A stretch of DNA of 64,000 nt, taken from positions 21,889 through 85,888 of the forward strand of contig JADYYY010000008.1 of assembly GCA_020853395.1 (NCBI GenBank), in the 5' to 3' direction. Every line of letters begins with the position of its first letter. Positions within the stretch are counted from its first letter, which is position 1. The notes under the pieces were generated by a model. The model searched no databases. It was not told where the DNA came from and was given only the letters and a program-made list of their open reading frames with translations. Source of the stretch: Acidobacteriota bacterium. GTDB taxonomy: Bacteria; Acidobacteriota; Vicinamibacteria; Vicinamibacterales; SCN-69-37. Below, one piece after another: positions 1 through 64,000 of this stretch. The position numbers were made by a program, and so were the translations under genes.

Positions 1-1
1 C

Positions 2-172
2 TTCGACAGCGAAGGCATCAAGGAAGTCGGCACCAAGGTGGAATCGGCCCAGCGCGTCGGCACCGCCAAACTGCAGACGTTCGACAAAGGATTCGTCGTC
101 TGGGCGGCCCCGCCGAGGCCTCCGCGAATTGATCCCAAGTATGGCCTGGCGATCTGGGGCGAGGTGAAGTAG
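2..172 (+). CDS. C-terminal fragment of an unidentified protein (5' end outside the window)
   Basis: Frame is open from the window edge to TAG at 170-172 (...KYGLAIWGEVK*). Third codon positions are G/C-biased. No family recognised. Confidence 0.3.
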   Translation, partial: FDSEGIKEVGTKVESAQRVGTAKLQTFDKGFVVWAAPPRPPRIDPKYGLAIWGEVK

Positions 173-178
173 CTCTGC

Positions 179-1531
179 TTGCGCCTGAAGACGGCGGCGC
201 CGGCCCTGATCAACGGGTTCGTGCGCCGGTCGATTCAGGGCCAGACCGACACCGAACGGCAATCGTGGTTGAACGCGTCGCCGCTGAGCATCGCCCAGAA
301 TCTCCTCACCTTCTGCCGGTTGAACAAGGGCCGCGTGCACTTCGTCGTCGTGTTCAACCTGACGCGCTTCGCGCGTGACAAGTACGACCACTTTGCGCTG
401 CGCTCACACTTGCAGCCGCTTGGCATCTCGCTGCGCTCGGCGACCGAGCCGATCGACGACACCTCCACCGGCAAGTTGATGGAAGGTGTCCTCGCCGCGT
501 TCGCGCAGTTCGACAACGACGTGCGTTCGGACCGCACGCGCGCCGGTATGAAGGCCGCGCTCGAACTCGGCCGATGGGTGTTCCTGGCACCGATTGGCTA
601 CACGAACGCGCCGCGCTCGGCCGGCCGGAGCTTGCTGCCAAGACGCGGAGCGCGCGCCGATCATCCGCAAGGCGTTCGAGGACTACTCTACGGGGCGCTT
701 CAACAAGCAGCGAATGCTCGAACGCGTAACGGCCGACGGCCTACTGAATCGACGGAACCAGCGGCTCAGCTCGCAGGCCATCGGCATGCTGCTGCGCAAT
801 CAGCTCTACGCCGGCATCATCGACGCGCCCGAGTACGGCGTGCGCCGCAAGCGTGGCGACTTCGAGCCGATCATCACCGAAGACCTGTTCCAGCGCGCCC
901 AGGCGGTGCTGTCGGGTCGCATCCCGAGCAGCGCGCCGCGGCTCCAGGCACATCCAGACTTTCCACTCCGCAACTTCGTCCGCTGCGCGTCCTGCAATCG
1001 CGGGCTTACCGGAAGCTGGTCGAAGGGGCGCAGCGCCTACTACGCCTACTACCACTGTCGGCCCGGCTGCCGCGGCGTGAACGTGACGAAGGCGAGGCTG
1101 GAGACCGCGTTCACCGAAGAACTCGCACGGCTCCGGCCGACCGCCGTCTACATGCGCGCGCTCAAGGAGGAAGTCCTGCAGCTCTGGAAGGCGCGCAAGG
1201 AAGCCATCGCGACCGAACTGGCCGACGCCGAGCGCCGCGCTCAGGCCATTCAGAAGAAGCTCGACCGGCTGGACGAGGCGTTCGAACGAACGACATCGAC
1301 GTCTACGACCGTCACGCCGAGTCGCCGCGCGAGGAGCTCACGCTGCTGCGCATGGACCGTCATGCCTCCGAGGTCGAGGATCTCGACGTGGAGGGCGTCC
1401 TGGCCTTCGCGCAGCGCATCCTGCCGCGCGCGGCCGACCCCTGGGTGCAGTCGTCACTCGACCAGCGACAGCGGTTCCAACGGTTGTTTCTTCCCGAGGG
1501 AATCGCGTTCGACGGTTCGGCACTCGTTTGA
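179..1531 (+). pseudogene. Large serine recombinase (resolvase domain + recombinase domain + zinc ribbon), frameshifted and internally deleted
   Basis: Resolvase-like FVRRSIQGQ...VVVFNLTRFARD...GKLMEGVLAAFAQFDNDVRSDRTRAGM is in frame 179. The recombinase/zinc-ribbon part (IIRKAFEDYSTG..., CASCNRGLTG...YYHCRPGC, coiled coil) is in frame 594. The C-terminus returns to frame 179 (IDVYDRH...). So there are shifts near 640 and 1290. The spacing between the catalytic Ser motif and the VVVF strand is far too short. Confidence 0.8.
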
Positions 1532-1592
1532 ATCGCCACAACCGTCACGGCTTTCAGCTACTTGCGGGGAGTTGGGACGGGAAATGAAAATT

Positions 1593-1668
1593 TGGTGGAC
1601 CAGACCGGGATCGAACCGGTGACCTCATGAATGCCATTCATGCGCGCTCCCAGCTGCGCCACTGGCCC
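1593..1668 (-). tRNA. tRNA-Ala (anticodon GGC), CCA encoded
   Basis: The reverse complement folds as a cloverleaf: acceptor GGGCCAG/CTGGTCC with the G3:U70 alanine identity pair, D stem GCGC/GCGC, anticodon stem CATGA/TCATG with loop AT-GGC-AT, T arm ACCGG-TTCGATC-CCGGT, and a 3' ACCA end. Confidence 0.9.
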
Positions 1669-1688
1669 ACGGAGACTTCGAACTCCCG

Positions 1689-1717
1689 ATTATAGCGGCC
1701 GGCCGCTCGACATGCAA
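1689..1717 (-). promoter_or_regulatory. Sigma70-like promoter for tRNA-Ala
   Basis: On the minus strand: TTGCAT (1712-1717), 17 nt spacer, TATAAT (1689-1694). The -10 box lies about 20 nt upstream of the mature tRNA 5' end. Confidence 0.5.
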
Positions 1718-1757
1718 AACGAACGCAGGCGGCTTGCGGCGCCAAAAGGCCCTCGCC

Positions 1758-1787
1758 TTGACTTGCCGTACGCTCCATGCCTAGACT
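1758..1787 (+). promoter_or_regulatory. Sigma70-like promoter for the cold-shock gene
   Basis: TTGACT (1758-1763), 18 nt spacer, TAGACT (1782-1787). This leaves a ~55-nt 5' UTR containing the hairpin GGAGGC-CGC-GCCTCC (1815-1829). Confidence 0.5.
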
Positions 1788-1847
1788 GGGCCCGGAACTA
1801 TTCACTCAGACAATGGAGGCCGCGCCTCCACTGGCAAAGGAACAATC

Positions 1848-2054
1848 ATGCCCAGCGGCACGATTGCACGTCTGTTGATCGATAAGGGTTTTGGCTTCAT
1901 CCGGGACGAAAGCGGCGTCGAGCACTTCTTCCACCGGTCTGCGGTCCGCGGCGCGGTGTTCGAGCTGCTTCGGGAAGGCCAGCGCGTCGAGTTCGCCAAC
2001 GAGGATTCCCCCAAGGGCCCTCGCGCGGCCGACGTCCGGCTGCTCGACAGCTGA
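1848..2054 (+). CDS. cspA: Cold-shock protein, CspA family
   Basis: 68 aa. RNP motifs KGFGFI and VEHFFH are present. Size is typical for a cold-shock domain protein. Confidence 0.95.
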   Translation: MPSGTIARLLIDKGFGFIRDESGVEHFFHRSAVRGAVFELLREGQRVEFANEDSPKGPRAADVRLLDS

Positions 2055-2080
2055 CGGCGGCTCGACCGCACAGCCGGCGC

Positions 2081-2809
2081 TCACCCGAGGCCGGCCAGCC
2101 AGGCACCCGCCGGGTCGCACTCCTCCAGACTGCCCAGCACGACATCGGCGCCTGCCTGCCCGAGATCGTCCCGCGTGTAAGTCCCCGTCGCCACGCCGAC
2201 CGCTACGGCCCCATGCGCGCGGGCACAGTCCACGTCCAGCGGCGTATCGCCAATCACCACGACGCGTGAGATCGGCACGTCGATGCCGGCCCGCCGGGCG
2301 CGCTCGAGCGCAACCGGCACGAGGTCCCGCCGGTCGAGGTGCCGATCGCCAAACGCGCCGAAGGCGAACCGATCCCAGAGATCGAAGTGCCTGAGCTTGA
2401 TGGCGGCCCCGGCCTCGAAGTTCCCGGTGAGCAGGCCGACGCCCACGTCGCGGCGGGCCGTCATCGCATCCAAGAGGCCGCGCACACCGGGCAGGACGCC
2501 GAAGCCGGCGCCCTCGGCGCGGTGGAGCTCGGCGGGCAGGCGCGCGAAGTAGGCGGCCGACAGCGCCCGCACGCGCGGATCGCTCGGCTCGACGCCGATC
2601 CGCGTGAACGCGTCGATCACGATCGACTGGTCCGTCCGGCCGGCGACCCGAATGCCGTGCAGCGCATCCGGCCGGCCATGCAGCGCGCCGAAGGCGTCCG
2701 CCATGGCACGGACGCCGGCGCCGAGCGTCTGGACGAGCGTGCCGTCGATGTCGAACAGCACCAGCCAGGACGTCACGACGACCGTCGCTTTCCCAGGAAC
2801 CGGCGCCAC
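2081..2809 (-). CDS. HAD-superfamily hydrolase (phosphoglycolate phosphatase-like)
   Basis: Motif I LFDIDGTLV and a C-terminal VVIGDTPLD motif. An alternative GTG start at 2776 would abut the upstream gene's stop codon. Confidence 0.85.
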   Translation of the reverse strand: MAPVPGKATVVVTSWLVLFDIDGTLVQTLGAGVRAMADAFGALHGRPDALHGIRVAGRTDQSIVIDAFTRIGVEPSDPRVRALSAAYFARLPAELHRAEGAGFGVLPGVRGLLDAMTARRDVGVGLLTGNFEAGAAIKLRHFDLWDRFAFGAFGDRHLDRRDLVPVALERARRAGIDVPISRVVVIGDTPLDVDCARAHGAVAVGVATGTYTRDDLGQAGADVVLGSLEECDPAGAWLAGLG

Positions 2810-3513
2810 CAGCCGTCGCGCCGCAGCTCGCCGCTGTCAGGCGCGACGGTGGCCGCCTCCGCCCCCGTTCCGAGAACGAACGCCTCGTCGTCGCTCAGCG
2901 CGAGCCATCCGATCGATCGCGCGCGCGCCGCGGACGCGACAATGGCGCCAAACGTCTCGCGCTCGCCCGGGTCGTCGAGCGCAACCGTGGGATGCTCGAG
3001 CAACAGGAGCGCCGGCTGCACGGCGAGCGCGCGGGCGAGGTGCACGCGAACGAGCTCGGTAGCCGACAGCGTCCCCGCCGGGGCGCTCAGCCGCGCCCGG
3101 GGCAGCTCGACCTCGTCGGCGAGCCGCTCCACTGCGGCGCGCACCTCGTCGGCCATCGGATCGATAGCGAGCGTCATCGGCAGCGCCAGGTTCTGCGCGA
3201 TCGGCAGCGCCCCGATCAGCACGGCCCGCAGCGTCACGAGGCCGAACCGATCGAGCGAGGCGAGCCACTCGGTGTCCGTCGCGATCTCGCGCGTGTCGCG
3301 GCCGGCGATCCGGACATGCCCTTCGTCTGGCACGGAGGCACCGGTCACGAGGTTGACGAAGATCTCCGCCGCGGCGGCGTCGAGCCCGCGCAACACGAGC
3401 GTCTCGCCCTCGCGCACGTGGAGCCGCCTGAGGCGCAGCGGCGCCGGCGCGCCATAGAACTTGGCCACGCGATCGATCTCGACGAGCGCAGGCGCGCCGG
3501 TTCCGTTCGGCAT
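2773..3513 (-). CDS. ABC-ATPase-like protein with all nucleotide-binding motifs degenerate
   Basis: Overall ABC fold pattern: VEIDRVAKFYG...LRRLHVREGETLVL...G.V.I.G.D, ...LARALAVQPALLLLEHPTVALD. Walker A is replaced by GLDAAAAE, the signature by LSATE, Walker B D-E by E-H, and there is no H-loop His. Confidence 0.7.
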   Translation of the reverse strand: MPNGTGAPALVEIDRVAKFYGAPAPLRLRRLHVREGETLVLRGLDAAAAEIFVNLVTGASVPDEGHVRIAGRDTREIATDTEWLASLDRFGLVTLRAVLIGALPIAQNLALPMTLAIDPMADEVRAAVERLADEVELPRARLSAPAGTLSATELVRVHLARALAVQPALLLLEHPTVALDDPGERETFGAIVASAARARSIGWLALSDDEAFVLGTGAEAATVAPDSGELRRDGWWRRFLGKRRSS

Positions 3514-4338
3514 TCAGAGCCGCCCGCGGCGGGCCACGAGATCGTCGTACCGCTCCCGGGGAAGCGCCACACGACCGAATCCCTCGACCCGCCCGCTGCC
3601 GTGCCCGTGGTAGTCCGACCCGCCCGTCACACACAGGCCGTGCGCATCGGCCAAGGCGATGTACCGCGCCTGATCGTCGGCGGTGTGGTCGGGATGGAAC
3701 GCCTCGATGCCATCGAGCCCGTGGTCGATGAGCCCCGGGATCATCGCGTCGAGCCCCATCTTGCCGGGATGCGCCAGCGACACGAGGCCGCCCGCCTCGT
3801 GGATGCGAGCCACGACCTCCTCGGGCGGACTGCCGCGGCGCGCGACGAACGCCGGACGCCCATCGGCGAGGAAACGTTCGAAGGCGTCGCCGATGTCGGC
3901 GGCATGACCGGCGGCGACGAGGGCGGCGGCCACGAGCGGCCGGCCGACGCTTCGCCCGTCCTGTGCCGTCGCGGCGACGAGCGGGCCGGCGTCGATCGCG
4001 ACCCCGAGCCCTTCGAGCCGCTCGAGCATCTCGAGCAGGCGACGCCGGCGCTGCTGCTGCTGCACGGACAGGAAGTCGAGCAGCGCCGTCGCTTCGGGAT
4101 CGATGAAGTAACCCAGGATGTGGACGTCCTTCGACCGGTACACCGCCGTGACTTCGATGCCGGCAATGCACACCATGCCGGCGTCTGCCGCGGCAGCCTG
4201 TGTCCGTCGGATCGCGGCCGTCGTGTCGTGATCGGTGACGGCCATGATCGTGATGCCCACCGCGTGCGCTTCGCGGGCGAGCTCCTCTGGAGACGACCGT
4301 CCGTCGGACGCGGTGGTGTGGAGGTGGAGATCGATCAC
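3514..4338 (-). CDS. PHP-domain metal-dependent phosphoesterase (TrpH/YciV-like)
   Basis: N-terminal IDLHLHTTASDG and C-terminal GGSDYHG motifs. Start and stop are tightly coupled to both neighbouring genes. Confidence 0.85.
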   Translation of the reverse strand: MIDLHLHTTASDGRSSPEELAREAHAVGITIMAVTDHDTTAAIRRTQAAAADAGMVCIAGIEVTAVYRSKDVHILGYFIDPEATALLDFLSVQQQQRRRRLLEMLERLEGLGVAIDAGPLVAATAQDGRSVGRPLVAAALVAAGHAADIGDAFERFLADGRPAFVARRGSPPEEVVARIHEAGGLVSLAHPGKMGLDAMIPGLIDHGLDGIEAFHPDHTADDQARYIALADAHGLCVTGGSDYHGHGSGRVEGFGRVALPRERYDDLVARRGRL

Positions 4339-5372
4339 GCGGGACGTTTTCCGCGCGGTCCGGAACGGGCCCGGTCCGCCGGGCGCCGGCCGCGGGGCGC
4401 ACGTTGACGCTGGCGAGCCATGAGATCCCGGTACTCACGAACGAGCAGGTCGCGGTGCTCGCGCTCCTCCGCCGCGAACTCGAGAAACACCCGCTTGCCC
4501 TCGGACTCCTCGAACCGCTCCCCGTAGCGCTGGAAGAACCGGTGCGACGCGCGTTCGCAGCGAATCCCGATGAGCAGCGCCTCGCGGTCCGTGACGCCCT
4601 TGCGGGTCAGCTCCTCGGCCCCGGCCGCGAACAACCCTTCGGACGCGCCCTTGAAGAAGAGAAAGGCCGGCTGCGACTCGAGCCTGGGATCCTGGGCGAT
4701 CAGTTCGCGGTAGCGCGCCTCGAGCTTGGCGAGATGCTCCTTCTCCTCGTCCGCCAGCCGACGAAACACGTCACGCCCGCGCGAGTCTCGCGCGAGCCTC
4801 GCAGCCCGGGCATAGAACGTCAGGCCGCTGCGCTCGGTCGCAATCGCCACGCGGAGCGCATCGCGCGCGAACACGGCGTCGAGCGGCACGGCGGGAGGCT
4901 CGGCGGGCCGCCCGGCTGCGCAGTGCTCGCACGTGCCGTAGATCTGAATCACGCTCTCGTCGGGCCGGAACCGCCGGACGACGGCAACCTCCTCGATGAG
5001 CGCCTCGATGTCGGAGCTCAGGAACTCGATCGACTGCCGGCACTGCTTGCAAATCAGATGGAAGTGCCGGGGATGCCGGTAGGCGTGTTCGAACCGGAAG
5101 TTGCCGCCGCCGAAGTCCACGCGCCGCGCGATGCCGGCGTCGATCATCCACTGCAGCGTGCGGTAGATCGTCGCCCGGCTGATGCGCGGGTCGCGCGCGC
5201 GGACGAGATCGGCGAGCTGTTCGGCGCTGAGATGCCCCTGCTGCTCGAGGAACACCGAGACGATGACGTCCCGTTTGCCGGAACGCCGGCCGCCGGAAGG
5301 ACGATGCCGCTCGACGAATTCAGCGGGAGACAGCATGGAGCGTCGGAACGGCGGCGGGTCGGGACTCACCAC
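4335..5372 (-). CDS. Fur-family transcriptional regulator fused to a rubrerythrin/ferritin-like di-iron domain
   Basis: The N-terminal half is Fur-like (ATIYRTLQWM helix, HPRHFHLIC, CKQC...CEHC). The C-terminal half has two E...ExxH pairs (ATER / EEKEH; CERA / EEREH). The start is uncertain: GTG at 5372 or ATG at 5336. Confidence 0.8.
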   Translation of the reverse strand: MVSPDPPPFRRSMLSPAEFVERHRPSGGRRSGKRDVIVSVFLEQQGHLSAEQLADLVRARDPRISRATIYRTLQWMIDAGIARRVDFGGGNFRFEHAYRHPRHFHLICKQCRQSIEFLSSDIEALIEEVAVVRRFRPDESVIQIYGTCEHCAAGRPAEPPAVPLDAVFARDALRVAIATERSGLTFYARAARLARDSRGRDVFRRLADEEKEHLAKLEARYRELIAQDPRLESQPAFLFFKGASEGLFAAGAEELTRKGVTDREALLIGIRCERASHRFFQRYGERFEESEGKRVFLEFAAEEREHRDLLVREYRDLMARQRQRAPRGRRPADRARSGPRGKRPA

Positions 5373-5459
5373 ATTCGCGCTCGGACGTCGAGCGCCGAGC
5401 GAAGACCCGCAGCCGCGCCATGGTCGGCCTCCTCGCCGATGGCAGAGACGGTCCGGCGG

Positions 5460-5789
5460 CTAGGCGCTGAACGAGGATCCGCAGCCGCAGGTGGACTTGG
5501 CGTTCGGATTCTTGATCGTGAAGCCGCCGCCCATTTGGTTGTCCACGAAATCCACTTCGGCGTTCTTCAGATACCGCAGACTGATCGGATCGACGACGAG
5601 CCGGACACCGTTGACTTCGAAGATCTGGTCCGAGTCCGTGTCCCCGCCGGCCTCGTCGATCATCAGGCCGTACTGAAATCCGGAGCAGCCGCCGCCTTGC
5701 ACGAACACGCGCAGCCCGGACCCGACCTTGTTCTCCTCGACGAGCAGCTCGTTGATCTTCTCCGCCGCGGTTTCGGTCACGTGGATCAT
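5460..5789 (-). CDS. erpA: Iron-sulfur cluster insertion protein ErpA/IscA family
   Basis: MIHVTETAAEKINELL...GGGCSGFQY...CGCGSSF. The three conserved Cys are present. Start taken at ATG 5789, not at the longer track ORF. Confidence 0.9.
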   Translation of the reverse strand: MIHVTETAAEKINELLVEENKVGSGLRVFVQGGGCSGFQYGLMIDEAGGDTDSDQIFEVNGVRLVVDPISLRYLKNAEVDFVDNQMGGGFTIKNPNAKSTCGCGSSFSA

Positions 5790-5820
5790 GGTTTGATTAT
5801 AGCAAGGAGCCCGCTGACAC

Positions 5821-7245
5821 ATGGAGTCGCCCATCCTGGTCGCCGGCGCATGGACCACGACAGCCCACGCGCTCCCGGTGCGCAATCCCTACGACGACAG
5901 CCTGGTCGGATCCACCTTCCTCGCGGGCGAGGCGGAGTTCGAGACGGCCGCCGACGCTGCGGTGCGCACCCGCCGGGCCATGGCTGCGCTGCCAGCCTAC
6001 GAGCGCGCCGAGATCCTGCTGCGGGTCGCCGGCGTGCTCGGCCGGGAGCGCGAGGCTGTCGCCGCAACGCTCGCCGCCGAGGCGGGCAAACCGATTCGAG
6101 ACGCCCTGGGGGAAGTCGATCGCGCCGTGCTGACCTTTCGGGTCTCGGCCGAGGAAGCGCAGCGGATCGGCGGCGAGCTGATGCCGCTCGACGTCGTGTC
6201 GCGCGGCCGCCGCCGCCTGGCGATCACGCGCCGGGTACCGGTCGGCCCGATCGCCGGCATCTCGCCGTTCAACTTCCCGATGAACCTCGTCGCGCACAAG
6301 CTGGCGCCGGCGATCGCGGCAGGCAACCCCATCGTGCTGAAGCCGGCGACGCGCACGCCCCTCTCCGCGCTTGCGCTTGCGCGGCTGCTCGACGAAGCCG
6401 GCGTCCCGAAGGGTGCGTTGAGCGTGATGCCGATGGCACGCGAAGTCGGCGACCAGCTCGTGACCGACGCGCGTTTCGCGCTGCTGAGCTTCACCGGCTC
6501 GGCCGACGTCGGCTGGCAGATGAAGGCCAGGGCCGGGCGCAAGCGCGTCGTCCTCGAGCTCGGCGGAAACGCTGGCGTCATCGTCGATCGCGACGCCGAC
6601 CTCGATGCCGCCGTGGCCAAGATGGTCGCCGGCGGATTCGCCTATGCAGGCCAGAGCTGCGTGTCCGTGCAGCGCATCTACGTGCACGACGCGATCTACG
6701 ACCAGTTCGCGAGCCGTCTCGTCGCCGCCGTCGAACGGCTCAGCGTCGGCCCTCCCCTCGATCCGACGAGCGATCTGAGCTCGCTCATCGACGAACGCGA
6801 GGCCGCGCGCGTGCAGGCCTGGGTGGACGACGCGGTCGCGGCCGGCGCGCGCATCCTGACGGGCGGCCGCCGGCTCGGCCGCGCCGGCTTCGCGCCCACG
6901 GTGCTGAGCGACGTGCCCGCGACGTCCAAGGTCTGCGCCGAAGAGGCGTTCGCCCCGCTCGTGGGGCTCTACCGTTTCTCGGCATTCCGATCGGTGATCG
7001 AGGAGATCAACCGTTCCCGCTACGGCCTGCAGGCCGGCGTCTTCACGAACACCTTGCAGCACGCGCTGCTCGCCTTCGACGAGCTGGAAGTCGGCGGCGT
7101 CATTCTCAACGATACGCCGTCGTATCGCATGGACCAGATGCCGTACGGCGGCGTCAAGGACTCCGGCATCGGACGCGAAGGTCCGCGATTCGCGATCGAG
7201 GAGATGACGGACCTGCGGCTGCTCGTCATCAACCAGGACCGGTGA
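5821..7245 (+). CDS. NAD(P)-dependent aldehyde dehydrogenase
   Basis: 474 aa. Motifs FNFP, ELGGNA (catalytic Glu) and GQSC (catalytic Cys) are present. AAGGAG SD lies upstream. Confidence 0.9.
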   Translation: MESPILVAGAWTTTAHALPVRNPYDDSLVGSTFLAGEAEFETAADAAVRTRRAMAALPAYERAEILLRVAGVLGREREAVAATLAAEAGKPIRDALGEVDRAVLTFRVSAEEAQRIGGELMPLDVVSRGRRRLAITRRVPVGPIAGISPFNFPMNLVAHKLAPAIAAGNPIVLKPATRTPLSALALARLLDEAGVPKGALSVMPMAREVGDQLVTDARFALLSFTGSADVGWQMKARAGRKRVVLELGGNAGVIVDRDADLDAAVAKMVAGGFAYAGQSCVSVQRIYVHDAIYDQFASRLVAAVERLSVGPPLDPTSDLSSLIDEREAARVQAWVDDAVAAGARILTGGRRLGRAGFAPTVLSDVPATSKVCAEEAFAPLVGLYRFSAFRSVIEEINRSRYGLQAGVFTNTLQHALLAFDELEVGGVILNDTPSYRMDQMPYGGVKDSGIGREGPRFAIEEMTDLRLLVINQDR

Positions 7246-7279
7246 CCGGCACGAACGTCGTCTCCGCATTCGCTATGCT

Positions 7280-8908
7280 GTGGACCCCATGACCGACCGT
7301 GCGTCCCTCCAGGATCTCGTCGCGCGTCGCATCGCCACGCGCCTCGTCGCCCGTGATTCGCTGATCTACGCGCCGCCCGAGGTGGCCGACGTCCATGCCA
7401 GCGTGCGGAACCGCCTGGGATGGCTCGACGCTCCGCGCGCCATGACGGCGCGCGTCGAAGAAGTCGCTCGGGTCGTCAGAGCCGCGGCCAGCGACGGCCT
7501 GACGGACGTGTACCTGCTCGGCATGGGCGGCAGCAGCCTCTGCGCGGAGGTGCTGCGCGACGTGCCCGGCCCGCGGCGGGCCTCGGCCCGCCTGGCGGTC
7601 CTCGATACGACGGACGAGCGCGCCGTGTCGGACGTCACGCGTTCGCTCGTGCCCGATCGATCGCTGTTCCTCGTCGCGAGCAAGAGCGGCTCGACGATCG
7701 AGGTGACGTCGCTCGAACGGCACTTCTGGACCGTGATGCACGCGACGACGGGCGAGCGGACGGGCGCGCACTTCGTCGCCATCACCGATCCCGGAACGTC
7801 GCTCGTCGCGCAGGCCCGAGCCGAACGCTACCGACACACGTTCGTCAACCCGTCCGACATCGGCGGACGGTACTCTGCCCTGTCGCTCTTCGGCCTGGTG
7901 CCGGCGGCCCTGCTCGGCATCGACATCGAGGGCCTGCTCGCGTCGGCGGCACGTCTCGCCACGCACTGCGCGCACGACGACGTGGCGAATCCGGGCCTCG
8001 CGCTCGGGGCATTCATGGGCAACCAGGCGGCGGCCGGCAGAGACAAGCTCACCCTGATCGCGGCGCCGCCGCTCGCGCCGATCGCCGCCTGGATCGAGCA
8101 GCTCGTCGCCGAGAGCACCGGCAAGCTCGGCACGGGCATCCTGCCCATCGCCGACGAGCCGCCGGCCCCGCCGGCGAAGTACGGATCCGATCGCGCGTTC
8201 GTGGCCATCGTCACGCGCGAGGATCGCGAGACGCGCGAGCGCGCCCACGCGCTCGAGGCCGCCGGCCACCCGGTGTTCATCATCGAGACCGAGCCTGCCG
8301 ATCTGGGCGCCGAGTTCTACCGCTGGGAGTTCGCCACGGCCGTCGCCGGCCATGTGCTGGGCGTCAATCCGTTCGACGAACCGAACGTGCGCGATGCGAA
8401 GGTCCGGACGCAGCAGCAGCTCGACGTCCGTGCGAAGAGCGGCGCGTTCACGCTCGATCCGCCGCTCGTGCCCGTCGGATCAGGCATCGCGAGGCGTCAG
8501 CACGGCGACATCCCGTCCACCCACGCCGGGCGCTACGTGGCGCTGCTCGACTATCTGCCGCAGGACGCAGCGCGTGGCGGCGCCGTCGCCAGAATCCGCG
8601 AGACGATCCGGCACCGCACGGGTGCGGCCACGACCTACGGCGTCGGGCCGAGATACCTTCATTCGACAGGGCAGTACCACAAGGGAGGGCCGAACACCGG
8701 CACCTTCGTGCTGTTGACGGGGGCGGACCGCACGGCGACGGCCGTGCCAGGCGCCGGCTACACGTTCAGCGTCCTCAAGCAGGCGCAGGCGCTCGGCGAC
8801 TTCGAGGCTCTCGTCGCCGCAGGACGGCACGTCGTGCACTATCACCTTGACGATTCAACTGCCGATCTCCCCCGCGTGTTCGAACGGGTCGTCTCGGATC
8901 TCACGTGA
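7280..8908 (+). CDS. pgi: Glucose-6-phosphate isomerase (the type often fused to transaldolase)
   Basis: SIS-domain motifs LGMGGSSLCAEV and LFLVASKSGSTIE. GTG start. Confidence 0.75.
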   Translation: MDPMTDRASLQDLVARRIATRLVARDSLIYAPPEVADVHASVRNRLGWLDAPRAMTARVEEVARVVRAAASDGLTDVYLLGMGGSSLCAEVLRDVPGPRRASARLAVLDTTDERAVSDVTRSLVPDRSLFLVASKSGSTIEVTSLERHFWTVMHATTGERTGAHFVAITDPGTSLVAQARAERYRHTFVNPSDIGGRYSALSLFGLVPAALLGIDIEGLLASAARLATHCAHDDVANPGLALGAFMGNQAAAGRDKLTLIAAPPLAPIAAWIEQLVAESTGKLGTGILPIADEPPAPPAKYGSDRAFVAIVTREDRETRERAHALEAAGHPVFIIETEPADLGAEFYRWEFATAVAGHVLGVNPFDEPNVRDAKVRTQQQLDVRAKSGAFTLDPPLVPVGSGIARRQHGDIPSTHAGRYVALLDYLPQDAARGGAVARIRETIRHRTGAATTYGVGPRYLHSTGQYHKGGPNTGTFVLLTGADRTATAVPGAGYTFSVLKQAQALGDFEALVAAGRHVVHYHLDDSTADLPRVFERVVSDLT

Positions 8909-9597
8909 CCTTGCCTCGGCCGTTCGTCGCCGCCGCAGCCTGCAGCTTGCTGACGGTTCTCCCGGCCGCGCAGACGCCGCCGCACGGCCGGCTCTTCCCG
9001 CCGGAGGACCTCGTCATCCTCGAAAGCCCCGACCGGGAAGCCTGGCAGCAGCCCGAACGGATCATGGACGCCCTTCGGATCGCCGACGGCTTCCACGTGG
9101 CGGACATCGGCGCGGGCGGCGGATGGTTCACGATCCGCCTGGCCCGTCGCGTCGGTCCGAATGGCCGGGTGTACGCCGAGGACGTACAGCCGCAGATGAT
9201 CGATTCGATTCAGCGGCGCGTCTCGGAGGGCGAAGGCCTGCGCAACGTGACCACGGTCCTGGGCACGATGGACGATCCGCGGCTGCCGACGGGGCTCGAC
9301 GCCGTGCTGATGGTGGACACGTACTCGCAGTTGCGCAACGCCGTCAATCTGCTGGAACACATCAACGAGGCGCTGGCGCCGAACGGCCTGCTCGGTGTCG
9401 TGGACTTCAAGAACGACGGCGCGGGTGGTCCGGGACCGGCGCCCGAGGAGCGCGTCGATCCAGACGTCGTGCGGCGGGATGCGGCGGCCGCGGGACTCGT
9501 CTTCAAGTCCCACGAGACGTTTCTTCGCTACCAGTACCTTCTGGTCTTCGGAAAAGGTCCGGCGACGAGCCGATCACCCAAGCCGGCGGCCCGCTAG
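8905..9597 (+). CDS. Class I SAM-dependent methyltransferase with an N-terminal signal/anchor sequence
   Basis: Motif I VADIGAGGGWF and a post-I acidic YAEDV. The N-terminus MTLPRPFVAAAACSLLTVLPAAQ is hydrophobic. Confidence 0.8.
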   Translation: MTLPRPFVAAAACSLLTVLPAAQTPPHGRLFPPEDLVILESPDREAWQQPERIMDALRIADGFHVADIGAGGGWFTIRLARRVGPNGRVYAEDVQPQMIDSIQRRVSEGEGLRNVTTVLGTMDDPRLPTGLDAVLMVDTYSQLRNAVNLLEHINEALAPNGLLGVVDFKNDGAGGPGPAPEERVDPDVVRRDAAAAGLVFKSHETFLRYQYLLVFGKGPATSRSPKPAAR

Positions 9598-10179
9598 CCG
9601 CCAGGTTTTCGGCAGAAGCATCGCCGCGGCGGCGAGCTTGAGCACGTCGAGCAGCACGAACGGGGCGAGACCGATCGTCAGCGCGGAACCAACGGCGCCA
9701 ACGTGCGCGAGCGCCAGCCAGCTCACGCCCCCTGCGTAGATCACGCCCAAGCCGGCGAGCATCGCGAGAAACGCGCTGACGTAGCGCCGATCCCATCCCT
9801 GCTCGGCCAGCCAGCCCGTGACGAACGCCGCGACCGGGTAGGCCATGAGATACCCGCCCGTCGGCCCGAGGACACGGAGCACTCCGGGCGGCAGCGTCGC
9901 TGAAGGCGCGAACACGGCGAGCCCCGCGACCCCGCTGACCACGTAGACGACTTGCGACATCGCACCGAGCCGTGAGCCCAGCGCGGCCCCGGTGAGCAGC
10001 ACCGCGATGGGCGTCAACGTGAACGGGACGGCCGTAAACGGAACGGTCGTCGTAAACTGGGCCGCCGCCGCCGTGAAGGCGGCCGCGAGCGCGACCACCG
10101 CGATGCGGAGCGGCGTGACGAGCGCCGAGCCCGCGATGGACGATGCGATCAGAGCACGCGACGTGACAGGAGCAGACAC
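9574..10179 (-). CDS. bioY: Biotin transporter BioY
   Basis: A multi-pass hydrophobic protein with the PFTLTPIAVLLTGAALG and GPTGGYLMAYP motifs typical of BioY. GTG start. Confidence 0.85.
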   Translation of the reverse strand: MSAPVTSRALIASSIAGSALVTPLRIAVVALAAAFTAAAAQFTTTVPFTAVPFTLTPIAVLLTGAALGSRLGAMSQVVYVVSGVAGLAVFAPSATLPPGVLRVLGPTGGYLMAYPVAAFVTGWLAEQGWDRRYVSAFLAMLAGLGVIYAGGVSWLALAHVGAVGSALTIGLAPFVLLDVLKLAAAAMLLPKTWRLAGRRLG

Positions 10180-10185
10180 GAGAGG

Positions 10186-10214
10186 ATTCTAGTCAATGCG
10201 CACGGCACTGACAA
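10186..10214 (-). promoter_or_regulatory. bioY promoter placed for a leaderless transcript
   Basis: On the minus strand: TTGTCA (10209-10214), 17 nt spacer, TAGAAT (10186-10191), then 6 nt to the GTG start at 10179. Confidence 0.5.
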
Positions 10215-10972
10215 TCGCCGGAAGCGATTCGGGAGGCGGTGCCGGCATCCAGGCGGACCTCAAGACGTTTGCCGCGCACGGGGTCTACGGCACGTCGGCC
10301 GTCACGGCGGTGACCGCCCAGAACACGCGCGCCGTCGGCAGCGTGTTCCTCGTGCCTCCTGACATCGTCGCGGCGCAGATCCGGATGGTCGTCGAGGACT
10401 TCGGCGCCGACGCGGTGAAGATCGGCATGCTCGGCTCTACCGGGAACGCGTCGGCGGTAGCGGAAGCGCTGCGCCGCTGGCGTCTGCCGCACGTCGTCCT
10501 CGACACGGTGCTCGCGTCGAGCACCGGCGTCCCGTTGCTGGAGGAAGGCGGCGTGCGCGTACTGCAGGACGAACTGATGCCGCTGGCGGAGGTCGTGACG
10601 ATGAACACCCGGGAGGCGCACGTGTTGACCGGCATCATCGTCGTGGACGTGCCCACGGCCCGGACGGCCGCCAGCCGTCTCCACGATCTCGGTGCACGAG
10701 CCGCGATCGTCAAGGGCGGTCATCTCGACGGGCCGCCTGTCGACGTGCTGTACGACGGGCGGACGTTCACCGAGTTCGCCGGCGAGCGGATCGCGACGCG
10801 GCACACGCACGGGACAGGCTGCACGTTCGCGGCGGCCATCGCGGCGCGCCTGGCCCTCGGTCATCCGCTGGCGCCGGCGATCCAGGCTGCCAAGGCTTAC
10901 GTGACGCGTGCGCTCGCACAGGCGCCCCATCTCGGCAGCGGTCACGGCCCGCTCGCCCATTTCCCACAGTGA
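10196..10972 (+). CDS. thiD: Hydroxymethylpyrimidine/phosphomethylpyrimidine kinase
   Basis: [23 protein letters not shown]-terminus and C-terminal [12 protein letters not shown] motif. Confidence 0.9.
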
Positions 10973-12276
10973 CCGCATCGCTATCGTCGCGCCTCCGCCG
11001 GCTCAGCCGGCTGCTCTACGCCCAGGTGCTCGTCGCCATCGTTCTCGGCGGTTTGCTGGGCCACTACGATCCCGCCACCGCCGTCGCGCTGAAGCCGCTC
11101 GGCGACGGCTTCATCGCGCTGGTCAAGATGCTGATCAGCCCGGTGATCTTCTGCACGGTCGTGCTGGGGATTGCCGGGGCGGGCGAGATGAAGAAGGTCG
11201 GCCGCGTCGGCGGCAAGGCCATCCTGTACTTCGAGGTCGTGTCCACCATCGCGCTCGTGATCGGCCTCATCGTCGTCAACGTCCTCCGGCCGGGTGCCGG
11301 CTTCAACGTCGACCCCGCGACGCTGGATGCGTCGGCCGTGGCGACGTACGCCAAGGCCGCCAGCGAACAGAGCACGGCGGAGTTCCTGCTGCACATGATC
11401 CCGGTGACGTTCATCGACGCCTTCACCGGATCGGGCAACCTGCTGCAGGTCCTGCTGCTCGCGGTGCTCTTCGGCTACGCGATGCTGCGCCTGGGCGATG
11501 CCGCCGAGCCGATCCTCCATGTGATCGAGGCCGCCTCCCGCATCTTCTTCGGGATGATGAACGTCATCATGCGCCTGGCGCCGCTCGGCGCCGCGGGCGC
11601 CATGGCCTTCACGATCGGACGCTACGGCGTGGCCGCGCTGGGCCCGCTGGTCAAGCTGATGGGCGCGTTCTATCTGACGTGCCTGCTGTTCGTCCTTCTC
11701 GGGCTCGGTGCCATCGCGGCGTTCACCGGGTTCAGCATCGTGCGCTTCGTCAGCTACATCCGCGACGAGCTGCTCATCGTGCTCGGGACGTCATCGTCCG
11801 AGGCGGGGCTGCTCCCGCTGATGCACAAGCTCGAACGCCTCGGGTGTTCCAAGTCCGTTGTCGGTCTCGTCGTGCCGTCTGGCTACTCGTTCAATCTCGA
11901 TGGCACGAACATCTACATCACGATGGCGGCGATGTTCGTCGCGCAGGCCCTGAACATCGACCTGACGATCACCGAACAGCTCACGCTGCTCGCCGTGGCG
12001 ATGCTGACGTCGAAGGGCGCCTCGGGCGTGACCGGCGCCGGCTTCGTCACGTTGGCGGCGACGCTGGCCGTGGTGCCATCGATCCCGATCGCCGGCCTGG
12101 CGCTGATTCTCGGAATCGACCGCTTCATGTCGGAAGCGCGGGCGCTCACGAACTTCGTCGGCAACGGCGTGGCCACGATCGTCGTCTCGCGCTGGGAAGG
12201 CGAGCTCGACCGCGAGACGCTCGCGCGTGAGCTCACCCGCGGCGCGCCGTCGGCCGCGTCCGGCACCCACACCTGA
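10969..12276 (+). CDS. dctA: Dicarboxylate/amino acid:cation symporter (DctA-like)
   Basis: 435 aa. Motifs: [41 protein letters not shown]. Confidence 0.9.
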
Positions 12277-12394
12277 CGCAACGGCCGGACGCGCGCCGGC
12301 TTCTCGAGTGCGCCGCGCGAGAGTGGAACGGCGCGGCGCGCACGACGGGCCGCGCCGCACGTCCCGTGCCTGGCCGCCGTTGTACACTGCACCG

Positions 12395-12892
12395 ATGTCC
12401 GCGGCGCCGCTCGTCGGCATCGTGCGCGAGCCGCTGTCGCTCGATCGGCTGACGGCCGACGTGTCGGCCCGGGCGGAATGGCTGGCGGACGGATACGGCG
12501 CGATCGCGAGCTTCGTCGGCGTCGTGCGCGCGGTGCACGGCGGGCGCCGGGTGCGACATCTCGAGTACGAAGCCTTCGCGCCGCTCGCCGAGAAGGTCTT
12601 CCGCCAGATCGTCGCGGAAGCGGACGTGGAATGGCCCAGGACCGTGCTCGGCCTGGTGCACCGGGTCGGACGGCTCGAGATCGGCGAGGCGAGCATCGTC
12701 ATCGTCGCGGCGTCGGCGCACCGCGCGGCCGCCTTCGCGGCGTGCCGCTATGCGATCGAACGAGTCAAACAGATCGCCCCGGTGTGGAAACACGAGTTCT
12801 TCGAGGGCGGCGACGCCTGGGTCGAGGGCGCGCTGGCCGACCCGACCGACGATGCGGCGCGCCGCCAGGCGCTGGAGCGATCGTGCGGGTGA
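12395..12892 (+). CDS. moaE: Molybdopterin synthase catalytic subunit MoaE
   Basis: GAIASFVGVVR...LEYEAF...IAPVWKHEFF. Start taken at the internal ATG 12395. Confidence 0.9.
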   Translation: MSAAPLVGIVREPLSLDRLTADVSARAEWLADGYGAIASFVGVVRAVHGGRRVRHLEYEAFAPLAEKVFRQIVAEADVEWPRTVLGLVHRVGRLEIGEASIVIVAASAHRAAAFAACRYAIERVKQIAPVWKHEFFEGGDAWVEGALADPTDDAARRQALERSCG

Positions 12893-13164
12893 CGGTGCGG
12901 CTGTTCGCGATGCTGCGTGAGCGGGCGGGCACGAGCGAGTGGGCCTGCGATCTTCCACCGGGCGCGTCGGCGGCCGACGCGTGGCGCGCCCTCGTGCGCG
13001 CGCACGCCGGCCTCGAGAGCTTCAGCGGCGCCGTCTCGCCGGCCGTGAACGAAGAGTTCGCGCGAATGGACACGCGCCTCCGCGACGGCGATGACGTGGC
13101 TTTTCTGCCGCCCGTGTCGGGCGGTCAGGGTGAACGGACGCAGGATGACGCCGCAGGTTCTTGA
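12883..13164 (+). CDS. moaD: Molybdopterin synthase sulfur-carrier subunit MoaD, with a C-terminal extension after the GG motif
   Basis: GTG start overlapping the moaE stop. Canonical DGDDVAFLPPVSGG is followed by QGERTQDDAAGS before the stop. Confidence 0.8.
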   Translation: MRVTVRLFAMLRERAGTSEWACDLPPGASAADAWRALVRAHAGLESFSGAVSPAVNEEFARMDTRLRDGDDVAFLPPVSGGQGERTQDDAAGS

Positions 13165-14254
13165 GAAACTCCAGTCGGTCGAAGCGCGCTACGACGAGCT
13201 GACGCGCCTGCTCAGCGACGCCTCGATACAGGCGGATCCGTCGACGTACCGGACGCACTCCAAGTCGCTCGCCGATCTGCAGGAGATCGTCGACCGCTAT
13301 CGCGAGTACCGCCATCACGAGCGCGCTCTCGTCGAGGCGCGCGACCTCGCCGCTTCCGGCGATGCCGATCTGCGCGAGCTCGCGGCCGAGGAAGTGACGC
13401 CGCTCCAGGCGAAGCTGACCGCGCTCGAAGCGGAGATCGAGCGGCTGCTCATCCCGAAGGACCCGAACGACGACCGCAACGTCATGCTCGAGATCCGGGC
13501 CGGCACCGGCGGAGACGAGGCCGCGTTGTTCGCCGCCGACCTCTTCCGCATGTACACACGCTTCGCCGAACGGCATCACTGGAAAGTCGACGTCATCTCG
13601 AGCCATGCCACCGGCGTCGGGGGCATCAAAGAGGTCATCGCGAGCATCGAGGGGCGCGGCGCCTACCGCTTCATGAAGCACGAGAGCGGCGTCCACCGCG
13701 TGCAGCGCGTCCCGGTCACCGAAGCGAGCGGCCGCATCCACACCTCCACCGCGACCGTCGCGGTGCTGCCCGAGGCGGAGGAAGTGGACATCCAGATCGA
13801 CCCGAAGGATCTCCGGATCGACACCTTCTGCTCGAGCGGACCCGGCGGCCAGAGCGTCAACACGACGTACTCGGCAGTGCGGGTCACCCACCTGCCGACG
13901 GGGCTCGTCGTCTCTCAGCAGGACGAGAAGTCGCAGATCAAGAACCGCCAGAAAGCCCTGAAGGTCCTGCGCGCGCGCCTGTACGAGATCGAGATGCGGC
14001 GACAGCAGGAAGCGATTGCGAAGGAGCGGCGGGGCCAGGTGGGCACGGGCGAACGATCGGAGAAGATCCGGACGTACAACTTCAAGGAGAACCGGATCAC
14101 CGATCATCGGATTAACTTCACGATCCATCAGCTCGCCGATGCCCTCGACGGCGATCTCGACGAGTTGATGGGGGCGCTCGATGCCCGCGAGATGGCCGAG
14201 CGGCTCCGCGAAGCGACGGCGGTCGGTCCGGCTGAAACGCGGTCGGCCGGCTGA
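13145..14254 (+). CDS. prfA: Peptide chain release factor 1
   Basis: The GGQ motif (SGPGGQSVNTT) and the PxT region (PVTEASGRIHTS) are present. Confidence 0.95.
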   Translation: MTPQVLEKLQSVEARYDELTRLLSDASIQADPSTYRTHSKSLADLQEIVDRYREYRHHERALVEARDLAASGDADLRELAAEEVTPLQAKLTALEAEIERLLIPKDPNDDRNVMLEIRAGTGGDEAALFAADLFRMYTRFAERHHWKVDVISSHATGVGGIKEVIASIEGRGAYRFMKHESGVHRVQRVPVTEASGRIHTSTATVAVLPEAEEVDIQIDPKDLRIDTFCSSGPGGQSVNTTYSAVRVTHLPTGLVVSQQDEKSQIKNRQKALKVLRARLYEIEMRRQQEAIAKERRGQVGTGERSEKIRTYNFKENRITDHRINFTIHQLADALDGDLDELMGALDAREMAERLREATAVGPAETRSAG

Positions 14255-14255
14255 C

Positions 14256-15182
14256 GTGCGGGGGCGCCCTCCGTCCGGCGCGGCGCCGACCGTCGCCGCC
14301 CTCGTCGACCGCGCGGCCCGCGCGCTCGGTGCGGCGGGCCGGCCCGCGGACTCGAGCCGCATGGACGCCGAGGTGCTCGCACGGCATCTTCTCGGTTGGG
14401 ACCGCGCCGGTTGGCTCACGCACATGCACGAGCGGCCGCCCGCCGGGTTCACAGAGGCCTTCGACGCAGCCGTCGCCCGCCGCGCCCGCCGAGAGCCCGT
14501 GGCGTACATCACGGGCATCCGGGAGTTCTACGGACGTCCCTTTCGGGTCACGCCGGACGTGCTGATCCCTCGTCCCGAAACCGAGCGCGTCGTCGACGAG
14601 GCCCTGCGGGCGATCGACGAGCGCCGACCGCACGTCGCGCGCGTGCGCGTCGTCGACGTGGGCACCGGCAGCGGGTGCATCGCCGTCACGCTCGCGCTCG
14701 AGCGGCCGGGCATCGAGGTGGTCGCGACGGACGTCTCGCCCGCGGCGCTCGCGGTCGCGCGCCGCAACGCCGCCGATCTCGGTGTCGCTGACGTCCGGTT
14801 CGTCGAAGAGCCGCTCGTCGGTGGCGCGATCGGCGCCTATGACCTCGTGGTCTCGAACCCGCCCTACGTGGCTGAGCAGAGCCGTCAGGAATTGATGCCG
14901 GACGTCCGCGACTACGAGCCGCCGATCGCCCTGTTTGGTGGACCGGATGGGCTCGAGGTGCTCCGATCGCTGCTGCCTCGGGCCGAACGCGCGCTGGATC
15001 CAGGCGGCTGGCTGGTCGTCGAGATCGGCAGCGATCAGGACGAGCGCGTCCGCCGGCTGGCCGCCGAGGCGACGAGTCTCTCGCCGATCGGCATCGAGCC
15101 GGATCTCGCGTGCCATCCCCGCGTGCTGGTGGCCCGACGAGGCGCGCCGCCCTCGCCGCGGCTCCGTATAATCGGCCGATGA
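14256..15182 (+). CDS. prmC: Release-factor glutamine N5-methyltransferase
   Basis: VDVGTGSGCIA motif I and VSNPPYV. GTG start 2 nt after the prfA stop. This is the conserved prfA-prmC arrangement. Confidence 0.85.
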   Translation: MRGRPPSGAAPTVAALVDRAARALGAAGRPADSSRMDAEVLARHLLGWDRAGWLTHMHERPPAGFTEAFDAAVARRARREPVAYITGIREFYGRPFRVTPDVLIPRPETERVVDEALRAIDERRPHVARVRVVDVGTGSGCIAVTLALERPGIEVVATDVSPAALAVARRNAADLGVADVRFVEEPLVGGAIGAYDLVVSNPPYVAEQSRQELMPDVRDYEPPIALFGGPDGLEVLRSLLPRAERALDPGGWLVVEIGSDQDERVRRLAAEATSLSPIGIEPDLACHPRVLVARRGAPPSPRLRIIGR

Positions 15183-15520
15183 GCTGCCTCTTCTGCCGAA
15201 TCGTCGCCGGTGAGATCCCGGCGTCCACGGTGTTCGAAGACGACGTGCTGGTGGCGTTCAACGACGTGAACCCGCAAGCCCCGATGCACGTGCTCATCGT
15301 GCCCCGCCAGCACATCGAGACGTTGAACGATCTCAGCGCGTCTCAGGACGAGCTGATCGGATCGATGGTGCGCCGCGCCGCCGCGATCGCCGCCGAGCGC
15401 GGCTACGACAGCCTGGGATACCGCACGGTGTTCAACTGCAACGCCGCGGCCGGCCAGACCGTGTTCCACATCCATCTGCACGTGCTCGGCGGCAGGCATT
15501 TCAGTTGGCCGCCGGGATGA
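15179..15520 (+). CDS. HIT-family nucleotide hydrolase
   Basis: CLFCRIVAGEIP N-terminus and the histidine triad HIHLHVLGG. Confidence 0.9.
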   Translation: MSCLFCRIVAGEIPASTVFEDDVLVAFNDVNPQAPMHVLIVPRQHIETLNDLSASQDELIGSMVRRAAAIAAERGYDSLGYRTVFNCNAAAGQTVFHIHLHVLGGRHFSWPPG

Positions 15521-15530
15521 TCGACTTGGA

Positions 15531-16211
15531 CTAGAGTCTCGCCGGCAGCTCGATGAGCGAGCGGATCACGGTGACGTCCTGGCTCACGGCCGGCACGCCG
15601 CCACGAGCGAGCAGGACGCCCTGCATGCCCACGCTCCGCGCGCCGTTCACGTCGTGTTGCAGGCTGTCACCCACCATCGCGGCCTCTGTGGACCGCACGC
15701 CCATGAGATCCAGGGCCGCGCGGAAGATGTTCGGATGCGGCTTCATGTAGCCGAGCTCGGCCGACGAGACCGCCACGCTCACCAGGTCGTCGAGCGCGAA
15801 GTGCGCCTGGAACGACGCGAGGCACCGGTGCGAGTTCGAAATCAGCCCTACGCGGATGCCTCGATCGCGCAGCACCTGCAGCGTCTCGACCACGTCGTCG
15901 TAGAGCGAGAAATGGCGATGTTCGGCCCACTCCTCGAACAGCTCGCGCGCCACGTCGTCGACGCCCGGCGCATCGCCGCCCATCAGCTCGATCACGCGCC
16001 GCGCGTAGTTGACGAAGATTCGATGGTCGTAGAGGCCGTCGGCCGACTCGAGGGCTGACGCTGCGCCGGCGACGGCCGTCTCGAACCGCGCCGGATCGAC
16101 CACGATGCCCCGCCGGGCGCAGCTCGCCTGATAGCCGGAGCCGTCGAATCGCGGGCCGGGATGGATCAGGGTGAAGTCGACGTCGAAGAAGACGGCCGCG
16201 GTGCGAGCCAC
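15531..16211 (-). CDS. HAD-superfamily hydrolase
   Basis: FFDVDFTLI motif I, GLISNS motif II and MVGDSLQHD motif IV. Confidence 0.8.
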
Positions 16212-16246
16212 CGGGTCCGATTATAGAATGTCAGTTTCGACCCCTC

Positions 16247-19060
16247 ATGCGCGACTGGAAAGAGACGCTCAACCTTCCGCGAACCGGTTTCCCGATGAAG
16301 GCGAACCTGCCCGCCACCGAGCCGGAGACGCTCGCCCGCTGGCAGGACATGGACCTCTACGGACAGATTCGGGCGCGGCGACAGGGCCGCCCGAAGTTCG
16401 TGCTGCACGACGGTCCTCCGTACGCGAACGGCAACATCCATCTCGGCACGGCGCTGAACAAGATCCTCAAGGACATGGTCGTGAAGTCGCGCTCGATGGC
16501 CGGCTTCGATGCGCCGTTCGTCGTCGGATACGACTGTCATGGCCTGCCGATCGAGCTGAAGGTCGATCGAGAGCTCGGCGCGAAGAAGCGGGACATGGCC
16601 GTCGCCGAGTTCTGCCAGGCGTGCCGCGCGTACGCCGAGCGCTTCATCGACACGATGACCGCGCAGTTCCAGCGGCTCGGCGTGCTCGGCACGTGGGACG
16701 CGCCGTACCTGACGATGAACTTCAAGTATCAGGCGGCGATCGCGCGCGCCTTCGGCCGCTTCGTCGAGCGCGGCCTGGTCTACAAAGGCAAGAAGCCGGT
16801 CCACTGGTGCATCCACTGCCGCACCGCGCTCGCCGAGGCCGAGGTCGAGTACGAGGAGCACACGTCGCCGTCGATCTACGTCGAGTTCCCGGCATCGCCG
16901 GCGGGCGCCGCCGACCTGGCCGCGCGCGTCCCTGCTCTGGCCAACCGCGACGTCGCGGTGTTGATCTGGACGACGACCCCGTGGACCATCCCGTCGAACC
17001 TCGCGGTCGCGTTCCATCCGGAGTTCGATTACGGGGCGTACGACGTGGACGGGCGGCTCGTCATCGTCGCCGAGGCGCTGGCCGATCGGGTGGGCGCCGC
17101 CGTCGGACGCCGTTTCGGCCCTCCGATCGCGACGTTCAAAGGCACCGCGCTGGAGGGGGTGCGCTTTCAGCACCCGCTGTACGCGCGCGACTCGGTCGGC
17201 GTGCTCGCGGAGTACGTGACGCTCGACGCCGGCACGGGCGCGGTCCACACGGCGCCCGGCCACGGCGCCGACGACTTCGCCACGGGCATGAAGTACGGCC
17301 TCGACATCTACGCGCCGGTCGGCCCGGGCGGCCACTTCCTCGACTCGGTCGACATCTTCGCCGGCCAGCGCGTCTTCGACGCCAACACCAGCGTCGAACA
17401 GGCACTCCACGAGCGCGCCCGGCTGTGGCATCGCGAGCTCTTCTCGCATCAGTACCCGCACTGCTGGCGCTGCCACCATCCGGTGATCTTCCTCGCGACG
17501 TCGCAGTGGTTCATCAGGATGGACGCGCCGCTCGGCGACGCATCGGCCGGCGCGTCGGATCGGACGCTTCGGCGCGCGGCCACCGACGCCATCGATCGCG
17601 ACGTGCAGTGGATTCCGTCGTGGGGGCACGACCGCATCTTCAACATGGTCGCGCATCGCCCCGACTGGTGCGTCTCGCGGCAGCGGGTCTGGGGCGTGCC
17701 GATTCCGGCGCTCGACTGCACCCGCTGCGGCGAGGCGCTGACGTCGGCCGCCATCGTCGAGCAGGCCGCGCGAGTCTTCGAAGCCCACGGCGCCGACGCG
17801 TGGTACAGCCATGCGACGGCGGCGTTCGTGCCAGACGGCCTCGCGTGCCCGGCATGCGGCGCGCAGGACTTCGAGAAGGAGATGAACATCCTCGACGTGT
17901 GGTTCGACTCCGGATCGAGCCACGAAGCCGTCCTGTCCGTTCGCCCGGAGCTCACATGGCCGGCCGATCTGTACCTCGAGGGCAGCGACCAGCATCGCGG
18001 ATGGTTCCAGAGCTCGCTCCTCGTCGGGCTCGGCACACGTGGGCGCGCGCCGTACCGCCAGGTGCTGACCCACGGGTTCCTCATCGACCTCGAGGGACGG
18101 AAGATGTCGAAGTCGCTCGGCACGTCGATCGCGCCGCACACCGTGATCGACCAGAACGGCGCCGACATCCTGCGGCTGTGGGTGGCGATGAGCGATTACC
18201 GCGACGAAATCCGGATCAGCCAGGAGATCCTGTCGCGGGTCGTCGAGGCGTATCGAAAGGTTCGCAACACGCTGCGGTACCTGCTGGGCAATCTCTACGA
18301 CTTCGATCCGGCGCGCGACCGCGTGAGCGCAGCGGATCGGCTGCTCGAGGTCGACCGCTACATGCTTGCGCGCATGGCGCACGTGGCCGCGGACGTGCAG
18401 CGGCACTACGACGCCTATGACTTCCAGGCCATCTTCCAGATCCTGAACGAGTTCGTCACGGTGGACCTGAGCGCGTTCTACCTCGACGTCTCGAAAGACC
18501 GTCTGTACACGCTGCGCGCGGACTCCGCTGCGCGCCGGTCGGCGCAGACGGCGCAGTACGTCATCGCCGACGGCCTGTGCCGCCTGCTCGCGCCAATCCT
18601 GTCGATGACCGCCGACGAGGTGTGGCGGCACCTGCCCGGCCCGCGGGAAGCCTCGGTGCACCTCGCCGACTTCGCGCCCGACCTCGAGCGCTGGCGAGAC
18701 GCCGCACTCGAGGCGCGCTGGGAGCGGCTGCTCGAGATCCGCCGCCAGGTGAACGCGGCGCTCGAGGGGGCCCGGCAGCGCAAGGAAATCGGCAGCTCGC
18801 TCGCCGCCCACGTGACGATTCGCGCCAGCGGCACCGACGCCGACCTGCTCGAGCAGAGCCGCGACGATCTGCCGATGCTGTGCATCACCTCGGCCGTGGA
18901 TCTCATTCGTCAGGACTCGGGGGCGCTGGCCGTCGAGGTCTCGCGAGCGGCTGGCGACAAGTGTCCCCGATGCTGGCGCATCGTCGGCGTGCAGGTCGAA
19001 GACGGCGAGCTCGCGGGCCTGTGCGAGCGCTGCGCCGAAGCCGTCGGAGTGTCGGCTTGA
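16247..19060 (+). CDS. ileS: Isoleucyl-tRNA synthetase
   Basis: 937 aa. Has HLGTALNK (the HIGH motif), KMSKS and a C-terminal zinc-finger CPRCW...CERC. Confidence 0.97.
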
Positions 19061-19623
19061 GCGAGCCGACGCCGACGCCGCCACTCGATGCCCCGGCACC
19101 GCCGGCGACCGCCACGGTGGATCGGCCCGCCGACGCACGCGGCGGGCTCGTCTGGTGGGTGATTGCGGCCACGGTCATCGCGGACCAGACGATCAAGGCG
19201 CTGATCGTCACGTGGATTCCACTGTACTCCGCGAAGACGATCGTCCCGCGGCTGCTCGACCTCGTCCACGTCCGCAACGCCGGCGTCGCGTTCGGGCTGA
19301 TGAACACGCTCGACCATCCGCAGCGCGGGTTGTTCACGAGCGGGCTCGCCTTCGTCGCGCTCGCGAGCATCGTGTTCTACTCGCGCTACGTGCAGGCGCA
19401 CGAGCGGCTCGCGCGTCTTGGCCTGTCGCTCATCCTGGGCGGAGCGATCGGCAATCTGATCGACCGGCTCCGCCACGGCTACGTCGTGGATTTCGTCGAC
19501 GTGTACTTCCGGAGCTGGCATTTCTGGGCGTTCAACGTGGCGGACGCCGCGATCACGATCGGCGCGATCCTCGTGTGCGTCGACATCCTCTTCGTGAATC
19601 GACATGCACCCGATTCTGTTTGA
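19057..19623 (+). CDS. lspA: Lipoprotein signal peptidase II
   Basis: VRNAGVAFG and IGNLIDR...VVDF motifs. Conserved ileS-lspA synteny. The start (TTG 19057) is uncertain. Confidence 0.85.
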
Positions 19624-20377
19624 GGTCGGCGGCTGGCCCGTCTACGCCTACGGCGTGCTGCTCGCCGTCGCCTATCTCGTCGCGCTGCAGCTCGCCGTCG
19701 TTCGCGCCCGCCGACGAGGTCTCGACGGGGCGCGCATCATGGACGTGGGCATCTACCTCATCATCGCCGCGCTCGTCGGCGCGAAGCTGATGCTGGTGGT
19801 CGTCGATTTCCGGTACTTCGTCGCCCAGCCGCGCGAGCTCCTGACGCTCGTGCGCGCGGGCGGCGTGTTCTACGGCGGCCTGCTGGCGGCGCTCGTGACG
19901 GCGATCGTGCTGACCCGCCGCTACCGGCTGCCCCTCTGGACCACGGCGGACATGTTCGCGCCGGGCATCGCGCTCGGACACGTCATCGGCCGTCTGGGCT
20001 GCCTCTTGGCCGGCTGCTGCTACGGCAAACCGACCACCGTCCCGTGGGCCATCACCTTCACGAACCCGCTCGCGCTCGCGAACGTCGGGACGCCGCTCGG
20101 CATCCCGCTGCACCCGACGCAGATCTACGAGGCCGCGGCCGAGCTGATCGTTCTCGTCGCGCTCCTCGCCACGGAACGCCGAGGGCGCGTCTTCGCCGGC
20201 CGCACGTTCTGGCTCTACGTGCTGCTCTACGGCGTCTCGCGATTCGTCATCGAGTTCTTTCGCGGAGACGATCGGGGCATGTTCTACGGCGTCTCGACGT
20301 CGCAGATCGTGTCGCTGATCATGGTGCCGCTGGCGCTGGTCATGCTGCAGCGCCTGCGGGCGCGCGCCCGTGCCTGA
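19604..20377 (+). CDS. lgt: Prolipoprotein diacylglyceryl transferase
   Basis: GRLGCLLAGCCYG and HPTQIYE motifs. Confidence 0.9.
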   Translation: MHPILFEVGGWPVYAYGVLLAVAYLVALQLAVVRARRRGLDGARIMDVGIYLIIAALVGAKLMLVVVDFRYFVAQPRELLTLVRAGGVFYGGLLAALVTAIVLTRRYRLPLWTTADMFAPGIALGHVIGRLGCLLAGCCYGKPTTVPWAITFTNPLALANVGTPLGIPLHPTQIYEAAAELIVLVALLATERRGRVFAGRTFWLYVLLYGVSRFVIEFFRGDDRGMFYGVSTSQIVSLIMVPLALVMLQRLRARARA

Positions 20378-21359
20378 TGCGCCTGCGTCCAGCCGGCATG
20401 CGCAGCTCGTGGCGGCTCCGCCAGATGCCGGCTGCCGGCTGGACGTGTTCGTGGCGCGTCACGTGCCTGCGCTGTCCCGCTCGCAAGTCCGGCGGTTGAT
20501 CGACGCCGGGCACGTGACCCTGGCCGGGCAGCCGGCCAAGCCGAGCTCGCCCGTGCCGGCCGGCGCCGAAGTGCTCGTCACCGTGCCTCCGCCCGCACCC
20601 TCGACGCCGGCGGCCGAGCCGATTCCCCTCACCATCCTCTACGAGGATGCCGACATCGTCGTCGTCGACAAGCCCGCCGGGCTCGTGGTCCATCCGGCCC
20701 CGGGCCATTCCAGCGGCACGCTGGTCAACGCGCTGCTCCATCACGTGCGCGGCCTGAGCGGGATCGGCGGTGAGCAACGTCCCGGGATCGTCCATCGCCT
20801 CGATCGCGGCACGTCGGGCGTGATGGTCGTGGCGAAGCACGACGCCGCCCATCGCGCGCTCGCGCGACAGTTCCACGATCGCCTCGTCACCAAGGAGTAC
20901 GTGGCGCTCGTCTGGGGTCACCTCGCGCCGGGACGGACGATCGAGTCGGCCATTGGCCGCGATTCCCGACAGCGGCTGAGGATGTCGAGCCGTACGGCGC
21001 GAGGCCGATCCGCGTCGACCACCGTGGTCGACGCCGAGCCGCTCGGCGACGTGACGCTCGTGCGCGTGCGGATCGGCACCGGCCGCACGCACCAGATTCG
21101 CGTACACCTCAGCGAGGCCGGCCGTCCAGTGGTCGGCGACCCGCTCTACGGAGGCGTGCGCCGAAGGATGGTGGCCGGTGCGGCGGCGACGACCCGTCTC
21201 CGTCGTCCCTTCCTGCATGCATCGCGTCTGGCCTTCGCGCACCCGATCTCGCAGACGCCCCTTTCTTTCGAAGCGCCGCTGCCGGACGATCTGAGCGAGG
21301 TGCTGACCGTGCTCCGCCGCGCGATCGGGCGGGCCGGCGGCGCGGGACCGACACCATGA
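20370..21359 (+). CDS. rluD: 23S rRNA pseudouridine synthase, RluD family
   Basis: S4-like N-terminal domain, catalytic HRLDRGTSG motif and GRTHQIR motif. Confidence 0.9.
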   Translation: MPDAPASSRHAQLVAAPPDAGCRLDVFVARHVPALSRSQVRRLIDAGHVTLAGQPAKPSSPVPAGAEVLVTVPPPAPSTPAAEPIPLTILYEDADIVVVDKPAGLVVHPAPGHSSGTLVNALLHHVRGLSGIGGEQRPGIVHRLDRGTSGVMVVAKHDAAHRALARQFHDRLVTKEYVALVWGHLAPGRTIESAIGRDSRQRLRMSSRTARGRSASTTVVDAEPLGDVTLVRVRIGTGRTHQIRVHLSEAGRPVVGDPLYGGVRRRMVAGAAATTRLRRPFLHASRLAFAHPISQTPLSFEAPLPDDLSEVLTVLRRAIGRAGGAGPTP

Positions 21360-21895
21360 CGAATCGACGACGCGCCCGGGCGACCGGGCATGAAGTGATC
21401 TACCAAGGACGCATCTTCCGGATCGAACGCGATCGCGTGCCTTTGGCCAACGGACGGACGCTCACGATGGAAGCCGTCAGGCACCGGGGGTCGGTCGTGC
21501 TGATTGCGCAGCCGGCACGCGGCGAGATCGTGCTGATCCGCCAGTTCCGCTACGTCGTGGGCCGGTGGCTCTGGGAACTGCCGGCAGGGTCGCTGGAGGA
21601 AGGCGAACCGCCTGCCCGGGCGGCTCGCCGCGAATGCCAGGAGGAAATCGGTCTGCGGCCCACCCGGCTGCGACGCCTTGGCACCTTCTATCCCTCGCCC
21701 GGTTTCTGCGACGAGCGGATGATCTTCTACCTGTGTTCGGGCCTGGTCACGCCCGCCCGGCCGCTGCCGAAGGATCCGGACGAGCAGATCGAGCCCAGGA
21801 CACTGTCAGTGCGGGAGGCGTGGACGCTCGTCGAACGCGGGGAAATCGCCGACATGAAGACCATCGTCGGCCTCACGCTCCTCGATCGGTTGTAA
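21356..21895 (+). CDS. NUDIX hydrolase (ADP-ribose pyrophosphatase-like)
   Basis: Nudix box GSLEEGEPPARAARRECQEEIGL. Confidence 0.85.
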   Translation: MTNRRRARATGHEVIYQGRIFRIERDRVPLANGRTLTMEAVRHRGSVVLIAQPARGEIVLIRQFRYVVGRWLWELPAGSLEEGEPPARAARRECQEEIGLRPTRLRRLGTFYPSPGFCDERMIFYLCSGLVTPARPLPKDPDEQIEPRTLSVREAWTLVERGEIADMKTIVGLTLLDRL

Positions 21896-21945
21896 TACAC
21901 GTTGCCCCCGCCGTGGCGTAACATCTACAAGCCCCGGCTGACGTT

Positions 21946-23100
21946 ATGAACCACACTCGCGTCCTGGCTTTTCTGCTCATCACCTCATGGCTTCTCGGGA
22001 CCGGCTGTACCGGAGGCGCGGCAGGCGAAGGGGCGGCGGCCACCGAGTCAGGGCGCGCCGGCGGCGCGGGACGGGGCGGCCGCGCTGGCGGATCTGCTCC
22101 GGTGCCCGTCACGACGGGCCAGGTCGTCGAGCGCCCGATGGCAGTCAACGTCCGCACGGTCGGGAACGTCGAGGCGTCGTCCTCGGTGGAGATCCGGCCG
22201 CGCGTCACCGGGCAGCTCGTCAGCGTCGGCTTCAAGGAGGGCGACGACGTCACCGCCGGGCAGGTGCTGTTCAAGATCGAACCTCAGGCCTTCGAGCTGG
22301 CGCTCAAGCAGGCCGAGGCGGCGCTTGCGCGCAGCGCCGCGCAGGCGAAGGGCATGAGCATCCAGGTCGCGCGCTCGGAGGAGCTCTTCAAGCAGGGGCT
22401 GGCGTCGCGCGCCGATCGTGAAGCGCTCGCCACGCAATACGCCATGCTCCAGGCCACGGCCGCCTCCGACGCCGCGCGCGTGGACGACGCGAAGCTGCAG
22501 CTCGAGTACACGACGATCACGGCGCCCGTCTCCGGGCGCACGGGCGCCCTGCTGGTGCATCCAGGGTCGCTCGTCCGGCCGACTGACGCGTCGCCGCTCG
22601 TCGTGATCAACCAGATCACGCCGGCGTACGTCACGTTCGCCGTGCCGGCGCGCCTGCTGCCGCAACTGCGTCCCAACGCCGGGCTCAAGGTCGACGCGGC
22701 GCCTGCCGGCACGAAGGCGACGCCGTCGAGCGGAGCGGTGACGTTCGTGGACAACACGGTGGACCAGACGACCGACACCGTGCGCCTCAAGGCCATGTTC
22801 CCGAACCGCGATCGCCGGCTGTGGGCCGGGGCCTTCGTGGACGTGACGCTCCAGCTCTCGATCGACCCCCGCGCGCGCGTCGTGCCGAATGCCGCGGTTC
22901 AGGCAGGTCAACAGGGACAGTACGTGTATCTCGTGAAGCCCGACGCCACGGTCGAGATCCGTCCCGTCACGGTGGCACGGGTGGAAGGCGAAGTCAGCGT
23001 CATCGAGGAGGGCGTGAACGCGGGCGATACCGTCGTCACCGACGGTCAGCTTCGCCTGACGCCCGGAGCCAAGGTCAGCGTCAAGCCGGCTGGCGAATAG
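21946..23100 (+). CDS. RND efflux periplasmic adaptor (membrane fusion protein)
   Basis: Lipoprotein-like N-terminus (LLGTGC), TAPVSGRTG lipoyl-hairpin motif and GDTVVTDGQ C-terminal barrel. Confidence 0.9.
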   Translation: MNHTRVLAFLLITSWLLGTGCTGGAAGEGAAATESGRAGGAGRGGRAGGSAPVPVTTGQVVERPMAVNVRTVGNVEASSSVEIRPRVTGQLVSVGFKEGDDVTAGQVLFKIEPQAFELALKQAEAALARSAAQAKGMSIQVARSEELFKQGLASRADREALATQYAMLQATAASDAARVDDAKLQLEYTTITAPVSGRTGALLVHPGSLVRPTDASPLVVINQITPAYVTFAVPARLLPQLRPNAGLKVDAAPAGTKATPSSGAVTFVDNTVDQTTDTVRLKAMFPNRDRRLWAGAFVDVTLQLSIDPRARVVPNAAVQAGQQGQYVYLVKPDATVEIRPVTVARVEGEVSVIEEGVNAGDTVVTDGQLRLTPGAKVSVKPAGE

Positions 23101-23113
23101 CAGGATCAGCGCC

Positions 23114-26100
23114 ATGAATCTCTCGGAACTGTTCATCAAGCGTCCGGTCACCACCACGCTGCTGCAACTGTCGATCGTCCTGTTCGGCATCATCGGCTAC
23201 CGCTCGCTGCCGGTGAGCGACCTGCCGGCCGTGGACTTCCCGACGATCGCGGTCTCGGCCAACCTGCCGGGCGCCAATCCGGAGACGATGGCGTCGGCCA
23301 TCGCGACGCCGCTCGAGAAGCAGTTCTCCGCGATCCAGGGCATCTCGTCGATCAGCTCGACCAATTCGACCGGGAGCACCTCGATCACGCTGCAGTTCGA
23401 TCTGGACCGCGACATCGACGCCGCCGCGCAGGACGTGCAGCTCGCGATCTCGCGCACGCGCAACCTGCCGCCCGACATGCCGCAGCCGCCGTCGTTCCAG
23501 AAGGTGAACCCGGCGGACTTCCCGATCATGTTCCTCACGCTCAGCTCGAGCACCCTGCCGCTCTCGCAGATCAACGAGTACGCGGAGATCAACGTCGCGC
23601 AGCGCATTTCGATGCTGCGGGGCGTCGCGCAGGTCAACATCTTCGGCGCGCAGAAGTTCGCCGTGCAGATCGACGTCGACCCGCGGCAGCTCGCCGCGCG
23701 CGACCTCGACATCGAGCAGATCGCCAGCGCCGTGAGCCGGAACAGCGTGAACCGGCCGACCGGCACGCTCTACGGGGACGAGCGCACGTTCGCCGTGAAG
23801 ACCGACGGCCAGATGATGAACGCGCTGATGTTCCGGCGGCTCATCGTCAGCTACCGCGACGGCCGGCCCGTCAGGCTCGACGAGGTCGCGAACGTGTACG
23901 ACGGCGTCGAGAACGACAAAGTGGCGAGCTGGTTCAACGGCGACCGGACGATCTATCTGTCGATCAACCGGCAGCCCGGCACGAACACGGTGGAAATCGT
24001 CGACGCCATCCGCGCGCTGCTGCCGCAGATCCAGAGCCAACTGCCGGCGTCCGTCTCGCTGGCCATCCGCCAGGATCGGTCCGAGTCGATCCGCGAGTCG
24101 ATCCACGACATCAAGCTGACCCTCGCGCTCACCGTCGTGCTCGTCGTGCTGGTGATCTTCCTCTTCCTGCGGAATCTGTCCGCGACGATCATCCCCAGCC
24201 TGGCGCTGCCCGCGTCGATCATCGGCACGTTCGCCGCCATGTCGCTGCTCGGCTACAGCATGAACAACCTGTCGCTCATGGCGCTGACCCTCTCGGTGGG
24301 CTTCGTCGTGGACGACGCGATCGTCATGCTCGAGAACATCGTGCGCCACATGGAGCACGGCGAGAACGCGATGACGGCCGCGCTGCGCGGCTCCAAGGAG
24401 ATCGGCTTCACGATCATCTCGATGACCGTCTCGCTGGCCGCGGTCTTCATCCCGGTGCTGTTCATGGGAGGGATCGTGGGCCGGCTGCTGCACGAGTTCG
24501 CGGTCACGATGGGGGTCGCCATCCTGATCTCGGGCTTCGTGTCGCTGAGCCTCACGCCGATGCTCGGCGCGCGCTTCCTGCGGCCGCCGGCCGAGCAGCG
24601 CCACGGCAAGCTGTACATGGGCATCGAGCGCCTGTTCGAGGCGACGCGCAGCGGCTATGCGTGGCTGCTCCAGCGTGCGATGACGCACCATGGCGTCACG
24701 ATGGGCATCTCGGCCCTGCTGCTGGTCGCCACGGTGTACTGCTTCCGCATCATCCCGATGGGCTTCATCCCCAGCCAGGACATCGGCCAGATCAACGCGC
24801 AGACCGAGATGGCCCAGGGGCTCGGTTTTCCGGCGATGGTGGAGCACCAGCTCCAGGTCATGCGGGTCATCCAGTCCGATCCGAACGTGAAGTCCGTGAC
24901 CTCGTCGATCGGGAGCACGGGCGGCCTGGCGCAGTCGGCCAACGGCGGCCGCCTGCAGATCGAGCTGAAGCCGCGCCACGAGCGCCTCCTCACCGCCGAC
25001 CAGATCATCGAGGCGCTGCGCCCGAAGCTCGCCGGCATTCCGGGTGTGCGGGTCTTTCTCACGAACCCGCCGGTGATCAACATCGGCGGCCGCGCGACGC
25101 GCGCGCCGTACCAGTTCACGCTGACCGGCACCGACACGGCGGCGCTGTACGAAGCGGGCACGAAGCTCGAGGCGAGGATGCGGGAGATGCAGGCGCTCCA
25201 GGACGTCTCGAGCGACCTGCTGCTCACGAACCCGCAGGTGAACGTCGCGCTCGACCGCGATCGCATGGCCGCGCTCGGCGTCAGCGCCGACCAGGTCGAG
25301 GGCGCGATGTACAGCGCGTTCGGCTCGCGGCAGATCGGCCAGATCTACGCCCCGAACAACGCCTATCAGGTGCTGCTCCGGGTCGCGCCGGAGTTCCAGC
25401 GCGACGCGTCGGCGCTCGACCTGCTGTTCGTGAGGACGGGCCAGGGTGACCGCGTCCCGCTCTCGAGCCTGACGAGGGTCGAGACGGCCGTCGGTCCGCT
25501 CTCGGTGAACCACACGAGCCAGCTCCCGTCGGTGACGCTGTCGTTCAATATCCGCCCGAGCATCTCGCTCGGCGAGGCGGTCGCGCAGGTGCAGCAGGCC
25601 GCCTTGGAAGAGCTGCCGTCTACCGTGGCGACGTCGTTCCAGGGCACCGCGCAGGCGTTTCAGGAGTCCACCCGCGGGCTCGGCATCATCCTGCTGATGG
25701 CGATCTTCGTGATCTACGTCGTCCTCGGCATCCTGTACGAGAGCTTCATCCACCCGCTGACCATCCTCTCGGGCCTGCCGGCGGCGGGTCTCGGCGCGCT
25801 GCTGACGCTGCTCGTCTTCGGCGTGGATCTCAATCTGTACGCGTTCGTCGGCGTCATCATGCTCGTCGGCCTGGTCAAGAAGAACGGCATCATGATGATC
25901 GACTTCGCCATCGAGGCGCAGCGGACGCAGGGCAAGTCGCCCGCCGAAGCGATGTACGAAGCGTGTCTCGTGCGGTTCCGGCCGATCATGATGACGACGA
26001 TGGCAGCGCTCGTCGGCACGCTGCCAATCGCCCTGGGCGTCGGAGCCGGCGCCGAGGCGCGGCAGCCGCTCGGCTTGGCGGTCGTCGGCGGCCTCGTGGT

Positions 26101-26248
26101 CTCACAGACGCTCACCCTGTTCATCACGCCGGTCTTCTACCTGTACATGGAAGCGTTGGCCGACCTGCTGGCCGGTCGGCGCGCGGCTGTCTCGGTACGG
26201 CCGCGGCTCGCGGCTCTGCCGACGAACGGCCGATCGCACGTGGGGTAG
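23114..26248 (+). CDS. RND efflux transporter permease (AcrB/MdtB family)
   Basis: 1044 aa. MNLSELFIKRPV N-terminus, 12-TM architecture with two large periplasmic loops, and GFVVDDAIVMLENI. Confidence 0.95.
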   Translation: MNLSELFIKRPVTTTLLQLSIVLFGIIGYRSLPVSDLPAVDFPTIAVSANLPGANPETMASAIATPLEKQFSAIQGISSISSTNSTGSTSITLQFDLDRDIDAAAQDVQLAISRTRNLPPDMPQPPSFQKVNPADFPIMFLTLSSSTLPLSQINEYAEINVAQRISMLRGVAQVNIFGAQKFAVQIDVDPRQLAARDLDIEQIASAVSRNSVNRPTGTLYGDERTFAVKTDGQMMNALMFRRLIVSYRDGRPVRLDEVANVYDGVENDKVASWFNGDRTIYLSINRQPGTNTVEIVDAIRALLPQIQSQLPASVSLAIRQDRSESIRESIHDIKLTLALTVVLVVLVIFLFLRNLSATIIPSLALPASIIGTFAAMSLLGYSMNNLSLMALTLSVGFVVDDAIVMLENIVRHMEHGENAMTAALRGSKEIGFTIISMTVSLAAVFIPVLFMGGIVGRLLHEFAVTMGVAILISGFVSLSLTPMLGARFLRPPAEQRHGKLYMGIERLFEATRSGYAWLLQRAMTHHGVTMGISALLLVATVYCFRIIPMGFIPSQDIGQINAQTEMAQGLGFPAMVEHQLQVMRVIQSDPNVKSVTSSIGSTGGLAQSANGGRLQIELKPRHERLLTADQIIEALRPKLAGIPGVRVFLTNPPVINIGGRATRAPYQFTLTGTDTAALYEAGTKLEARMREMQALQDVSSDLLLTNPQVNVALDRDRMAALGVSADQVEGAMYSAFGSRQIGQIYAPNNAYQVLLRVAPEFQRDASALDLLFVRTGQGDRVPLSSLTRVETAVGPLSVNHTSQLPSVTLSFNIRPSISLGEAVAQVQQAALEELPSTVATSFQGTAQAFQESTRGLGIILLMAIFVIYVVLGILYESFIHPLTILSGLPAAGLGALLTLLVFGVDLNLYAFVGVIMLVGLVKKNGIMMIDFAIEAQRTQGKSPAEAMYEACLVRFRPIMMTTMAALVGTLPIALGVGAGAEARQPLGLAVVGGLVVSQTLTLFITPVFYLYMEALADLLAGRRAAVSVRPRLAALPTNGRSHVG

Positions 26249-26259
26249 CGAGAGGACCG

Positions 26260-26296
26260 ATGAGTCGTGAGGTGATGGTGCCACCTCACAACTCAT
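26260..26296. terminator. Inverted repeat between convergent genes (possible bidirectional terminator, no U-tract)
   Basis: ATGAGTcGTGAGGTG-ATGGTGC-CACCTCACaACTCAT lies between the RND pump stop and the lon stop. Confidence 0.35.
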
Positions 26297-26303
26297 TGGC
26301 TCG

Positions 26304-28745
<2,442 letters not shown>

Positions 28746-28910
28746 GACCACTCCTTCGGGAAGCTCACGCTTCCCGGCAGGCTGGCCACGCGCACTGCCG
28801 TGCCAGCCGTGTACGGTACTGACGATCGTAGACGAAGGCGGGACTGAGCGAGCGTCGCGCAGGTCCGCCATTCGGCGACCCGCACGACGTGAGGTGCAGA
28901 GGTCGCCGAG

Positions 28911-29351
28911 CTAGTTCAAATCGATCAGGAAGCCAGCCGAACGACGCTGAGAGTGCTGCCGTTCGCGCTGCTCGGCGATCTCTCGGGCCTCCTCGCAGTC
29001 CTTGCAGCGGACGGCGAACGGCAGGGCCCGCAGCCGGCGTTCGGAAATCTCGTCGCCGCACTCGAAGCAGTAACCGTAGGTCTGCTCGTCGAGCCGGGCC
29101 AGCGCTTCCTCGATCTTGTGAAGCGTCTCGGACTTCATCTGAATCAGCGCCAGCTCGATGTCGTCCTGGATATCGGCTTCGGACGACTCGGCGGCGTCGA
29201 GCACGCCCTCGCTGGAGGCGCCGACGGCCCTGACGTCGCGCATCTTCTCCTGCACTTCATTCAGGATCTCTCGGCGGCGCTCTTCCAAAATGCGCTTCAG
29301 CTCCGCATAACGCGCCGTCGCCATCTCCGTGCGGTTCATCCGTGGGCTCAT
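28911..29351 (-). CDS. DksA/TraR-family C4 zinc-finger protein
   Basis: Coiled-coil region plus CFECGDEI...RCKDC. Start at the internal ATG 29351. Confidence 0.85.
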   Translation of the reverse strand: MSPRMNRTEMATARYAELKRILEERRREILNEVQEKMRDVRAVGASSEGVLDAAESSEADIQDDIELALIQMKSETLHKIEEALARLDEQTYGYCFECGDEISERRLRALPFAVRCKDCEEAREIAEQRERQHSQRRSAGFLIDLN

Positions 29352-29473
29352 CTGCTCAACCTCCGTTCCGGGTGCCGTCTGGTGCTCTTCCCCAGCGTTT
29401 TGATACCAGCCAAGCAATTCAGGTACCACATCGACGCCTATCGAGATCCAACGGCGCCCGTCCGCCAAGCACT

Positions 29474-29494
29474 CAGACTGTCCAACAGACTGTC
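29474..29494. repeat. Direct repeat CAGACTGTC x2 (12-nt period) upstream of the DksA-like gene
   Basis: CAGACTGTC occurs at 29474-29482 and at 29486-29494. Each unit contains CAG-N-CTG / GAC-N-GTC dyads. The minus strand reads TTGACA at the distal unit. Confidence 0.6.
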
Positions 29495-29697
29495 AATGTT
29501 TCATCGAGGGATGACGCCGATTCCGCGACGCCGTCACGATGCTGGCGGCCGTCGCGGGCGGCGGCCGTGAAGTCTGTTTCGTCTTAGACGTTCGAACCCC
29601 ATCATTCGGTTCGCTGGCGCGACGATGCACCAGGGCACAGAGGCTCGGCTATACTTAGATGTTTCTAAGGGCGGCGGGGAGTCGCCAGGGGACGACG

Positions 29698-29889
29698 ATG
29701 GCGAAACAGTGTGAAGTCTGCGGCAAGGGGCCCGTCATGGGCCGAGTGGTCAGCCATGCGCACAACGTCCGCGCGCGGCGGTTCGAGCCGAATCTTCAGC
29801 GGGTGAGGGCGGTGGTCAACGGCGGCATCCGGCGCCTTCGCGTCTGCACGCGCTGCCTGCGCTCCAATCGGGTCACCAAAGCGGCGTAG
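29698..29889 (+). CDS. rpmB: 50S ribosomal protein L28
   Basis: [23 protein letters not shown]...; 63 aa; AGGGGA SD 5 nt upstream. Confidence 0.95.
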
Positions 29890-29937
29890 CCGCCAGGCTG
29901 GCGACGTCAGTCGGGCGACGACCGTCACAGCGTGAGC

Positions 29938-32103
29938 TCAGCGGCTGGCCCGTTCGACGGCCAGCACCCCTTCGACATTCTGAATCGACTTCATCACCCG
30001 TTCGAGGTGCTTGAGGTCGCTGATCTCGACCGTCATCCGGATCGAGCCGCGATGGTCCGTGCCGACCGCGGCTTCGACGTCCTTGATGTTCGTGTCGATG
30101 TCGGCGATCCGTGAGCTGACGTCCGCGAGGATGCCGCGGCGGTCCTCGACGCTGATCTTCAGCCTGACCGTATAGGACAGCACGTCCTGGCCCGTGTCCC
30201 ACTCGACGTCAATCCGGCGCTCCGGGTCGTAGAGCAGGTTGACGACGTTCGGGCAGGAGGCGGCGTGCACCGACACGCCCTTGCCTCTCGTGATGTAGCC
30301 GACGATGCTCTCGCCCCGAATCGGGTTACAGCAACGGGCCCGAAAAACCAGGAGATCGTCGACGCCGCGGACCTTGATCTTGTGGTCGTCTCCCCCAGCG
30401 CCGGCAGCCGCGCTCCGTTTCAGCGCCGGCACCGGTGGAGCCGCTTCGGTACGTTCCTTCAGGCGCTCCTGACCGACGGCGCGCGACAGCAGCGCGCGGG
30501 CGGTGAGCTTTCCGTAGCCGATGGCGGCATAGAGATCGTCCACGCGAGGAAGGTTGAACTCGGGAAGAAGCTTGGCCAGGGCCTCGTCGGTCAGGAGCGC
30601 GCGATCGATGGCGTGCTGCCGCAGCTCCTTCTCGAACAGCCGGCGACCGAGGTCCACGCTTCGCGCCTTCTCCTGGGCGTGGATGAAGTGCTTGATCTTG
30701 GTGCGGGCCCGCGAGGTCGTGGCGAAGTTCAGCCAGTCGCGGCTCGGCGTGTGGCCGGCCTGCGTGATGATCTGAACGATGTCGCCGTTCGACAGCCGCG
30801 TGCGCAGCGGCACCATCCGGCCGTTCACGCGAGCGCCGACGCACTGATGGCCGACGTCCGAGTGAATCATGTAGGCGAAATCGACCGGCGTCGCACCGCG
30901 CGGCAGGGCTTTCACTTCCCCTTTCGGGGTGAAGACATAGACGTCCTCCGGATACAGCTCGATCCGGAGGTTCTGCATGAACTCCTGCGGGTCGTGCACC
31001 TCCTGCTGGAGCTCCAGCAAGCGGCGGAGCCAGTTGAAGTACTGCTCGTCACGCTGCGCACCGACCCGGCCCTCCTTGTACTTCCAGTGCGCGGCGATGC
31101 CCTCTTCGGCCACGCGGTGCATCTCCTCGGTCCGGATCTGCACCTCGAAGGGCATCCCGCGCTCGCTGACGACCGACGTGTGCAGCGCCTGATAGCCGTT
31201 CGGCCGCGGCATCGCGATGAAGTCCTTGAATCGGCCGGCGACCGGCGACCACATCTGGTGGATGATGCCCAGCACGCCGTAGCAGTCCTTGACCGTCCTG
31301 GTGATCACGCGCAGGGCGATGAAGTCGTAGACCTGATCGAGCGGGATCTTCTGCCGGTGCAGCTTCTGGTGGATGGACCAGAGGCGCTTGATGCGCCCGT
31401 CGATGGCGACGACCTCGATCTGCGAGTCCTCGAGCCGCGCCCTGAGCTGCTTGATCAGGCTCTCGATGAGCCCCTGGGTCGCCGGGCGCGTCGCTTCCAC
31501 GTCCCGGCGGAGGGCGTCGTAGGCGGCCGGCTCCAGATGCTGGAACGCCAGGTCCTCGAGCTCGTTCTTGAGCTTGCTCATGCCCAGCCGGTTGGCGATC
31601 GGCGCGTAGATGTCGCGTGTCTCCTGCGCGATCCGCGTGCGACGCTGCTCGGGCAGATGGTGCAGCGTCCGCATGTTGTGGAGCCGATCCGCCAGCTTCA
31701 CGAGGATGACCCGGATGTCGTCCACCATGGCCATCAGCATCTTGCGGAAGCTCTCGGCCTGCCGCTCTTCGCTCGAGGCGAACTGGAGCCCGGACAGCTT
31801 CGTCACGCCCGCGACGACATGGGCGACCGGCTCTCCGAACAGCTCTCGGACACGCTCGATCGACGTGGGGGTGTCCTCGACGACGTCGTGAAGCAGGCCC
31901 GCGGCAATCGCGACGACGTCCATCTTCAGCTCGACGAGGATCTCGGCCACGCCGAGCGGGTGGACGAGGTACGGCTCGCCGGACCGGCGCACCTGCCCTT
32001 TGTGCTCTCTGGCCGAGAACTCGTAGGCCCGCCGCAACAGGTCGATGTCGGCGTCGGGCGCGTAGGCGCGTACCCTGTCGATGAGATCGTCGAACCGAAT
32101 CAT
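29938..32103 (-). CDS. spoT: Bifunctional (p)ppGpp synthetase/hydrolase RelA/SpoT
   Basis: HD domain (HPLGVAEIL, HDVVEDT), synthetase domain (YQALHT, EVQIRT), TGS and ACT domains. Start probably ATG 32103. Confidence 0.95.
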   Translation of the reverse strand: MIRFDDLIDRVRAYAPDADIDLLRRAYEFSAREHKGQVRRSGEPYLVHPLGVAEILVELKMDVVAIAAGLLHDVVEDTPTSIERVRELFGEPVAHVVAGVTKLSGLQFASSEERQAESFRKMLMAMVDDIRVILVKLADRLHNMRTLHHLPEQRRTRIAQETRDIYAPIANRLGMSKLKNELEDLAFQHLEPAAYDALRRDVEATRPATQGLIESLIKQLRARLEDSQIEVVAIDGRIKRLWSIHQKLHRQKIPLDQVYDFIALRVITRTVKDCYGVLGIIHQMWSPVAGRFKDFIAMPRPNGYQALHTSVVSERGMPFEVQIRTEEMHRVAEEGIAAHWKYKEGRVGAQRDEQYFNWLRRLLELQQEVHDPQEFMQNLRIELYPEDVYVFTPKGEVKALPRGATPVDFAYMIHSDVGHQCVGARVNGRMVPLRTRLSNGDIVQIITQAGHTPSRDWLNFATTSRARTKIKHFIHAQEKARSVDLGRRLFEKELRQHAIDRALLTDEALAKLLPEFNLPRVDDLYAAIGYGKLTARALLSRAVGQERLKERTEAAPPVPALKRSAAAGAGGDDHKIKVRGVDDLLVFRARCCNPIRGESIVGYITRGKGVSVHAASCPNVVNLLYDPERRIDVEWDTGQDVLSYTVRLKISVEDRRGILADVSSRIADIDTNIKDVEAAVGTDHRGSIRMTVEISDLKHLERVMKSIQNVEGVLAVERASR

Positions 32104-32232
32104 CGGCTTCCGGTGTCTAAGTGGTAGCAGTCCTGGGAGGACGGCGGACCCGGGAGGCCGCCGACTCATGATACTGGAAACCCGGGAGAAACCGGGTCGG
32201 GCCGATCGTCAGCCGGCGCCGGCCTGCCGCGC

Positions 32233-32261
32233 TTGACGACGTTTTTTCGGGTCCATATACT
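32233..32261 (+). promoter_or_regulatory. Sigma70-like promoter for the TPR lipoprotein gene
   Basis: TTGACG (32233-32238), 17 nt spacer, TATACT (32256-32261). Confidence 0.55.
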
Positions 32262-32327
32262 GACGCGGTTCTAGCCATTCCGCCAGACTGCCCAGGACCG
32301 CCCTCGGCATCTCGAAAGGGGAATTAC

Positions 32328-33314
32328 ATGCAGTTGAGATTCACCCGCACCGTCGTGCTCGTTGCCGGGCTGTCGCTCGCAGCGGCCGGTTGCGGTCGGT
32401 ATTCGATCGGCAGCATCCGGTCCGCCAAAGCGTTCCAGGACGGTCTCGGCGACTATACGGGCGGCAACTTCACGAGCGCAGCCAAGAACTTCGAAGAAGC
32501 CGTGCGGCTGAATCCGGATTTCGGGTTCTCGTATTTCTTCCTGGGCAACAGCTACGACAAGATGTATCGGCCCTCCCGCAAGGGGGAGCCCGAGAACGAT
32601 ACCTACTTGACGAAGGCGGTGGAGAACTACCGCCAGTCGATCGAGCACCTGAAGACCTCGACCGAACCTCAGGCCGCCCAGTTCCTGAACCTGTCCTACC
32701 AGTATCTGATCGCCGCCTACGGCTCGGACCGGTTGAACGACTTCGGCAAGGCCGAAGAGGCTGCCAAGGAGCTCATCGCCACGACCCCCGACGAGCCAGG
32801 CAACTACCAGGCGCTGGCCCGCCTCTACCAGGAACAGGGCCGGAACGAAGAAGCGGAGGCCATGTTCATCAAGGGAGCCGAGGTCAAGTCGAACGACCCG
32901 GTTGGCTATCAACTGCTGGCGAATTTCTACAACCAGCAGGGCGAGTTCGACAAGACCCTCGCGGCGTTCGAGAAGCGGGCCGCCATCGAGCCGAACAACC
33001 CCGAGGCCTGGCACACGATGGGCACGTTCTACTACGAGAAGGTGCTTCGCGACACGAGGCTCTCGCTCGATACGGCCAAGAAATACCTGGCCGCCGGCCT
33101 TGCGGCCGAGGACAAGGCGCTCGGGCTCAACAAGGAGTACTACGAGGCCATCTCGTACAAGAACATGCTCCTGAGCCTGCAGGCGAACAAGGAAAGCAAC
33201 CCGGAGACGAAGAAGCGCCTGCTCGGCGAGGCCAAGAGCTACTACGACAAGGCGATCGAGATCCGGAAGAAGCAGGACGCCGCCGCGGCGTCGACTGCAG
33301 CCGGCAAGAAGTAA
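32328..33314 (+). CDS. TPR-repeat lipoprotein
   Basis: Lipobox LAAAGC, then repeated TPR-like A..Y....G helical units. AAAGGGGA SD. Confidence 0.8.
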   Translation: MQLRFTRTVVLVAGLSLAAAGCGRYSIGSIRSAKAFQDGLGDYTGGNFTSAAKNFEEAVRLNPDFGFSYFFLGNSYDKMYRPSRKGEPENDTYLTKAVENYRQSIEHLKTSTEPQAAQFLNLSYQYLIAAYGSDRLNDFGKAEEAAKELIATTPDEPGNYQALARLYQEQGRNEEAEAMFIKGAEVKSNDPVGYQLLANFYNQQGEFDKTLAAFEKRAAIEPNNPEAWHTMGTFYYEKVLRDTRLSLDTAKKYLAAGLAAEDKALGLNKEYYEAISYKNMLLSLQANKESNPETKKRLLGEAKSYYDKAIEIRKKQDAAAASTAAGKK

Positions 33315-33333
33315 CGCTCTCTCGGGCAGGTCC

Positions 33334-33372
33334 GGGGCGGGTCGCGCGAAAGCCGACCCGCCCCTTTCTTTT
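33334..33372 (+). terminator. Rho-independent terminator of the TPR gene
   Basis: GGGGCGGGTCG-loop-CGACCCGCCCC followed by TTTCTTTT. Confidence 0.75.
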
Positions 33373-33505
33373 CGCCTCGCCCCGGAAGCCCGCGAGCTCA
33401 CGTCCCCAGCAACGGACTCGGGGCCGGCCTCTCGGGTGCTCGCCTTCCACGACGGACGGGTGAAGGTAGTGGAGTGGCGCCCGTGGGCGGCGACGGCGCT
33501 CGGCG

Positions 33506-33545
33506 GAAAAAGAAACGGCCTGGGTGGACTGACCACCCAGGCCGT
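33506..33545 (-). terminator. Rho-independent terminator of the tonB-exbBD operon
   Basis: On the minus strand, CGGCCTGGGTGG-TCAGT-CCACCCAGGCCG is followed by TTTCTTTTTCC, 25 nt after the exbD stop. Confidence 0.7.
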
Positions 33546-33569
33546 CGAACGGGCAAAGCGACGTGGCGT

Positions 33570-34046
33570 CTAGCGTGCGGCCGAGCCGCCGCCGGCCGCT
33601 TCACGCTTCATGCCTTCGGTGACGACGCCGACCTTCTCGACGCCCGCGCCCATGGCGGCGTCGATGACCTGCATGATCTCGCCGTAGCGCACGTTGGGTG
33701 CGCCGATGAGAAACAGCGTCTTGTCCTTGCGGGTCTCGTAGAGCTCCCGGAACTTCTGCTCGGCGGCCAACAGCGAGACTTCCTGCTTGTTGATGGTCAG
33801 CCGGCGATCGGACGTGAACTCGGCGACGACCTGGCCGAGCACGTCGGCGGCCTTGGCGTTCGCGTTCGTCTCGAGCGGCAGGTTGATGTCGACGCCGCGC
33901 TGGGTCAGCGGCAGGGCCGCCATGAAGATGATCAGCAGCACGAGCAGCACGTCGATGAGCGGCGTGACGTTCATGTCGGCCGAGGCCTGCGGGGCTTCGG
34001 CCTTCTTGACCGTCTCGGCGCCGTGGTGCATGTGAGCGTGGCTCAT
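33570..34046 (-). CDS. exbD: Biopolymer transport protein ExbD/TolR
   Basis: NVTPLIDVLLVLLIIFM TM segment plus a periplasmic domain. Confidence 0.9.
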   Translation of the reverse strand: MSHAHMHHGAETVKKAEAPQASADMNVTPLIDVLLVLLIIFMAALPLTQRGVDINLPLETNANAKAADVLGQVVAEFTSDRRLTINKQEVSLLAAEQKFRELYETRKDKTLFLIGAPNVRYGEIMQVIDAAMGAGVEKVGVVTEGMKREAAGGGSAAR

Positions 34047-34058
34047 TCGCGTTCTCCC

Positions 34059-34475
34059 CTAGTCTTTCTTCAGCTCGGTGATCAACGCGACCGAGTCGAT
34101 CTTGGCGCCGCGCAAGGCGTCCATCATCTTCATGATCGCGCCATATGGCGCGTCCTTGTCGCCCTTGAGGTACACCGTCTTCTCCGCCTTGTTCTCGAGG
34201 CTGCTCGTCAAGCGGTTGATGAGCTCGACCTCCGAGAGCTGAATGGCGTTGATGTAGAGCTTGCTCTGCCCGTCGATGTAGACGACCGTCTGGTCGGACG
34301 TGTCGGGCTTCTCGGCCGTGTTCTTGGCCTGAGGCAACGTCAGCTCGACGCCCTTCTGCAGCAGCGGCGCCACGATCATCATGATGATCAGGAGCACCAG
34401 CATGACGTCGACGAGCGGCGTCACGTTGATATCGGATTTGACGCCGCCTTTGGCGCCGCCGACATCCATGGCCAT
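34059..34475 (-). CDS. exbD: Biopolymer transport protein ExbD/TolR (second copy)
   Basis: [20 protein letters not shown] segment. Confidence 0.9.
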
Positions 34476-34569
34476 GATCGAACTCCTTGCGTGATTGGGG
34501 CGGGCGTCCGGGACTCTGCGGCGGACATCGCCCGCAGACTCCCGGAGCCTGATGCCCGATCAGTCCGCC

Positions 34570-35241
34570 TTAGGCGGCCTTCTTGATGAAGTAATCCACC
34601 AGCTCGGACGACGAGTTGTCCATCTCGACGTTGAAGTACTCGAGCCGGCCCGTGAAGTAGTTGTACATCCAGACCGCCGGGATCGCCACGACGAGCCCGA
34701 GCGCCGTCTCGATGAGCGCTTCGGAGATACCGGCCGACACGGCGCCGAGACCACCGGAGCCGGCGGCGGCGATGCCCTGGAACGCGGAGATGATGCCGAC
34801 GACCGTGCCGAGCAGCCCGACGAACGGCGCCGTCGCGCCGATGGTGGCGAGCGCCGGGATGCCCTTCTTCAGGTCATTGGCCGTGAGAGCCGTCGCACGC
34901 TGAATCGCACGGCGGACGGTGTCGACCATGTCGTCGCGGCTCATCGCTCCACCAGCGTCGTGCTGGAACTGGTATTCCTGGAGGCCGGCGAGCACCACCT
35001 TCGCGAGATGGCTGTACTGGTAGGTCTTGGCCTGGGAGACGGTGAGCGCGTCCTTCAGCCGGCCCTCCTTGAGGTGCTTGGCCACTTGAGGCGCGTAAAG
35101 CTTCGACTGCTTCCGTGCCTGGGAAAAGGTGTAGAACCGCTCGATTGCCACGCCAAACGACCACATCGACATGAACACCAGAATGAAGGCCACCACTTTG
35201 GCGACCCATCCCATCTGGGCCCACATATGCATCAAGTCCAT
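34570..35241 (-). CDS. exbB: MotA/TolQ/ExbB proton-channel protein
   Basis: ATIGATAPFVGLLGTVVGI and EALIETALGL motifs. Confidence 0.9.
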   Translation of the reverse strand: MDLMHMWAQMGWVAKVVAFILVFMSMWSFGVAIERFYTFSQARKQSKLYAPQVAKHLKEGRLKDALTVSQAKTYQYSHLAKVVLAGLQEYQFQHDAGGAMSRDDMVDTVRRAIQRATALTANDLKKGIPALATIGATAPFVGLLGTVVGIISAFQGIAAAGSGGLGAVSAGISEALIETALGLVVAIPAVWMYNYFTGRLEYFNVEMDNSSSELVDYFIKKAA

Positions 35242-35358
35242 TTCCTGCCTCCGAAGCCTTTCTGAGTTTTAGCCTGCGTTCCCTACCAGAAGTCCTGCGC
35301 CGTCACGCGCGCGGCGCAGGACGTATGCGTCCGAGCTTGCTGTGTCTTCCGCCCGTTC

Positions 35359-36060
35359 TCAGTTGAACGTGAAGTTCACCGTGACGGTCATGATGACCTC
35401 CACGGGCTCGCCGTTCAGCAGCGTCGGGCTGTACTTCCACTGGCTCACGGCGTCGATCGCGGCTTGGTCGAGGACTCCCCCCGAGCGGGTCACCCTCAGG
35501 TCCTTCACGCTGCCGTCCTTGGCGATGACGGCCTCGAGGAAGACGATGCCCGACAAGCGCGCCGCGCGCGCAATGGCCGGATAGATCGGCTTGACATCTT
35601 TGATCTTCGAGGGTGGCTTGATGTCGCCACCGACGCGAACGGGCGCCGCCGGGGGCGGCGGTGGTGCGACCGAGACCGCGGCGGTGGGCGCCGGCAGGTT
35701 GCTCGGAATACCGCCGACCTGCGACACGATCCTGGGCGGCGGCTCGGGCTTGATCTCTTTCGGCGCCTCGACCGGCGCCGCAGCCGGATTCACGTTCACC
35801 TCGACCGGCGGGGGCGGCGGCGGAGGTGTGGCCGACGGCGGGGGCGGCGGCGGAGGCGGCGGCGGGGGCGGCGGCGGCACCGCCGCGAACGCCATCACCG
35901 ACTGGGGAGTCGGCAGCGCATCGGTCGCGAGCAGGGGAATGACGATGAGCGCCCCAAGACCAACAACGTGCGTCAAGATCGAGAGCGGGACCGTGTACCA
36001 CTGCTTGGTCCCCACCCGAACTGACGGCTTCACTACATCGCCGAACATATCGCGTGGCAC
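35359..36060 (-). CDS. tonB: Energy transducer TonB
   Basis: N-terminal anchor, a run of 15 Pro plus further PPPP blocks, and a C-terminal TonB domain (GIVFLEAVIAKDGSV...). GTG start with AAGGAGG SD. Confidence 0.9.
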   Translation of the reverse strand: MPRDMFGDVVKPSVRVGTKQWYTVPLSILTHVVGLGALIVIPLLATDALPTPQSVMAFAAVPPPPPPPPPPPPPPSATPPPPPPPVEVNVNPAAAPVEAPKEIKPEPPPRIVSQVGGIPSNLPAPTAAVSVAPPPPPAAPVRVGGDIKPPSKIKDVKPIYPAIARAARLSGIVFLEAVIAKDGSVKDLRVTRSGGVLDQAAIDAVSQWKYSPTLLNGEPVEVIMTVTVNFTFN

Positions 36061-36203
36061 GAGCGAACCTCCTTACAGCCGGTCTCTTTCGTCGTTCGTC
36101 AGGCACCTCTGCCGGCGCCTTCTCAGGTCTGCTATGCGCTCCTGGTGGGCCACTCCCCAAGACGCCCCAGGGCATCAGCGGGCTGGTTTTGCAAAGGCCC
36201 GGA

Positions 36204-36233
36204 ATTATAAGCAGACCCAAAAAACCGTGTCAA
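36204..36233 (-). promoter_or_regulatory. Consensus sigma70 promoter of the tonB-exbB-exbD-exbD operon
   Basis: On the minus strand: TTGACA (36228-36233), 18 nt spacer, TATAAT (36204-36209). Implies a ~135-nt 5' UTR. Confidence 0.65.
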
Positions 36234-36312
36234 CGAACTCTTCGAGCCGGCTCCTCGTCGATTACGTACATCCCTTAGACACCGGCTCCGGCGGGTTGGC
36301 CCTCCACCGCCG

Positions 36313-38781
<2,469 letters not shown>

Positions 38782-38884
38782 CGTTGTCGCGTCTCCTTCT
38801 TCTCTCTCGGGGCCGGCGAGAGCACCGGCCCGACACCTGGATCGCTGGGGCCTCAGTCTATCCTCAGTAACGGAACGGCCCACG

Positions 38885-39496
38885 TCAGGGCCTGGGCTCC
38901 TCGTGCACGCTGAGCCGATCGCGCAGCCCCATCCCTCCGGTGAGGAACACCCGGATCCCTTCCTCGACGGTCAGTGCCGGAAACGACACGCGTTCCGCCG
39001 GGCACACGATGACGTCCCCCAGATAGAGATGATTCGTCGGCACGTACACCGCATAGTGCAGCGCGGGCCCCTCCCCTCGATCCACGAGGAATTCTTTCGT
39101 GAGAAAGCCGAGCACGAGATGCCCGCCATGGTCCACGAGCACCATGCGCTTGAACCCCGTGTCGGCATCCGGCGAGAACGCCGAGATGAGCTGTTTCACC
39201 GGGGCGTACACGGTCCGAAAGAGCGGGATGTGCAGCAGGATGCGCTCCGCCCGCTGCAGCAGCCGCCGGCCGATGACGTTCGTCGCGACGATCCCGATGA
39301 CGAGCACGAAGACCGCCGTCGCGAAGATGCCGAGGCCGGGCAGGTGGCGCCCGATCACGCGCTCGCCGAGCCCGCTCGTCAGCCGGTCTCCCCACTGGAG
39401 CACCCACACGATCGCGACGACGCTCACGACGAGGGGGACGGTGACGAACACCCCCGCCAGGAACCGTCGCCGGAGCCAGCCCATGAGGCCACCCAT
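38885..39496 (-). CDS. DUF502-family membrane protein
   Basis: 203 aa. Two N-terminal TM segments, IPLFRTVYAPVKQL, and C-terminal YVPTNHLYLGD. The longer track ORF (to 40129) is an overlap artefact. Confidence 0.8.
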   Translation of the reverse strand: MGGLMGWLRRRFLAGVFVTVPLVVSVVAIVWVLQWGDRLTSGLGERVIGRHLPGLGIFATAVFVLVIGIVATNVIGRRLLQRAERILLHIPLFRTVYAPVKQLISAFSPDADTGFKRMVLVDHGGHLVLGFLTKEFLVDRGEGPALHYAVYVPTNHLYLGDVIVCPAERVSFPALTVEEGIRVFLTGGMGLRDRLSVHEEPRP

Positions 39497-40296
39497 CACA
39501 GCCACCCGGCGCCGATCGCCCCGAACACCGCGAGGCCCGCGACGATCCGGTACCACGCGAACGGCACGAAGCCCGATCGGCCGACGATCCGCAGAAACGG
39601 CTTCACGACGAGCAGCGCGGCCAGGAAGGCCATGGCGAACCCGACGGCGAGCTCCGCGCCGCGATCCGGCGTGAGCTCGTGCCGGACCGACCAGATCTCG
39701 TGTACGAACGCGCCAGCCATCGTCGGCATCGCCAGGAAGAACGAGAATTCCGCCGCCGCCGCGCGATCCAGGCCGGCGACGAGCCCGCCGATGATGGTGG
39801 CGCCCGACCTCGACACGCCGGGCACGAGCGCGAGCGTCTGGCAGACGCCAATGGCAAATGCTCTCGACAATGGCGTGCGGTCGGCAGAAGCCACCACCGG
39901 CTGCGGGCGGAAACGCTCGACCACCAGCATGACGATGCCGCCGGCGATGAAGGCGGTCGCGATCACCGACGGGCGTTCGTACAGCACCTGCTTGACGAAG
40001 CCTTCGAGCAGCAGGCCCGCCACGACCGCTGGGGCGAACGCGACGAGGATCATCAGGACGAAATGCCGGGCCTCGGGACGGCTCCGGAGCCCGCGGAGCA
40101 CGCCGAGCAGGCGGGCGCGGTACAACCACATCACCGCGAGAATCGACCCGAACTGAATCGAGATCTTGAACACGTCGCCCGGGTCCTCGAACGCCAGGGC
40201 CCGGCCGGCGAGCAGCAGATGTGCCGTCGACGACACCGGCAGGAACTCGGTCAGCCCCTGCAGCACGCCCAGGAGGACGGCCGACACCAGTGTCAT
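39496..40296 (-). CDS. uppP: Undecaprenyl-diphosphate phosphatase
   Basis: GLTEFLPVSSTAHL and PGVSRSGATI motifs. Confidence 0.9.
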   Translation of the reverse strand: MTLVSAVLLGVLQGLTEFLPVSSTAHLLLAGRALAFEDPGDVFKISIQFGSILAVMWLYRARLLGVLRGLRSRPEARHFVLMILVAFAPAVVAGLLLEGFVKQVLYERPSVIATAFIAGGIVMLVVERFRPQPVVASADRTPLSRAFAIGVCQTLALVPGVSRSGATIIGGLVAGLDRAAAAEFSFFLAMPTMAGAFVHEIWSVRHELTPDRGAELAVGFAMAFLAALLVVKPFLRIVGRSGFVPFAWYRIVAGLAVFGAIGAGWL

Positions 40297-40326
40297 CGCC
40301 GCACGCGGGACGGCAGCGCCGGGCCG

Positions 40327-41304
40327 TCAGGCCCGGCGGCGGCGGCGCGGCGCGTCGGCTGCAGGCCGCGTCGCCGTCGTCTGGACGGTCGAACCGCGGC
40401 GGCTGAGCATGATGGCGATGGCCGACGCGATGAACACCGTGGAGTAGGTGCCGGTGACGATCCCGACGAGCATCGTGAAGGCGAAGCCGCGCAGCACGTC
40501 GCCGCCGAAGAGGAACAGCGCCACCACGGCCAGGAAGGTGGTGCCGGCCGTGATGATCGTCCGGCCGAGCGTCTGATTGACGCTCCGGTTGACGACGTCC
40601 TCGAGCGCCTCGCGGCGGACCTGACGCTGGTTCTCGCGAACGCGGTCGAAGATGACGATCGTGTCGTTCACCGAGTAGCCCGCGATCGTGAGGATGGCCG
40701 CGATCACGTTCAGCGACAGGTCATAGCCGAACCAGGTCAGGAACACGAGCGTGACGAGGATGTCGTGGAAGGTCGCGGCAATCGCCCCGACGGCGAAGCT
40801 GAAGCGGAAGCGGAACGCGATGTAGAGCAGAATGCCGCCGAGCGCCGCCAGCGTGGCCCAAATCCCCTTCCGTTGGAGATCGCGCCCGACGGTCGGCCCG
40901 ACGATTTCGCGGCTGATGACCTTGTACGCCCCGATGTTCGCGGCCCGCATCGCCTCGTCGATGCGCTTGGCGTCCTGATCGAGGTTCTGCTCCTGCGTGC
41001 CGGTCTGCGGCAGGCGCACCATGATCGCGTTCGACGTCTGGGCGCCGGCCGTGCCCGACGCTCCGCCGTAGCGCTGCACGACCGCGTCGGAGCCGAGCGG
41101 GCCGAGGGCCTGCCGCACGGCGTCTTCGCTCGTCGCCTGCTCGAACTGCATGACGACGACCGTCCCGCCCGAGAAGTCGATGCCGAGACGCAGCCCGCCG
41201 GCGGCGATCGTCGCCAGGCCGGCCAGGATGACGGCAATCGACAGGCCCAAGGCGTGCCAGCGCCACTTGATGAAGTTGAAGTTCGGATTCGTGAGGATGC
41301 GCAT
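40327..41304 (-). CDS. secF: Protein translocase subunit SecF
   Basis: GIDFSGGT motif, YSVNDTIVIFDRVREN, and position after secD. Confidence 0.95.
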   Translation of the reverse strand: MRILTNPNFNFIKWRWHALGLSIAVILAGLATIAAGGLRLGIDFSGGTVVVMQFEQATSEDAVRQALGPLGSDAVVQRYGGASGTAGAQTSNAIMVRLPQTGTQEQNLDQDAKRIDEAMRAANIGAYKVISREIVGPTVGRDLQRKGIWATLAALGGILLYIAFRFRFSFAVGAIAATFHDILVTLVFLTWFGYDLSLNVIAAILTIAGYSVNDTIVIFDRVRENQRQVRREALEDVVNRSVNQTLGRTIITAGTTFLAVVALFLFGGDVLRGFAFTMLVGIVTGTYSTVFIASAIAIMLSRRGSTVQTTATRPAADAPRRRRRA

Positions 41305-41321
41305 GACGCGTGAGCCCCTGG

Positions 41322-42878
41322 CTAGACGCTCAACTGCGTGCTGCCGGCCGGGCGTCTCGACAGCACGAGCTCGAAGAGGGTCCGAGACACGAACACCGCC
41401 GTGAAGACGTTGGCGATCAGCCCGAAGAAGAGCGTGGTCGCGAAACCGCGGATCGGTCCGGTGCCGAACTGGAACAGGAAGGCGGCCGCGATGAGCGACG
41501 AGACGTGCGTGTCGAGGATCGTGATGAAGACGCGATCGAAGCCGGCGGCGATCGCCTGCTTGGCCGTCTTGCGGTTCGCCAGCTCTTCACGAATCCGCTC
41601 GAAGATGAGCACGTTCGAATCGACGCCCATGCCGATCGTCAGGATGAAGCCCGCGATGCCCGGCAGCGTCATGACCGCCCCGGCGTAGGCCATGAACCCC
41701 AGCAGGATGACGAGGTTGAGCGCCACGGACACGAACGCGTTGATGCCGGCCAGCCGGTAGTAGACCAGCATGAACAGCGTCACGAGCGCGAGGCCGATGA
41801 GCGAGGCCGTCACACCGGCGCGAATCGAGTCGGCGCCGAGCGACGGCCCGACTTCGCGCTCCTCGAGATAGGTCAGCGAGGCGGGCAGCGCGCCCGATCG
41901 CAGCACGAGCGCCAGATCGCTCGCCTCCTGCTGCGTGAACCGGCCCGTGATGCGCCCCTCGGTGCTGATCGGCCCCTCGATGCGCGGCGCCGAGACGACG
42001 CGGTCATCGATCACGATCGCCAGGAAACGGCCGACGTTCGCGGACGTCGCGCGGCTGAACTTCGCGCCGCCCTCGCTGTTGAGCGTGAACGAGACGGCCG
42101 GCGTGTTGTACTCGTCGAGCGTCGGCCGGGAATTGCGCAGGTCGCGCCCGGTGATCACCGGAGCCCGGCGCACGAGATAGTAGCCCGGCGCGCCGCTCTG
42201 ATCGCCGACGCCGCCGACGGTCTCCATGTCGGCGGGCACTTGGCCGTTCGTCGCCTGCAGCAGGGACGCCTGATCGGCCGCCGGCCCGGCTTCGACCAGC
42301 TTGAGCTCGAGCACCGCCGTCTTGCCGATGATGCTCTTCGCGCGCGGCACGTCCGTCACGCCCGGGAGCTGCACGATGATCTGCTCGGCGTTCGTGCCGT
42401 AGGGCGCGACGACCGGCTCGGAAACGCCGAGCTCGTTGACCCGGCGATCGATCGTCTGAATCGCCTGCGTCACCGCTTCGGCCCGCCGCTGGACGATGAC
42501 GTTCGGTTTCATCCGGAATGCGTAGGCGCCGGGCCCGCTCTGATCGCGGTCGAAGGACTGCGACAGCCACTGGTCGGCAATCGTCCGGAACTGTTGATCG
42601 TTGGCCGACGGCACGTTCTCGGCCACGAACGCCGTGAGGCCCGTGACCCGCGTCGCGACCGTGACGCCGGCATCCTTCAGGGCCGCCGCGAGCTGATCGG
42701 CCGCCGTCTGCGTCTCGAGCCGCAGCGCGTCGTCGGTCTGCACGCCGAGGACGAAGTGCACGCCGCCCTTGAGATCGAGACCGAGCTTGACCTTCTGACT
42801 CGGCGGGACGAACAGCCAGGTCGACAGGCCGGTCACGGCCAGGATGAGCAGGAACTTCCAGCGAAGATTCTTGTACAT
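41322..42878 (-). CDS. secD: Protein translocase subunit SecD
   Basis: LGLDLKGGVH and GMGVDSNVLIFERIREE motifs. Confidence 0.95.
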   Translation of the reverse strand: MYKNLRWKFLLILAVTGLSTWLFVPPSQKVKLGLDLKGGVHFVLGVQTDDALRLETQTAADQLAAALKDAGVTVATRVTGLTAFVAENVPSANDQQFRTIADQWLSQSFDRDQSGPGAYAFRMKPNVIVQRRAEAVTQAIQTIDRRVNELGVSEPVVAPYGTNAEQIIVQLPGVTDVPRAKSIIGKTAVLELKLVEAGPAADQASLLQATNGQVPADMETVGGVGDQSGAPGYYLVRRAPVITGRDLRNSRPTLDEYNTPAVSFTLNSEGGAKFSRATSANVGRFLAIVIDDRVVSAPRIEGPISTEGRITGRFTQQEASDLALVLRSGALPASLTYLEEREVGPSLGADSIRAGVTASLIGLALVTLFMLVYYRLAGINAFVSVALNLVILLGFMAYAGAVMTLPGIAGFILTIGMGVDSNVLIFERIREELANRKTAKQAIAAGFDRVFITILDTHVSSLIAAAFLFQFGTGPIRGFATTLFFGLIANVFTAVFVSRTLFELVLSRRPAGSTQLSV

Positions 42879-42880
42879 AC

Positions 42881-43231
42881 CTAAAGCGTTCCGCCCTCCT
42901 TCACCACCGGCTCCTGCCCCTGATAGCCGCCGACCGAAGCTCGGGACACCTCGATCCTGACCTTGTCGGCGATCTGGAGCTGGACCGTCTTGCCGTCGAG
43001 CTTCGTGATCTGGCCGTACAGGCCGCTCGTGGTGATCACGCGATCGCCGACCTTGAGCGCGTCCTGGAACTCCTGGACCTTGCGCTGGCGCTTTCGCATG
43101 GGCAGCAGCACCAGAAGATAGAAGATGCCGATGACGAGCAGGAACGGCAGCAACTGCACGAGCAGATTGGGCGACGACTGGCCCGGCTGAGCCATCGCGA
43201 CCACCAGGGGCAACAGAATGATCTGGGTCAT
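42881..43231 (-). CDS. yajC: Preprotein translocase subunit YajC
   Basis: Single TM segment, MRKRQRK, GDRVITTSGLYGQI. Confidence 0.9.
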   Translation of the reverse strand: MTQIILLPLVVAMAQPGQSSPNLLVQLLPFLLVIGIFYLLVLLPMRKRQRKVQEFQDALKVGDRVITTSGLYGQITKLDGKTVQLQIADKVRIEVSRASVGGYQGQEPVVKEGGTL

Positions 43232-45611
<2,380 letters not shown>

Positions 45612-45663
45612 CGTCGCACGACGTCGCCGACCACAACTTTTGACAACGCACGTGAATTTGTGC

Positions 45664-45693
45664 TTGACAGGACGGAAGTCTCGTCCGTAATCT
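45664..45693 (+). promoter_or_regulatory. Near-consensus sigma70 promoter in the ddl-downstream intergenic region
   Basis: TTGACA (45664-45669), 18 nt spacer, TAATCT (45688-45693). Confidence 0.6.
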
Positions 45694-45699
45694 ACATCT

Positions 45700-45890
45700 T
45701 GCGTGAGAGCCATTCGCTCAGCCCAGTTATTGGGTACTGCGGAGACGAGCCAAGCGAGGCCTCTCCCGCGTGCGTTCTCGACGGAAGCCGGCGCTCGCCG
45801 GCGGCTGCGAACGCCGCGGCACGCCAGACGCGAGAAGGGTTCGGGCTCGCGAGCTATCGAGGTGCGGCATGGGTGCCGCGCTTTTTTTTT
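45700..45890 (+). ncRNA. Candidate structured small RNA or cis-leader of unrecognised family
   Basis: Bounded by the promoter above and an intrinsic terminator. GC-rich nested helices throughout. No SD-preceded ORF. Confidence 0.45.
45862..45890 (+). terminator. Rho-independent terminator
   Basis: GTGCGGCA-TGGG-TGCCGCGC followed by a run of 9 T. Confidence 0.8.
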
Positions 45891-46048
45891 GAGTTCTGAA
45901 TCGTCGGAGCGTCGCGCGTCCAACGCGCGCGCGTCCGCAACGATGCCAGGGAACTTCGTTTCAGGGTCGGGCAGACCGAGCGGTCGCGACGCCAGGACGA
46001 AGGTGAACGCCTGAGCAGTAGACCAAGCCGAAAGGGGGGACTGAGAGC

Positions 46049-46102
46049 ATGGCGAAGAAAGCAGCCAAGGGCGGAAAGAAGAAGGGCGGCAAGAAGCGGT
46101 AA
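46049..46102 (+). CDS. 17-aa highly basic micro-protein (MAKKAAKGGKKKGGKKR)
   Basis: GGGGGGA SD 8 nt upstream of the ATG. An in-frame TAG at 46019 prevents any longer form. A strong terminator follows 22 nt after the TAA. Below the ORF-track length cutoff. Confidence 0.45.
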   Translation: MAKKAAKGGKKKGGKKR

Positions 46103-46124
46103 GCACGCCCTCCCGCTAAGAAAA

Positions 46125-46150
46125 GGGGGCGAACGTCGCCCCCTTTTTTT
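46125..46150. terminator. Strong intrinsic terminator, potentially bidirectional
   Basis: GGGGGCGA-ACG-TCGCCCCC followed by T7 on the plus strand. The minus strand reads the same stem followed by TTTTCTT, 25 nt after the convergent gene's stop. Confidence 0.85.
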
Positions 46151-46174
46151 ATTCCCTCGGTCGTCCCGTCCTGC

Positions 46175-48298
46175 CTACCTGAACTCCACCCCGTCCCACA
46201 CGCGCACCCGCTGCACCACGTCCCACGGCGCGAGCTCGTCGAGCACCGGCCAGCCGTCGACGACGCGGCCGAACGCCGTGTACTTGCCGTCGAGGTGCGG
46301 CTGCGGCGAGAGCGTGACGAAGAACTGGCTGCCGCCGGTGTCGCGCCAGTCGAGCGCCATGCCGAGCGTGCCGCGCACATAGCGGGTCGCATTCAGCTCA
46401 TCGGGAATCGTGTAGCCTGGCCCGCCCTCGCCGTCACCGCGCGGGTCGCCGCCCTGCACGACGAACGCCGGCACCACGCGATGCAGCTTCATGCCGTCGA
46501 AGAACCCCGCCCGGGCCAGCTCGATGAAGTTCAGCGACGTCGCGGCCGCGTCCGTCATGTCGAGCTCGGCTTCGATCGTCCCGGCGCGCGTTTCGATGAA
46601 CACGTGCGGCGAGAACGCCGGGTGCAGCAGCGCATCCGACCCAAACCACTCGGCGGGCTGCCGCAGGCGAGCGGGGCGTTCGGGCGCCGCCGTCGCGTCG
46701 CCGAGGCCGCGGAGCAGCTCCGCCGTGCGCCATCGCACGGGCCACTCGCGATCTCCGAGACCGCGGCGGAGAATGGTCCGCGCTTCGTCGCTACCGTACG
46801 CGGCGAGCGCACCGAGCGCCGCCGCTCGGGCTGAGTAGGCGGCATCGCTCTGACCGCGGTCGTACGCGGTGACGAGGTGAGGCACGGCGCCCTCGAGCTC
46901 GATCTCGCCGATGAGCCGCGCGGCGGTCGCCCGCTCCACGAAGTCGGCCGCCTGAAGCGCGGTGAGCAAACGCGCGCCCAGATCCGGCGGCTTCACGACG
47001 GCCAACGTCTCGAGCGCGGCCGCGCGCACGCGCGCGTCGGCATCCTTCGCGAAGTCGTCCACCGCCGTGCGCACGAGGTCGGGCGAGAGCGTCCCGAGCA
47101 CGCGCGCGAGCGCCGCACGCACCGACCAATCCTTGTCGGGTTCCAGGCTGGCCAACACCACCAGGAAGGCGTCGGGCGCGACATGGGCGGCGGCGGTGAG
47201 CGCCGCCGCCCGCACGGCCGGCGCGGCATCGCTCACATAGTCGAGCAGCGCATCGAACGCGGGCGCGTACTGGGTCGCGCCGAGCGCCGTGATCGTCTCG
47301 AGGATCAGAACCGGAGGCGCCCCCGGCGCGTCGAGCAGCTCGATCAAAGGAACGGCGGCCTCACGCCCTCCCACCTGGCCGAGGGCTCGCACGGCGGCCA
47401 CACGGACTTTGACGTCAGCATCGCGCCGGGCGGCCAGCCCCTTGGCCACCGCAACGAGGCTCGGCTCCTTGAACGCGGCGAGGCCACGCAACGCGAACCC
47501 CGCGGTGTAGATGCCGGGTGTGCCCGCCAATGCGGACAGGGCCGGCACGGCCCGGCGGTCGGCGATCCGCTGCAGCGCGTACGCCACGGGCCACCAGCGC
47601 GAGACCGGCTGTCCGCGACCGTCGAGCGCGACGCCGGCAATCGCGTCGTAGCTCTGCAGCCGCACGAACGCGAACAGCGCGGCGCGACACACTTCGATCT
47701 CCGGCGCCTTCGGCGCCTCGTCATCGGGCTCGAGCGTCGCGATCCGCGCACTGCAGCCCGCCGCGGCCTGATAGATGGCGGGCACGGCCGACGCGGACCC
47801 GATCAGGCCGAGCGCGTCGATGGCTCGCGCGCGAACGACGAGCGATGGATCCGCCAGCGCGGTTTGCAGCGCGACCACGGCGTCGCGGGCGTCGGGTCCA
47901 ATCAGCCCCAGCGCGAAGGCGGCGGTCGCACGCACCGCCTCCTCGGGATCCTGCAGCGACGCGATCAACGCGGGCACCACGTTCGGCAGCGCGATGCGGC
48001 CGAGCGCGAGCACGGCACGGCGCCGCACGACGGGATCCGGATCGACGGCGAGCGCATCGAGCGCGGGCTCGCTCGCGGATCGAAATCGTGCCGGCCCCGG
48101 AACATCGGCGGCCGCGCTCCCCGGATCGCGAAGCTGCCTCTGCTGCTCGAGCCTGACGATCCAGCCGAGCTTCGTGTCGCGCGACACCGTGTGCTCGGGA
48201 ACGACGACGACCTCCGGCGCCGGCACGGACTTGCACGAAGCGGCGATGAGACACGCGAACGCGATGAGCGCGCGGCTCACGGCCGCAGGTCGCGCCAT
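46175..48298 (-). CDS. HEAT-repeat lipoprotein fused to a cyclophilin-type peptidyl-prolyl isomerase
   Basis: Lipobox LIAASC. About 500 aa of D..VR..A..ALG HEAT-like repeats. The C-terminal cyclophilin has FHRVVPAFVVQGGDP-like (HRVVPAFVVQGGDP) and GSQFFVT motifs. Confidence 0.85.
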   Translation of the reverse strand: MARPAAVSRALIAFACLIAASCKSVPAPEVVVVPEHTVSRDTKLGWIVRLEQQRQLRDPGSAAADVPGPARFRSASEPALDALAVDPDPVVRRRAVLALGRIALPNVVPALIASLQDPEEAVRATAAFALGLIGPDARDAVVALQTALADPSLVVRARAIDALGLIGSASAVPAIYQAAAGCSARIATLEPDDEAPKAPEIEVCRAALFAFVRLQSYDAIAGVALDGRGQPVSRWWPVAYALQRIADRRAVPALSALAGTPGIYTAGFALRGLAAFKEPSLVAVAKGLAARRDADVKVRVAAVRALGQVGGREAAVPLIELLDAPGAPPVLILETITALGATQYAPAFDALLDYVSDAAPAVRAAALTAAAHVAPDAFLVVLASLEPDKDWSVRAALARVLGTLSPDLVRTAVDDFAKDADARVRAAALETLAVVKPPDLGARLLTALQAADFVERATAARLIGEIELEGAVPHLVTAYDRGQSDAAYSARAAALGALAAYGSDEARTILRRGLGDREWPVRWRTAELLRGLGDATAAPERPARLRQPAEWFGSDALLHPAFSPHVFIETRAGTIEAELDMTDAAATSLNFIELARAGFFDGMKLHRVVPAFVVQGGDPRGDGEGGPGYTIPDELNATRYVRGTLGMALDWRDTGGSQFFVTLSPQPHLDGKYTAFGRVVDGWPVLDELAPWDVVQRVRVWDGVEFR

Positions 48299-48354
48299 GG
48301 CCGTATGGTAGCAGCGCGCGACGGGCCACGCCGCTGCTATACTCCGCGGCCAGC

Positions 48355-48993
48355 TTGGACTTCCGTTACCTGGCCATCGAGGGCCCGATCGGATCCGGGA
48401 AGACCGCACTTGCGAGGCGTCTCTCGGCCCACCTGGACGCGTCGGCCGTGCTGGACGAGCCCGACAATCCGTTTCTGCCGGACTTCTATGCCGGACGCAG
48501 CGGCGCGGCCTTCCAGGCGCAGCTCTTCTTCGTCCTGGCGCGCCACCGCCAACTGCTCGCCCTTCGACAGCGCGATCTGTTCAGCCAGGTCACCGTGTGC
48601 GACTTTCTCTTCGAGCGCGATCGCGTCTACGCGTTCGTGAACCTCGACGACAACGAGCTCTTCATCTATCAGCGCCTCTACGACCTGCTCTCCCGCGACG
48701 TCGTCGCTCCGGACGTCGTCATGTACCTGCAGTCGCCGACCGACACCCTGGCGCGCCGGCTCCGCGAGCGCGAGCGGCGCGCCGCCGATCCTCAGATCGT
48801 GCCGGACGAGGCGTACCTCGCCGAGCTCAACGAGGCCTACACGCACTTCTTCTTCCACTACACGGCCACGCCGCTGCTCGTCGTCGAAACGTCCCAGATG
48901 GACCTGTCGTGGGGGGACGACACGGTGGAGGAACTGCTGCGACAGCTTCGCGGGATGACGCGGGGAACCCGGTACTACGTGCCGAGGGCGTAG
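48355..48993 (+). CDS. Deoxynucleoside kinase family protein
   Basis: P-loop IEGPIGSGKT, ERD motif FERDRVYA and LRERERR lid. TTG start. Confidence 0.8.
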   Translation: MDFRYLAIEGPIGSGKTALARRLSAHLDASAVLDEPDNPFLPDFYAGRSGAAFQAQLFFVLARHRQLLALRQRDLFSQVTVCDFLFERDRVYAFVNLDDNELFIYQRLYDLLSRDVVAPDVVMYLQSPTDTLARRLRERERRAADPQIVPDEAYLAELNEAYTHFFFHYTATPLLVVETSQMDLSWGDDTVEELLRQLRGMTRGTRYYVPRA

Positions 48994-49024
48994 GCGCGTG
49001 CCGCGCGGCTGAACTTCCAGTACA

Positions 49025-49936
49025 GTGCGTCAGATGGCGTGGTTCAAGAAGACGCGCAAGCCTCTCGAGAACCCCGAGAAGGCGAGCCGGGTCCCGGAAG
49101 GCCTGTGGGTGAAGTGCCCGTCGTGCGGGCGCGTCATCTACAACAAGGATCTCGTGGCGGGGCTGGCGGTCTGTCCGCATTGCGCGCATCACTTCAGGAT
49201 GTCGGCGGCCGATCGGCTGCGCATGTTGTGCGATCGCGGAGCCTGGACGGAGCACGACCCCGGCCTGCGGTCCACCGATCCGCTGGTGTTCGTCGATACG
49301 AAACCGTATGCCGGCCGTCTCGCGGCGAGCATCGCGGCCAGCGGGCTGAACGATGCCGTCATCATCGGCACGGGCACGATTGAGCAGCAGCCGGCCATCG
49401 TCGCGGCGATGGAGTACTCGTTCATCGGCGGCAGCATGGGCGTGGTGGTCGGCGAGAAGATCACACGCGCCGCGGAGTACGCCCTCGCAGAACGGCTGCC
49501 GCTCGTCGTCGTGTCCTGCTCCGGCGGCGCACGGATGATGGAAGGCGCGCTGTCGCTGATGCAGATGGCGAAGATCAGCGCGGCGCTCGGTCGGCTCGAT
49601 CGCGCGGGCGTTCCCTACATCTCCGTGCTGACCGATCCGACGACCGGCGGCGTCACGGCGAGCTTCGCGATGCTCGGGGACGTGATCCTGGCCGAGCCCA
49701 AGGCGTTGATCGGCTTCGCCGGCCCGCGCGTCATCGAGCAGACGATCCGGCAGACGCTGCCGGAGGGCTTCCAGCGGAGCGAGTTCCTCCTCGAGAAAGG
49801 CTTCGTCGACGCGATCGTGGACCGGCGCGAGCTCAAGCCGACGATCGCGAGGCTGCTGCGGTGGCTCGCCGCGGGCAGACCGCCGGCGGAGGCGGCGCGC
49901 ACGGGCGGGGAGTCCGATGAAGGCCGCCGCGTCTGA
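49025..49936 (+). CDS. accD: Acetyl-CoA carboxylase carboxyltransferase beta subunit
   Basis: Zinc ribbon CPSCGRV...CPHCAHH, then FIGGSMG and the carboxyltransferase fold. Confidence 0.95.
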   Translation: MRQMAWFKKTRKPLENPEKASRVPEGLWVKCPSCGRVIYNKDLVAGLAVCPHCAHHFRMSAADRLRMLCDRGAWTEHDPGLRSTDPLVFVDTKPYAGRLAASIAASGLNDAVIIGTGTIEQQPAIVAAMEYSFIGGSMGVVVGEKITRAAEYALAERLPLVVVSCSGGARMMEGALSLMQMAKISAALGRLDRAGVPYISVLTDPTTGGVTASFAMLGDVILAEPKALIGFAGPRVIEQTIRQTLPEGFQRSEFLLEKGFVDAIVDRRELKPTIARLLRWLAAGRPPAEAARTGGESDEGRRV

Positions 49937-51197
49937 CGTTCGCGCGCGGTTGTTCGGCCTCGAGCAGATCGGCATCAAGCTCGGGCTGGATCAGATCAAC
50001 GGCCTGCTCGATCGGCTCGGCAGGCCCGACCTCGCGTTTCCTTCGATTGCGGTCGCCGGCACCAACGGCAAGGGATCCGTGGCGGCGATGCTCGAGCGCG
50101 GCGTTCGGGCCGCAGGCTATCGGACCGGACGCTACACCTCGCCCCACCTCGCGGACGTCGAAGAGCGGATCGTCGTCGACGGCCGCCCGGTCCGGGCCGA
50201 CGTGTTCGATGCCGCTGCCGAGCGAGTCCTCGACGCCGGACGCGGGCTGCCCTTCCCGCCCACGTTCTTCGAAGCGACGACGGCCTTGGCGTTGGATGTG
50301 TTCCGGGGCGCCGGCGTGGACGTGGCTGTTCTCGAAGTGGGCATGGGCGGCCGGCTCGACGCGACCAATGCCGTGACGAACGTCGCGTCCGCGATCACCG
50401 CGATCGACTTCGACCACGAGCAGTACCTCGGCGACACGATCGAGGCAATCGCCGCGGAGAAGGCCGGCATCGTCAAACCCGGCACGGTGACGGTGCTGGG
50501 TCCGAACCGCGCGGCCGTTGAGGCGGTGGTCGCCGCCACCTGTCAGAGACGTGGGACCGAGCTCGTACGAGCCCGCGAGGGTGTGACGGCGGACGTGACC
50601 TTCGTCGACGGACGCGCGACCATGGCGCTGCGAACGCCCGAACACGAGTACCAGCCGCTCGTGCTGGCCCTGCGCGGACGGCATCAGGTGGACAACGCGA
50701 TCACGGCGATCCGCCTGCTCGAGCGGCTGTCGGCACGCCGCTGCTTCGATGTGCCGTTCGCTGCAATTCGAACGGCCGTCGAGGACGTGACCTGGCCGGC
50801 CCGGCTGGAGCTGCTCCAGGCGGGCTCGATGCAGGTGCTCATCGACGGGGCGCACAATCCCGCGGGCGCGAGGGCGCTCGCCAGCTATGTCGGCGAAACC
50901 TACGGGCGGCCGATGCCAATCGTCGTCGGCGTGATGCGAGACAAGAAGGTGGCGGCGATCCTGAAAGCGCTCGCGGGGGCGGCCAGCGAGTTCGTCTGCA
51001 CGTCTGTCTCGACGCCGCGGGCGATGAGCGCGCCGGAACTGGTCGCAACCGCTGCGACGGCAGTGCCGTCGATCCCGGCGATCGCGGTCGCGGCGCCGAT
51101 GGATGCGGTGCGATATGCCGCGGCGCTCGACTCGCCGGTCGTGGTGGCCGGGTCGCTCTACCTGGCCGGTGAGGTCCGGACCGGCCTGACGTCGTGA
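49917..51197 (+). CDS. folC: Bifunctional folylpolyglutamate synthase/dihydrofolate synthase
   Basis: VAGTNGKGS P-loop and Mur-ligase architecture. Conserved accD-folC synteny. Confidence 0.9.
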   Translation: MKAAASDVRARLFGLEQIGIKLGLDQINGLLDRLGRPDLAFPSIAVAGTNGKGSVAAMLERGVRAAGYRTGRYTSPHLADVEERIVVDGRPVRADVFDAAAERVLDAGRGLPFPPTFFEATTALALDVFRGAGVDVAVLEVGMGGRLDATNAVTNVASAITAIDFDHEQYLGDTIEAIAAEKAGIVKPGTVTVLGPNRAAVEAVVAATCQRRGTELVRAREGVTADVTFVDGRATMALRTPEHEYQPLVLALRGRHQVDNAITAIRLLERLSARRCFDVPFAAIRTAVEDVTWPARLELLQAGSMQVLIDGAHNPAGARALASYVGETYGRPMPIVVGVMRDKKVAAILKALAGAASEFVCTSVSTPRAMSAPELVATAATAVPSIPAIAVAAPMDAVRYAAALDSPVVVAGSLYLAGEVRTGLTS

Positions 51198-53554
51198 TGC
51201 GCTGTAAGGGATTCACGTCCTGCCGCACCGAGCCGCCGGCCGGCGCTCCGCGGCTGTTTCCATCGTTCGTCCTGGTGGCGATCGCGCTCGCGTGCCTGGT
51301 CGCGCGTCCCGCCGCGGCACAGGACAGCCCCTTCTCCTCCTGCAAGCAGACGGAGCCGATCCGGATGCTCAGCCAGACGCCCGAGCCGATTGACGGCCGG
51401 CCCGGCGCGGTCCGATGGACGCTCACCGGCAACCCGGTCGTGGTCGTGTGCGACGACACGACGCTCATGGCCAACACGCTCGTGTACGAGAGCGACAGCA
51501 AGGCCATCCATGCCTCCGGCGATGTCGTGCTGCGGCAGCCCGACCTCACGCTGTCAGCCGCCCGGGCCGATCTCAACGGCGACACCAAGCTGGGAACGTT
51601 CTATGACGCCGCCGGCATGGCGCGAATCGGCGATGAACCCGCGGAGAAGAGCCCGTTCGGGACGATGGAGCCCGACGTCACCTTCGCCGGAGAGCGGATC
51701 GAGAAGCTCGGACCGAAGACGTACCGGATCCACCGCGGCCGCTTCACGACCTGCATCCAGCCGACGCCTCGGTGGGAGGTGACCTCCGGCGACGCCACCC
51801 TCACGCTCGACAAGCACGCGCTGCTGAAGAACGTCGTGCTTCGCGTGAAGGACGTGCCGATCCTGTATCTGCCGGCGTTCTACTACCCGATGGACAAAGG
51901 CGATCGCGCCACCGGCTTCCTGCTGCCGACGTACGGCGCGTCGACGTTCCGCGGCACGACGCTGAGCAATGCGTTCTTCTGGGCGATCAGCCGGAGCCAG
52001 GACGCGACGTTCTTCCACGACTGGACCACGAAGTCTGGTCAGGGCATCGGCAGCCAGTACCGCTACGTTTCGTCGCCGGACGCGCGCGGCACGGTCAACT
52101 TCTCGGTGTTCAACTCGCCCGAGGCCTCGACCTCGACGGGCGATATCGTCGCAGGCCGCCGCTCGATGCAGGTGGACGGCGACGCGAACCAGGGCCTGCC
52201 GGCCGGTTTCCGGTTGATCGGCCGTGTCAACTACTTCACGGACGCGGCGACTCAACAGATGTACCAGGACGTCTACGATTCCGGCAGCCGCCAGCAGCGA
52301 TCGATCAACGCCATGCTGACCGGCAACGTGGGCGCGGCGAGGCTGTCGGCGACGTTCGATCGGAACGACTACTTCTACGGCGCGAACGGCACGCGCACCG
52401 GCCGTGCGCCGTCGGTGAACGTCTCGCTGCCGGATCGCACGGTGGGCCGGACCAAGCTCTACGTCGGCACCTCCGCCGACATGTCGTATCTCGTGCGGCA
52501 GGACGACCTGTCGCGACCGGACACCGACCACAGCCTGTGGCGCCTCGACGGCAACACGCGGATTCGCGCGCCGCTCAGCTCGCTGTCGTTTCTCAGCGTC
52601 ACTGCCGATGCCTCGTGGCGGTTGACGTACTGGACCGAGTCCATCGATCCGCTCGCGGATGCTCAAGTGCCGGTCGGCTTGGGCCGCCAGCTCTTCGAGC
52701 TGCGCACCCAGGTGGTCGGCCCGACGGTCTCGCGCATCTTTCAGCGGCCCAACGGGAAGTACGCCGATCGCTTCAAGCACGTCATCGAGCCAACCTTCAG
52801 GATTCGCCGCACGACGACGTTCCGCGAGTTCGATCGGGTCGTGCAGAACGACTACTCGGTGGACGGCCAGGTCGGCGGCGTCACCCAGATCGATTACGGC
52901 GTGAGCAACAAGGTGCTCGCCCGCCGTCCCCCACCGCCGGCGGCGCCGGGCGCGCCGCCGCGGCCGGGCGTCACGCGTCAGATCCTGACCGTCGACCTGA
53001 TGCAGTCGTACTACTCGAATGCCCTCGCGGCCCGCTACGACTCGCAGTACCAGTCGGTCAGCGCCGGCTCGTTCGGACCCCTGCGGCTGCAGGCCTCGAC
53101 CCGGCCGGCCGATCGGGTCACGGGTCAGTTCGGCATGGAGATCGACGCGAAATATCGGGCCGTCACGATCCTGTCCGCCACCGGCCGCCTCGAGAGCGAT
53201 CGCACCGAGCTCACGCTGAACTGGTCGAAGAGACGACGGATTCGCGACGTTCCGGAGTATCAGTACGAGAGCCACTTCCTCAGCGGCGGCACGCGGGTGC
53301 GATCGCGGACCAACCACGTGGGCGGCGAGTACCGGTTCACGATCGACATGGGCAACCGCCGGTGGGTCCAGCAGCGGGTGCTCGCCTACTACAACTCGCA
53401 GTGCTGCGGCGTCTCGGTCGACTGGCAGCAGATCGACAGTCCCCTGCTGAGCGCTCGAGGCGTGCCGACCAACCATCAGTTCGGCATCTCGTTCACGCTG
53501 GCCGGCGTCGGATCGTTCGCCAATCCTTTGGGATCATTCGGCGGTGCGAGATAA
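51194..53554 (+). CDS. lptD: LPS-assembly outer-membrane protein LptD
   Basis: Signal peptide, OstA-like N-terminal jellyroll and a long beta-barrel region (PAFYYP..., aromatic-rich alternating strands). Confidence 0.8.
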   Translation: MMRCKGFTSCRTEPPAGAPRLFPSFVLVAIALACLVARPAAAQDSPFSSCKQTEPIRMLSQTPEPIDGRPGAVRWTLTGNPVVVVCDDTTLMANTLVYESDSKAIHASGDVVLRQPDLTLSAARADLNGDTKLGTFYDAAGMARIGDEPAEKSPFGTMEPDVTFAGERIEKLGPKTYRIHRGRFTTCIQPTPRWEVTSGDATLTLDKHALLKNVVLRVKDVPILYLPAFYYPMDKGDRATGFLLPTYGASTFRGTTLSNAFFWAISRSQDATFFHDWTTKSGQGIGSQYRYVSSPDARGTVNFSVFNSPEASTSTGDIVAGRRSMQVDGDANQGLPAGFRLIGRVNYFTDAATQQMYQDVYDSGSRQQRSINAMLTGNVGAARLSATFDRNDYFYGANGTRTGRAPSVNVSLPDRTVGRTKLYVGTSADMSYLVRQDDLSRPDTDHSLWRLDGNTRIRAPLSSLSFLSVTADASWRLTYWTESIDPLADAQVPVGLGRQLFELRTQVVGPTVSRIFQRPNGKYADRFKHVIEPTFRIRRTTTFREFDRVVQNDYSVDGQVGGVTQIDYGVSNKVLARRPPPPAAPGAPPRPGVTRQILTVDLMQSYYSNALAARYDSQYQSVSAGSFGPLRLQASTRPADRVTGQFGMEIDAKYRAVTILSATGRLESDRTELTLNWSKRRRIRDVPEYQYESHFLSGGTRVRSRTNHVGGEYRFTIDMGNRRWVQQRVLAYYNSQCCGVSVDWQQIDSPLLSARGVPTNHQFGISFTLAGVGSFANPLGSFGGAR

Positions 53555-53564
53555 TGACGCGGCC

Positions 53565-54581
53565 ATGGGGCTCAACGTCCTCGTCACGGGCGGTGCCGGA
53601 TTCATCGGCTCGAATTTCGTCAGATGGGCCCACCGGCGGCATGCCGACTGGCACATCACCACGCTCGACAAGCTGACGTACGCGGGACGGCTCGAGAACC
53701 TGCAGGACGTCATCGACAGCCCACGGCATCGGTTCGTCAAGGGGGACATCGCCGACGAGGCCGTCTCCGCCCCGCTCGTGCGCGAGGCGGACTTCGTGGT
53801 GCACTTCGCCGCCGAGACCCACGTGGACCGCTCGATCCACCACGCCGGCGAGTTCATCCGGACGGACGTCTTCGGCACGTTCGTGCTGCTCGAAGCCGCG
53901 CGCGAGGCGTCCCGGCTGCGGAAGTTCATCCAGATCTCGACCGACGAGGTCTACGGCAGCGTCCCGGACGGATACAGCCGGGAAACGGACGAGCTGCGGC
54001 CGCGCAACCCGTATTCGGCCAGCAAGGCCGGCGCGGATCGGCTGGCCTACAGCTACTTTGCGACGTACGGCGTGCCGGTCGTGATCACGCGCGCGTCGAA
54101 CAACTACGGGCCGCACCAGTTCCCTGAGAAAGTGATCCCGCTCTTCATCACGAACCTGATCGACGGCGTGCCGGTGCCGCTCTACGGCGATGGGCTCAAC
54201 GTCCGCGACTGGCTGCACGTCGACGATCATTGCCGCGCCATCGACCTGCTCCTCGAAGTGGGCGACACCGGCGAGGTCTACAACGTGGGGGGCGGCAACG
54301 AGGTGCGGAACGTCGATCTCACGCATCGCCTCCTGGAGCTGTGCGGGCGCTCGACGGCGCTCATCAACCACGTACCCGATCGTCTCGGCCACGATCGCCG
54401 CTACGCGCTCGACTCGGGCAAGCTGCGGCAGCTCGGCTGGCGCCCGGAGGTGCCGTTCGATCGGGGGCTGGCCGAGACGGTGGCCTGGTATCGCGAGAAC
54501 AAATGGTGGTGGCGGCCCATCAAGGAGCAGGACCCCGCCTACCGCGAATACCACGCGCGGCAGTACGGCACCAGCCCGTAG
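53565..54581 (+). CDS. rfbB: dTDP-glucose 4,6-dehydratase
   Basis: VTGGAGFIGSNF, STDEVYG and YSASKAG catalytic motifs. Confidence 0.95.
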   Translation: MGLNVLVTGGAGFIGSNFVRWAHRRHADWHITTLDKLTYAGRLENLQDVIDSPRHRFVKGDIADEAVSAPLVREADFVVHFAAETHVDRSIHHAGEFIRTDVFGTFVLLEAAREASRLRKFIQISTDEVYGSVPDGYSRETDELRPRNPYSASKAGADRLAYSYFATYGVPVVITRASNNYGPHQFPEKVIPLFITNLIDGVPVPLYGDGLNVRDWLHVDDHCRAIDLLLEVGDTGEVYNVGGGNEVRNVDLTHRLLELCGRSTALINHVPDRLGHDRRYALDSGKLRQLGWRPEVPFDRGLAETVAWYRENKWWWRPIKEQDPAYREYHARQYGTSP

Positions 54582-54583
54582 TC

Positions 54584-55531
54584 ATGCCGCAAGCCACTGT
54601 CGTGACGGGCGGGACCGGTTTCGCCGGCCGGCACCTGCTCGATCTGATCGGGTCGTCTTCCGACGTCATCGCCTGGTACCGGCCAGGCGGAAGGCTGCCC
54701 GATCGCGGCGGCGTCACCTGGCGGCCGGTGGACGTCGTCGACCGCGCGGCCGTGGCCGATGCGATTCGCGAGGCACAGCCGGCGCGGCTCTTTCACCTCG
54801 CGGGTGCACCGAACGTCGCGACGTCGTGGCAGAACGTGCTGGCCCACCTGCAGACCAACGCGCTCGGCACGCACCATCTGCTGGATGCCGTCCGGCGCTA
54901 CCGGCCCGGCTGCCGCGTGCTCGTGGTCTCGTCCGCGCACATCTACCAGCCCGGCGACAGCCCCATCGACGAGCACGCGCGCGTCCGTCCGGAGAGTCCG
55001 TACGGATTCTCGAAGCTGGCACAGGACCAGCTCGCGCTCCAAGCGGCCACAGAAGAGGGACTGGACGTGGTGGTGGCTCGGCCGTTCAACCACATCGGTC
55101 CGCGCCAGCAGCCTGGCTTCGCCATCGCCGACTTCGCCCGCCAGATTGCCCGCATCGAGCGCGGCCTGACGGAACCGGTCCTGCGCGTCGGCAACCTGAC
55201 CGCGAAGCGCGATGTCAGCGACGTCCGCGACGTCGTTCGGGCCTACGCGACCATCGTCTCGCGCGGCACGGCGGGCCGGCCGTACAACGTGTGCTCGGGA
55301 CGCGCGTCGCGCATGCAGGACCTGCTCGAACGCCTGATCGCGCTCTCGTCCGCGTCCATTCGCGTCGAAACCGATCCCGCGCGGCTCCGCCCGCACGACG
55401 CTCCGATCATCCAGGGGGATCCCACCCGGATCCAGTCCGAGCTCGACTGGACGCCGAGCATTCCGATCGACCAGACCCTGCGCGACACGCTCGAAGGCTG
55501 GCGCGCCGACGTGGCGAGTTCGAGCCGCTAG
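54584..55531 (+). CDS. NAD-dependent sugar epimerase/reductase (GDP-6-deoxy-mannose reductase-like SDR)
   Basis: VTGGTGFAGRHL Rossmann motif and YGFSKLAQD catalytic YxxxK. Confidence 0.8.
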   Translation: MPQATVVTGGTGFAGRHLLDLIGSSSDVIAWYRPGGRLPDRGGVTWRPVDVVDRAAVADAIREAQPARLFHLAGAPNVATSWQNVLAHLQTNALGTHHLLDAVRRYRPGCRVLVVSSAHIYQPGDSPIDEHARVRPESPYGFSKLAQDQLALQAATEEGLDVVVARPFNHIGPRQQPGFAIADFARQIARIERGLTEPVLRVGNLTAKRDVSDVRDVVRAYATIVSRGTAGRPYNVCSGRASRMQDLLERLIALSSASIRVETDPARLRPHDAPIIQGDPTRIQSELDWTPSIPIDQTLRDTLEGWRADVASSSR

Positions 55532-55576
55532 CCTTACGCCATATTTTCGCCTAGGATCGCTCCCTGGGAATCGACC

Positions 55577-55696
55577 ATGGGAGCCCGGACGGCCGATCGG
55601 CACGGCCAGTACCTGCTGTTCGAAGAGCTGGACAGCGCGCCGACGCTGCGCGACGTCGCGAACGCCGTGCGCGAGGCCGGCTCAACGCGCGCGTAG
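55577..55696 (+). pseudogene. Detached 5' fragment of the downstream radical-SAM gene (39 codons ending at an in-frame TAG)
   Basis: Same reading frame as 55712..56644. It shares the peptide TLRDVANAVREAG through a 40-bp perfect repeat. Similarity resumes at CAACGCGCGC (55683 vs 55792). Confidence 0.5.
55642..55681 (+). repeat. 40-bp perfect direct repeat, copy 1
   Basis: GACGCTGCGCGACGTCGCGAACGCCGTGCGCGAGGCCGGC, identical to 55717-55756. Confidence 0.9.
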
Positions 55697-55711
55697 CTGG
55701 GGGCTGGGGGA

Positions 55712-56644
55712 TTGGTGACGCTGCGCGACGTCGCGAACGCCGTGCGCGAGGCCGGCATCGCGGGCCTGCCGAGCGCCGTCGCGAGAGCCGACAACGCGCG
55801 CTACCAGGAGATCGACGTCCGATCCGCGCTGGCGAGCACGACCGGCATGCCGTTCCGATGGACGCTGAACCCCTATCGCGGCTGCACCCATGCGTGCGAG
55901 TACTGCTACGCGCGCAAGTACCAGCGTCACCTCGAGCTCGGTGCGGGCGACGATTTCTCGTCGGTCATCCTCGTCAAACGGAACCTACCGGCGGCGCTCC
56001 GACGGGAAGTCGGTCGACGGACGTGGACGCACGAGACCGTCGCGGTCGGCACCGCCACCGATCCCTATCAGCCCATCGAAGGCCACTACCGTCTGACGCG
56101 GCGCTGTCTCGAGGTGCTCGCGGATGCCGACACGCCGTTCTCGATCGTGACCAAGGGGCCGATGATCGTTCGCGATCAGGACGTGCTGATGCGGGCGAGC
56201 GCGCGAGCCGGCTGTCAGGTCTACATGAGCGTGCCGTCGGTGGACGAGCGCGCGTGGTCCGCGCTCGAGCCCGGGACGGCGCCTCCGGCTCAGCGGCTGC
56301 GCGCGATCCGCCAGCTCGCCGACGCCGGCGTCAGCGTCGGCGTGCTGATGATGCCGCTCGTGCCCGGGATTTCGACGTCACGGTCGAGCATCGAGCAGAC
56401 GCTCAAGGCCATCGCCGAGGCCGGCGTGCCGCTCAGCGGCTCCTGTGTCGCGCGCTTCGACCCTGGCGCGCGCGAGCATTTCTTCAACTTTCTCCAGGAG
56501 ACGTTTCCGGATCTGCTCGAACGATACGAGCGGCTCTACGCCGGGGCGCATGCGGCGGCGGACTACGTGCGCGGGGTGCGGCGCGTGGTCGCGGACGAAG
56601 CCGGGAAGGCCGGCCTCGCCCGCAGCAGCGCGCCGAGCTGCTGA
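55712..56644 (+). CDS. Radical SAM protein (SplB/COG1533-like DNA-repair photolyase family)
   Basis: NPYRGCTHACEYCYAR CxxxCxxC cluster motif. The start (TTG 55712 or GTG 55715) is non-canonical and probably secondary. Confidence 0.8.
   Translation: MVTLRDVANAVREAGIAGLPSAVARADNARYQEIDVRSALASTTGMPFRWTLNPYRGCTHACEYCYARKYQRHLELGAGDDFSSVILVKRNLPAALRREVGRRTWTHETVAVGTATDPYQPIEGHYRLTRRCLEVLADADTPFSIVTKGPMIVRDQDVLMRASARAGCQVYMSVPSVDERAWSALEPGTAPPAQRLRAIRQLADAGVSVGVLMMPLVPGISTSRSSIEQTLKAIAEAGVPLSGSCVARFDPGAREHFFNFLQETFPDLLERYERLYAGAHAAADYVRGVRRVVADEAGKAGLARSSAPSC
55717..55756 (+). repeat. 40-bp perfect direct repeat, copy 2
   Basis: Identical to 55642-55681, with a 75-nt offset that keeps the reading frame. 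Confidence 0.9.
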
Positions 56645-56645
56645 C

Positions 56646-57494
56646 TCAGCCGATCAGCGCGGCGTGTGATCCCAGGAGCGCCTTGACGCGCGCCTCGGTG
56701 GGCGGATGGGTCGAGAAGAGCGACATCAGGCCGGCGCCCGAGAAGGGCTTGACGATGAACATGTGGGCGGTCGCCGGGTTGGCGTCGAGCGGCACCTGTC
56801 GCGCCGCCGACTCGATCCGGCGAAGCGCCTGCGCCAGCCCCATCGGCGATCCGGCGATCTCGGCGCCACCGCGGTCCGCCGCGAACTCGCGCTGACGCGA
56901 AATCGCGGCCTGGATCAGCATCGCGGCGAACGGCGCGAGCAGTGCGGTGGCGAGCAGCACGATCGGGCTCGGTCCCTCGCGGCTGTCGCGGCCGCCGCCG
57001 AACAGCGCGGCGAACCGCGCCATGTTGACGAGCGTCATGATCGCCGCCGCGATCGTCGCCGCGATCGTGCTGATCAAGATGTCGCGGTTCTTCACGTGCG
57101 CGAGCTCGTGGGCGATCACGCCCTCGAGCTGGTCCTGTGGCAGCAGCCGGAGAATGCCTTCCGTGGCGGCCACGGCCGCGTGCTGCGGGTTGCGTCCCGT
57201 CGCAAACGCGTTCGGCGACATGTCCGGAATGACGTACACGCGCGGCATCGGGAGATTGGCGCGCTGGGCCAGCCGCGCCGTCGTCCGGTAGAGCGGGTGA
57301 TCCTGGCCCACTTCCACGGCGCGATACATCCGCAGCACGATCTTGTCGGAGAACCAGTAGCTGCCGACGTTCATGACCAGGGCAATCCCGAACGCGAGAA
57401 CCACGCCGTTCTCGCCGCCCAGTGCCGCGCCAATCGCGATGAAGAGCGCGCTCATGCCCGCCAGGAGCGCCGCGGTCTTGAATCCGCTTGCCAT
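56646..57494 (-). CDS. htpX: Zinc metalloprotease HtpX (M48)
   Basis: [10 protein letters not shown] zinc motif and four TM segments. Start at ATG 57494 (the track ORF extends to GTG 57530). Confidence 0.9.
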
Positions 57495-57629
57495 GTCGTC
57501 TGCCTTCCTCTCCGTGACCAAGTATCGCACGGCCTCCGAGGCCTCGCCGATGAGGTTCGGTGGTGGTGATTACCCTCTGAGACGAGTCTGCCGCCCCCAG
57601 GGTTCTCGCTGGAACGTCGCTATAATGAG

Positions 57630-58223
57630 ATGCCGATGAAGACGTCTGGTGTCGTCGCCGCTGCGGCGCTCATGGCCAGTCTGGCCGTTTCTGCGGCGGC
57701 CGATCTGCTCGCGCAGGCACAGCCTCCCGCCGTGCCGCGGCCCTTCCCGAATTCCGGCGCGCCGAAACCGGATGCGCCCGCCACGGCCCGAGTTCCCCCG
57801 CCCACGGCGGTGCCGGCCGCCGCAGCAGTCGATCGGCCGGCTCCTGCGCAGTCGGCTCCCGCCGCGGCGACCGCTCAACTGCCGCCCGGCACGCCGGTCT
57901 ACCCGACGGCCGAGTTCATCGACGCGTACGACGCCGGCGCCGGTCAGCGCTACTACCTGTTCGGCACGAACGCTGCCTACAACGACATCGTCGCCTACTA
58001 CCGGAGCGTGCTGAAGAACGGCGGCCGCGAGCTGTTCAAGATCCCGCCGGCTCAGCAGTTCGATCTCGGCCGGTTCGACAGCGACACGATGGTCTACCCG
58101 CCGAGCGTGGTCGTGAAGGACTACACCTGGAACAGCTCGCCCGGGTATCTCGCCGTCTCGGGCACCACCGAGAAACGCTACAAGACGATCATCCAGATCG
58201 TTCCGCCGGGCCCAGGTCGCTGA
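57630..58223 (+). CDS. Secreted protein of unknown function (Pro/Ala-rich linker plus a ~110-aa C-terminal domain)
   Basis: Signal peptide MKTSGVVAAAALMASLAVSAAA. No recognisable family. TATAAT (57621-57626) lies immediately upstream. Confidence 0.6.
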   Translation: MPMKTSGVVAAAALMASLAVSAAADLLAQAQPPAVPRPFPNSGAPKPDAPATARVPPPTAVPAAAAVDRPAPAQSAPAAATAQLPPGTPVYPTAEFIDAYDAGAGQRYYLFGTNAAYNDIVAYYRSVLKNGGRELFKIPPAQQFDLGRFDSDTMVYPPSVVVKDYTWNSSPGYLAVSGTTEKRYKTIIQIVPPGPGR

Positions 58224-58234
58224 CCTGAACCGCC

Positions 58235-60035
<1,801 letters not shown>

Positions 60036-60061
60036 TCGACTATAGCACCGGCCAGCCGGCA

Positions 60062-61249
60062 TCACTCGACGCGGCGAAGCACGATGCACTTCAGATAGTA
60101 GGTTTCGGGGACGGTGAGCAGCACCGGATGATCCCGAGCCTGCATCCGCTTCTCGACGACCGTCATGGCCCGCCGTGCGTCGGCCGCGGCCTGCTGAAGG
60201 ACGCCGAGGAAGAGCGGCTCGTCCACGTTGTACGAGCAACTGCACGTGATCAGATGGCCTCCCGGCGCGAGCAGGTGCATGGCGCGCAGGTTGATCTCCT
60301 TGTAGCCCGCGACCGCGCGGTCGACCGACGCACGGTTCTTCGCGAACGCCGGCGGATCGAGCACGATCGCGTCGAACTCCCGCCCGCTCGACGCGAGCTC
60401 CCGCAGCTCGTCGAAGACGTTGGCTTCACGGGCCTCGACGTTCTCCAGGCCGTTGAGCCGTGCCTGCTCGCGGGTCGCTGCGACGGCAGCCGCCGAGCTG
60501 TCGATCGCGAGCACCTGCTCGGCGCGCCTGGCCATCTGCAGCGCGAATCCCCCCTGATAGCAGAACGCATCCAGCACGCGGCCGCGCGCGTACTCCGCCG
60601 CCGCACGATGGTTCTCGCGCTGGTCGAGGAACAGGCCCGTCTTCTGGCCCGACCTCGGCGCGACGTGCAGCGTGATCTCCCCTTCGCGGATCGCGATCCG
60701 GTCCGGCACGTCGCCATAGGCGACCTCGACGGTCTCGGCGAGGCCCTCGAGCGCGCGAACGCGCGGATCGTTTCTGGCCAGCACACCGCGCGGGCCGAAC
60801 TGCTCGACGAGCACGCCGGTCACCATCGACAGTCGCCGATCGGTCGCCTGCGAGAGCGTCTGCACCACGAACCACGTCCCGTCATCGTTGGCGTACCGGT
60901 CCACGACGAGCGACGGCAGCAGGTCGGCTTCGGCGTGCACGAGCCGCCAGGCGGTCGCATCGATCCCGAGCGCGGCGCGGTACTCCGCCGCGCGCCGAAT
61001 CCGCGTCGCGAAGAGGGCGCGCTCGTCGGGAGGTTCGGTGCCGGCCGTCAAGAGGCGAACGGCAATCTGCGATCGGCTGCTCCAGAATCCCCACCCCAGC
61101 ACGCGCCGGCGATCGGCGAGCACGCGCACGAGATCGCCGGGCTCGGCGTGGGCCTCGACGACATCCGAGCGGTAAATCCAGGGGTGGCCGGCGCGCACGC
61201 GATCCGTGCCATGGCGGGAAACGACGACGGTCGGCGGCACGCGCGACAT
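60062..61249 (-). CDS. rlmI: 23S rRNA m5C methyltransferase RlmI-like (PUA + class I SAM methyltransferase)
   Basis: N-terminal GHPWIYRSDV PUA-like motif, VLDAFCYQGGFAL motif I and IVLDPPAFAK. Confidence 0.85.
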   Translation of the reverse strand: MSRVPPTVVVSRHGTDRVRAGHPWIYRSDVVEAHAEPGDLVRVLADRRRVLGWGFWSSRSQIAVRLLTAGTEPPDERALFATRIRRAAEYRAALGIDATAWRLVHAEADLLPSLVVDRYANDDGTWFVVQTLSQATDRRLSMVTGVLVEQFGPRGVLARNDPRVRALEGLAETVEVAYGDVPDRIAIREGEITLHVAPRSGQKTGLFLDQRENHRAAAEYARGRVLDAFCYQGGFALQMARRAEQVLAIDSSAAAVAATREQARLNGLENVEAREANVFDELRELASSGREFDAIVLDPPAFAKNRASVDRAVAGYKEINLRAMHLLAPGGHLITCSCSYNVDEPLFLGVLQQAAADARRAMTVVEKRMQARDHPVLLTVPETYYLKCIVLRRVE

Positions 61250-61273
61250 GGGTTTTCAGCTATCATTTCACGC

Positions 61274-61723
61274 ATGCGCATCGCGCTCGGCGCTGATCAT
61301 GCCGGCGTCGGCCTCAAAGAGCAGATCAAGCGGCTTCTCGACGAGCGCGGCATTCCGTACACCGACTTCGGCACGCTCTCCACCGACTCGGTGGACTATC
61401 CCGACTTCGCCGCCCGCGTGGCCGAGCAGGTCGCCGCGGGCCGCTTCGATCGCGGCATCCTCGCGTGCGGCAGCGGCATCGGCATGGCGATCGCCGCCAA
61501 CAAGATCCCGGGCATCCGGGCGGCGGCCATCGTCGATGAGACGTCGGCTCAGTTGAGCCGCGCGCACAACGACGTCAACGTCATCGCCCTCGGCGCGCGC
61601 CTGACGTCGCCCGAGCTGGCACACCGGATCGTCTCGGCATTCCTCGACACGCCGTTCGACGGCGGCCGCCACCAGCGGCGCATCGACAAGATTTCGGCAC
61701 TCGACAACCACAACCATGGCTGA
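61274..61723 (+). CDS. rpiB: Ribose-5-phosphate isomerase B
   Basis: [11 protein letters not shown]...[16 protein letters not shown]. Only the last 149 codons of the long track ORF 59912..61723 are genuine. Confidence 0.95.
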
Positions 61724-63014
61724 CACCCACGCCGGCGCTCCCGCTCTGCTCTCGCACACTCCGATGCTCGAACACCTCGCGTCGGCCGACCCGGAGATCG
61801 CGACCGCGATCCTGAACGAGATCCGCCGCCAGCAGGAGGGGCTCGAGCTCATCGCCTCGGAGAACTTCGTGAGCCTGCCGGTGCTCGAGGCCGCCGGCAG
61901 CGTGCTCACGAACAAGTACGCGGAAGGCTATCCGGGCAAGCGTTACTACGGCGGCTGCGAGTTCGTCGACGTGGCCGAGTCGCTCGCGATCGAGCGCGCG
62001 ACACGGCTCTTCGGGGCCGACCACGCGAACGTCCAACCGCACTCGGGCGCCCAAGCCAACATGTCGGTCTACATGGCCGTGCTGAAACCGGGCGACACCA
62101 TCCTCGGCATGAACCTCGCCCACGGCGGCCACCTGACGCACGGCCATCCGCTGAACTTCTCGGGCAAGTACTTCCACATCGTGCCGTACGGCGTGCGCGC
62201 CGACGACGAACGGCTCGACTACGACGAGCTCGATCGGCTCGCGCGCGAGCATCGGCCGAAGCTCATCGTCGTCGGGGCGAGCGCGTACCCGCGACAGATC
62301 GACTTCGCGAGGATCCGGCAGACGGCGAACGCGGCGGGCGCCCTCGTGATGACCGACATGGCGCACATCGCCGGCCTCGTCGCCGCCGGCGAGCACCCGA
62401 GCCCGGTGCCGCACTCGGACTTCGTGACGACCACGACCCACAAGACGCTGCGCGGCCCGCGAGGCGGCATGGTGCTCTGCCGGGCCGAGTTCGCGAAGGA
62501 TCTCGATCGCGCGCTGTTTCCCGGGGTGCAGGGCGGGCCGCTGATGCACATCATCGCGGCCAAGGCCGTCTGCTTCCAGGAGGCGCTGACGCCGTCGTTC
62601 CGCACCTACCAGCAGCAGATCGTGAAGAACGCGGTGCGCCTCGCCGCAGCGCTGACCGCCGCCGGCTATCGTCTCGTGAGCGGCGGCACCGACAATCACC
62701 TGATGCTCGTGGACGTCTTCTCGCGCGGCATCACCGGCAAGGCCGCGGAAGCCGCGCTCGGCCGCGCGGGGATCACGGTCAACAAGAACGCGATCCCCTT
62801 CGACAAGAACCCGCCCATGGTGGCGAGCGGAATCCGCATCGGCACGCCCGCGGTCACGACCCGCGGCATGCGCGAGCCGGAGATGGATCTGATCGCCGGC
62901 CTCATCGTGCGGGCGCTCTCGTCTGCCGACGACGAGGCCGTGCTGCAGGCGGTACGGGCCGACGTCGCAGCCCTGTGCCGGAAGTTCCCGCTGTACCCGA
63001 CGCTGGGTCACTGA
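61716..63014 (+). CDS. glyA: Serine hydroxymethyltransferase
   Basis: [22 protein letters not shown], and the [17 protein letters not shown]-lysine motif. Confidence 0.97.
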
Positions 63015-64000
63015 GCGCCCGCGTCACGCGGGCGCTCGATCCAGACGGCCCCATCGCCGCGGCGCTGGACGGCTTCGAGACGCGTCCGTCCCAGCGCGTG
63101 CTGGCGGACCGGATCGCGCACCTCTTCGAGGCGGGCGGCACGCTCGTGGCGGAAGCCGGGACGGGCACCGGCAAGACGCTCGCCTATCTGCTGCCCGCCG
63201 TGCTCTCTGGCCAACGGGTCCTCGTCTCGACCGGCACGCGAGCGCTCCAGGATCAGGTCTTCTACAAGGACGTGCCCGCCCTTGCACGCGCGCTCGGGCG
63301 CTCGATCCGCGCCGCGTACATGAAGGGCCGAACGAACTACCTCTGCCGCCATCGGTTCGAACGGCTGCAGGAGGCGGCGGGCAGCCTGCCGCCGGACCAG
63401 CGCGCCTGGACCGCTCGCATCGCGGAGTGGGCGCGCGTGACGGCGACCGGTGATCGTGCGGAAATCGACGACTTGCCGGACGACCTGTCGCTATGGCCCG
63501 ACATGACCGCAACGAGCGATCAGTGTCTCGGCCGCCACTGCGCGGCCTACGACAACTGCTTCGTCACGCGGATGCGCGAACAAGCGGCGGCGGCCGACGT
63601 CGTGATCGTCAACCACCACCTGCTCTGCGCGGACGCCTCCGTGCGCCAGGGGGACTTCGGCGAGGTCGTTCCCGCCTGCAACCTGATGATCGTCGACGAG
63701 GCTCATCAGCTCGAAGACGTCGCGACGCAGTACTTCGGCGTGGCGGTGACGAAGGCGGGCGTCGACGAGCTCGCCCGCGACACGCACCGGGCCGTGGAGA
63801 CCGCGTCCGGGCCTGCCCTGGCGTTGATCGCCTGCGCCCAGGCCATTCGTGCCGCGCAGGACGCCGCCCATCGGCTGTTCGACGTCGCCCGCACGGACCC
63901 GAACGAGGGCGCGCGGGTCGGCGACCGCGCGGTCCTGACGGCAGCAAATGCCGCGTCGCTGCGGCGGGCGGCGACGGCGCTCGACAACGCCTTGGGAGGA
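62975..64000 (+). CDS. dinG: DinG/Rad3-family ATP-dependent DNA helicase (3' end outside the window)
   Basis: Walker [11 protein letters not shown], Fe-S cysteines (YLCRH...QCLGRHC...DNC) and the DEAH box IVDEAHQL. The frame stays open to the window edge. The start is uncertain: GTG 62975 or near 63011. Confidence 0.8.

Follow-up and report, generated by a model that had tools for sequence, protein, structure and literature searches.

The window, by which we mean the whole 64-kb stretch of DNA that was analysed, carries the ddl gene at positions 44451-45611 on the forward strand, with its stop codon at 45609-45611. The hexamer TTGACA begins 52 nt downstream of this stop codon, and all elements of the unit described below lie on the same strand as ddl. 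An earlier description, hereafter called the sequence-only reading, had proposed a near-consensus promoter consisting of TTGACA, an 18-nt spacer and TAATCT; it lies at 45664-45693 and is nearly invariant in 73 unique related loci. The -35 hexamer (45664-45669) is preceded by TTTGTGC, and this combination (45657-45669), nearly invariant in all related loci, is the sole match of its kind within the 64-kb window. The 3' half of the spacer, TCTCGTCC, is also conserved and runs into the -10 hexamer at 45688-45693 (45679-45693 for the two together). Since TAATCT is invariant across loci and the two bases in front of it vary (CA, CG, CC), a -10 element TAATCT with an 18-nt spacer is favored, and the position of this element would place the start of transcription near 45700. 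Upstream of the promoter, at 45638-45646, both the profile of the 73 unique TAATCT-anchored loci and the raw alignment contain a distal conserved box, TTTTGACAA, a putative UP-like element or factor site. The upstream promoter of L031, a canonical two-ORF locus from a relative, scores 11 of 12 in a sigma-70-type scan; the scan of that locus also scores a reading with CATAAT and a 16-nt spacer at 11 of 12.

The promoter is followed by a near-100% conserved segment, the 5' block (45694-45737), made up of an ACATCT discriminator and the sequence UGCGUGAGAGCC-AUUC-GCUCAG-CCCA-GUUAU-UGGG-UAC. Next come a hypervariable, GC-rich body (45738-45858), unalignable between relatives, and, about 190 nt downstream of the -10 hexamer, the intrinsic terminator T1 (45859-45890), a GC-rich hairpin with nine T that reads GAGGUGCGGCA-UGGG-UGCCGCGCUUU... 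plus U9. T1 was identified by a terminator scan and by folding (hairpin 45859-45881, T-run 45882-45890, stem of 8-11 bp, -16.6 kcal/mol, z -4.03). The clean terminator that had been read as ending at 45890 is thus confirmed, and it recurs at the same place in relatives, so that both ends of the proposed promoter-to-terminator unit are real and conserved.

On the 3' side of T1 there is a 160-nt spacer, then a very strong SD (GGGGGG) and then a 17-codon micro-ORF, ORF2 (46049-46102), which encodes MAKKAAKGGKKKGGKKR and is recognized by its homologous ORFs and its SD. The interval between T1 and ORF2, here called leader B (45891-46048), is conserved in all loci and marked by covariation; it consists of a variable hairpin (45903-45938), a conserved core (45940-46030) and the G-rich SD (46034-46039). 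The locus ends with a second terminator, T2 (46125-46150; GGGGGCGA-ACG-UCGCCCCC plus U7), which is identical in the relative L136 and conserved across loci, and whose homologous site in L031 was picked up by the scan. Terminator-like noise matches to Rfam, at E up to 10, also fall on T2. A convergent gene for a 744-aa HEAT-repeat/cyclophilin protein lies downstream of T2.

Related loci and their architecture

Relatives were collected by a Ddl-based scan of 185,579 species genomes, which gave 80 loci; the best of these belong to Vicinamibacterales or uncultured Acidobacteriota and have Ddl proteins that are 55-67% identical. An nhmmer search with the intergenic region matched most of the 80 loci, in two parts only, namely the promoter with the first ~45 transcribed nt, and the micro-ORF region. 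CTTGACA-N-TAATCT is present in 31 of the 80 loci, always downstream of ddl, and none of the loci from Terriglobia and other phyla among the 80 has either the motif or the ORF. Scanning metagenomes with TAATCTACATCTTGYGTG-N11-CTCAGCCCA contributed 53 further loci, and 5.8 billion proteins were searched for closer relatives with Ddl as the query. Closest to the window are an identical contig (L134, Logan SRR11294032) and then loci with a Ddl identity of at most 76% (L136). The promoter and T1 recur in about 80 Vicinamibacteria-type loci. Furthermore, the position of the module between ddl and the HEAT/cyclophilin gene is constant wherever contigs are long enough, at Ddl identities of only 59-71%.

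Most relatives share one order: promoter and 5' block, a conserved 5' UTR, an AGGAGG SD with a first micro-ORF (ORF1), T1, leader B, a GGGGGGG SD with ORF2, and T2. ORF1, which is Lys-rich and 14-26 aa long, starts at about +96 from TAATCT; leader B occupies ~150 nt between T1 and ORF2, and the ORF1 and ORF2 peptides are usually identical within one genome. The U-run of T1 lies ~190-200 nt from TAATCT in the ORF1-bearing loci and at +195 in the window, and the U-run/GAGUU junction of T1 with leader B is common to the window and to ORF1-bearing loci such as L031. Because promoter, 5' start, terminator distance and GAGUU junction all match, the window unit occupies the exact place of the ORF1 mRNA. 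The sequence-only reading had called it an orphan; instead, relatives have two tandem micro-ORF genes, and the unit is the positional homologue of the first, with the same promoter, start of the 5' UTR, terminator and downstream junction.

The presence of ORF1 differs between the classes of 5' sequence. All 15 unique loci of the GUGUG class carry both ORFs, ORF1 is present in 21 and absent in 8 unique loci of the GUAUG class, and it is found in none of the 31 unique loci of the GCGUG class, the clade of the window (5' UUGCGUG). A terminator precedes the single ORF in 20 of these 31 loci and is missing in the other 11. The clade keeps the promoter, the first 45 transcribed nt, leader B, ORF2 and T2 everywhere, and both the stem sequence of T1, GGUGCGGCA, and the place of this terminator are conserved within it. 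In the T1-less loci (L013, L015, L021, L032, L036, L083-85 and others) leader B and ORF2 follow directly on the 5' block. L007 and L018 have a decayed ORF1 start, GGGAGGACAAACGGCGAAGA, which is a weak match with an E of 0.2. We also considered the possibility of a hidden ORF1 relic in the body of the window unit, and this was rejected: nhmmer profiles of both the ORF1 and the ORF2 units detected no residual similarity in 45700-45900, so that the case for ORF1 loss is one of positional homology only. We infer that ORF1 was lost rather than gained in the clade of the window.

The 5' block, the GC-rich body and their folding

Among the 73 unique loci anchored on TAATCT, conservation extends from about -50 to +47, with nothing conserved beyond, and the profile contains TTTTGAC, TTTGTGCTTGACA, TTTCTCAYCC, TAATCT, ACATCT,.G..UGAG, GCUCAG.CCA and UUG.G. 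The near-identity of the 5' block is found across loci with Ddl only 59-76% identical, and from +1 to +47 the sequence conservation exceeds that of the neighboring essential gene ddl. The block is located upstream of a micro-ORF in every architecture, and in the other classes it is the ordinary 5' UTR of ORF1.

All of the helices listed in the sequence-only reading are present where they had been placed, and they differ in support. In the first set, GAGAGCC (45705-45711) and TCGCT (45714-45718) pair with AGCGA (45753-45757) and GGCCTCTC (45758-45765), enclosing CCCA-GTTAT-TGGG at 45722-45734. RNAduplex pairs 45700-45719 with AAGCGAGGCCUCUCCCGCGU (45752-45771), the 3' strand of a long irregular stem that closes the 5' domain (45701-45771); the 73-nt domain folds with a z of -1.5. 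Within the GCGUG clade, the 5' strand UGCGUGAGAGCnnnnnGCUCAG and the segment that directly follows the CCCA-N5-UGGG hairpin are complementary. The mean z against dinucleotide shuffles is -1.17, with a Fisher p of about 1e-5 that is optimistic as the sequences are related, and a strand pairs better with its cognate partner than with the partners of other sequences (permutation p 0.024 for 20 sequences and 0.006 for 28, double-centred). The 5' stem (45705-45718 with 45753-45765) is thus modestly supported as a predicted structure.

The ORF1-bearing relatives form another hairpin, P1 (GGGUGG/CCACCC), with GCUCAGC in its loop, and this loop can pair with a GCUGAGC that adjoins the SD. P1 was rejected as a family-wide structure because its covariation is weak across the family (75% of cells paired, score 0.186 vs 0.146 for shuffles) and because it is lost in the window. 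The G-U/G-C exchanges in P1 point to a constraint at the RNA level, but most of the conservation is plain sequence conservation.

The body is of a different nature. It holds the central hairpins GCCGGC-GCTC-GCCGGC (45788-45803) and GCGGC-TGCGAAC-GCCGC (45801-45817), which overlap by 3 nt, and two crossing pairings, GCGTGC (45768-73) with GCACGC (45819-24) and TTCTCG (45775-80) with CGAGAA (45831-36). The segment that contains them, 45773-45858, has a z of -0.39, and 69 of 200 shuffles fold as well, so that the central GC-rich hairpins are at the level expected by chance; for the whole ~190-nt RNA, the z against dinucleotide shuffles is -1.64. Between the window and L136 the promoter, 5' block, T1, leader B, ORF2, 3' UTR and T2 are near-identical, whereas the segment from GGGUAC to T1 is unalignable and about 57 nt long in L136 versus 118 nt in the window. 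L135 has the same pattern, with near-identical flanks and an unrelated, shorter body. Across relatives, the interval from the 5' block to T1 ranges from about 20 to 150 nt and is unalignable, and no homologue of the body was detected in any fetched locus except the identical contig L134.

The closest relatives for a comparison of the central helices are the identical L134 and then loci with Ddl identities of at most 76%, and in L136 and L135 another sequence takes the place of these helices. The two competing pairings, which had been taken to suggest a switch-like alternative folding, are both present but lie in the unconserved middle, so that this idea has no comparative support. A repeated or mobile element of the REP or MITE type was rejected as the source of the body, as no second copy exists in the 64-kb window or in the fetched loci except the identical L134. 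We conclude that the GC-rich middle is unconstrained filler in a GC-rich genome, because it is replaced even in the closest relative and folds like shuffled sequence. The comparison with relatives therefore bears out the promoter, the 5' block and T1, and modestly the 5' stem, but not the body: conservation is confined to the first ~45 nt and the terminator, which is not the picture of a GC-rich structured RNA family.

The view that no ORF with an SD lies between the promoter and T1 agrees with our ORF check. None of the plus-strand ORFs at 45660, 45703 and 45770 has a convincing SD, and all of them continue through the terminator. The nearest candidate starts at the GTG at 45770 with GAGG 10 nt upstream, runs through T1 and is not conserved. 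A small ORF after the group-A motif ATGGAYNACGACGRCAGTCG (MD[HYN]D[GD]SR) was likewise rejected: it has no usable SD, its frame is not common to the window and the downstream peptide is unconserved.

No known RNA family had been recognized by eye in the unit, and the Rfam search, as well, gave no match there at the gathering score or at E up to 10. Across the whole window, Rfam 15 matches only a tRNA (1596-1668) at the gathering score; with the limit relaxed to an E of 10, the segment 45697-45850 is without a match and there is terminator-type noise elsewhere. Eleven related loci gave 0 Rfam matches, the canonical two-ORF locus L031 gave noise only, and ARAGORN identified no tRNA or tmRNA in the unit. 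The known families 6S, SRP, tmRNA, RNase P, riboswitches and Acido-1 were rejected, being below the gathering threshold throughout. Mimicry of rRNA was also rejected; GGCUCAG and GGCGUGCC resemble the 5' end of 16S rRNA, and local alignments with E. coli 16S and 23S rRNA were no better than those of shuffles.

Leader B, the micro-protein and the transcription of ORF2

T1 is an intrinsic terminator between the promoter and ORF2 (46049), which is downstream and on the same strand. In agreement with the sequence-only reading, which saw no convincing second promoter at 45891-46048, a scan that is blind to alternative sigma factors identified no sigma-70-like site in the T1-ORF2 interval of the window, L136 or L031. 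In the T1-less loci, the fusion of the 5' block to leader B and ORF2 means that the upstream promoter must drive ORF2. Because of these fusions, and because there is no promoter of this type between T1 and ORF2, the window unit would serve as promoter and 5' leader of ORF2, and expression of the micro-ORF by read-through, with the RNA as its leader, is the best-supported of the readings. A search by eye for an antiterminator between the 5' block and T1 gave only matches of 4-5 nt that are not conserved. Likewise, there is no conserved, mutually exclusive antiterminator/terminator pairing in this region. The strength of T1 in the window, with its U9, counts against the leader model, as read-through might be very low. 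Furthermore, the stem sequence of T1 is conserved with no obvious need for it, and the short RNA could hence have a function of its own.

The conserved sequence of leader B starts right after the U-run, and the sole variable stretch there is a hairpin, the presence of which is conserved while its sequence is not. In 22 diverse sequences, 92% of the cells of 12 predicted pairs are paired and 10 of the 12 pairs have changed on both sides; the covariation score of 0.424 compares with 0.216 for shuffles, 0 of 500 of which come up to it, and with at most 0.107 for slid-partner controls. The window retains the helices with compensatory differences, for example GACC-GAGC-GGUC at 45974-45985 versus GUGCC-GNRA-GGCA in most relatives. 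Leader B has no match in Rfam, and we consider it a better candidate for a new RNA motif than the ~190-nt RNA. A pairing in trans or in cis of the invariant 5' end with segment B3, just upstream of the SD of ORF2, was rejected: it looks good in L016, L092 and L084, is lost in the window and in L089, and the apparent match is explained by the B1:B3 pairing within leader B.

In total, 112 homologous micro-ORFs of 14-41 aa were collected, always with a strong SD in front. In the 17-aa class, 43 unique nucleotide sequences encode only 14 peptides, and the variation by codon position is 60/92/173. We consider the micro-ORFs to be genuine genes. The micro-protein has no significant match in Pfam, NCBIfam or PDB, and literature searches retrieved nothing relevant.

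Possible roles of the unit and comparison with known systems

We favor, by a modest preference, the hypothesis that the micro-protein locus has two units, that 45664-45890 is the first of them and provides the promoter and leader of ORF2, and that T1 is an internal attenuator. The observations behind this model are the conservation pattern, the architecture series, the lack of any other promoter-like site and the hypervariable body. RNA polymerase would start near 45700, from what would be the only promoter of the locus, and the 5' block would fold, probably into the long irregular stem (45701-45771), with the CCCA/UGGG hairpin and the invariant GCUCAG at its top. Most polymerases would then halt at T1 to give an RNA of ~190 nt, and the fraction that reads through would carry leader B and ORF2. 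T1 could thereby set the dose of the micro-protein, and the short RNA would mainly be a by-product.

Another hypothesis, which we find unlikely, is that after the loss of ORF1 the unit became an independent, trans-acting sRNA that pairs with other RNAs or titrates a protein. Its 5' end (UGCGUGAGAG...GCUCAGCCCA) would be the seed or binding site, the terminator with its long U-tail a module for chaperone binding or stability, and the middle a linker. A conserved 5' end, a variable middle and a sequence-conserved terminator are typical of enterobacterial seed-type sRNAs, and the unit has all three, between a strong promoter and a strong T1; homologous units encode a peptide in relatives, as in dual-function sRNAs. 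The 5' end is, however, predicted to be paired, and it also occurs in mRNA leaders. The same block is an ordinary 5' UTR before ORF1 in the other classes, and the 11 of 31 clade members without T1 make no separate short RNA, yet have the 5' block fused to leader B. Nor was a conserved complementary target found, the single candidate, segment B3 of leader B, not being complementary in the window. The 5' block might also be a sensor or recruitment element of a regulated leader, deciding on the stop at T1 or on the translation of ORF1 or ORF2, as a protein operator (possibly for the polycationic micro-protein itself), a ligand aptamer or a processive antitermination RNA of the put/EAR type. The conservation of +1 to +47 beyond that of ddl, the invariable location upstream of a micro-ORF, the G-U/G-C exchanges in P1, the pairing of the GCUCAGC loop next to the SD in ORF1-bearing relatives and the modest covariation in the 5' stem would all suit such an element. 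We nevertheless rate it as rather improbable: there is no conserved terminator/antiterminator alternative, both the length and the content of the stretch from the 5' block to T1 are hypervariable, the covariation of P1 is weak family-wide, no known riboswitch or leader family matches and no rRNA similarity suggests mimicry.

At the other extreme, the unit could be a pure relic, a transcribed ORF1 pseudogene without a role, with ORF2 served by a non-sigma-70 promoter of its own inside 45891-46048. The hypervariable and unstructured body and the visible decay of ORF1 in L007 and L018 are in line with this, but promoter, 5' block and T1 are near-identical at Ddl identities of 59-76%, which is incompatible with neutral decay. 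The T1-less fusions put ORF2 directly under the upstream promoter and the T1-ORF2 interval has no conserved promoter-like motif; we hold the relic to be very unlikely. More speculatively, and with little confidence, the 5' block (45694-45737) and leader B (45891-46048) could be two new classes of cis-regulatory RNA that form, together with T1, a regulated switch, for example by peptide feedback or processive antitermination, over a new and very highly conserved Lys-rich micro-protein of 14-41 aa in the Vicinamibacteria that is possibly associated with the ribosome or the nucleoid, and the terminated ~190-nt RNA could then be a decoy or an sRNA.

With the attenuated leader of ORF2 as the preferred reading, the unit is best described as an unannotated, promoter-proximal leader/attenuator derived from a small-protein gene. 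By comparison with relatives, the functional signal comes to lie in the first 45 nt, in T1 and in the leader downstream of it. Of greater interest are elements close by: the 5' block, which is invariant, leader B, which covaries, and the micro-protein itself. The locus as a whole would be a gene for a tiny polycationic protein, usually tandem-duplicated, with flanking non-coding elements that are better conserved than the essential ddl. Rfam, Pfam and NCBIfam contain no entry for it, and the micro-protein gene would escape gene callers. The Vicinamibacteria are among the most abundant soil bacteria, and to our knowledge almost nothing is known of their RNA regulation or small proteins. If the attenuator/leader model is true, the locus offers a tractable case of a duplicated small-protein gene that decays into a purely regulatory RNA unit. 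Our findings also call for caution, as attractive hairpins and "switches" arise by chance in a genome of 66-70% GC.

The unit has points in common with several known systems. With the housekeeping RNAs 6S, SRP, tmRNA and RNase P it shares the size range and the promoter-to-terminator organization, but unlike these it has no match in Rfam 15. It resembles leaders with an internal terminator, such as attenuators and the riboswitch-derived SreA/SreB type, in its strong promoter, its conserved promoter-proximal RNA and a terminator upstream of a same-strand ORF. The likeness would extend to a short terminated RNA and a read-through mRNA, both of which are predicted from sequence for this locus. 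Unlike the SreA/SreB-type leaders, it has no recognizable aptamer, no conserved antiterminator and no relative in Rfam 15, the segment between sensor and terminator is hypervariable, and a third of the clade can dispense with the terminator.

Dual-function RNAs that are both sRNA and small-protein mRNA, such as SgrS/SgrT, RNAIII/hld and SR1/SR1P, have lost their ORF in some lineages. Similarly, relatives encode a tiny peptide in the homologous unit, the unit described here encodes none, and the 5' end and the terminator are conserved. The differences from the SgrS/SgrT type are that base-pairing targets are not evident, that an intact paralogue of the lost ORF lies directly downstream and that the 5' part is also an ordinary 5' UTR. 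A last comparison is with the autoregulatory leaders of genes for ribosomal proteins and small basic proteins. Nothing marks the micro-protein as ribosomal, as it has no relative in Pfam, NCBIfam or PDB, and the leaders contain no rRNA-like sequence; the common ground is that elaborate, highly conserved structured leaders (A, B) lie in front of the gene for a small protein that is very basic and evidently expressed at a high level.

Conservation of the promoter and its surroundings

Conservation at the promoter of the unit at 45664-45890 covers positions 45638-45693 and includes unusual extra parts beyond the TTGACA and TAATCT hexamers. Upstream of the -35 element, at a distance of about 25 nt, is a distal TTTTGAC box, and a TTTGTG sequence directly adjoins the -35 element. 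Within the spacer, the 3' half is conserved as TTTCTCAYCC, which reads TCTCGTCC in the window. The additional conservation suggests that the promoter is recognized by a bound factor or belongs to a special promoter class.

We compared positions 45612-46174 of the window with positions 1502-2010 of L136, the closest non-identical relative. The non-coding parts, which include the promoter, the 5' block (45694-45737), the leader upstream of the micro-ORF, the 3' UTR and the terminators, were found to be about 90-100% identical, and the Ddl proteins only 76% identical. Flanked by these conserved parts is the GC-rich body at 45738-45858, which forms an island that is wholly unalignable between the two loci.

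A 2096-nt contig from Logan SRR11294032 (L134), a public sequencing-run assembly, is identical to positions 44280-46375 of the window. Judged by sequence, this sample holds the same strain and is a possible source for more of the same genome. The sole Rfam gathering-level match in the 64-kb window is a tRNA gene on the minus strand (1596-1668).

Micro-ORFs and the internal motif

The micro-proteins encoded at 46049-46102 in the window and by ORF1 and ORF2, the two micro-ORFs of the relatives (L002-L046 and L081-L133), form one family of 14-41 aa with clear coding constraint and a Lys/Ala/Gly-rich composition (pattern MAKK...KKR), no relative of which was identified in Pfam, NCBIfam or PDB. There are usually two micro-ORF copies in tandem, and concerted evolution of these copies is suggested because the peptides are identical within a genome yet different between genomes.

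The long-bodied relatives L089, L093, L095, L103, L116, L118, L129 and L131 have in common a 21-nt motif, (U)GAUGGAYNACGACGRCAGUCG, at about +85 to +110 from TAATCT, which roughly corresponds to the site of the ORF1 AUG elsewhere. The window contains only a partial match, UUCUCGACGGAAGCC at 45775-45789, and the motif is not present in L136. In two other related loci, L007 and L018, an apparent decayed ORF1 start, GGGAGGACAAACGGCGAAGA, was identified at about +80 to +110 from TAATCT, with the SD retained and ATG changed to ACG; this match is statistically weak (E 0.2) and would mean that another clade has lost ORF1 independently.

A structured leader upstream of the micro-ORF

The segment at 45891-46048 (leader B) is a conserved structured RNA with a core at 45940-46030. 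It starts with a long GC-only hairpin, GUCGGAGCGUCGCGCG-UCCAA-CGCGCGCGCGUCCGC (45903-45938), which is present in every relative with a different sequence in each, and for which Rfam returned solely CRISPR-DR29 noise (E 7). Leader B itself has no match in Rfam. Covariation in leader B is strong: changes were observed on both sides in 10 of 12 pairs, and the score was 0.424 versus 0.216 for shuffles, none of 500 being as high. As a candidate for a new cis-regulatory motif, leader B is preferable to the region at 45664-45890, which the sequence-only reading had singled out as a structured RNA of unrecognized family.

Follow-up and report, generated by a model that had tools for sequence, protein, structure and literature searches.

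The window, as we call the whole 64 kb stretch of DNA analysed here, stems from the Vicinamibacteria (Acidobacteria subdivision 6), common soil bacteria that have barely been studied at the molecular level. Between ddl and a convergent gene for HEAT repeats plus cyclophilin it holds a 17-codon reading frame that is missed in every annotation checked, flanked by a Shine-Dalgarno sequence and an intrinsic terminator and preceded by a putative promoter, the remnant of a first module and a leader (Table 1). An earlier note on this DNA had pointed to a hidden micro-gene running from ATG 46049 to TAA 46102, with an in-frame TAG at 46019 closing off any longer protein. Direct reading bears this out: the frame specifies MAKKAAKGGKKKGGKKR, 17 residues made up of 8 K, 1 R, 3 A and 4 G plus Met, and the upstream stop occupies positions 46019–46021. 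A six-frame scan of the whole 64 kb for ORFs of 8–45 codons with at least 25–30 % Lys and at least 70–80 % K/R/G/A gave this micro-gene as its sole match.

Table 1. The micro-gene and its surroundings in the window.
Feature	Position	Strand	Description
ddl	44451–45611	+	upstream neighbour
Unit promoter (putative)	45640–45699	+	upstream TTGACA (45640–45645) after a T-rich stretch, then TTTGTGCTTGACA-N18-TAATCTACATCT (core 45664–45699)
Slot A remnant	45700–45890	+	leader start GCTCAGCCCA..., about 190 nt without a Lys-rich ORF, hairpin GTGCGGCA/TGGG/TGCCGCGC (45862–45881), T9 (45882–45890)
Leader of copy B	45891–46029	+	small conserved hairpin GACC-GAGC-GGTC at 45974–45985
Extended Shine-Dalgarno	46030–46040	+	GAAAGGGGGGA; copy-B family consensus GAAGGGGGGGAT, kept in 31 of 31 copy-B sequences
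Micro-gene, copy-B type	46049–46102	+	ATG 46049–46051 to TAA 46100–46102; MAKKAAKGGKKKGGKKR plus TAA, read from the sequence
Intrinsic terminator	46121–46150	.	A4, GGGGGCGA (46125–46132), ACG, TCGCCCCC (46136–46143), T7 (46144–46150)
HEAT repeats plus cyclophilin gene	46175–48409	-	downstream, convergent

Eight nucleotides upstream of the ATG lies the run of six G (46034–46039) and A (46040) that had been taken for the Shine-Dalgarno. The element is longer than was then stated: GAAAGGGGG (46030–46038) would pair over 9 nt, one G-U counted, with the usual 3' tail of 16S rRNA, as judged by eye against the generic anti-Shine-Dalgarno sequence, the window itself carrying no 16S gene. The terminator likewise has the 8-bp GC stem, closing on a 3-nt loop, and the T7 tract ascribed to it and begins 22 nt past the stop codon, but its description as the strongest in the window was overstated. 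With a hairpin of −15.5 kcal/mol it ranks third by energy among six hairpin-plus-T-run sites, and no other GC stem in the window that has a long T tract is as compact. Fold prediction makes the GC stem part of a 15-bp A/U-extended stem, and a consensus terminator scan of the window left this terminator off its list. As A and T tracts flank the stem, the terminator is probably usable in both directions and would then also serve the end of the convergent HEAT-cyclophilin gene (stop codon 46175–46177).

For comparison, 80 loci around relatives of ddl were drawn from species-representative genomes. None of the 80 exceeds 67 % identity to the ddl gene of the window, whose nearest relatives lie in Vicinamibacterales and other subdivision-6 Acidobacteriota. 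A composition-only scan and a start-motif scan located the micro-ORF downstream of ddl in 35 of the 80 loci, which belong to Vicinamibacterales-type genomes, in 55 copies altogether; it lies on the same strand as ddl in 34 of the 35 and is inverted in locus L019. Among the ddl loci of Terriglobia, subdivision 13 and other phyla, the micro-ORF was not found within 4 kb of ddl. Every one of the 55 copies starts with MAKK and is directly followed by TAA or TAG, and the C-terminal end is KKR in 53 copies and KKK in the remaining two. Peptide lengths are 14, 15, 16, 17, 18, 19 or 20 aa, with single cases of 26, 35 and 41 aa. A GTG-extended reading of some loci, MKGG(I/T)..MAKK, was rejected as being merely the Shine-Dalgarno in frame and is not conserved. 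Metagenomes were scanned with the frame-agnostic DNA pattern ATGGCNAARAAR-N18-42-AARAARCGNTAR, and about 65 of 120 contigs, mostly soil-type and with a GC content of 0.6–0.7, carry the family with the same features. MAKK-[K/A/G/T]n-KKR defines a family across Vicinamibacteria-type Acidobacteriota.

The family contains 129 unique coding sequences, and these bear clear marks of a reading frame. Of the 128 family matches to the frame-agnostic pattern, 127 have a spacer length divisible by three, and unrelated matches of the same pattern number 25, 27 and 8 for residues 0, 1 and 2 modulo 3. Column entropy is approximately 0.22, 0.35 and 0.85 at codon positions 1, 2 and 3, the third positions being about 3–4 times more variable than the first two. 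The exact peptide of the window is specified by 11 different nucleotide sequences within the family, and the terminal Arg codon switches between the CGN and AGR boxes (CGG, CGC, CGT, AGA, AGG). Between equal-length paralogues of the same genome we counted 46 synonymous versus 5 non-synonymous nucleotide differences, all five of the latter in the last K/R codon; random change would be expected to be synonymous in about 23 % of cases, by arithmetic from the codon table. The earlier note had named loss of the frame in the ddl-downstream region of relatives as the finding that would speak against a gene. In the relatives, frame, start, KKR-stop, Shine-Dalgarno and terminator are all kept and the changes are mostly synonymous, so the hidden micro-gene with signals of its own stands. 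We regard the 17-codon micro-gene as almost certainly real, and the substitution pattern argues for a genuine translated gene whose 17-residue product is under protein-level purifying selection.

Several further features go beyond the earlier note: the family occurs widely, as a rule in two tandem copies, with a near-invariant promoter, conserved leaders and, in the window, a decayed slot A. In the alignments the micro-gene belongs to a larger conserved unit, which begins at about 45640 in the window and in full has the order promoter, leader, copy A with its terminator, second leader, and copy B with its terminator. The promoter core occurs once in the window, with none expected in shuffled sequences even when three mismatches are allowed, and exactly once without mismatch in each of 27 related loci. 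In the alignments it is always found upstream of the micro-ORF unit. Its near-consensus −35 and −10 boxes suggest a near-invariant sigma-70-type promoter. The core is also far more conserved than ddl.

In the full form, leader A extends over about 105–120 nt after the promoter, with almost no variation in its first approximately 45 nt. Within this leader, the loop GCTCAGC of a GGGTGG/CCCACC hairpin is the complement of a GCTGAGC that immediately precedes the Shine-Dalgarno; the helices are 92–93 % pairable, in a sequence too invariant for convincing covariation. A short uORF (ATGAGGGTGG...) at this leader's 5' end was discarded, its ATG being missing in L002, L011 and L025. Copy A follows an AGGAGG Shine-Dalgarno and is closed 15–21 nt past its stop codon by a GGGG(T/G)G...C(A/C)CCCC terminator with T-run. 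Leader B, between terminator A and the start of copy B, measures about 110–210 nt, and in an alignment of 21 B leaders its small hairpin reads TGCC/GGCA in the majority of loci, as against GACC/GGTC in the window, with compensatory changes, both sides altered and pairing kept, in one to two sequences per pair. A further candidate pairing, by which a CTCGC segment of leader B would sequester the Shine-Dalgarno, shows one-sided changes only and is weak in the window, where the fold has a z-score of −0.9. Behind copy B, nearly all relatives carry GGGGGCG...CGCCCCC plus T-run 19–28 nt past the stop codon. Both copies occur in 20 of the 35 genomes and usually encode the identical peptide.

The window departs from this full form. 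Its slot A aligns with the leader, the copy-A ORF and terminator A of L002 and L020, and the same state, promoter kept and slot A without a Lys-rich ORF, is seen in its nearest relatives L001 and L033 as well as in L007, L018 and L022. The terminator hairpin of slot A amounts to −13 kcal/mol, and the segment as a whole shows nothing unusual in its fold (z = −1.6). We conclude from these alignments that the lineage of the window has lost the copy-A ORF and retains copy B, which makes slot A a micro-gene caught decaying while its promoter stays intact. A 40-aa ORF at 45770–45892 in slot A was rejected: it has no Shine-Dalgarno, crosses the terminator and has no conserved counterpart in L001 or L033. 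In further lineages with one copy (L013, L015, L021, L032, L036) the promoter runs straight into the B leader. A scan for sigma-70-like promoters gave none in the window's leader B, and none was recognised for copy B in the leader alignment; transcription of copy B in the window would accordingly require either read-through of the T9 terminator or an unrecognised promoter.

The surroundings of the unit are stable, with ddl, in many loci a TPR gene, the unit and the convergent HEAT-cyclophilin gene in this order; the downstream gene is likewise convergent in L014, L020, L029, L066 and L146. A functional link with ddl was considered and rejected: the TPR gene stands between ddl and the unit in many loci, so that the proximity of ddl looks like plain synteny. 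None of the neighbours, ddl, TPR gene or HEAT-cyclophilin gene, hints at a function of the peptide.

Database searches gave no precedent for the family. Six members of 20–41 aa returned no significant match in Pfam and NCBIfam with E up to 10; the weak, non-significant matches had E values of at least 1.2, and none was to bS22, bL37, Thx or any other ribosomal family. The best H1-like match, NF038053 hist_H1_lk_Burk, reached E = 2.5 and 8.3 bits against a cut-off of 80, with the 41-aa variant only. A profile of 29 members found 0 matches among all PDB chains with E up to 10. These family-model scans used members of at least 20 aa, the 17-aa peptide of the window being shorter, and low-complexity filters lower their sensitivity. 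At Rfam 15 gathering thresholds there was no match at the locus or in 16 related loci, the only match in the window being a tRNA elsewhere, and a permissive Rfam scan gave sub-threshold matches driven by the terminator hairpin. A collection of 15 billion proteins contains none of ten variants of 20–41 aa, N-terminally extended readings included, and a homologue search with the 41-aa variant yielded 8000 word candidates, none of them at E up to 1. In the literature, no paper was found with eight-residue strings of the peptide, and topic searches gave no trace of the family. As far as the searched resources show, the family is unannotated and undescribed, an absence that rests on the 20–41-aa members and holds within limits because a 17-aa query falls below the length minimum of homology searches.

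Across the family the composition is 49 % K, 25 % A, 11 % G, 5.5 % R and 2 % T, in host genomes of 64–70 % GC, and Arg is essentially restricted to the final residue. At such GC contents Arg codons would be cheap, so the confinement of Arg to one position points to more than charge. Gly-Gly and Ala-Ala swap freely at the same positions, and length drifts among copies by whole K-x-x units, spanning 14–20 aa inside a single order. Repeat-expanded variants of 26, 35 and 41 aa occur, for example MAKKKAAKKKAAKKKAAPKKK..., and the variants include MAKKAKKAAKKAAKKTAKKR, a 41-aa form with PKKKAAKKK repeats and (KKAA)n expansions. Composition, GG/AA swapping, length drift and repeat expansion together favour a free binder resembling a histone-H1 tail.

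In our preferred reading the peptide is a disordered polycation, present in abundance, that would bind nucleic acid much like a free histone-H1 or HU tail; we give this reading an even chance, a judgement that includes the reality of the gene. Strong expression signals would lead to a very abundant peptide, an abundance suggested by the consensus promoter, the very long Shine-Dalgarno pairing, the compact terminator and the frequent duplication. In the genome of the window, with a T9 terminator between promoter and gene and no promoter detected close upstream of the gene, high expression is an assumption. The product would be an intrinsically disordered lysine polycation that binds polyanions electrostatically, preferably nucleic acid in general, be it nucleoid DNA or RNA, with polyphosphate as a further candidate, and its action would be that of a histone-H1, HupB-tail or AlgP-type (KKAA)n segment standing on its own. 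Such general polyanion binding is favoured here over a fixed, stoichiometric position on the ribosome, and the conserved leaders would probably control translation of the peptide. Several points run counter to the polycation reading. A specific binding pocket would equally explain the strict MAKK and KKR ends and a peptide that is near-identical in many species, and the sole H1-like match is non-significant. To our knowledge, the experimentally characterised bacterial peptides of such size and charge are all ribosomal.

Among the known parallels are larger proteins, the H1-like Hc2 and AlgP, which are typified by such repeats. In Chlamydia Hc2 the repeats vary in number between strains or species (PMC2848022), and Pseudomonas AlgP, with H1-like Lys repeats, is expected to be a disordered polycation that binds DNA or polyphosphate (PMC9239181). 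With these two and the C-terminal tail of mycobacterial HupB the family shares short-period K/A(/P/T) repeats (KKAAKK, PKKKAAKKK) of variable number. However, those proteins are 100–350 aa long or form tails on a folded domain, whereas the peptide here is free, 14–20 aa long and bounded by fixed MAKK and KKR ends. H1-like proteins are classed by a curated model and a length above 100 aa; the family, at 14–41 aa, falls below that length and lacks a significant match to such a model.

A lineage-specific ribosomal micro-protein seated in an rRNA pocket, like bS22, eL41, bL37 or Thx, with the leaders serving autogenous translational control, is the alternative that survives best, and we consider it unlikely while taking it seriously. 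It would account for a tiny peptide that is more than half basic, with strong expression signals and conserved termini, and the structured, conserved leaders would suit autogenous control as in many ribosomal-protein operons. Unannotated ribosomal proteins of 24–33 aa have moreover repeatedly been discovered by cryo-EM only. bS22 is one of these, about 30–33 aa long, rich in Arg and Lys and held as a bent helix in a defined 16S pocket; it is highly conserved, the Borrelia protein has 61 % K/R, and further occurrences are predicted in more phyla (PMC10618245). bL37, with 24 aa and restricted to Actinobacteria, and Thx are lineage-restricted basic micro-proteins bound to rRNA (PMC5876184).

The micro-gene resembles those of bS22 (Mycobacterium, Flavobacterium, Borrelia) and its analogue eL41 in being very short, more than half basic, stand-alone and missed by gene callers. 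Unlike bS22, the peptide has 14–20 aa in variable length, with only Lys as basic residue bar the final Arg and with Gly/Ala as filler, and no sequence similarity was detected. The likeness to bL37 (Actinobacteria) and Thx (Thermus) as lineage-restricted basic micro-proteins is one of composition only, since those have Arg, His, aromatic residues and fixed lengths and found no match here. The fixed length and conserved helix-forming sequence common to bS22, bL37 and Thx are thus not seen in the family. When the earlier note compared the peptide with tiny basic ribosomal and nucleoid peptides, it spoke of compositional resemblance and not of homology; NCBIfam, Pfam and PDB, without a match, agree with that caution. 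Against a ribosomal role also stand the lack of a match to any ribosomal family model or PDB chain, a peptide nearly devoid of Arg and free of aromatic or hydrophobic residues, the GG/AA interchange, which speaks against a defined helix, and a range of 14–41 aa with repeat expansions, which a single fixed pocket could hardly accommodate. The unit is, in addition, not linked to ribosomal-protein operons, its neighbours being ddl, the TPR gene and the HEAT-cyclophilin gene.

It is considerably less probable that the peptide itself is irrelevant and that translation of its Lys codons serves to load ribosomes or as a sensor, for instance of available Lys-tRNA or ribosomes, controlling read-through of terminator A into module B or RNA stability. 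The arrangement invites the idea: in two-copy loci ORF A is followed by a terminator 15–21 nt on and then by the second module, the Shine-Dalgarno pairing is unusually long, and elsewhere K-rich micro-ORFs occupy true leader positions before secA (L101, L110) and an Orn/DAP decarboxylase gene (L122). Like leader peptides of trpL/hisL-type attenuators, the micro-ORF is tiny, rich in one codon type and closely followed by an intrinsic terminator. Unlike in those systems, no co-directional gene lies past the terminator and the non-Lys positions are under purifying selection as well. The earlier note had dismissed a Lys attenuator on the ground that the next gene is convergent, and this holds in the window and in relatives, so that a Lys leader peptide is excluded. 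Copy B has nothing but a terminator and the convergent gene downstream, in the window and relatives alike, and the target "regulated" by ORF A would be a second copy of the same peptide. Purifying selection acts not only on Lys codons but also on the other positions and on the terminal Arg, which is kept despite codon-family switches. No terminator/antiterminator alternative appeared in the predicted folds of the window or of the leader consensus, an absence that, coming from prediction, is weak evidence.

Still more improbable is a non-coding or mainly RNA-level element with an incidental ORF, for example an Hfq-type sRNA whose AAG repeats provide (ARN)n sites. The ARN motif is the one recognised by the distal face of Hfq, and the AAG/AAA triplets match it; the transcript would end in a U-tailed hairpin, the synonymous sites of the ORF vary more than the promoter and the first approximately 45 nt of leader A, and slot A of the window retains promoter and terminator without an ORF. 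However, codon-position entropy, frame conservation and CGN/AGR switching indicate selection at the protein level, the ATG is fixed at Shine-Dalgarno distance, the stop always follows KKR, and Rfam gave no match at gathering thresholds. Given the very conserved leader, a dual function of RNA and peptide is possible. The idea of a chance ORF in an intergenic region without any gene, suggested by the shortness of the ORF and by a purine-rich AAG sequence that is stop-free in all frames, is refuted to within a negligible residue by its uniqueness in 64 kb and six frames, by its conservation, together with start, stop, Shine-Dalgarno and terminator, in 35 genomes at species level and in about 65 of 120 contigs from metagenomes, and by frame retention, codon-position entropy and synonymous paralogue differences.

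Returning to the nucleic-acid-binding polycation, we would place the peptide with the tiny basic nucleic-acid-associated proteins of bacteria. As far as the searches reach, its micro-protein family is new and unannotated, it is widespread, and its locus is organised unusually in two modules. A bolder version is offered tentatively, as a proposal that may well fail: Vicinamibacteria would make the smallest dedicated nucleic-acid-binding protein so far known from bacteria, a 14–20-residue oligolysine-like peptide from one or two dedicated, differently led modules with the same product, which would serve as a "protamine" or H1-tail for nucleoid, RNA or polyphosphate, or else as a new ribosomal component, and would be autoregulated via its leaders, including the candidate loop pairing of leader A.

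The locus adds a gene that is invisible to annotation pipelines, its 14–20 codons lying below nearly all small-protein catalogues, and it combines some of the strongest expression signals of the region with clear protein-level selection. Should the product prove to be a counter-ion of nucleoid or RNA, or a ribosomal component, the lower size limit of such proteins would be extended, and a simple molecule that can be synthesised would be at hand for testing. With two paralogues per genome that encode identical peptides in different codons, the family also lends itself to a clean comparative test of how ORFs with fewer than 20 codons are called.

The metagenome scan additionally gave similar but distinct K-rich micro-ORFs in other contexts. 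L198 and L105 have two micro-ORFs, 50 nt apart and with a 13-nt Shine-Dalgarno, flanked by a relA/spoT neighbour and recG. In L122 a K-rich micro-ORF is found about 300 nt upstream of the Orn/DAP decarboxylase gene, and in L101, L106 and L110 one is found upstream of secA, the context having been checked in L101 and L110. In view of these other contexts, tiny oligolysine ORFs may be more widespread, with possibly heterogeneous roles.

The promoter and terminator of the first micro-gene copy (copy A) are both retained in the window, where about 190 nt devoid of a Lys-rich ORF separate the near-invariant family promoter from a hairpin with a T9 terminator. Judged from this arrangement, which is also found at the related loci L001 and L033, the region looks like a decayed first copy; alternatively, the micro-gene mRNA could have given rise here to a small non-coding RNA.

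In L002, L005, L014, L020 and L028-L031, copies A and B of one genome encode identical peptides, which vary between genomes, while the two copies differ from each other by 2-7 synonymous changes. Identical peptides despite these silent differences suggest either selection that keeps the two products the same or concerted evolution with later silent drift. The MAG contigs of L019 and L030 carry the Vicinamibacterales-type ddl and micro-gene unit under the labels Bifidobacteriaceae and Acidimicrobiia; they are probably mis-binned.

No recognisable promoter was found between the T9 terminator and the second copy, copy B (window 45891-46030), a stretch containing a small hairpin that covaries with the relatives. 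Read-through of the terminator, processing, or a promoter that escaped recognition may account for the expression of copy B. Its own terminator is bracketed by A4 and T7 tracts, with the stop codon of the convergent HEAT-cyclophilin gene 25 nt away, so that it is probably used in both directions. A consensus terminator scanner made no call at this site, although it meets the scanner's stated rules.

Features of the window and similar Lys-rich micro-ORFs on metagenome contigs
Feature	Sequence	Position	Strand	Remark
tRNA	window	1596-1668	-	only window match to Rfam at gathering score
Slot A (place of copy A) with promoter	window	45664-45890
Small hairpin	window	45974-45985
Copy-B terminator	window	46121-46150
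MAKKRKAAKKKKR	L101	7576-7617	-	identical on all three contigs
MAKKRKAAKKKKR	L110	12642-12683	-
MAKKRKAAKKKKR	L106	1909-1950	-
MAKKKKTTKKKTAKKKKKKR	L122	7062-7124	-	contig GC 0.47
MAKKKAKKKGKKR + MAKKKATKKKKR	L198	9357-9487	+	paired, K-rich
MAKKKAKKKGKKR + MAKKKATKKKKR	L105	355-485	-	paired, K-rich

Similar micro-ORFs were also detected in other lineages. MAKKRKAAKKKKR, on contigs with a GC content of ~0.56, has no obvious Shine-Dalgarno on any of its three contigs; in L101 and L110, where the context was checked, it is followed 105-130 nt downstream by secA on the same strand. It is possibly a secA leader ORF of another lineage. MAKKKKTTKKKTAKKKKKKR is accompanied by a TTGACA promoter box and preceded by a perfect 12-nt Shine-Dalgarno, AAAGGAGGTGAT; as a gene for a PLP-dependent Orn/DAP decarboxylase follows ~300 nt downstream on the same strand, this micro-ORF may be a genuine Lys-codon leader. 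The paired MAKKKAKKKGKKR and MAKKKATKKKKR, separated by only ~50 nt and each preceded by a very long Shine-Dalgarno (AGAAAGGAGGTGA), are the same idea, differently arranged, in another high-GC lineage; in L198 the pair is flanked by recG and by a gene of unknown type adjoining relA/spoT.
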